Of a stretch of DNA of 25,807 nucleotides, positions 1 to 25,807 are shown piece after piece. Numbering within the stretch: position 1 is the stretch's first letter; every line of letters starts with the position of its first letter. The translations under genes and the position numbers were made by a program. A model generated the notes under the pieces. It was not told where the DNA came from. It searched no databases and saw only the letters and a list, made by a program, of their open reading frames with translations. The DNA is from a virus (lineage: Duplodnaviria; Caudoviricetes), in IMG/VR virus record IMGVR_UViG_3300008218_001408, positions 1 to 25,807 of that record; one strand, written 5' to 3'.

Positions 1-117
1 AGCCTTTGGCCCGCGCTTTATCCCACCGCCCACGGCTCGGCTCACGGCGACCGGAGCCTTAATTAATGCCTTCGGGCCACGCTTTAGACCAGCGCCCAAC
101 ACCCTGATTATATGCAT
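1..117 (-). CDS. Partial hypothetical protein (5' end; runs off the window), basic with a GxKRGPKA repeat
   Basis: Manual translation: MHIIRVLGAGLKRGPKALIKAPVAVSRAVGGGIKRGPKA... ATG at 117 lies just after the holin-like stop, with AAGGA upstream. Confidence 0.5.
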   Translation of the reverse strand, partial: MHIIRVLGAGLKRGPKALIKAPVAVSRAVGGGIKRGPKA

Positions 118-121
118 CAGC

Positions 122-298
122 TTAAGAGTCCTTCTCTACGTCGCTGGAAATAACATCTTTTGCGAGCGCTATGATTCCCGCCGCGCACACTCCAGCAATT
201 TCATTGCTGCGCATGACCCAGATGCTGAACCCAGCAATGAGGCCCAGCAAGCCTATGGCTACAAGAATCTGCGGGCGTAAGGGGGACATTTTTAGCAT
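122..298 (-). CDS. Putative holin-like small membrane protein, 58 aa
   Basis: Manual translation: MLKMSPLRPQILVAIGLLGLIAGFSIWVMRSNEIAGVCAAGIIALAKDVISSDVEKDS. It has two hydrophobic segments and a charged C-tail, GAGAGGA upstream, and sits after the tail fibre. Confidence 0.55.
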   Translation of the reverse strand: MLKMSPLRPQILVAIGLLGLIAGFSIWVMRSNEIAGVCAAGIIALAKDVISSDVEKDS

Positions 299-328
299 TT
301 AATGCCTATCCTCTCAGGCAATCGTAAT

Positions 329-520
329 TTAGCCCTCGTATTGATTACAGACGGCACAGCCAGGATGCAACGCCTTCAGCGCGGATACCATCGTCGCCTT
401 GGAAGCCGTCTTGTAGTCATCACCATAATGCGCTAACTGGTGGACGATATTGATGCCGTCCGCAGCCTTCGCCTTCAGCTCGTTGAGGTGGGCAATGAGG
501 TCAGAATCGCTTATCGGCAT
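329..520 (-). CDS. Hypothetical protein, 63 aa, with C-terminal HxxCxxC
   Basis: ORF overlaps the fibre stop and has GGAGGAG upstream of its ATG. Confidence 0.65.
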   Translation of the reverse strand: MPISDSDLIAHLNELKAKAADGINIVHQLAHYGDDYKTASKATMVSALKALHPGCAVCNQYEG

Positions 521-2628
521 AACTCCTCCACTTGGGCTTCAAGTTCTTGGATGCGACGGTGCATCTGAAGCATACCCGACCAGGTGTACCACTGGGCTTC
601 GATCGGGTTCATCCCGATCCAGGGAGACCCGTCGTTGTTGGTGCTGACTTCCATGATGCCTAGGTCTACCAAGTGCTGGACACCAGGTTCTCGCCCCGTG
701 AGCGGTTGTCCTCGTAGACTATCCATAAGCGGTGCGAGAGCGGGTACGTCCGGATGGTACGCGACAATACCACAGCACGAGAACGAGGCAGGGCCATGCC
801 GCCCGCACTCATCACACACGTAGTCAAACGTTCCAGTGGGGTGAGTCGTATTCCACGTCAGCACTGGCGTTGGGTCTGTAGTGATTCGGAACATATCTCT
901 GCCACCGAGGGTTGCATCAGACCCAAGAGCAAACCTGTTGCCGTTAGCGTTGTCCGCTCCCATTCCCCAGGTGATGCCGCCACTGATATCGAACCGGATG
1001 AATGGGTTACCCCCCGACGTGCCACCGGAGAACAGCTGGAGATAGGCATCCGAGGCAGAGGCATTGGCGGTATTGCTCAGGACGATGGAGCGTGATGCGC
1101 CGGAATTGGAGGCCGTCATGTTTAGCGAGTGGGCGGAAAAATCGTTGCCCGCGTTGCCAATGTTGGAGATAGTATTCGCGTTCATGTCCAGTGCTGCGGC
1201 TATTTGGAACCCGCCAGAGTCGGTCAGCACACCGTCCGTGATGACCGTAGCGCCGATGGTGAAGTCAGTGGTGGCGTCAATCGTGGTACCTACGATGCTA
1301 GAAGCGCTGGCCGCACCAATGGCGGTGCCGTCTATGTTGCCAGCATTAATGTCCACCGTATCTAGAGTCGCTGTCCCATCGACCCGCGCATCGGTCGCCA
1401 CAAAGAGGTTTTTTGCGACCCCCAGGCCACCATCGGTGTGTATGCTGCCCGTAGTGCCGCTGGTGCTATCGGTAGCGTCATCCACCGATAGTGCGCCAGG
1501 GAGAGTGATGGTAGTAGTACCAGTAGCCACTTTTAGCACGTCGGCATCGGCATCGTTCTTGATCGTGATATCGGACGTGCTTCCCTGCCCAGTAAGGATC
1601 AAGCCTTCAGCGGAGGTGTACCCCAACGCCGCGTTATCCCCAGCAGCCGTGTCGCCTGTGACATGAATGCCGCCACCTGTAATGTCGCCCGTGGTGGTGA
1701 TGTTGGACGCGCCGTTATCTATCGCACCAAAGCCAGAGGTGATGGAGCCGCTATTCAAAGCACCAACCGTGGTCAGGGAAGAGGTGACCACGCCTGTGCC
1801 GAGGGTGTTATTGGACAGCACGTTGGTGCCGTTGATTTGATACGTGTTCCCGGAAGCCAGGTTCAGCACCGAGGCGGTCATGGACATTTCGGTGGTGCCA
1901 TCAATCTCGAAGGCAAGGGTGGTGCCGCCCACCACGTCGATGTAAGCTGTGGTACCGTCGTGGTCTCCCAGCCGGAGGTAATCCGTAGCCGGGGAGGTGT
2001 TGGAATGGATGTAGGCGTTCGGGTGGGTCGTGGCTGCGATGTTCCAATCCGTGGCGATAGCGCCCAGGTCGGTGATATGCAACCCCTGGTTGCTATTGCC
2101 CACTGCCAGTACCAACGCGTGATTGTCAGCATCAGCGGTAGACCAGCGGAGTGCAGCGTCAGAGCTAGACCCTAGGTGTATATCCACCGTGTCGTTATGG
2201 ATAGTGTCAGCGGTGAAAGTCTGCGAGGCAGTCCAGCTTTGAGCAAAACCCAACACCGCCATAGTGTCATTCCCCGTCAGGAGGGGGAGGGTGATGGTGC
2301 GGTTGGCCGCTATGGCAGCCGCCACCCACTCGTAGGTGAAGGTGTTACCCTCGGCGTCCGGAGGGTTACGCTGCTTGAGCACCGACACCTCAAGCTCTTG
2401 CATCTGCTCAGAGGAGTCATAGTTATGGAACCGAACGCTGGAACCGGAGGTTATCCGGACATCGTAGCGGTTCTCATCGGCCTCTGAGAACGACCAGACA
2501 CCGGAGGCGTTGGTGTTGGTGGAGGCTTCCGCCGTGGTGGTAGTGTTCCGAGGGAATAGCTCCACCGTGGCACCGGCAATAGCGGTGCCAACGTTATCTC
2601 TTAGGATGCCAGCCCGTTCAATAGCCAT
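511..2628 (-). CDS. Tail fibre / receptor-binding protein, 705 aa, with putative C-terminal chaperone-like domain
   Basis: N-terminal prealbumin/Cna-B-like segment (IAGATVEL...TNASGVWSF...YDVRI), long G/T/S/D-rich beta-fibre body, C-terminal Cys cluster and terminal coiled coil (RRIQELEAQVEEL). Last gene of the tail cluster. Confidence 0.85.
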   Translation of the reverse strand: MAIERAGILRDNVGTAIAGATVELFPRNTTTTAEASTNTNASGVWSFSEADENRYDVRITSGSSVRFHNYDSSEQMQELEVSVLKQRNPPDAEGNTFTYEWVAAAIAANRTITLPLLTGNDTMAVLGFAQSWTASQTFTADTIHNDTVDIHLGSSSDAALRWSTADADNHALVLAVGNSNQGLHITDLGAIATDWNIAATTHPNAYIHSNTSPATDYLRLGDHDGTTAYIDVVGGTTLAFEIDGTTEMSMTASVLNLASGNTYQINGTNVLSNNTLGTGVVTSSLTTVGALNSGSITSGFGAIDNGASNITTTGDITGGGIHVTGDTAAGDNAALGYTSAEGLILTGQGSTSDITIKNDADADVLKVATGTTTITLPGALSVDDATDSTSGTTGSIHTDGGLGVAKNLFVATDARVDGTATLDTVDINAGNIDGTAIGAASASSIVGTTIDATTDFTIGATVITDGVLTDSGGFQIAAALDMNANTISNIGNAGNDFSAHSLNMTASNSGASRSIVLSNTANASASDAYLQLFSGGTSGGNPFIRFDISGGITWGMGADNANGNRFALGSDATLGGRDMFRITTDPTPVLTWNTTHPTGTFDYVCDECGRHGPASFSCCGIVAYHPDVPALAPLMDSLRGQPLTGREPGVQHLVDLGIMEVSTNNDGSPWIGMNPIEAQWYTWSGMLQMHRRIQELEAQVEELCR

Positions 2629-2631
2629 TCA

Positions 2632-4494
2632 TTACACCTGCGCCAAGGTAACCAGGACTTCTCCGGTTTCGTCCAGACCAGTTTCTTCCTGGCCCTGGAG
2701 AGTCACGTCTACGTAATATGTCCTCGCGGTGTCATCGCGGAAGGTGAAGTTCACCAAGGCGCTGGAAGCCACCGCCGTTCGCAAGTCCGCCCACATCTCG
2801 TTCGTGCTTTGCCCGGCATATTCGTCACTCAAGTCCAGCAACACACGCCAGGAATATTGCGGGGTGAGCTTTTTGCGGAACTCAAAATTGACGGCGATTA
2901 CGTCAGGGGAGAGGAGTGTATTAGTGCCGCGTGCTAACGCTACACGGGGCCGGATGGCCCGGAAGGCCGTGCCGGTGGGCGTGGTGGCATTGGGGAAGTC
3001 ATAGGTGGTGATTCCATCGGATGATATAGTGCCCAGGGTGGTGAAGCTCTCGGAAAAGTTGGTGGCGTAAGAGACCGCCACCGTCTCAGTGCTGGAGCTA
3101 TCGGCAACGTGCACGTTCATCCGGAGAGCCAGTCCGTTGGTCTCCTCCCCCGCCACCAGCCAGGGATAATCATGGGTGGCAGCGGAGCCGTAGTTGCGGT
3201 CATTGGTCTCATGGGGATTAACGATGTCCACCGGCAAGTCCATATATAGCACCCGCCGGTTGTGCCCCCACCACAGCCGGTAGCCACCATCCGCATTGGA
3301 GACATACGATGCCGTGATGGCTTCCGTATTCGCCGCCGATTCCCATAGCACCTGCCAGCCACGGGTATCCCATGCCAAGAGCGTGCTGATTCCCACGTCA
3401 GGGTCGATAACGTCGCCCGCCGTAATCGCGCCACTGCCCAGGAACACATCGAAGTCGTTAGCCGCCGCCGAGGTTGAATCCACCTTAGCTATCAGGTCGT
3501 TATGGGAACGTTCAAGACCGATAATCGTGCCTTTCCGCTCATCGGGGAGACCATCGTCTCGGTCAGGGCCATGTACGCTTATTGCCGCTGTGGGGCCAGG
3601 TTGATAACGATATATGCCGAGCCCTGCCGGATAATACGTGGCCCCTCTCCATCGTTTAATGCCACGTCCGGCGTCGTTATGAAACGGCAAATCTAGCTCG
3701 GTGAGTACAAACCGGGAGTTGGCAACGTCGTGAGCGTACAGGCCCTCCTTGGTGCCTGCGTAGAGGATATGCTCACCACCCGCATCTCGCTCTACGAACA
3801 GGTCAGTGACATAATCTGTAGGTAGCGGAAGAAGAGCATCGTTCACCTCCGTGCCGACAGTAAGGGAGAACCAGAGTTGTCCAGCCTGCGAAATGCCCCA
3901 AAGCCGGTTATCCCAGAAAGCCAGAAATCTCGTATCGGTGGTGTCGTCCGTCCAGGTGCTGCCGTCAGTGGAGTAGCTATAACCCCCGGTGTGTGCAACG
4001 AACAGATAGGTCGTGCCACCCAACGGCCCGGTCACCGAGTCGGTTGCCACAGCAGGCAGGGTGTGCCTGGAAGTCCAGGTGTCAGTGGCGATGGCGTACT
4101 GGCGGAGAGACGTGCCGAAGCTGGCATAGATGGAATCAGATAGGTCGCCAATAAAGCCCACCTCAAAGATGCCAGAGACACCAGAGGCAGCGGTGGTGGT
4201 AGCCAGAGGCGGCAAGGTCATGTGCCGCTTGTGCCGCAGATAAGCCGATGAGTACCAGGAGCGGTCTAGGTCACGGCCCTGCGCCGCGTCCAGGTCGGTT
4301 ATCCGGTCAACGCCGATGCCCCCGGTGTTGTCGCTCCACTGCACCACAGAGCGGCCCTGCTGCGACTCACCAGACACGTCCCCGGTGGTGAATTTGGGAG
4401 CGTAGCGGGGAATGACAATAGACTCCACCCGCCCCTTAATCGGGTAGCGGATGTCATTGATGATGACTTCTTGTGGTGCTTCTACTGTAGGCAT
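2632..4494 (-). CDS. Tail nozzle / head-closure beta-propeller protein (P22 gp10 / T7 gp12 role), 620 aa
   Basis: Repeated propeller-blade motifs (YSTDGSTW, LAFWDNRLW, LYAGTKEGLY, YYPAGLGIYRY). Size and position between adaptor and fibre fit. Confidence 0.7.
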   Translation of the reverse strand: MPTVEAPQEVIINDIRYPIKGRVESIVIPRYAPKFTTGDVSGESQQGRSVVQWSDNTGGIGVDRITDLDAAQGRDLDRSWYSSAYLRHKRHMTLPPLATTTAASGVSGIFEVGFIGDLSDSIYASFGTSLRQYAIATDTWTSRHTLPAVATDSVTGPLGGTTYLFVAHTGGYSYSTDGSTWTDDTTDTRFLAFWDNRLWGISQAGQLWFSLTVGTEVNDALLPLPTDYVTDLFVERDAGGEHILYAGTKEGLYAHDVANSRFVLTELDLPFHNDAGRGIKRWRGATYYPAGLGIYRYQPGPTAAISVHGPDRDDGLPDERKGTIIGLERSHNDLIAKVDSTSAAANDFDVFLGSGAITAGDVIDPDVGISTLLAWDTRGWQVLWESAANTEAITASYVSNADGGYRLWWGHNRRVLYMDLPVDIVNPHETNDRNYGSAATHDYPWLVAGEETNGLALRMNVHVADSSSTETVAVSYATNFSESFTTLGTISSDGITTYDFPNATTPTGTAFRAIRPRVALARGTNTLLSPDVIAVNFEFRKKLTPQYSWRVLLDLSDEYAGQSTNEMWADLRTAVASSALVNFTFRDDTARTYYVDVTLQGQEETGLDETGEVLVTLAQV

Positions 4495-4495
4495 A

Positions 4496-4771
4496 TTAGT
4501 CCAGCAGGATGGCAGCCCAGTCCACGCGGCCTACCCCCAAAAAATGAACGTAGAAGGTGCTCAAAGGCACGGAGCCTTCCTCGAAATTGAATGGGATGCT
4601 GGCGTCCTTGGTTAGCTCATACCCGTTGGTGCTAGACACGCCGCTATCCCCCACGATGACAGAATCGGGGTTCGTACTGCGGGCATGGAAAGAGATGGCT
4701 TTCACCCGCGATTCATCCCCTTCCGCTATCTGGCCGGAAGCGGTTGCGGAGTCGCTAACAAACCGGGTCAT
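4496..4771 (-). CDS. Small beta-rich virion-associated protein, 91 aa
   Basis: Motif ARSTNPDSVIVGDSGVSSTNGYEL resembles small phage structural beta-sandwich proteins. ATG immediately follows the upstream TAG. Confidence 0.65.
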   Translation of the reverse strand: MTRFVSDSATASGQIAEGDESRVKAISFHARSTNPDSVIVGDSGVSSTNGYELTKDASIPFNFEEGSVPLSTFYVHFLGVGRVDWAAILLD

Positions 4772-5449
4772 CTAAAGCGTCACCTCCTCCCATACCAGGG
4801 TGGAGGCAAAGAGCGCCACCGACGCCTTGGTAGCCGCTACCCAAACCATCGTGCCGGGATAAACAACGATGCTACCGTCAAAGTCATACACCGCCGGGAG
4901 AGTCTGATGGGCCGTTCCCGTATCCGCCTCCAGGTTCATCCCAGCGATAGTACGTATCCACTCCGCCGCCACCCCCGCCGTGACCGTTACCGTGCCTGTA
5001 TTGGAGGATTTCACCGCCGAACTGGCACCCTTCCCCTGCCCCGCCACACTGTTCACCAACCCCAGGTTACCATTCACCGGCACCGTCTCGGCGAACGCGG
5101 TAATCTGCGAACCCGTGGCAATCACAGAGCCAACACCATTGCGGGCCATCAACCCAATGGCCCCGAAGTCCGCCGTCCCGCTGGCCCGCGTCGTGGCGAA
5201 GCTCATAAGTACCGCCTTCACACCAGAGCCAATAGGATTCCAGAGAGGCATAGAGCCAGCCAGCGACGTGGCAGTATAGATAGGAATAGCAAGGCCCAGC
5301 GGAGTTGCGGACTGAGAGAAGACCCGGCCTTGCTCGTTCGCATGGTAATACTTCCCATGCAGCATATCTTGGAGCACTTGGCCTTCATCGCCAGCCCGCC
5401 CCTGAGACTCTCCGGTCTTCCCGCTTAGAAATGGTATCTGTAGCCTCAT
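4772..5449 (-). CDS. Putative structural protein, 225 aa
   Basis: Beta-rich (LWNPIGSG...DFDGSIVVYPG...WEE), GAGGA RBS, tightly packed in the tail cluster. Confidence 0.7.
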   Translation of the reverse strand: MRLQIPFLSGKTGESQGRAGDEGQVLQDMLHGKYYHANEQGRVFSQSATPLGLAIPIYTATSLAGSMPLWNPIGSGVKAVLMSFATTRASGTADFGAIGLMARNGVGSVIATGSQITAFAETVPVNGNLGLVNSVAGQGKGASSAVKSSNTGTVTVTAGVAAEWIRTIAGMNLEADTGTAHQTLPAVYDFDGSIVVYPGTMVWVAATKASVALFASTLVWEEVTL

Positions 5450-5452
5450 GCT

Positions 5453-5641
5453 TTATTCCTCACCAACCGATAAATCTTCGATGATTGCCGACTCTATAAC
5501 CCCTGCCCTCACCATCCCGTTGTGCGTGGAGAGCATGACCCGGAGTAGCTCCCTATTCTCCTCGATAAGCTCCAGACGCAAGGAGTCACGTATCTCTTCC
5601 AATACGGGCCGATTACTGGTCGTCGCCGAGCCAATCCGCAT
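5453..5641 (-). CDS. Hypothetical helical protein, 62 aa
   Basis: TAATG stop/start coupling with the adaptor gene and a coiled-coil-like LEEIRDSLRLEL segment. Confidence 0.65.
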   Translation of the reverse strand: MRIGSATTSNRPVLEEIRDSLRLELIEENRELLRVMLSTHNGMVRAGVIESAIIEDLSVGEE

Positions 5642-6903
5642 TACTCTGCCTTCCTCACGCCCACCAGCGGTGGGAACCTACCCCACGCCTGCCCCGCCCG
5701 CCGACCAAAGTACCCAGCAAGCCTACGAAGCTCGTCTGCGTCCGTCTGAGGGCCTCCAGAGGCCGATAGGAGGGCAAGCTCAGTGGCCCGGTCAATCACG
5801 TACTGGTCGTTTATCTCGCATGTCCCGGCATCCGTGGTCAGCAGTGCCGGGTCGTCACCACCCTGGAGGCGGATAAGGTTGCTACCGACCGTATCAACCC
5901 CACCCTTGGTGAGCACCACGTCTCGGTTCTCTTTGTCTATCCGCCAGAGGTGCCGGGGCAGTTCCAGCCAGGTCATCTTGTCGTTATTCACACCCCGGAA
6001 GTACCCCAGGATAACCGTGCAGGCACCTATGTCCGAGGTGTACCGGAAGCCGATGCTGATGATGGCCGTATCGCTCTCAGGGTTAGCCAATGCCACCCGC
6101 GCATGTGTCCATGTGTTCGCAGTGAGCGCCGGAACCGCCAGCGTCTCAAGAGGCGAAGCGCAGGCAGCCGTATCGTCCAGCAGGATGTCCAACTGGCCAG
6201 AGGTGGTAGCGACGGTGGATTTAATCCAGAACTCAAGGTGGGTATGCCCCGACATATCCAGTTCATCTATAACATCGGTGAGTAGGTCGTTCTCCGACGC
6301 ACTGGCGGCAACGGTTATAGAGAGCGCCTGAGAGCCGTGCTTGAAGTCCTCATCCTGGACTAGCTGGGTGAAGGGTGTATCGGGATCGGTGGTCTCGTCG
6401 AACTCCCGGTCACAGGGGTGCACCTCATCCCCCACGTAACCCGTCCGGTAGAAGACCCTTTTGACCATCGTAAAATCTGACGGCAGGGAATAACGGGCCT
6501 GGAACCTATCACCGTGGAGAGACAGGTCTTCGGTGGGGTCGTACACACGCCCGTAGGTCTCCATGATGGCCTGGTTAATGAAGTCATGGATGCGGGCTGG
6601 CGGGAACGGGGCTGCCCACTTCTCGTAGGTATCCCCGGAGGACGTAGAGTTAGAGAGAGCAGGCGCTAAGGTCAGGTCGGTTGCGGCCTGAGCGTAATCG
6701 TCAACGCGGGTAATTTGCCCATCGTTGTTGCCGGAGGTGGCAACTATCCACTCGCCGTTATGTTTGTCGTTGCCTCCCCTCAAAGTGTTATCAATCAGGG
6801 AAGTGGTATCGCCGCTAGAGGAGGCGGACGAGACGTATAGAGCGCGAGGTAAGTTGTAGCCCACGCTCACCCGTATCTGTTCTCTCGTTCGTCCTACTGG
6901 CAT
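5641..6903 (-). CDS. Putative head-tail adaptor with inserted carbohydrate-binding-like domain, 420 aa
   Basis: Adaptor-like helix IHDFINQAI followed by YSLPSDF, and a C-terminal YVIDRATELAL helix. A central jelly-roll-like segment reads LDMSGHTHLEFWIKS...LTANTWTHARVAL...IISIGF. Lies upstream of the nozzle. Confidence 0.6.
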   Translation of the reverse strand: MPVGRTREQIRVSVGYNLPRALYVSSASSSGDTTSLIDNTLRGGNDKHNGEWIVATSGNNDGQITRVDDYAQAATDLTLAPALSNSTSSGDTYEKWAAPFPPARIHDFINQAIMETYGRVYDPTEDLSLHGDRFQARYSLPSDFTMVKRVFYRTGYVGDEVHPCDREFDETTDPDTPFTQLVQDEDFKHGSQALSITVAASASENDLLTDVIDELDMSGHTHLEFWIKSTVATTSGQLDILLDDTAACASPLETLAVPALTANTWTHARVALANPESDTAIISIGFRYTSDIGACTVILGYFRGVNNDKMTWLELPRHLWRIDKENRDVVLTKGGVDTVGSNLIRLQGGDDPALLTTDAGTCEINDQYVIDRATELALLSASGGPQTDADELRRLAGYFGRRAGQAWGRFPPLVGVRKAE

Positions 6904-6909
6904 CTAGCA

Positions 6910-7128
6910 TTAGCCCCGGCCTGCGGCATGTTCCGCCGTCTCCTCCACCAACTTCTTGGCTTTCTTCGCCTTGCCGTTCCCCTGTGTATTGGCTAGCTCC
7001 TGCTCCTTCTCCCGAAGCATCCTGAGCATGGCGATGTTCTGCAATTGCGCTGCAAACAGCGGATTCTGCTGAATCAGCAGGGTGACGTCCTCCATCGTCA
7101 GGGAGACGTTAATTGGCGGCTGTGTCAC
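6910..7128 (-). CDS. Hypothetical coiled-coil protein, 72 aa
   Basis: GTG start with AAGAAGG upstream, overlapping the end of the previous gene. Confidence 0.65.
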   Translation of the reverse strand: MTQPPINVSLTMEDVTLLIQQNPLFAAQLQNIAMLRMLREKEQELANTQGNGKAKKAKKLVEETAEHAAGRG

Positions 7129-7867
7129 TGTGCACCTTCTTCTTGTGGATGGCTAACTTCTTCCCGGCTAGCATGGCCAGGCCCTTGTGGGAGAACTCCT
7201 CTCCACACTCCTCGCACTTCCGGGTGTAAACCGTGTCATCCTGGCGCTTCTTACCTGCTTTGCCCGCCGCCACACGATGGGCGTGGGCTGACTCAGCCTT
7301 AGTGGGCGCTATACCACCGTTCACGGCCATCAACATGATGTTCCGCTGGAACTCTCGGTCGTCCATCCTCTCTTGGTCAGCCCGCTCCTGTTCCATCCCA
7401 GCCCACTCATCCTTATGGCGGTGAGCCATATGGCGGTTAAGCTGGTGAGTAGAGGTGAGGTTGCCCTTCATGCACACTGGGTATCCCAGGTAATCCCAAC
7501 GCCCCCGCCGCAAGTCGTCCGGATGGAGGCGACACTTAATGCCACCGCGCCGAGGCTTCTTGTGGGGATTCAGCGTGGTGAAGAATGGCGTCCCGTTAGC
7601 CCTGAGCTTCTTTAGCTGCGTAGGGAGCATGTTCCGGTTGGTGATGGACTCCTCTCCAGTCTGGGTGTCCCACATCCGGACGTAGCCCGCCGAGGTGACG
7701 CTGGCCACCATCATCGGTGTCGGCATATCTTCTGTGCCTTCATGCACAATATCCTTCACCTTTAAGACGGCTGGGTCAGCCACCGCTTCAGCGGCCTGCA
7801 TCTGCGCCATGATGTCGGCGTACTCCGACTGAAGCTCTTCCTGGCTTTCTACTGGCACCTGGGTCAT
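7109..7867 (-). CDS. Hypothetical zinc-finger protein, 252 aa
   Basis: CRLH...CMK...RHMAHRH and a C-terminal CEEC-x16-HKKKVH; AGGAG RBS. Confidence 0.75.
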   Translation of the reverse strand: MTQVPVESQEELQSEYADIMAQMQAAEAVADPAVLKVKDIVHEGTEDMPTPMMVASVTSAGYVRMWDTQTGEESITNRNMLPTQLKKLRANGTPFFTTLNPHKKPRRGGIKCRLHPDDLRRGRWDYLGYPVCMKGNLTSTHQLNRHMAHRHKDEWAGMEQERADQERMDDREFQRNIMLMAVNGGIAPTKAESAHAHRVAAGKAGKKRQDDTVYTRKCEECGEEFSHKGLAMLAGKKLAIHKKKVHSDTAAN

Positions 7868-7868
7868 G

Positions 7869-8312
7869 TTAGCTCCTAGTCTTTATCAAGGCGGGGCCAA
7901 AGGTGGAGGAGAAAGCTATCTGCTTCTTCATCTCCTCCGCGTCGTCCATGTACGCGCCTATCAGGTCTGTTGGTTCATGTTCCGCAGCCCTGGGCGACTG
8001 CGCCCGGAGGCTGTCCGCTATATCCCGAAGCTCCGCTACCGTGTGGAGAATTTCTACCCGGCCCGCGCTATCTATAATGCCGCCGGGCACCCGGAAGGGG
8101 CTGGCGGTGAAGTTACCAGCAGGCCCCAGGTCACGCCAGTGCTCCACCAGATTATCCCCGCGCAGCACGTAGATAACCTGGTAGCGGTGAAAGCCCCTGG
8201 AATCCGGGCGGTTATGCGCAAGCTCCGTTAGACAGAACGCAGGTTCATCCCTCTGAAGGGTAAACGTCCCGTGTAGAAGACTGGCCTTTTGGCTAGGCAA
8301 GGGCTTTTTCAA
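7869..8312 (-). CDS. Hypothetical protein, 147 aa
   Basis: TTG start with GGAGAGG upstream, overlapping the fibre stop and filling the operon gap. Confidence 0.7.
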   Translation of the reverse strand: MKKPLPSQKASLLHGTFTLQRDEPAFCLTELAHNRPDSRGFHRYQVIYVLRGDNLVEHWRDLGPAGNFTASPFRVPGGIIDSAGRVEILHTVAELRDIADSLRAQSPRAAEHEPTDLIGAYMDDAEEMKKQIAFSSTFGPALIKTRS

Positions 8313-9465
8313 GCTGCCTCTCCACCTTCTCTAGCCGAGTAGCAAGCTGCTTCATGCCCGACCAGGTGTACCACTGCGCCGGAACCATGTTCATCCCAAT
8401 CCAGGGAGTGCCGTCATTGTTCTGGCTGACTTCCAGCACTCCCAAGTCGTGCATGTGCTGGAGAGCCTTGGAAGGTCGCCAGTCCACGGAGTCCGGGTCT
8501 ATAACGGCCAAGTCAGTGACGAGGCCATGGAGCGCCGCTACGTCATCGTGCCATTTAACCTTGGCGCAGCACTTAAACTTCGTCAGGGAACTCTTCCCAC
8601 ACCCTTCACACACGAAGTCATAGTCGGAACCCTGGGTGGTGTCCATTGTTACCACCGATGGAGAAGCGTCAGTCATCCGCATCGCGTCGTCGGTGCCCAA
8701 GGCCGCTCCTCGACTAATGGCGAAGATGCTAGAGCTAGTGTCTACTCCAATGGTCAACTCATGGCCAGAGGTTTCCAACATGGATATGAGGGCGTCAACG
8801 GTGGCCGACGAACCACCGCAAGCAACCCGGATTCGGGCACCAGCGCCAGAATCGTTAGAGGTGTTTGTCACATCCAAGCTGGTCACCGCTCCTGAGTTAG
8901 CCGCCGAGTGAGCCAGGGCACTGGCTGCTACGGTAAGGTGGCTGGTGCCACCCACCTGGAGCGCCAACGTCGTCCCACCCACCATATCCACGTAGCCCGT
9001 AGTGCCATCATGGGCACCTATCCGAATGTAGTCAGAGGCCGGAGTCGTATTCGAGTGGATATACACCTCCGGATGGGTAGCCGCCGAAACGTTCCAGTTG
9101 GTATTCACGGCACCTTGGTCGGTGATATGAAACTGCTGCGACGTGTTATCAAGACCCAGGACGAAAGAGTGGTTATCGGTGTCGCCTGTGCCCCAGCGGA
9201 AGCCAGCATCGTTGCCGGTGCCGAAGAGCATATCCAGGTCATCGTCGAGAGACCAATCGCCAGCCACGCCAGCCAAGCCGCCAGCGGTAACGGTAATGCC
9301 GCCCGCTGTCACAGTCAGCCCACCTGTATCAATGGTCAGACCGCCGGTGGCCACCGTGAGACCACCAGAGGCAATATGACCCACACGGGTGCCCTGGTAA
9401 TAGTAATCAAGCCGGGAGTTTGAGGGGTCGTAACGCCAGCCAGTGTGTGTAGGGGAAACAGCCAT
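8293..9465 (-). CDS. Second fibre-like protein (possible head fibre), 390 aa, paralogous to 511-2628
   Basis: GGLTV heptad repeats; shares an ~85-aa internal module and the C-terminal domain with the tail fibre; TAAGGAG RBS. Confidence 0.8.
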   Translation of the reverse strand: MAVSPTHTGWRYDPSNSRLDYYYQGTRVGHIASGGLTVATGGLTIDTGGLTVTAGGITVTAGGLAGVAGDWSLDDDLDMLFGTGNDAGFRWGTGDTDNHSFVLGLDNTSQQFHITDQGAVNTNWNVSAATHPEVYIHSNTTPASDYIRIGAHDGTTGYVDMVGGTTLALQVGGTSHLTVAASALAHSAANSGAVTSLDVTNTSNDSGAGARIRVACGGSSATVDALISMLETSGHELTIGVDTSSSIFAISRGAALGTDDAMRMTDASPSVVTMDTTQGSDYDFVCEGCGKSSLTKFKCCAKVKWHDDVAALHGLVTDLAVIDPDSVDWRPSKALQHMHDLGVLEVSQNNDGTPWIGMNMVPAQWYTWSGMKQLATRLEKVERQLEKALA

Positions 9466-9526
9466 TTATCTACTCCTTAGCCGAAGGTCGGCACCTGATA
9501 AGGATTGATTACAGTTGGTTACTATA

Positions 9527-9727
9527 TTAGAGCTTGTATGGCCAGTCAGCCCTTACCGAGTTGCTTTCTGGCAGCTTGGTGAAGCTGGGGTCTCGCGCCC
9601 AGTTCACGTTCGGGTGGGATGCATCCACACCTTGCCGCTGTGGCGCTAATTCCGCCCGGAGACGGTCGTAAAGGTCGGCTTCGGGTTCGCTCCATGCACG
9701 CTGGAGGGTTGCAGAAATGTGTGGCAT
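9527..9727 (-). CDS. Hypothetical protein, 66 aa
   Basis: GGAG RBS and TAATG coupling to the upstream 42-aa ORF. Confidence 0.65.
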   Translation of the reverse strand: MPHISATLQRAWSEPEADLYDRLRAELAPQRQGVDASHPNVNWARDPSFTKLPESNSVRADWPYKL

Positions 9728-9855
9728 TAGTTCTCCATGCGGGATAAAAGCTGAGCCGCCTTCTCTCCGCTAGTCCGGTCTGCTATCTGCTTAGCCTTGT
9801 CCCGCGACATCACCGTCTGGAGTGCCCGACGCAGGTTTTCTTTAATTGATGGCAT
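9727..9855 (-). CDS. Small basic helical protein, 42 aa (not in the ORF track)
   Basis: Manual translation: MPSIKENLRRALQTVMSRDKAKQIADRTSGEKAAQLLSRMEN. TAATG overlaps at both ends. Confidence 0.65.
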   Translation of the reverse strand: MPSIKENLRRALQTVMSRDKAKQIADRTSGEKAAQLLSRMEN

Positions 9856-10589
9856 TAAGCTACCCTGCTCTTACCAACCTCGATGTAGTCCACGTCCAGG
9901 GAGCCATTGTCAACGGAGGCACGTAGCTCGTTGCCGATGTGGAAGGAGAGCGCCGCGTCCCGGTCTATGGTCGAGGTGTTCCGGTACTCCCAGTGGTTAC
10001 CGTTCTCATCCTGCACCGAGAACTCAGCCACCACCTGGTTGCCAGAACCGGCATCGTGAAGGTCACACCGGAGGGTGTACCAGGTGGTGTCCGCCAGAGC
10101 GATGTCCGACTGAAGAGTCGCTATCGCCACGGAGGTGTCGTTGTTGTCATCCACCCAGAAGACGTACCAGTTATCCGTGGTGGCGTCGGCATCGAAGACG
10201 AAGCCAATCCACTCACCGGCAGTGGAAGTCCAGGTGGTGCCGGATAGCTCCACCGGCAGGGAGTTGCCCGACTCAGTGGTTTCATCGTGGAAGCCCACGT
10301 TGACCGCCATGACAGACACATCATGCGGGGCAACTCTGGCCTCAAAGTAGAGGTGACCATCGCTGACCCGGTAGCTGGTGTGGCCCGTGTCCACCTCAAT
10401 CATGTCGTTGTCAGTGTTGTTGGAGTTATCCAACCGGAGGATGGAGGAGCCTACCGCCTTGTTCCCGGTAAGACCCACGTTGACCGTGACAGTGCCGGTG
10501 TCACTGGTGCTGGCCAGTTCGTCCGGTATCAGGTCGCCGTGGAAGTCCTCAAAGTAGATGTCGTATCCCTTTTGCGTATCCCTTGGCAT
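9855..10589 (-). CDS. Putative capsid decoration / minor head protein with ConA-like beta-sandwich character, 244 aa
   Basis: Directly downstream of the capsid gene; acidic and all-beta (FEDF, LYFEARV, TWYTLR, LDVDYIEV); AAAGGAG RBS. Confidence 0.6.
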   Translation of the reverse strand: MPRDTQKGYDIYFEDFHGDLIPDELASTSDTGTVTVNVGLTGNKAVGSSILRLDNSNNTDNDMIEVDTGHTSYRVSDGHLYFEARVAPHDVSVMAVNVGFHDETTESGNSLPVELSGTTWTSTAGEWIGFVFDADATTDNWYVFWVDDNNDTSVAIATLQSDIALADTTWYTLRCDLHDAGSGNQVVAEFSVQDENGNHWEYRNTSTIDRDAALSFHIGNELRASVDNGSLDVDYIEVGKSRVA

Positions 10590-10730
10590 TATCTATCTCC
10601 TTTCGTTATCACCACTGTTCCTACGAAGGGGAATCAGTTGAGTTTAGACTCAAATGGTTGTTGCTATTCTCCCGACGCGTCGCTATAATGGCGCTATTCG
10701 TCGTGGTGAGAAGTATCCTTAACGTTTTCC

Positions 10731-11606
10731 CTAACTCGTTGGGGCAGTTGCATCTGAGTACAACTCTAGAAGCCAGTTGCCCGAACTGCGCTCACCGTAG
10801 GCGTACTCGTCGTACATGAACACGCTGTCCCCACCACCGCCGATGTGCGGCTCCCGGCGGGTCTCCGTCCAGGGGGAGCGGCCCTGCACCAGCACAATGG
10901 CCTCCCGTGCGAAGGTGCCGCCCTTAGCGTCGTCTGAGGAGTCAATGGTGATGTTCCCGTCCTCATAAAGCTGAGAGGAACCCACCATGCCCTCGAAATG
11001 CTCCCGGAACACCCTGGCAGTCAGCCCCTCCGTGAGCACATCCGTGCCCACACCGGCCCGAATCTCGTCCTCAATGTCCTTTATCTGGAATCCGTGGAGG
11101 ACGGTGCGGTAAGGCTTATTGCCCGGCTCAGTGGCGTTGGAGGAGATACGCCGGGTGGCAGCCTGGATGTGACCGGAGGTGAGGGTAGTGCCAGCGCCCG
11201 CCAAAGAGGTAGTAGCCCCGTCCAAGACGGTGACGCCGTTCTCGTCCTTCAGCCGCTGGATGGCGTTCTGCGCCAGCCCGCCCATCTGAGACACAACAGG
11301 CTTGGCTATCCGAAGGCGTACCCGGTCAGATACGAAGGTCTGGATACCCACAACCGTGGGGGTGATGGAGAAGAGAGTGTCCACGATTAGCTGCGGGTTA
11401 TCCAGCGTCTGCGTCTCAGCGATGTTCTGAGCCGTAAGCTGGGCCAGGTCAATCTCGTTCCAGGTAAGGCCCATATTCCGCCCCAGCGTTTTCTTATCCA
11501 CAAGCTGGGACATAACTCCCTCGAACTCCCGCACCTGGCGGGCCGACATTATCATGGTCGGAAGGGAATCGTTTAGGGACGAAGTGTGTACTCTGCCTGC
11601 TGGCAT
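10731..11606 (-). CDS. Major capsid protein (HK97 fold inferred), 291 aa
   Basis: Follows the scaffold, with a strong AGGAGG RBS. Capsid-like motif order: ETQTL...ITP...VSDR...AIQRLKDE...VLHGFQIKDI...G...YEDGNI...EYAYGE. Confidence 0.85.
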   Translation of the reverse strand: MPAGRVHTSSLNDSLPTMIMSARQVREFEGVMSQLVDKKTLGRNMGLTWNEIDLAQLTAQNIAETQTLDNPQLIVDTLFSITPTVVGIQTFVSDRVRLRIAKPVVSQMGGLAQNAIQRLKDENGVTVLDGATTSLAGAGTTLTSGHIQAATRRISSNATEPGNKPYRTVLHGFQIKDIEDEIRAGVGTDVLTEGLTARVFREHFEGMVGSSQLYEDGNITIDSSDDAKGGTFAREAIVLVQGRSPWTETRREPHIGGGGDSVFMYDEYAYGERSSGNWLLELYSDATAPTS

Positions 11607-11619
11607 CTATCTGCCTCCT

Positions 11620-12411
11620 CTATCGAAGAGTTTCTTTGAACTTCTTTGCCCGCACATGGTCGGCGGGAGAAGCGACGTAATCGGGGTCACCGTATACCGT
11701 ATTCACCCACTCCTCATCGTCACTGAGCGCGGCGGCTGAGGGTTGGCTATTATCAAATGTCTGTCCTGCGGGCACCTGCGCCCGTTTGAGTCCTGCTATC
11801 TCCTTCTTTAATGAGGATATTTCCGTGGCTGAACGCGCCGCTGCCTCCATAGCCTGGGGCGAGTCGTACTGGAAAAGCATCTTCGGGTCAGCGCCAGGAT
11901 GTCGGGCTGCATAATAGAGGGCCGCGTTCATCTTGCCCTGGAGATGTTCCGATTGGGACTGTGCCTGCCTTTGTAGCTCCACCTCCCTGAGACGATAGCT
12001 CTGGCGCTCACGGGACATATAATCAGCTTGGTCTTGCGGGATGCCCTGGTTTTCAAGCTGCTGCCGATACGCCATGGCCTCCTGGGCCATCTGTAGCTGC
12101 TGCTGTTGGTGCTCTAGGTAGGCTCGCTGTTGGCGCTCACGGGCTAGCTCTTGGGCTAGATACTGCTCTTGCGAAGGAAGGGCAGGAGCAGGTGGGGCAG
12201 CCGGGACAGAATCCGCCGCAGGGGGTGCTTGCGTTCCCTCCACAGCCGCCTCACCACCTTCTCCCGTGGCGGACGGTGTGCCCGGAGCCTCTGCACTAGG
12301 AGCGCCGTCAACTCCAGTAGAGCTAAGGTCTTCCGCGTCCGCCATCTCATCCAGCCCAAAGATGGCTGGAGTATCTTCTACGGGTTCCGTACTTAATGGC
12401 TGGATTGTCAT
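11620..12411 (-). CDS. Capsid scaffolding protein, 263 aa
   Basis: Acidic Pro/Ala-rich disordered N-terminus, Gln-rich coiled coil and short basic C-terminal helix; immediately upstream of the capsid gene. Confidence 0.75.
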   Translation of the reverse strand: MTIQPLSTEPVEDTPAIFGLDEMADAEDLSSTGVDGAPSAEAPGTPSATGEGGEAAVEGTQAPPAADSVPAAPPAPALPSQEQYLAQELARERQQRAYLEHQQQQLQMAQEAMAYRQQLENQGIPQDQADYMSRERQSYRLREVELQRQAQSQSEHLQGKMNAALYYAARHPGADPKMLFQYDSPQAMEAAARSATEISSLKKEIAGLKRAQVPAGQTFDNSQPSAAALSDDEEWVNTVYGDPDYVASPADHVRAKKFKETLR

Positions 12412-12423
12412 ATCGCCTCAGAT

Positions 12424-12459
12424 AGAAAAGGCCCAAAGGCTTACGCGCCTTTGGGCCTT
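12424..12459 (-). terminator. Intrinsic-terminator-like hairpin
   Basis: Perfect 13-bp stem (12428-12440 / 12447-12459) with a 6-nt loop, ending in UUUUCU on the minus strand. Confidence 0.7.
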
Positions 12460-12496
12460 GCGACCATGTGCGGTGCTGTATGGGCTTACAGCTTAG

Positions 12497-12526
12497 AAGC
12501 TAGCATAGCTCCTTTCTCAGTGTCAA
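12497..12526 (-). promoter_or_regulatory. Sigma70-type promoter upstream of scaffold/capsid
   Basis: TTGACA-18 nt-TAGCTT with a TGn extended -10. Confidence 0.55.
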
Positions 12527-12645
12527 CCATACATCCGCCTTGTTCCTTAAGAACCACCTTCATGGCCTGGTTCTTACGGATGCCACGCCGATGAAGTTCC
12601 TCCCGGCACGCCTTATAGATAGTCTGGTTGGTAGCCGGTTGATGG

Positions 12646-15600
12646 CTACTGGCGGACTCGCACATACTGTCTCTCTTGCCTCCATCGGCGGCGTGCATCC
12701 TCTGAGTCCTCAAACCGGCGGCGCTCCCATCCAGGGAGCCGCCGGAATAGCTCTTGAGGAGGACGCCTAGTATTGGTCTCAGCCTGGATATACCACCACT
12801 CCTCGGAATCCGTGCCGTACTTAAATTCCAGGTCACGCAAGGCCCTACGCCACTGTTGGCTGCGGTTGCGGCCCGGCGTACCAAAGATAGCCTCCTGGAC
12901 GGCGTAGTAGTCCTCTAGCGCCTTCTCGTTGGCGTTACGCGCTGCCGGGAACTCCGCATCCCGACCAAAGTGAACAAGCCGCGTCTGGTCACGCCGAATC
13001 CCAAACTCTTTCTTAGCGGAGAAGTATTGCTCCACCATATCGGATTTGGGGAGGCGAGGGCGGGCATCCAGGATACCCTGCCACGCCTTTATCTCCTCAG
13101 CGTCCAACTGCACTATCTCCTCAGTGTACGGAGAGAGCTTATGCTCCGGCCTGTCCGCGTTGTATTCCTCCCACACCTCATCCTTCTCAAAGCGAGCCAG
13201 TCCACTATCCACCGATAGGCCAGCAGGTGCTCCATACGCCACCCCCCTGGAGTCGCGACTGAAAGCATCTACCGTCTTATAGCTCCCGACGGTGGCACCG
13301 AACATTCCAGGCGATGCCACCAAGCCCCCAAGGAGACCCTCCTCTCGTATGGCGTCAATCAGGTCTTGGATGAACAGAGGTGTGAGATGATTCCACGTCT
13401 CCCGCTGAATGGCGGACATCTGTGGGGTAATCGCTTCGCCAATGAAGCTGGTTCCAGTTGCCACATCCACAACCATACCAACGGGCGGGCCTAGCTTAGA
13501 GCGGATAAGCCTCATAAAGACATCAAATCGGTCGGCATCGCGTACCTGTTTCGTGCCAACGCCCTTAGTCTGACCCGCAATTATCTGTGCGGCGTAGCGG
13601 GCAACAGGCTGATAGCCCGCCCAGAAATCAATCCGCACGGCCCCAATCCTAATTTTGCCAAAGTCCGCAGAGCGAGGGTCAAGCTCCACGTCCGCCTTCC
13701 CAGATAGCTTAGCCAGAGATAGCACGCCAATCCCAGTGCCCACGAACACCGCCAGGTCTTTCATCACCATCCGCCGCACACCGGGGTACTGCCAAATCAT
13801 CGGCGCGGTAAACCGAGAGGTGAAAAGACGCGACGCGAAGAATATGCCGTTCAATACAGGCGCTATTTCTTCCAACGGCCCCAGCGGGCCACGGCCCGTC
13901 GCTCGATTAACCCACTTAGCCCACGAGTGTGCGTTGCGGGCCAGCGTGTCTTTATCCAGCCCCTGTCGCACCCACCCTTGGTAAGCGTCGTTCCACACGT
14001 CAAACCGGAGCTTATTAAGAAAGGTTGTATACGCCCGCGCCCAGGGGCGGATGAGAGGCAGCTTCCGGGCCCAACGGGACATAAACACTTCTTCTTGCTG
14101 CGCCAGGCCCGCCCCCACACCACGGCTCATGTCCGCGATAAACAGGCCGGCCTGCTGCGCTGCGCCCCAGTTCGGATGCGCCCGTATTCCTCGGTCCGTT
14201 GCCTGCGCATTCGCCTCCCTCATCAACGCCTTGAACATCGGCACATGATTCTGGAGGAACCGCTGAGGATGGCCAATCAGCAGGCCTCCCTGCCGTAGCG
14301 GAGCAGACAAGTCATGAGATGTAACGAGCGAACGGGGGAAGTTCCAAATATTCATCGCCAGTTCCCACGACTTCGCACCAAGAGAGCGTTGTCCCAGCAC
14401 CGCCTTGGCAAACTGTGTGCCAAAGATACGCTCCAGAATGACTATCTGGCTCCGCTGGGGAACGCTCCCAAGCAAGATGTTCTTCAACCCATCATCCGCC
14501 TGGAGGATGTTGAGCAAGGTCTCATCAGAATAACGCACCATGTCCTTGAGTTGATTCACCTCAAGGCCCGTCAAACCCTCTTGCGGCGGCAGGAACGACG
14601 GTTCACGTAGTGGCCCCGCCATAGCACCACGGGCACGGCCAAGCGCCCTTGTGGCATCTGCGCCTCTCGTTAGACGCTCACCCGCTGCTGCCACACGCTG
14701 TCGCAGGCGTGCCCGCTCAGTGCCCCGGCGCTTAACATCCAGCGGCTTGGCCTTCTTAATAAGGGCGGTGAGCTTATTCACCACATCCGGCTGAGCAGGG
14801 TCTGGCACCGCTCCTGCAACCCCAGTAGGCGGCTGCGCACCGCCACCAGTACCACCACCACGCAACTTACCCAGCACGTCTCTCACATACCCCAGCTTCT
14901 TCCGGCCTGCATTACCCAGGCCAGGCGCTGTCAGCTTCAGCCCAGCCTCACGAGCCTCAAGATGCGCTATCTGGCGCTGAGGCGTACGCTCTCCCAAAGC
15001 AATCCGGCGCACCTCTTCAACAGCATCTTCGCCCCGGCGTGTAGCCGTGCGGAGCGGCCTCGCAAACGCCCGCTCCACGGTCTGTTCCGCAGGTGTTAGC
15101 GGCTGAGGGCGAGCACGTTCGGGCTGGAAGAGACGGCCCAAAGGAGTTGGGGCAGGCGCCACCGTTGTAACCCCAGGTCTTAATTGACTTGGTGTATGAA
15201 CTAATGGCTGACGCGGGGTTTGACCAGCCAACTGAAACTTACCAGTTCGGATAAGCGCCTCACGTACCGCATACGCGTCAGTATAGATATTGTCGGCTAT
15301 GCCCACGCGAGTAAATTGTGCAGGCTGCTCCAGTGTTCGCTTGAAAAGTACATCCCTAACATGGTCTCGCGCACCCTCCGGTGTAACACTGCCCTCGCTA
15401 CGCGAGTAGGTAGAACCCGTGATGCGCCTTTGAGCAGGGTATCCTACTTCTGGCAAGCCCTTATAAATACCCTTATCTTTGTATTGAGGCCAATACCTCG
15501 TACTTTTTATCGGCTTTCCACGCTTGCCTAGATGAGTTGGCACAATCTCTATAATGTCATTCATTGCTGCGTCAATAGCTTCGTCTAGCTGTTTTGCAGG

Positions 15601-16734
15601 CATAGCATTGATAGCATCAAGCAACCGCTGCGCTCGTGTCACAGGTTCAATAGGCATAGGTTCAGCGGTTCTACGCGCCACACCACCTACTCGCCCCGGT
15701 TGGGCCACCCGCGACCTCTGGAGGATACCTCTAAACGCTTGCTCTACGACCTCTTCCGCAGATGTTCGCTCGCGCACTACATGAAATGGAGCCACACGTC
15801 CTATATCTTGCGGAACTATACGTGGAGGTTCTACCGGCCCAGGGACGAACTCCTGTAGTGGGCGCTGGCCACCGGGAGGAATGCGCTGGAGCGCCTCCTC
15901 CGCTGGTGTCAGAATACGTGGCGGCTCACGGAGTAGCTCCTGGCGGGCAGCACGCACTTGCCCTTGCGTGCGAATCGGCACTGGTGCCTGCCGCGTCGTA
16001 CTCACGGGTGGACTTGGCCGGAGGGCACCACCAGCTAATCGCGCACCGGCTTTGAAAGGCAGCCCCAGGAGGAACTCCGCGCCAGCAGGAATCGCAGCAC
16101 CCACCTGCCCCACGCGGGCAGCACCCGCCAGACCTTGAAAGCCAAGCTGTCGTAGTCCACTACCTCCGGCGGCAGCAGCGCTCGCTGCGGCGGCACCCCG
16201 TCCCAAGCCACGGAAAACACCCCCGGCTGTCGGCCCACCGATAAGCAAGTCAACACCAAATCCGTGTCCGAAAAGTTCACCTAGCTTCCCCTCGGCAGGA
16301 ATGTCTTGAGTTGTCAAATGACGCGGCGCACCGACCATGCGCCGCTGTGCCCACCGGCTCTGTAGGAACTGCTGCCGCTCCTGACTAGATAGGTCGCGGT
16401 AAGCGGGCACCCGCGTCATAAAGGCATCTAAGACTTCAGGAGCAAACTGGCCATGCCCAGCACGAGCTACCTCAGCTAGCTCCGGGCGAATACGGCCAGT
16501 CGTCTCATCATAAAGCACCCGGTTTAACAAACTAACCTCACGTAAGAGATGTTCTTGACGTGAGAGGGCAGGCGGCAGCTTTGCTGTTGGCTGTGCTGTT
16601 GGCTGACCTGCACCTTGAGTCGGAGCAGGTTGCTCCCAAGTCGCTACAGGGGACTCACCACCGCCGGGCTGCTTGAGGCGTTCTAACTTCTCAATAAGCC
16701 GTCTGCGCCGTTCCTCATCGAGAGGTTCAGGCAT
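12646..16734 (-). CDS. Large putative internal virion / ejection (polyvalent-like) protein, 1362 aa
   Basis: R/A/G/P-rich N-half and a helical C-half with hydrophobic stretches. The DPRSADFGKIRIG...DFWAGYQ motif is one I recall from large phage polyvalent proteins. TAATG coupling upstream. Confidence 0.7.
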   Translation of the reverse strand: MPEPLDEERRRRLIEKLERLKQPGGGESPVATWEQPAPTQGAGQPTAQPTAKLPPALSRQEHLLREVSLLNRVLYDETTGRIRPELAEVARAGHGQFAPEVLDAFMTRVPAYRDLSSQERQQFLQSRWAQRRMVGAPRHLTTQDIPAEGKLGELFGHGFGVDLLIGGPTAGGVFRGLGRGAAAASAAAAGGSGLRQLGFQGLAGAARVGQVGAAIPAGAEFLLGLPFKAGARLAGGALRPSPPVSTTRQAPVPIRTQGQVRAARQELLREPPRILTPAEEALQRIPPGGQRPLQEFVPGPVEPPRIVPQDIGRVAPFHVVRERTSAEEVVEQAFRGILQRSRVAQPGRVGGVARRTAEPMPIEPVTRAQRLLDAINAMPAKQLDEAIDAAMNDIIEIVPTHLGKRGKPIKSTRYWPQYKDKGIYKGLPEVGYPAQRRITGSTYSRSEGSVTPEGARDHVRDVLFKRTLEQPAQFTRVGIADNIYTDAYAVREALIRTGKFQLAGQTPRQPLVHTPSQLRPGVTTVAPAPTPLGRLFQPERARPQPLTPAEQTVERAFARPLRTATRRGEDAVEEVRRIALGERTPQRQIAHLEAREAGLKLTAPGLGNAGRKKLGYVRDVLGKLRGGGTGGGAQPPTGVAGAVPDPAQPDVVNKLTALIKKAKPLDVKRRGTERARLRQRVAAAGERLTRGADATRALGRARGAMAGPLREPSFLPPQEGLTGLEVNQLKDMVRYSDETLLNILQADDGLKNILLGSVPQRSQIVILERIFGTQFAKAVLGQRSLGAKSWELAMNIWNFPRSLVTSHDLSAPLRQGGLLIGHPQRFLQNHVPMFKALMREANAQATDRGIRAHPNWGAAQQAGLFIADMSRGVGAGLAQQEEVFMSRWARKLPLIRPWARAYTTFLNKLRFDVWNDAYQGWVRQGLDKDTLARNAHSWAKWVNRATGRGPLGPLEEIAPVLNGIFFASRLFTSRFTAPMIWQYPGVRRMVMKDLAVFVGTGIGVLSLAKLSGKADVELDPRSADFGKIRIGAVRIDFWAGYQPVARYAAQIIAGQTKGVGTKQVRDADRFDVFMRLIRSKLGPPVGMVVDVATGTSFIGEAITPQMSAIQRETWNHLTPLFIQDLIDAIREEGLLGGLVASPGMFGATVGSYKTVDAFSRDSRGVAYGAPAGLSVDSGLARFEKDEVWEEYNADRPEHKLSPYTEEIVQLDAEEIKAWQGILDARPRLPKSDMVEQYFSAKKEFGIRRDQTRLVHFGRDAEFPAARNANEKALEDYYAVQEAIFGTPGRNRSQQWRRALRDLEFKYGTDSEEWWYIQAETNTRRPPQELFRRLPGWERRRFEDSEDARRRWRQERQYVRVRQ

Positions 16735-17093
16735 TAGAAGAAGAACTGTGCTTGAGGATTAAAGCGGGCCTGCTGACGGCCCGCGAAAGACGGGGGCTGT
16801 GCGCCAAAGAAGGCGTCAAAGCCCGCAAACTGGTCGGGGAAACCTCCCTCCAGGAAGGATGATTGCTCTGGGCGGAAGGGGTCTTGCGTGGCGAAGCGGG
16901 CGGTGGGAGCCTCCCCACCAAGTATCTGCTGCCCCAAGACACCCAGGAAACGGTTATGGATGGGCGCGAACTGGGACTCAAAGAACCGACGCTGGTTAGG
17001 CGACCCGCCAAACTGGTTCTGGAACGACTGGAAGCCAACCCGTGGGCTGGTCTCCAGGAAGTCCTCGAAGCCCTGCTGGAAGAAGTTAGCCAT
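16734..17093 (-). CDS. Small Phe/Gln/Gly-rich putative ejection protein, 119 aa
   Basis: Abuts both neighbours (TAA ATG upstream, TAATG downstream). Contains 24 Phe and no K/Y/W/C. Confidence 0.7.
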   Translation of the reverse strand: MANFFQQGFEDFLETSPRVGFQSFQNQFGGSPNQRRFFESQFAPIHNRFLGVLGQQILGGEAPTARFATQDPFRPEQSSFLEGGFPDQFAGFDAFFGAQPPSFAGRQQARFNPQAQFFF

Positions 17094-18824
17094 TTAGATG
17101 TGCCCAGTAGCGCCCAGGAATCGCCGGAAGAGCGACTCTCCGGATATGTCAGCGCCCGCCTGAAGCGTCGCCAACCGGCTGGCCGCTATATCTTCGGCGA
17201 AGGGAGCGAGGAAGGGGTTCACCTGACCCCGCGCATTAGCCAAAATCATCTCCCTGGCTACAGCCGGGTCGGATAGCGCGGCTAGCTGTGCCTGTTGAGC
17301 ATTGCTAACCTCCCCTTGCGTGAAGAGGTCCGCCAGTTCGTCAAACCTAGCAGGCACAGCACTCCGGTTAAACGGGAGGCTCCCACCACGCAAGAAGTCT
17401 GCGAAGTTAGACGACTGGACAGCCCCCGGATTCAAGATGTTTTGAAGCTGGAACTGCGCCGATATGTCCGGGAACTGCCCCGCCACAACACCTCGCGTGG
17501 CCGGGTTGAAATCAAAGGGGGATGCCCCACCAAAGGCGAAGGCGTTGAACTGGTCACGCCGCCCACCCGGCGTAAGGCCAAACCGCTGTTCCGTAAACTG
17601 ACGGAACGGGTCTGTTTGTGTAGGTAGTCCCGTCGCCGAAGGTGCCCTGAAAAAGCTGGTCATGTCTCTGCCTCCTATATCGCCTACACCAAGGGCCGCT
17701 ACGCCACCCATGCTATCATCCAATGCGGTCTTCGGTACAGGGTCGCGTTCGTAGAATAGTTCATCCGCCCACCGGTCTGCCTGTTGCTGCGCCAAGAACC
17801 TGGCCCCGCCAGATGTACCACCTGGCGAGAAGTCAAAGAACTCCCGCCGCACATCCTCACGGAGCGTATTGAAGTCCGTGTACGGCGTCCGGGAATGGCG
17901 AGTCTGAATATGCTGTAGCGCCAGAAACAGCTCAACGAGCTTATCGTCCTCCGCCGCCTCCGCGCTTAGCTCCGCTAGTCCGCCTGTTTCCGTAACATCT
18001 AACCCAAGTTGCGTTAGAAACTGCTGAGACAATTCCTCCGCCCGGGACGACGATGACCCCTGGCTTTCATAATAGAGTCCCAACTCCGCCAACGCTTCAT
18101 CGACCGTTAGGTCATCCAGCGCCAGAAGGTCTTGCACGTTCTGCGGCGTCAGCACCGTGGGCGGCTGATTGCGTGGCTGCTCTTCCTTGGCTCTCAGCAT
18201 ATCGTCAACGCCACCCTGGGGGAAACCAAGAGCCAGCAGGCTATTCACCGCCTGTTCGCGACCCATACCCTGCTCCCCGCGCAGGTGAGCACTGTAGCTA
18301 TCCATAATGGCATGGAAGGTATTGCCTCTTAGCAGGTCTTGCACTCGCTCCGAGACTTCTCCCTGTACTGTTGGTTTAGGAGCATCCATCTCAGCCCGGA
18401 TGTTCGACTCACGCCAGGCGTCGTACTCAGAAGCAGGCAGCCCCAAAGATAGGGCTAATGTCTTCAACGCCTCCGCTGAGATAAGGAGGCGCTGTGCCCA
18501 GAGAGCATCCAAGGCAGCGTAATTAGGGCCAGGGGGCGGGGGAGGCTGAGCGCCAAAGTCACCACCCCCTTCATCTGTCGGAGCCGTCACCGTCACCGGA
18601 GGAGGCTCACCAAATCCCGTACCCAGCTGAAGACCCAGTGACGCCACATCTGGAGCCGTTCCCTGCGCCTCCATAATAGCGGTGGCCCGTGCCGTCGCAT
18701 CCGCCTCCGTGTGCCCTCTGTCCAGAAGTAAGGACTGAATAAGCCCGAACTTGTCATACAGCCCGTTGTCAGGCAGAGCCAGGATGTCCCGAACAGATAC
18801 AGATGGTGAACTAAAGCCGACCAT
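17094..18824 (-). CDS. Putative internal virion / ejection protein, 576 aa, with a possible internal start at 17663
   Basis: TAATG coupling to the portal. Acidic helical N-part and Phe/Gln-rich C-part; internal AGGAGG-7 nt-ATG. Confidence 0.7.
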   Translation of the reverse strand: MVGFSSPSVSVRDILALPDNGLYDKFGLIQSLLLDRGHTEADATARATAIMEAQGTAPDVASLGLQLGTGFGEPPPVTVTAPTDEGGGDFGAQPPPPPGPNYAALDALWAQRLLISAEALKTLALSLGLPASEYDAWRESNIRAEMDAPKPTVQGEVSERVQDLLRGNTFHAIMDSYSAHLRGEQGMGREQAVNSLLALGFPQGGVDDMLRAKEEQPRNQPPTVLTPQNVQDLLALDDLTVDEALAELGLYYESQGSSSSRAEELSQQFLTQLGLDVTETGGLAELSAEAAEDDKLVELFLALQHIQTRHSRTPYTDFNTLREDVRREFFDFSPGGTSGGARFLAQQQADRWADELFYERDPVPKTALDDSMGGVAALGVGDIGGRDMTSFFRAPSATGLPTQTDPFRQFTEQRFGLTPGGRRDQFNAFAFGGASPFDFNPATRGVVAGQFPDISAQFQLQNILNPGAVQSSNFADFLRGGSLPFNRSAVPARFDELADLFTQGEVSNAQQAQLAALSDPAVAREMILANARGQVNPFLAPFAEDIAASRLATLQAGADISGESLFRRFLGATGHI

Positions 18825-20650
18825 TAGCCTCTAGGCCCCGTAAGGCCAATACCCGCCAGGCGTTGCTCCATACTGGCCTGCGCCCCCGGCCTAGCCTGAC
18901 CTGGGAGGGTAGGCCCGCCCGCGTTGGAATTATTCGATTGCCTGGGCGACGGGGGCGCTCCCTGGGCAGAGTTGGAGAAGACCTCTGGCGCTGGCCCACC
19001 AGGACTCACCCCGCCTCCATTTATCTGGTTACCCTGGAAAAGTCCTCCACCCACCATGCCCATCATCTGCATCTGCACTATCCGCTGCTGGTAGAGCATC
19101 ATTAGCTGGTCAAAATACATCTGGGCCAGCATAGGCTCACCACGCTCCGCCAGCGCCATCCCCATCGTGTAGAGCGTGGTCTCCGGCAGCATCCGCTCCC
19201 CTAGCTGCGCCTTCACCGAATCGGCTATCACGCTCGTCTCCGGGAAGCGCATTATCTTCTCGCGAATATACGTATCGTCCGCCAGAGGTACAGGCCCCTC
19301 CCTGAGCATCTGTGCCACCGTTATCTTGGTCATATCGTCTTCCGGTAGCTGCGGGATGAGCTTTACCTCCGGATGGCACCCCTCCCGCACCACCCAGGCG
19401 GGGATAATCTTGGTCTCGCTGCGGATGTTCTTACACGGAATGGCGAATTCAAAGAACCTCTCAGAGCCGTACATCTCCGCTATGATGTCCAGAATCTGCT
19501 CGTAGGCGTTCTGGACGGCATCCAGACGCGGGGTAAGCGCCGTATCCGCGCCTTGCTTCAGAGAGTTGATGGCGAAGCCGGAAAGCTGAAACTGAAGTTC
19601 CCCGAAGACGGCGTGGGAAAGCCCGCCCCGCTGCATCTCCCCAGAGATTAGGCCAAGAATGTCACCCAAGCGTTGTGACATTTCCGCCACTTGCACGGGT
19701 TCCAGCGACTCCCCTTCCGCCAGCGCAATCTCCAGTGACGAGCGGTTGGGGTCGCTCTCAAGCACCTTGGAGCCATCCCGCGAGGTGAGTACCCAGGAGC
19801 GGTCACGGGTCTTGAGCACCAGGTCGAATACCGCCGACATAAGCTGGTTGTTCTTCGGAATGATGCCACGGTTCTCCTCAAAAATGGACTCCATGTACGC
19901 ATCAATCATATCGTTAGCGGAATCGCGCTGAATCATCGGTGCGGTCTCTACTGGCGCAAAGAACACCGGCACTTTATCCGCCCCGTGAGATGTGCGCTTC
20001 TTCAGAATCCGCCCATCCATGACCACGGCGTTAATATTTCGGTCGTAGTAATCGTAGACATCTATCCCCACATCCATCCCCTGGTCATCCGGCAGAGTCA
20101 ACCGCCGGAGACCGTACTCCGCCATGATAGCCCCTTTGGTTTTCTTGAGCTTATTACAAGCCCAATCCAACTCCCCATCCCCACCCACTTCCCAATAGGT
20201 GTGGAGGATGTCCCAGGGCATAATGTCGGCAAAAGTATTCTCGTGCCGGTCTGTACGGAGAAGTGCCCGCCCCACCACACCACCACGGACGGTAACGTAC
20301 CAAGCCAACTGGCTCCGTAGCCGACCACGCTTTCTGAGCCGACCATCCGCCATCTCCAACGCCCCGGTGAGGAACATCTCCTTAGCATCGTCTATCATCC
20401 GCTGGTGTTCTAGGTCACCGGGGTGGCTGATCGAGACGATAAGTTCAGCCTGGGTAATCCAAGCGATTATCTTCTTGGCGACAACCTTGGGCATATTGGA
20501 GGTATAGAAGCCGTAATCGGCGGGTGCATCATCCGCCGTCCGCTCCAGCATGAAGAGCTTCTCATCAGCCCTCATCCTATCCCGGAGGGCGCTGGTCTGC
20601 CGGTGGTGCCTATCTACCCGTTCGCGGATTTCGTCTGGTAGCGATGCCAC
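18824..20650 (-). CDS. Portal protein (podovirus P22/T7-like), 608 aa
   Basis: Follows the large terminase. Motifs SNMPK, WYVTVRG, PWD, VYDYYD, PVF and LSGFAINSL, then a Q/M/G/P-rich tail. GAGGAG RBS before GTG. Confidence 0.85.
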   Translation of the reverse strand: MASLPDEIRERVDRHHRQTSALRDRMRADEKLFMLERTADDAPADYGFYTSNMPKVVAKKIIAWITQAELIVSISHPGDLEHQRMIDDAKEMFLTGALEMADGRLRKRGRLRSQLAWYVTVRGGVVGRALLRTDRHENTFADIMPWDILHTYWEVGGDGELDWACNKLKKTKGAIMAEYGLRRLTLPDDQGMDVGIDVYDYYDRNINAVVMDGRILKKRTSHGADKVPVFFAPVETAPMIQRDSANDMIDAYMESIFEENRGIIPKNNQLMSAVFDLVLKTRDRSWVLTSRDGSKVLESDPNRSSLEIALAEGESLEPVQVAEMSQRLGDILGLISGEMQRGGLSHAVFGELQFQLSGFAINSLKQGADTALTPRLDAVQNAYEQILDIIAEMYGSERFFEFAIPCKNIRSETKIIPAWVVREGCHPEVKLIPQLPEDDMTKITVAQMLREGPVPLADDTYIREKIMRFPETSVIADSVKAQLGERMLPETTLYTMGMALAERGEPMLAQMYFDQLMMLYQQRIVQMQMMGMVGGGLFQGNQINGGGVSPGGPAPEVFSNSAQGAPPSPRQSNNSNAGGPTLPGQARPGAQASMEQRLAGIGLTGPRG

Positions 20651-22010
20651 CCCAACTCCTCATCTGTACGCGCTGGCGGTGCTGGCTAGTTACGTAGCCG
20701 TACCTGTCCACCAACCCGTAAATTATGGCCTTGATGCCGTGGTTGAAACGGTCTTCAGGCTCTTGTCCTATGATGTTATCATTTCTATCCAACCGCCAGC
20801 GGTATGCCTGTAGCTGCTCCGTGTGGGGGTTGAGCGCCACCCCCATCTCAGAGAGCACGCCCTGGCAGTGAGGCGCTATCACGATGCTTGTCCAGTTCCG
20901 GAGCGGGTCGAACTTAAGGAAACTCTTTAGGCGTTCCGTGCCCTGGTTTATCGGTATCTTCTGGCTCCGGAGATACACCTGGGCCTTGGATTGCCACACC
21001 TCCGCCGGAGCGGGCATCGCCTGGTGATACGTTCCAGAGATGTCAATAGCCCCACCACGCACATCTGACCACCAAGGCTTATTCACGGCGATGCCGATAA
21101 TGTCATCGGTAATAAACCGCTCGTAAATCTCATCAATTATCCAGATTTGGCCGTTTATCTCCTGGGCTACCTCCACCGCGTAGGCCCCCGCATACCCAGG
21201 GTCAATCCAAAGATAGACCGGCTCGCCCCTCACGTAAGAGATGTTCTTGACGTGATAGTTGGCGTTGAACTCAGGGAATACCAAGCCCTTCGGCGGCACC
21301 GCCCGGCCCTCAATCCGCTCCATGAAGAAGGTGTCAGAGGACAGCCTCTTGAGGCGCTGGATTTTCGGGTCGTTGATACCTCCCTCGTAGAGATAGACGT
21401 TAGTGTACGAAGGGAGCCGGAAGGAGGCGCAGCCCTCCTCATGCTTCCACGCCTCCGCCACCTGCGGATACCATCCCAACGAGCCTTCCAGTGTTCCCGA
21501 AATGAACACCCAGGCATCTTTTGGCGCGGCGCGGCCTATAACGCGCTCAAAGGACTCCAAATCAAGACCCGCACCCTCACAGACGATAATCCCACGCGGG
21601 GCTTCCATCCGGAGCTTGGAGGGGTCGTTGGCAGACTTGGATTTCACCACCAGCATCGGCTTGGCGTCGGTGTTAGCACCGAACACCTCAATCTGGCCTG
21701 GGTCTAGCCTTTTGGTGGTCTTGGCGTTGTTGCCGAATATCGCCTGCATATCCGAGGCGATATATTCAAACTCCCGCCGGTTCCCCTCATAATCGGCGGA
21801 AACCAACCAGTAAATGGCTGGCTCCTCATCCACCTCACCAAACCGGGAAAGGAAATATTTAGAAGCACAAATGGATTTGCCAGCCTGCTCACCTCCGGTA
21901 ACGATGGTGAACTGCTGGCGGGACTCTAATATGGGCCGCTGGGCATCTGTCGGGGCGAACTTAACCGCCTCAAACAGAGCCTCCTGGACATCCTGGGTAG
22001 CGGTGGTCAG
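20610..22010 (-). CDS. terL: Terminase large subunit, ~466 aa, extended 59 codons beyond the ORF-track start
   Basis: The frame is open up to CTG at 22010 and includes PTDAQ and Walker A GGEQAGKS. Downstream are a Walker B-like IIVCE, coupling motif SGT, PSYTN, GLVFPEF and RNase H-like WIDPGY. Confidence 0.88.
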   Translation of the reverse strand: MTTATQDVQEALFEAVKFAPTDAQRPILESRQQFTIVTGGEQAGKSICASKYFLSRFGEVDEEPAIYWLVSADYEGNRREFEYIASDMQAIFGNNAKTTKRLDPGQIEVFGANTDAKPMLVVKSKSANDPSKLRMEAPRGIIVCEGAGLDLESFERVIGRAAPKDAWVFISGTLEGSLGWYPQVAEAWKHEEGCASFRLPSYTNVYLYEGGINDPKIQRLKRLSSDTFFMERIEGRAVPPKGLVFPEFNANYHVKNISYVRGEPVYLWIDPGYAGAYAVEVAQEINGQIWIIDEIYERFITDDIIGIAVNKPWWSDVRGGAIDISGTYHQAMPAPAEVWQSKAQVYLRSQKIPINQGTERLKSFLKFDPLRNWTSIVIAPHCQGVLSEMGVALNPHTEQLQAYRWRLDRNDNIIGQEPEDRFNHGIKAIIYGLVDRYGYVTSQHRQRVQMRSWGGIATRRNPRTGR

Positions 22011-22157
22011 CTACTTATTCTTAGCCTTCCCCCCCCTGGACTTGCCCGCTTTGGAAAGACTTATAGCGACGGCTTGCTTCGTAGGGCGGCCCTCGCGTTT
22101 TAGCTTCCTTACGTTCTTCCCGATAGCTTTCCGGGATGAGCCACGCTTAAGAGGCAT
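22011..22157 (-). CDS. Small basic protein, 48 aa (MPLKRGSSRKAIGKNVRKLKREGRPTKQAVAISLSKAGK...)
   Basis: AAAGGAG RBS before ATG 22157. Resembles a small protein type I recall near phage terminase genes. The ORF-track 127-aa start is probably too far upstream. Confidence 0.75.
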   Translation of the reverse strand: MPLKRGSSRKAIGKNVRKLKREGRPTKQAVAISLSKAGKSRGGKAKNK

Positions 22158-22503
22158 CAGAACGCTCCTTTCGCCGCCTCCCGGCGTATCTGTAGCACAC
22201 ACAGCCGCCGATAGGCTGATAAGACTCCTCGCCCCCAGCCCTATGGTACACGACATCCGGCTCCAGCCCAACCATCCCCAGCCATTCCCGCCCACACCGG
22301 CTCCTGGCCCAATCAGGGTGTGGGTTCGTCCAGAGAAAGCGACTTTCGCCTCTGCCAGCCTGCTTCCTTGGATATTCGGGCTGATGAAGACCAACCTTAA
22401 TCACAGCACCCACCAGAGCGTAGTACCCCTCCTCCACACTCTCAACCCGGTAGTCGCTCAACCGCAGCATCCGCGTCCGTTTCCCTCTCATCTTGGTGGC
22501 CAT
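22147..22503 (-). CDS. Hypothetical protein, 118 aa
   Basis: GGAGG 8 nt before the ATG; the stop overlaps the start of the next gene. Confidence 0.6.
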   Translation of the reverse strand: MATKMRGKRTRMLRLSDYRVESVEEGYYALVGAVIKVGLHQPEYPRKQAGRGESRFLWTNPHPDWARSRCGREWLGMVGLEPDVVYHRAGGEESYQPIGGCVCYRYAGRRRKERSDAS

Positions 22504-22702
22504 CCTCCTTAACCTCCGCTAGAAAGTCCGCCTGTTCGTAGAAATACTCCCACTGAGGCGCTTCCCCCACTTTCTGAATCGGCTCCTCCAAGCGTATCTT
22601 CACCAGGGCGTTCAGGCCGTTCTCCACTACCATGCCCACACAGTGCTGGAAAAGAGACGTGTGTTTATCGCCCTCTTCGGAGAGCGTTGGATACACCACC
22701 AT
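22442..22702 (-). CDS. Hypothetical protein, ~86 aa (3' part of the 166-aa ORF)
   Basis: ATG at 22702 lies downstream of the predicted terminator, with AGAGAG upstream. The 5' extension crosses a promoter/terminator cassette and does not look coding. Confidence 0.5.
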   Translation of the reverse strand: MVVYPTLSEEGDKHTSLFQHCVGMVVENGLNALVKIRLEEPIQKVGEAPQWEYFYEQADFLAEVKEDGHQDERETDADAAVERLPG

Positions 22703-22751
22703 GACTCTCTTGCCAACAGCTATCACGGTGGCGATTATAGCAAACGGGGTT

Positions 22752-22832
22752 AAAAAGAGAACCCCCTGCCGGTGAGGGAACAACGACAGGGGGCTGTAAG
22801 GAGGTGATGGAGGCCGCTGCGGAAGCCTCCAC
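22752..22832 (-). ncRNA. Predicted ~80-nt small RNA: hairpin, anti-SD linker, terminator
   Basis: 7-bp 5' hairpin, then AUCACCUCCUUA, then a 10-bp stem (with a G-U pair only in minus orientation) followed by UUCUCUUUUU. A promoter lies just upstream. Confidence 0.5.
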
Positions 22833-22837
22833 TCCGA

Positions 22838-22865
22838 ATTATATCCTACTCCAACAGGAAGTCCA
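22838..22865 (-). promoter_or_regulatory. Sigma70-type promoter
   Basis: TGGACT-16 nt-TATAAT (perfect -10). Confidence 0.5.
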
Positions 22866-23451
22866 CCGTTTTTCCAATCTGCACCTTCCCCACGTAATCC
22901 AAATATTCGCCATAGTGCTTCTTCAGCCAGTCCTGGATACACCCTGCGCAGGCAAACAGCCCACCCGGGACGCCCGTCAGCTTCACCTCAGTCATAAGAA
23001 AATGGCTCGGCTGCGGCGGCTTACAGCACGGACTTTTAGATGGCTTCGGTAAGTCCTTAAGATTCACACCAGAGTGTATTATCAGCATCTGAAGGTGTGG
23101 TTTCTTAGAGATGGCCTGCTCTGTAACATTCTTGCCCAACACGGATTGCGCCTGCTCAGCAGACACTAACGGCACACCCGCTGAATTCATGATATGAAGG
23201 TTGGCATAGCCCGAAATCGACAGCTTCACACTCTGCTGTCCGGCGGCGGCGCTGGAAGCCGCCGCCGCCGCGTTGGCTTTGTCTACCATCTTGTCACCAA
23301 ACTGCTCCCGTATCATCCGGTCGTAGGCCCCCCGGTGCGGGTTGACCTTGGTAGGCTTGTTCTTCTTCTTATACGGCCCATTATCTTGCGCCACAATAGC
23401 GTTCTTAATGATTGTAGGGTCAAAGAGCGGCGGTATCTCATCTTTAGCCAT
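22846..23451 (-). CDS. Hypothetical protein with C-terminal Cys cluster, 201 aa
   Basis: TAAGGAGG RBS; Lys-rich; CC...CAGC. Confidence 0.7.
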   Translation of the reverse strand: MAKDEIPPLFDPTIIKNAIVAQDNGPYKKKNKPTKVNPHRGAYDRMIREQFGDKMVDKANAAAAASSAAAGQQSVKLSISGYANLHIMNSAGVPLVSAEQAQSVLGKNVTEQAISKKPHLQMLIIHSGVNLKDLPKPSKSPCCKPPQPSHFLMTEVKLTGVPGGLFACAGCIQDWLKKHYGEYLDYVGKVQIGKTVDFLLE

Positions 23452-23572
23452 TTATCTTCTCCCTCCTTACGTCTCTGCCACAGTCCCGACAGGCATATAT
23501 CCACCACCGACCGAACCGCCGCCTGGAGAGCCAGTACACCCCACCACAGTCCTCGGTGTGCCCTTCAATCAC
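23444..23572 (-). CDS. Small Zn-ribbon-like protein, 42 aa
   Basis: MIEGHTEDCGG...ACRDCGR (HxxxC...CxxC). The GTG start overlaps the upstream TGA (GTGA). Confidence 0.45.
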   Translation of the reverse strand: MIEGHTEDCGGVYWLSRRRFGRWWIYACRDCGRDVRREKING

Positions 23573-23646
23573 CGGAGCGCCTGGCCTATCCCATACGCCA
23601 GGCAAAACAGGGCTAACATCGCTATCGCCAAGAGGAGCGTGCCCAA
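23569..23646 (-). CDS. Small single-pass membrane peptide, 25 aa
   Basis: MGTLLLAIAMLALFCLAYGIGQALR from a TTG start; GTGA-coupled to the next ORF. Confidence 0.4.
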   Translation of the reverse strand: MGTLLLAIAMLALFCLAYGIGQALR

Positions 23647-23649
23647 CCA

Positions 23650-23874
23650 CTAACCGCTCCGGCCCAGAGGCTGCGGGGATTTCATGTCCCTCCAACGCAC
23701 CTCAATGGCTTCCCCCATCATAATAGCCAGGGCGTTCTCCGGGATGAACCTCTTCCGTGCGGAAAGCTTCACATACGGCACCCTCCCGGCCTTCATCGCC
23801 TGCTGGATGGTAGATAAGGACACGCCAACTTTGACGGCGAACTCATTTTCCGTTAGAAATGCGATTTCGTTCAT
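23650..23874 (-). CDS. MerR/excisionase-like HTH DNA-binding protein, 74 aa
   Basis: FLTENEFAVKVGVSLSTIQQAMKAGRVPYVKL...RFIP is a typical HTH_17/Xis pattern. TAAGGAG RBS before ATG 23874. Confidence 0.8.
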   Translation of the reverse strand: MNEIAFLTENEFAVKVGVSLSTIQQAMKAGRVPYVKLSARKRFIPENALAIMMGEAIEVRWRDMKSPQPLGRSG

Positions 23875-23882
23875 AATTCTCC

Positions 23883-24179
23883 TTAAGGCGGGTCTAGCTG
23901 CGCGTATTGCTGGCAGGGGATGCCGAAGTCTTCCTTGTACTTCTTTCTCCGCCACATGCATGAATCACAGAGCACCTTCCCCGCTTGCTCCGCCGTCCCA
24001 TACTTCTTCCAGGGGCCTACCAGCCGGTAGAAACCGGCGGAGCCAACGGCGCTCTCAAAGCCCTTGACCTGCTGTTTGCATCCCGCGCACCGGACGGTCA
24101 ACGGGCCGAAGCTGGGAGCATCGGTGAACTGGCGGTAGGTGTATCTAACCACGCTTATCGAACTCCACGGCCCACGCAA
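23883..24179 (-). CDS. Hypothetical Zn-finger protein (start may be GTG 24152)
   Basis: CAGC...CDSC pair; fits the operon packing. Confidence 0.65.
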   Translation of the reverse strand: MRGPWSSISVVRYTYRQFTDAPSFGPLTVRCAGCKQQVKGFESAVGSAGFYRLVGPWKKYGTAEQAGKVLCDSCMWRRKKYKEDFGIPCQQYAQLDPP

Positions 24180-24540
24180 CAGGCAGGATGTGGTGAGAGG
24201 CCATCGTGCACCCTAAGTTAAACATCTCAGCCAGCGACACACAGTAATACCTCGGCTCGACATGTTCATGTGGTGACCAAGGCCGGTGAACCATCCGGCT
24301 CAACGTCCAGTGCGCACCCTGGAATAACCCATAAGGCACTACCACCACCCTGGATAACACCTTCCTCCAGCGCGGCCAAGCAAAGTAATTCCCTTCCATC
24401 ACCATCGTACAGCCCGGAAAGGCGACGGCCTCACCCTCCCGGTATACACGGAAGGAGCACGCCAAAAATATCCAGAGGTGTCTACCAAAGTCCAGCATTA
24501 CGGTAAACCGCATTAAACCAAGGAAGGAGCCAAAAAGCAA
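24145..24540 (-). CDS. Hypothetical aromatic-rich protein (start uncertain)
   Basis: Only long minus-strand ORF filling the gap; weak RBS. Confidence 0.45.
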   Translation of the reverse strand: MLFGSFLGLMRFTVMLDFGRHLWIFLACSFRVYREGEAVAFPGCTMVMEGNYFAWPRWRKVLSRVVVVPYGLFQGAHWTLSRMVHRPWSPHEHVEPRYYCVSLAEMFNLGCTMASHHILPVAWAVEFDKRG

Positions 24541-24553
24541 CCATTAACCAGTG

Positions 24554-24733
24554 TTAGACGTTAAAACGGGTAGTCTGATGCTGAATGGCCGGTATCAACA
24601 GGGATTGCTTGCACTTCTTGCACCGGCCCTTGCGGCTATCTGGCTGGAGGATGATGTGATGAGGCGTGCCGTTAGGGCAACGGACAAGGTTCTTCCAGTG
24701 CGTCTGTTCCCGCCGAATCTGCGACTCAGGCAT
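24554..24733 (-). CDS. Small Zn-finger-like protein, 59 aa
   Basis: MPESQ...CPNGTPHH...CKKC; G-rich RBS-like sequence upstream. Confidence 0.55.
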   Translation of the reverse strand: MPESQIRREQTHWKNLVRCPNGTPHHIILQPDSRKGRCKKCKQSLLIPAIQHQTTRFNV

Positions 24734-24971
24734 AGCGGGCCTTTCCCCCCCTGGCTGGCGTCCTCCCGCCAAATAAACTCTTGCACCCCTGGGCCACAAT
24801 AATGGCCCGCCTGGTGATATTTACCTGGAACCCCGTCCAAGGAGGGCTATTAGTCCTCTCGCAGCCACCAGTGAGACGCTGCGTGTCACATCTTACCGGG
24901 TTCATCCGGAGCAGCTTATTTATTTTCCTTGGCTGGCTATCTGCGGGCCAGCCAGAAGTCAGTTAGTCAGC

Positions 24972-25001
24972 TTGACTTTATCGGCTGGTGGGAGTTACGA
25001 T
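24972..25001 (+). promoter_or_regulatory. Sigma70-type promoter, antisense to the operon
   Basis: TTGACT-18 nt-TACGAT. Confidence 0.45.
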
Positions 25002-25004
25002 ACT

Positions 25005-25080
25005 GGGGCTTGTACCCCGTATCGTGTCCTCCCACGATATGTAAGAGGCCCCTGGAAGTGACGCCAGGGGCTTTCTTATT
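25005..25080 (+). ncRNA. Predicted ~75-nt small RNA ending in an intrinsic terminator
   Basis: Hairpins GGGG/CCCC, GUAUCGUG-[UCCUCC]-CACGAUAU and GGCCCCUGG/CCAGGGGCU followed by UUCUUAUU. Confidence 0.45.
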
Positions 25081-25104
25081 GTCTGGGAATCCATCGGCGC
25101 GATG

Positions 25105-25185
25105 TTAGCGCGCCCATGGCGAAGGAGTCAAGTCCTCGGAGTCCCTGGCTGAGTTGGGGCTGGTGTACGTTTCCAGTATGGCCAT
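25105..25185 (-). CDS. Micro-ORF, 26 aa (MAILETYTSPNSARDSEDLTPSPWAR)
   Basis: Strong AAAGGAGAGGA RBS immediately after the small terminase stop. Confidence 0.4.
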   Translation of the reverse strand: MAILETYTSPNSARDSEDLTPSPWAR

Positions 25186-25197
25186 TCCTCTCCTTTC

Positions 25198-25722
25198 TTA
25201 TACCGAGGGCGTCATCTCCTCAATCTCTTCCTCTTCCTTCTTCTTCCCCTTCTTCCCCCCTGCCCGGATGTACTCCCGTATCTTCTGCATCGTCTCCTTC
25301 GCTTGCTCGTCACTCATAGCCGCCGCAGGCCGGTACTTGTTCGGCAGATTCGAGTTCAATAACGTTATCAAAAGAATCGGACTCACGTTATCCCCCTGCC
25401 TCTTTACCCTCTCCCACGCAAATACCTCCAACCTGTCGTTCCACCTGTGCTCCGCCTCCGCCCTCCTCGCCTTGAACCTCAATACGTCGTTCGTATACCA
25501 CGCCTTCGCCGTTCCCGCACTCACCCCCGCCCTGTCCGCCGCTATCGAGTTTACCTTCACATCTGCGTAATGCCTAAGATACCGGTTCTGGTTCTCCCAA
25601 CTCTTCTTCTGGTTGGGTTGCAATAAGTCTAGGTCTACTCCGTAATCACCTGGGTCGCTCCCCTCCCAGATGGAAGGCTCCAGAGCGCCATTAGGTGGTA
25701 GTTCTGGCTTAGGCGTGGGCAT
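25198..25722 (-). CDS. terS: Terminase small subunit, 174 aa
   Basis: HTH (IAADRAGVSAGTAKAW), helix ...DRLEVFAWER, and the LLITLLNSNLPNKYR signature typical of TerS; upstream of terL. Confidence 0.75.
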   Translation of the reverse strand: MPTPKPELPPNGALEPSIWEGSDPGDYGVDLDLLQPNQKKSWENQNRYLRHYADVKVNSIAADRAGVSAGTAKAWYTNDVLRFKARRAEAEHRWNDRLEVFAWERVKRQGDNVSPILLITLLNSNLPNKYRPAAAMSDEQAKETMQKIREYIRAGGKKGKKKEEEEIEEMTPSV

Positions 25723-25807
25723 CCTCTCTATCCTCCCAGGCGTCAGATAGCCCCATTCTACCAGACTGGCTCTCCGGGCGTCTCAGACCGGCAGGGATGC
25801 CCGTAGG

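What the first reader, a model, noticed from the sequence alone, without database searches (positions are those of the whole stretch)
16734..17663. Putative ejection proteins purged of Lys, Tyr, Trp and Cys and loaded with Phe
Seen, counted by hand: the 119-aa protein has 24 Phe and the last 189 aa of the 576-aa protein has 21 Phe. Across these 308 residues there are zero K, Y, W or C and only one internal Met. An ~200-aa tract of the 1362-aa protein (about residues 150-355) also lacks Y/W/C/M. Neighbouring genes use these residues normally, and Phe codons are AT-rich, so GC bias does not explain it. Inference: selection on injected proteins to avoid reactive or modifiable side chains (Lys conjugation, Tyr modification, oxidation or cross-linking). 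An alternative is an FG-like Phe/Gln polymer that forms the DNA conduit. This could point to an undescribed host defence.
Basis: partly seen in the sequence, partly recalled or inferred. Interest (0 to 1): 0.75.

Follow-up and report, generated by a model that had tools for sequence, protein, structure and literature searches.

The report
Phage ejection proteins repeatedly shed Tyr/Trp/Met
Two likely DNA-ejection proteins of a marine phage family that likely infects Dehalococcoidia bacteria keep a fixed set of aromatic positions, filled by Phe alone in five unrelated lineages and by Tyr/Trp in others, likely to keep these unfolded proteins from being oxidised or cross-linked, whereas their lack of Cys and scarcity of Lys are family-wide and ordinary.

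Summary
The counts are right: 24 Phe in 119 aa, 21 Phe in the last 189 aa of the 576-aa protein, no K/Y/W/C. The genes lie in a cassette portal-medium-small-giant-scaffold-capsid kept across 55 phage lineages; relatives in bacterial genomes are Chloroflexota only, one an integrated Dehalococcoidia prophage. Position, missing Cys and loss from chromosomal remnants point to ejection proteins (inferred; no family or fold match). The 'purge' splits in two. Cys absence (55 of 55) and Lys scarcity (0.9%) are family-wide and also seen in known ejection proteins: ordinary. Tyr/Trp/Met loss is real and lineage-specific: aromatic content stays near 17% while 15 columns switch between Phe and Tyr/Trp; the switch is coupled between small and medium proteins (contrasts r=0.67), extends to Met and weakly to the giant, not to terminase or scaffold, is not explained by GC, and the five all-Phe lineages are not one clade (AU p=0.003). 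Cause is unshown: avoidance of oxidation or cross-linking is likeliest (0.4), host-envelope tuning next (0.3). Nothing ties it to a host defence; the giant keeps 48 Lys, 26 Tyr, 22 Trp. An FG-like gel is unlikely.

The parts
16734..17093 (-). Small 119-aa Phe/Gln-rich protein, likely ejection protein; amphipathic helices, 15 conserved aromatic columns
17094..18824 (-). Medium 576-aa protein, likely ejection protein; residues 1-365 lineage-specific (6 K, 8 Y, 3 W), C-terminal domain conserved
17097..17729 (-). K/Y/W/C-free C-terminal domain of the medium protein (residues 366-576), likely paralogue of the small protein
12646..16734 (-). Giant 1362-aa Cys-free protein, likely the gp16-like ejection protein
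   Evidence: role inferred from size and place
15658..16335 (-). Y/W/C/M-free Gly/Ala/Arg/Pro-rich tract of the giant (residues 134-359), not matched in distant relatives
13285..14787 (-). Conserved domain of the giant (about residues 650-1150) with the only long hydrophobic segment (about 989-1012, KD19 1.63); keeps 21 K, 6 Y, 12 W, 14 M
18824..20650 (-). Portal protein (weak matches, under the Pfam cut-off)
20610..21833 (-). Terminase large subunit, used as non-virion control
11620..12411 (-). Likely scaffold (place and make-up; no family hit); 10 Tyr, 4 Phe
   Evidence: role inferred
10731..11606 (-). Likely major capsid protein (place, size, conservation; no family hit)
   Evidence: role inferred
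5641..6903 (-). Likely adaptor of a short tail (weak SU10_adaptor match, E 5e-4, under cut-off)
25198..25722 (-). Terminase small subunit

Best explanation
The three genes between portal and scaffold likely encode the internal ejection proteins of a short-tailed phage family that likely infects Dehalococcoidia, and the all-Phe state of the small protein and medium C-domain is one end of a family-wide Phe-versus-Tyr/Trp switch, likely selected to keep proteins that are stored and ejected partly unfolded from being oxidised or cross-linked. Shown: gene order, composition, 15 aromatic columns, coupling between the two proteins, co-loss of Met, repeated change on the tree, no matching change in terminase or scaffold. 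Inferred: virion location and ejection (about 0.85); the small protein and medium C-domain are paralogous amphipathic helical modules that would pack through their aromatic residues into the conduit from tail to the single membrane of the host (about 0.6). Guess (about 0.4): the aromatic ring is needed at each column, but Tyr, Trp and Met (with Cys and Lys, already rare everywhere) are the side chains that react with oxidants or form protein-protein and protein-DNA cross-links; one cross-link would jam passage through portal and tail, so lineages under higher exposure (long virion persistence or a reactive host surface) would swap them for inert Phe, Leu and Gln wherever the chain is exposed, while folded domains keep theirs.
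For: Order portal-medium(s)-small-giant in all loci long enough to show it. Cys 0 in small (55 of 55) and 0 in mediums and giants after three mis-called ORFs were corrected, against 129 in 30,908 portal residues; Cys suppression marks ejection proteins (PMC11445570 passages). Aromatic share constant (median 17.2%, 11.4-20.6), Phe share split 17 lineages >=0.71, 37 <=0.52, 1 between. Y+W+M per 100 residues in all-Phe / other Phe-type / Tyr-type lineages: medium C-domain 0.5 / 5.6 / 10.2, giant 3.8 / 4.9 / 7.0, terminase 8.2 / 9.1 / 8.6, scaffold 4.6 / 5.8 / 5.2. Contrasts: small~medium r=0.67; Phe share~Met r=-0.54 (p=3e-5), ~giant Y+W -0.34 (p=0.04), ~giant K -0.38 (p=0.02), ~terminase Y+W -0.04, ~GC 0.05. 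Met is not aromatic, and the 4 longest Y/W/C/M-free tracts among 30 giants belong to 4 of the all-Phe lineages (the fifth giant was under the length cut), which a pure aromatic swap does not predict. All-Phe lineages rejected as one clade, p-AU 0.003.
Against: No family, solved-structure or fold match names any of the three proteins; the giant's model is poor (pLDDT 45). No long hydrophobic helix in the small protein (KD19 max 0.56), unlike T7 gp14 (1.31). His, also oxidisable, is not lower (0.5 vs 0.2%), and Lys in small+medium does not follow the switch (r=-0.16, p=0.24). In 5 of 5 neighbour pairs the all-Phe lineage also has slightly less Y+W+M in terminase, and Phe-type lineages have fewer A at fourfold sites (0.44 vs 0.50) and all-Phe ones less TpA at codon junctions (0.90 vs 1.12-1.14), so a mild genome-wide bias may contribute. 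Portal shifts too (Phe share 0.45 vs 0.28). The all-Phe group was defined on the small protein, so its own values are circular. Trees are quick searches with long branches. No habitat or host data separate the two types.
Confidence: 0.42

Rival explanations
1. Structural tuning: the aromatic columns contact host lipid or S-layer and each other; Phe (more apolar) versus Tyr/Trp (interfacial) is matched to the host envelope, and the two paralogous modules co-evolve because they co-assemble.
For: Ring kept at 15 columns; amphipathic helices; strongest coupling is between the two paralogous modules (r=0.67); Dehalococcoidia envelopes differ between orders (peptidoglycan present or lost, S-layer, monoderm; PMC10284905 passages); portal, which ejection proteins touch, shifts too.
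Against: Leu does not rise with Phe share in contrasts (r=0.10); Met loss and the long Y/W/M-free low-complexity tracts of the giants are not expected from lipid matching; no transmembrane-length helix.
Confidence: 0.3
2. Weak genome-wide bias (mutation spectrum, host amino-acid or tRNA supply) that shows mainly in fast-evolving ejection proteins; no specific selection.
For: Fourfold A share 0.44 vs 0.50, p=3e-5 uncorrected for kinship; TpA lower in all-Phe lineages; terminase Y+W+M lower in 5 of 5 pairs; Phe-type lineages have long branches.
Against: A 56:44 T:A bias cannot give a median Phe share of 0.91 vs 0.39; Trp-Phe needs two base changes; contrasts with terminase, scaffold and GC are flat; scaffold keeps 10 Tyr to 4 Phe in this genome.
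Confidence: 0.15
3. One reading: escape from a dedicated host defence that modifies Lys/Tyr/Trp/Cys/Met of injected proteins.
For: Repeated, coupled loss confined mostly to the likely injected proteins; Ubl-conjugating anti-phage systems exist (search listing only).
Against: Lys scarcity is family-wide and does not follow the switch; the giant, the part most likely to reach the cytoplasm, keeps 48 K, 26 Y, 22 W; no Pup ligase in 2 of 2 candidate host genomes, control rang in 1 of 14 (genomes may be incomplete).
Confidence: 0.08
4. FG-nucleoporin-like disordered Phe/Gln gel that forms the DNA conduit.
For: Make-up rich in F, Q, G, P, S, Arg over Lys, low net charge.
Against: Only 2+2 FG dipeptides; fixed length and conserved Gly/Pro/aromatic columns across 55 lineages; predicted 28-residue helix at pLDDT 76-85.
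Confidence: 0.05

Closest known systems
Podovirus ejection (internal virion) proteins: T7 gp14/gp15/gp16, P22 gp7/gp20/gp16 (PMC8954989, section 4 read)
   Same: Small operon of small, medium and giant, fast-diverging proteins identified mainly by size and synteny; Cys nearly absent; giant with a hydrophobic segment in its C-terminal half.
   Different: Order is medium(s)-small-giant and sits between portal and scaffold; small protein is 103-149 aa, not about 200, has no predicted transmembrane helix, and is 17% aromatic against 4-9%; longest K/Y/W/C-free run 211 aa against 33-108; no sequence match; likely host is a monoderm.
Schitoviridae ejection operon, DEV gp73/gp72/gp71 and N4 gp52/gp51/gp50 (PMC11445570, passages)
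   Same: Cys suppression across the operon; small protein low in Lys (N4 gp52 2.7%).
   Different: No RNA polymerase match in the giant; no Phe-versus-Tyr/Trp switch in the passages seen.
Kuravirus SU10 gp20-gp24 (PMC9509320, passages)
   Same: Several Cys-free Gln/Gly-rich ejection proteins, some Lys-poor (gp22 1.6%, gp21 2.6%); weak SU10_adaptor match for the window's adaptor.
   Different: SU10 proteins are 5-7% aromatic, lie after the tail genes, and show no sequence match to these.
IME1 viruses of Dehalococcoides (10.64898/2026.09.15.751708, parts 1-2 of 5 read)
   Same: Integrating viruses of Dehalococcoidia.
   Different: IME1 lack tailed-phage hallmarks and are likely filamentous; this family has terminase, portal and likely short tail.

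Membership tests
Podovirus ejection proteins (functional class) | Operon of small, medium and giant genes in the virion module of a short-tailed phage | tested here: met
   short tail inferred from weak P22_portal and SU10_adaptor matches, with no tape-measure or sheath family hit among the 21 proteins scanned
Podovirus ejection proteins (functional class) | Cys suppression relative to portal and terminase | tested here: met
Podovirus ejection proteins (functional class) | Inside the virion and released on infection | not testable with these tools
   no culture or proteome; loss of these genes from 15 chromosomal remnants that also lack an adjacent terminase is indirect support
T7 gp14 / P22 gp7 / DEV gp73-type pore protein | Predicted transmembrane helices | tested here: not met
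   KD19 max 0.56 in the window, 0.81 at most in 50 relatives; hydropathy scan only
T7 gp14 / P22 gp7 / DEV gp73-type pore protein | Sequence or fold homology | tested here: inconclusive
   no match in PHROGs, Pfam, PDB sequences or folds; monomer model may not show the assembled fold
T7 gp16-like / large polyvalent proteins | Homologous C-terminal domain | tested here: inconclusive
   model pLDDT 45; 3 BFVD hits at E<=0.001 are unnamed or uncharacterised large viral proteins, named internal virion and polyvalent proteins only at E>0.1
FG-repeat cohesive domains | Many FG repeats in a disordered chain | tested here: not met
   definition from own knowledge
Anti-defence adaptation to Lys-conjugating systems | Lys loss specific to lineages whose hosts hold the system | tested here: not met
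   Lys scarcity family-wide, flat in contrasts; host side nearly untestable

The most novel reading that the evidence does not exclude
Marine Dehalococcoidia expose incoming phage proteins to a surface or envelope chemistry (oxidising, halogenating or cross-linking Tyr, Trp, Met, Cys, Lys) that acts as an undescribed defence, and phage lineages have escaped it at least five times by rebuilding their ejection conduit from Phe, Gln and Arg.
Probability: 0.1. Interest if true: 0.85.

Novelty: new variant of a known kind. Interest (0 to 1): 0.52.

Why it matters
It gives a natural experiment: homologous 110-aa ejection proteins ranging from 24 Phe/0 Tyr/0 Trp to 1 Phe/12 Tyr/7 Trp at the same columns, changed in concert across two or three proteins several times. 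That makes it testable whether chemical robustness or membrane matching shapes ejection proteins, extending the known Cys rule to Tyr, Trp and Met. The host-defence reading, which would matter most, has little support.

Tried and rejected
GC as the driver: the first 22 lineages, fetched with a Phe-rich query, gave rho -0.63 and -0.82; with portal-fetched loci Tyr-type lineages span portal GC 0.36-0.63 and contrasts are weak or flat (small alone r=0.27, p=0.046; both proteins r=0.05). A single Phe/Tyr split: seen in 50 lineages, broken after a Tyr-rich query added L258 and L260. First paralogy test weak and in another register (probability 10%). No family or structure names for the three proteins ([two other PHROGs hit 3 and 2 of 49 members, one named virion structural protein], 59, 60, 82, 102-104, 125). 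No cultured phage matches the portal; terminase matches are about 24%. Prok-E2_B search rang nowhere, control included, so it shows nothing. No RNA holder listed. Earlier findings of the scan: nothing in 3 look-ups. Paper searches showed no paper on this family or on a Tyr/Trp/Met switch in ejection proteins (listings only; open-access library; supplements not read).
Full report
Observation. The counts hold: 24 Phe in the 119-aa protein, 21 in the last 189 aa of the 576-aa protein, no Lys, Tyr, Trp or Cys; against 22 other window genes the chance of no K/Y/W/C in 308 residues is 8e-13. The free run is really residues 366-576; the first 365 residues hold 6 K, 8 Y, 3 W. The giant's Y/W/C/M-free tract is 134-359 (0 of 5000 shuffles as long). 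Contigs of 4 of 4 runs laid agree at 99% or more; 14 runs, labelled marine or aquatic viral metagenome, hold half or more of the words (7 may be the source and many may be one campaign).

Context. The window is a viral record with terminase small and large subunits, portal and excisionase (PHROGs E 1e-5 to 9e-4) and weak P22_portal and SU10_adaptor matches under cut-off. Scaffold, capsid and nozzle are assigned by place only. The three genes have no family hit. Loci fetched with the small protein or portal keep portal-medium(s)-small-giant wherever long enough. 96 loci with full portal and complete small protein gave 50 lineages at under 85% portal identity; later scans brought 55. Samples are the best 80 hits per scan, so the set is not random.

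Host. All 16 portal relatives in GTDB genomes are Chloroflexota, 15 titled Dehalococcoidia. One, L055, has the whole cassette, with integrase and primase-helicase on one side and host aminopeptidase, ABC transporter and dehydrogenase genes on the other; its small protein has 17 F, 0 Y/W/K. The small protein was found in 2 of 401 genomes of that class; the second is a 3.9-kb contig, a weaker link, with 1 F, 12 Y, 7 W. The host of the window's own phage is inferred. Marine Dehalococcoidia are predicted to have lost peptidoglycan, and the phylum is regarded as monoderm (PMC10284905, passages).

Why ejection proteins. Size series and synteny are how such proteins are usually recognised (PMC8954989 section 4). 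Cys is absent from all 55 small proteins and, after three mis-called ORFs were corrected (L055 medium, L158 and L062 'giants'), from mediums and giants, while portals hold 129 in 30,908 residues. 13 of 18 ejection proteins of T7, SU10, P22, N4 and epsilon15 have none and the rest 1-2 (the N4 and epsilon15 assignments rest partly on recall), and Cys suppression is stated for Schitoviridae (PMC11445570). Against a simple filing: no transmembrane-length helix in the small protein, no fold match, giant model unusable.

Anatomy. The small protein is predicted at pLDDT 71.5 with helices 3-12, 17-25, 32-59, 92-98, several amphipathic. Only the C-terminal domain of the 576-aa protein has relatives (6 non-self hits, residues 362-571). 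Profile comparison joins small protein and medium C-domain (probability 37%, 75% for its first half, score 29 against at most 10 in 30 shuffles) and the mediums with each other (89%); an earlier try was weak. Paralogy is likely, not certain.

What is ordinary. Lys is 0.9% of the small proteins, 28 of 55 have none, 38 at most one, including phages at GC 0.35; known small or medium ejection proteins are often Lys-poor too (1.6-3.9% in 7 of the 18).

What is not. Aromatic content is constant near 17%, about double the highest known control, but 15 columns hold Phe in one set of lineages and Tyr/Trp in another; Phe share is split with almost nothing between. Five lineages (window, L005, L009, L031, L055) have no K/Y/W/C in the small protein; three of them none in the medium domain either. 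They are rejected as one clade (p-AU 0.003), the 37 Tyr-type too (0.029) (quick trees, long branches, groups named from composition after a first tree was seen). Four have a supported neighbour (SH-aLRT 93-96) that keeps Tyr or Trp; the fifth pair is unresolved. In contrasts the shift is coupled between small and medium (r=0.67, 54 contrasts), goes with Met loss (-0.54) and weakly with Tyr/Trp and Lys loss in the giant, and not with terminase, scaffold or GC (54 of 55 lineages). Against: terminase Y+W+M is slightly lower in 5 of 5 pairs, portal shifts moderately, base-level biases lean the same way, His does not fall. Capsid data are too few (10 lineages, 1 Tyr-type).

Mechanism. Shown steps end at the pattern. 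I infer a conduit built of aromatic-anchored amphipathic helices, and I favour chemical robustness as the cause of the switch (0.42), because the residues lost are the oxidisable and cross-linking ones (own knowledge), Met is among them, and the loss reaches low-complexity tracts of the giants, where the four longest such tracts among 30 belong to all-Phe lineages. Envelope tuning (0.3), weak genome-wide bias (0.15), a dedicated defence (0.08) and an FG gel (0.05) follow. No habitat or host data distinguish them, and co-assembly could not be modelled.

Novelty. A new variant of a known kind: the class and the Cys rule are known; this family and its repeated Phe versus Tyr/Trp/Met switch did not appear in searches (listings of an open-access library; supplements not seen). 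PMC11784390 (abstract only) and the ubiquitin-like papers (listing only) were not used further.

Noticed in passing
L041-L054 and L056: 15 Dehalococcoidia/Chloroflexota genomes keep portal (split in two ORFs in L046) and capsid, scaffold hit in 9, adaptor in 13 and nozzle in 12 as far as the loci reach, but no terminase beside the portal and no ejection genes, which are replaced by variable insertions; 3 tested portals form one clade. Possibly a domesticated capsid-tail particle without DNA delivery.
   Followed up: partly
L258:1997-3873: Deepest-branching relative has the opposite extreme: small protein 1 F/12 Y/7 W, and a stand-alone 171-aa medium domain with 17 Y/7 W.
   Followed up: partly
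L057-L211 (Tyr-type clade): 35 Tyr/Trp-type lineages form a compact clade (portal identity 52-84% among the first 34) that spans GC 0.36-0.63 and mostly has 2-3 medium genes, while all 16 Phe-type lineages first studied have one.
   Followed up: partly
window 12646-18824: The three genes abut (stop and start overlap or touch) and the small and giant genes have no clear Shine-Dalgarno stretch upstream, suggesting translational coupling.
   Followed up: no
window 511-2628 and 8293-9465: Two likely fibre or appendage proteins share a similar C-terminal region with Cys pairs (seen by eye); the 705-aa one has long Y/W/C/M-free runs.
   Followed up: no
L018:10310-19447: Giant of 3045 aa without Cys; giants range from 770 to 3045 aa and share only a roughly 500-aa domain with the window's in 5 other lineages plus a weak sixth.
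   Followed up: no
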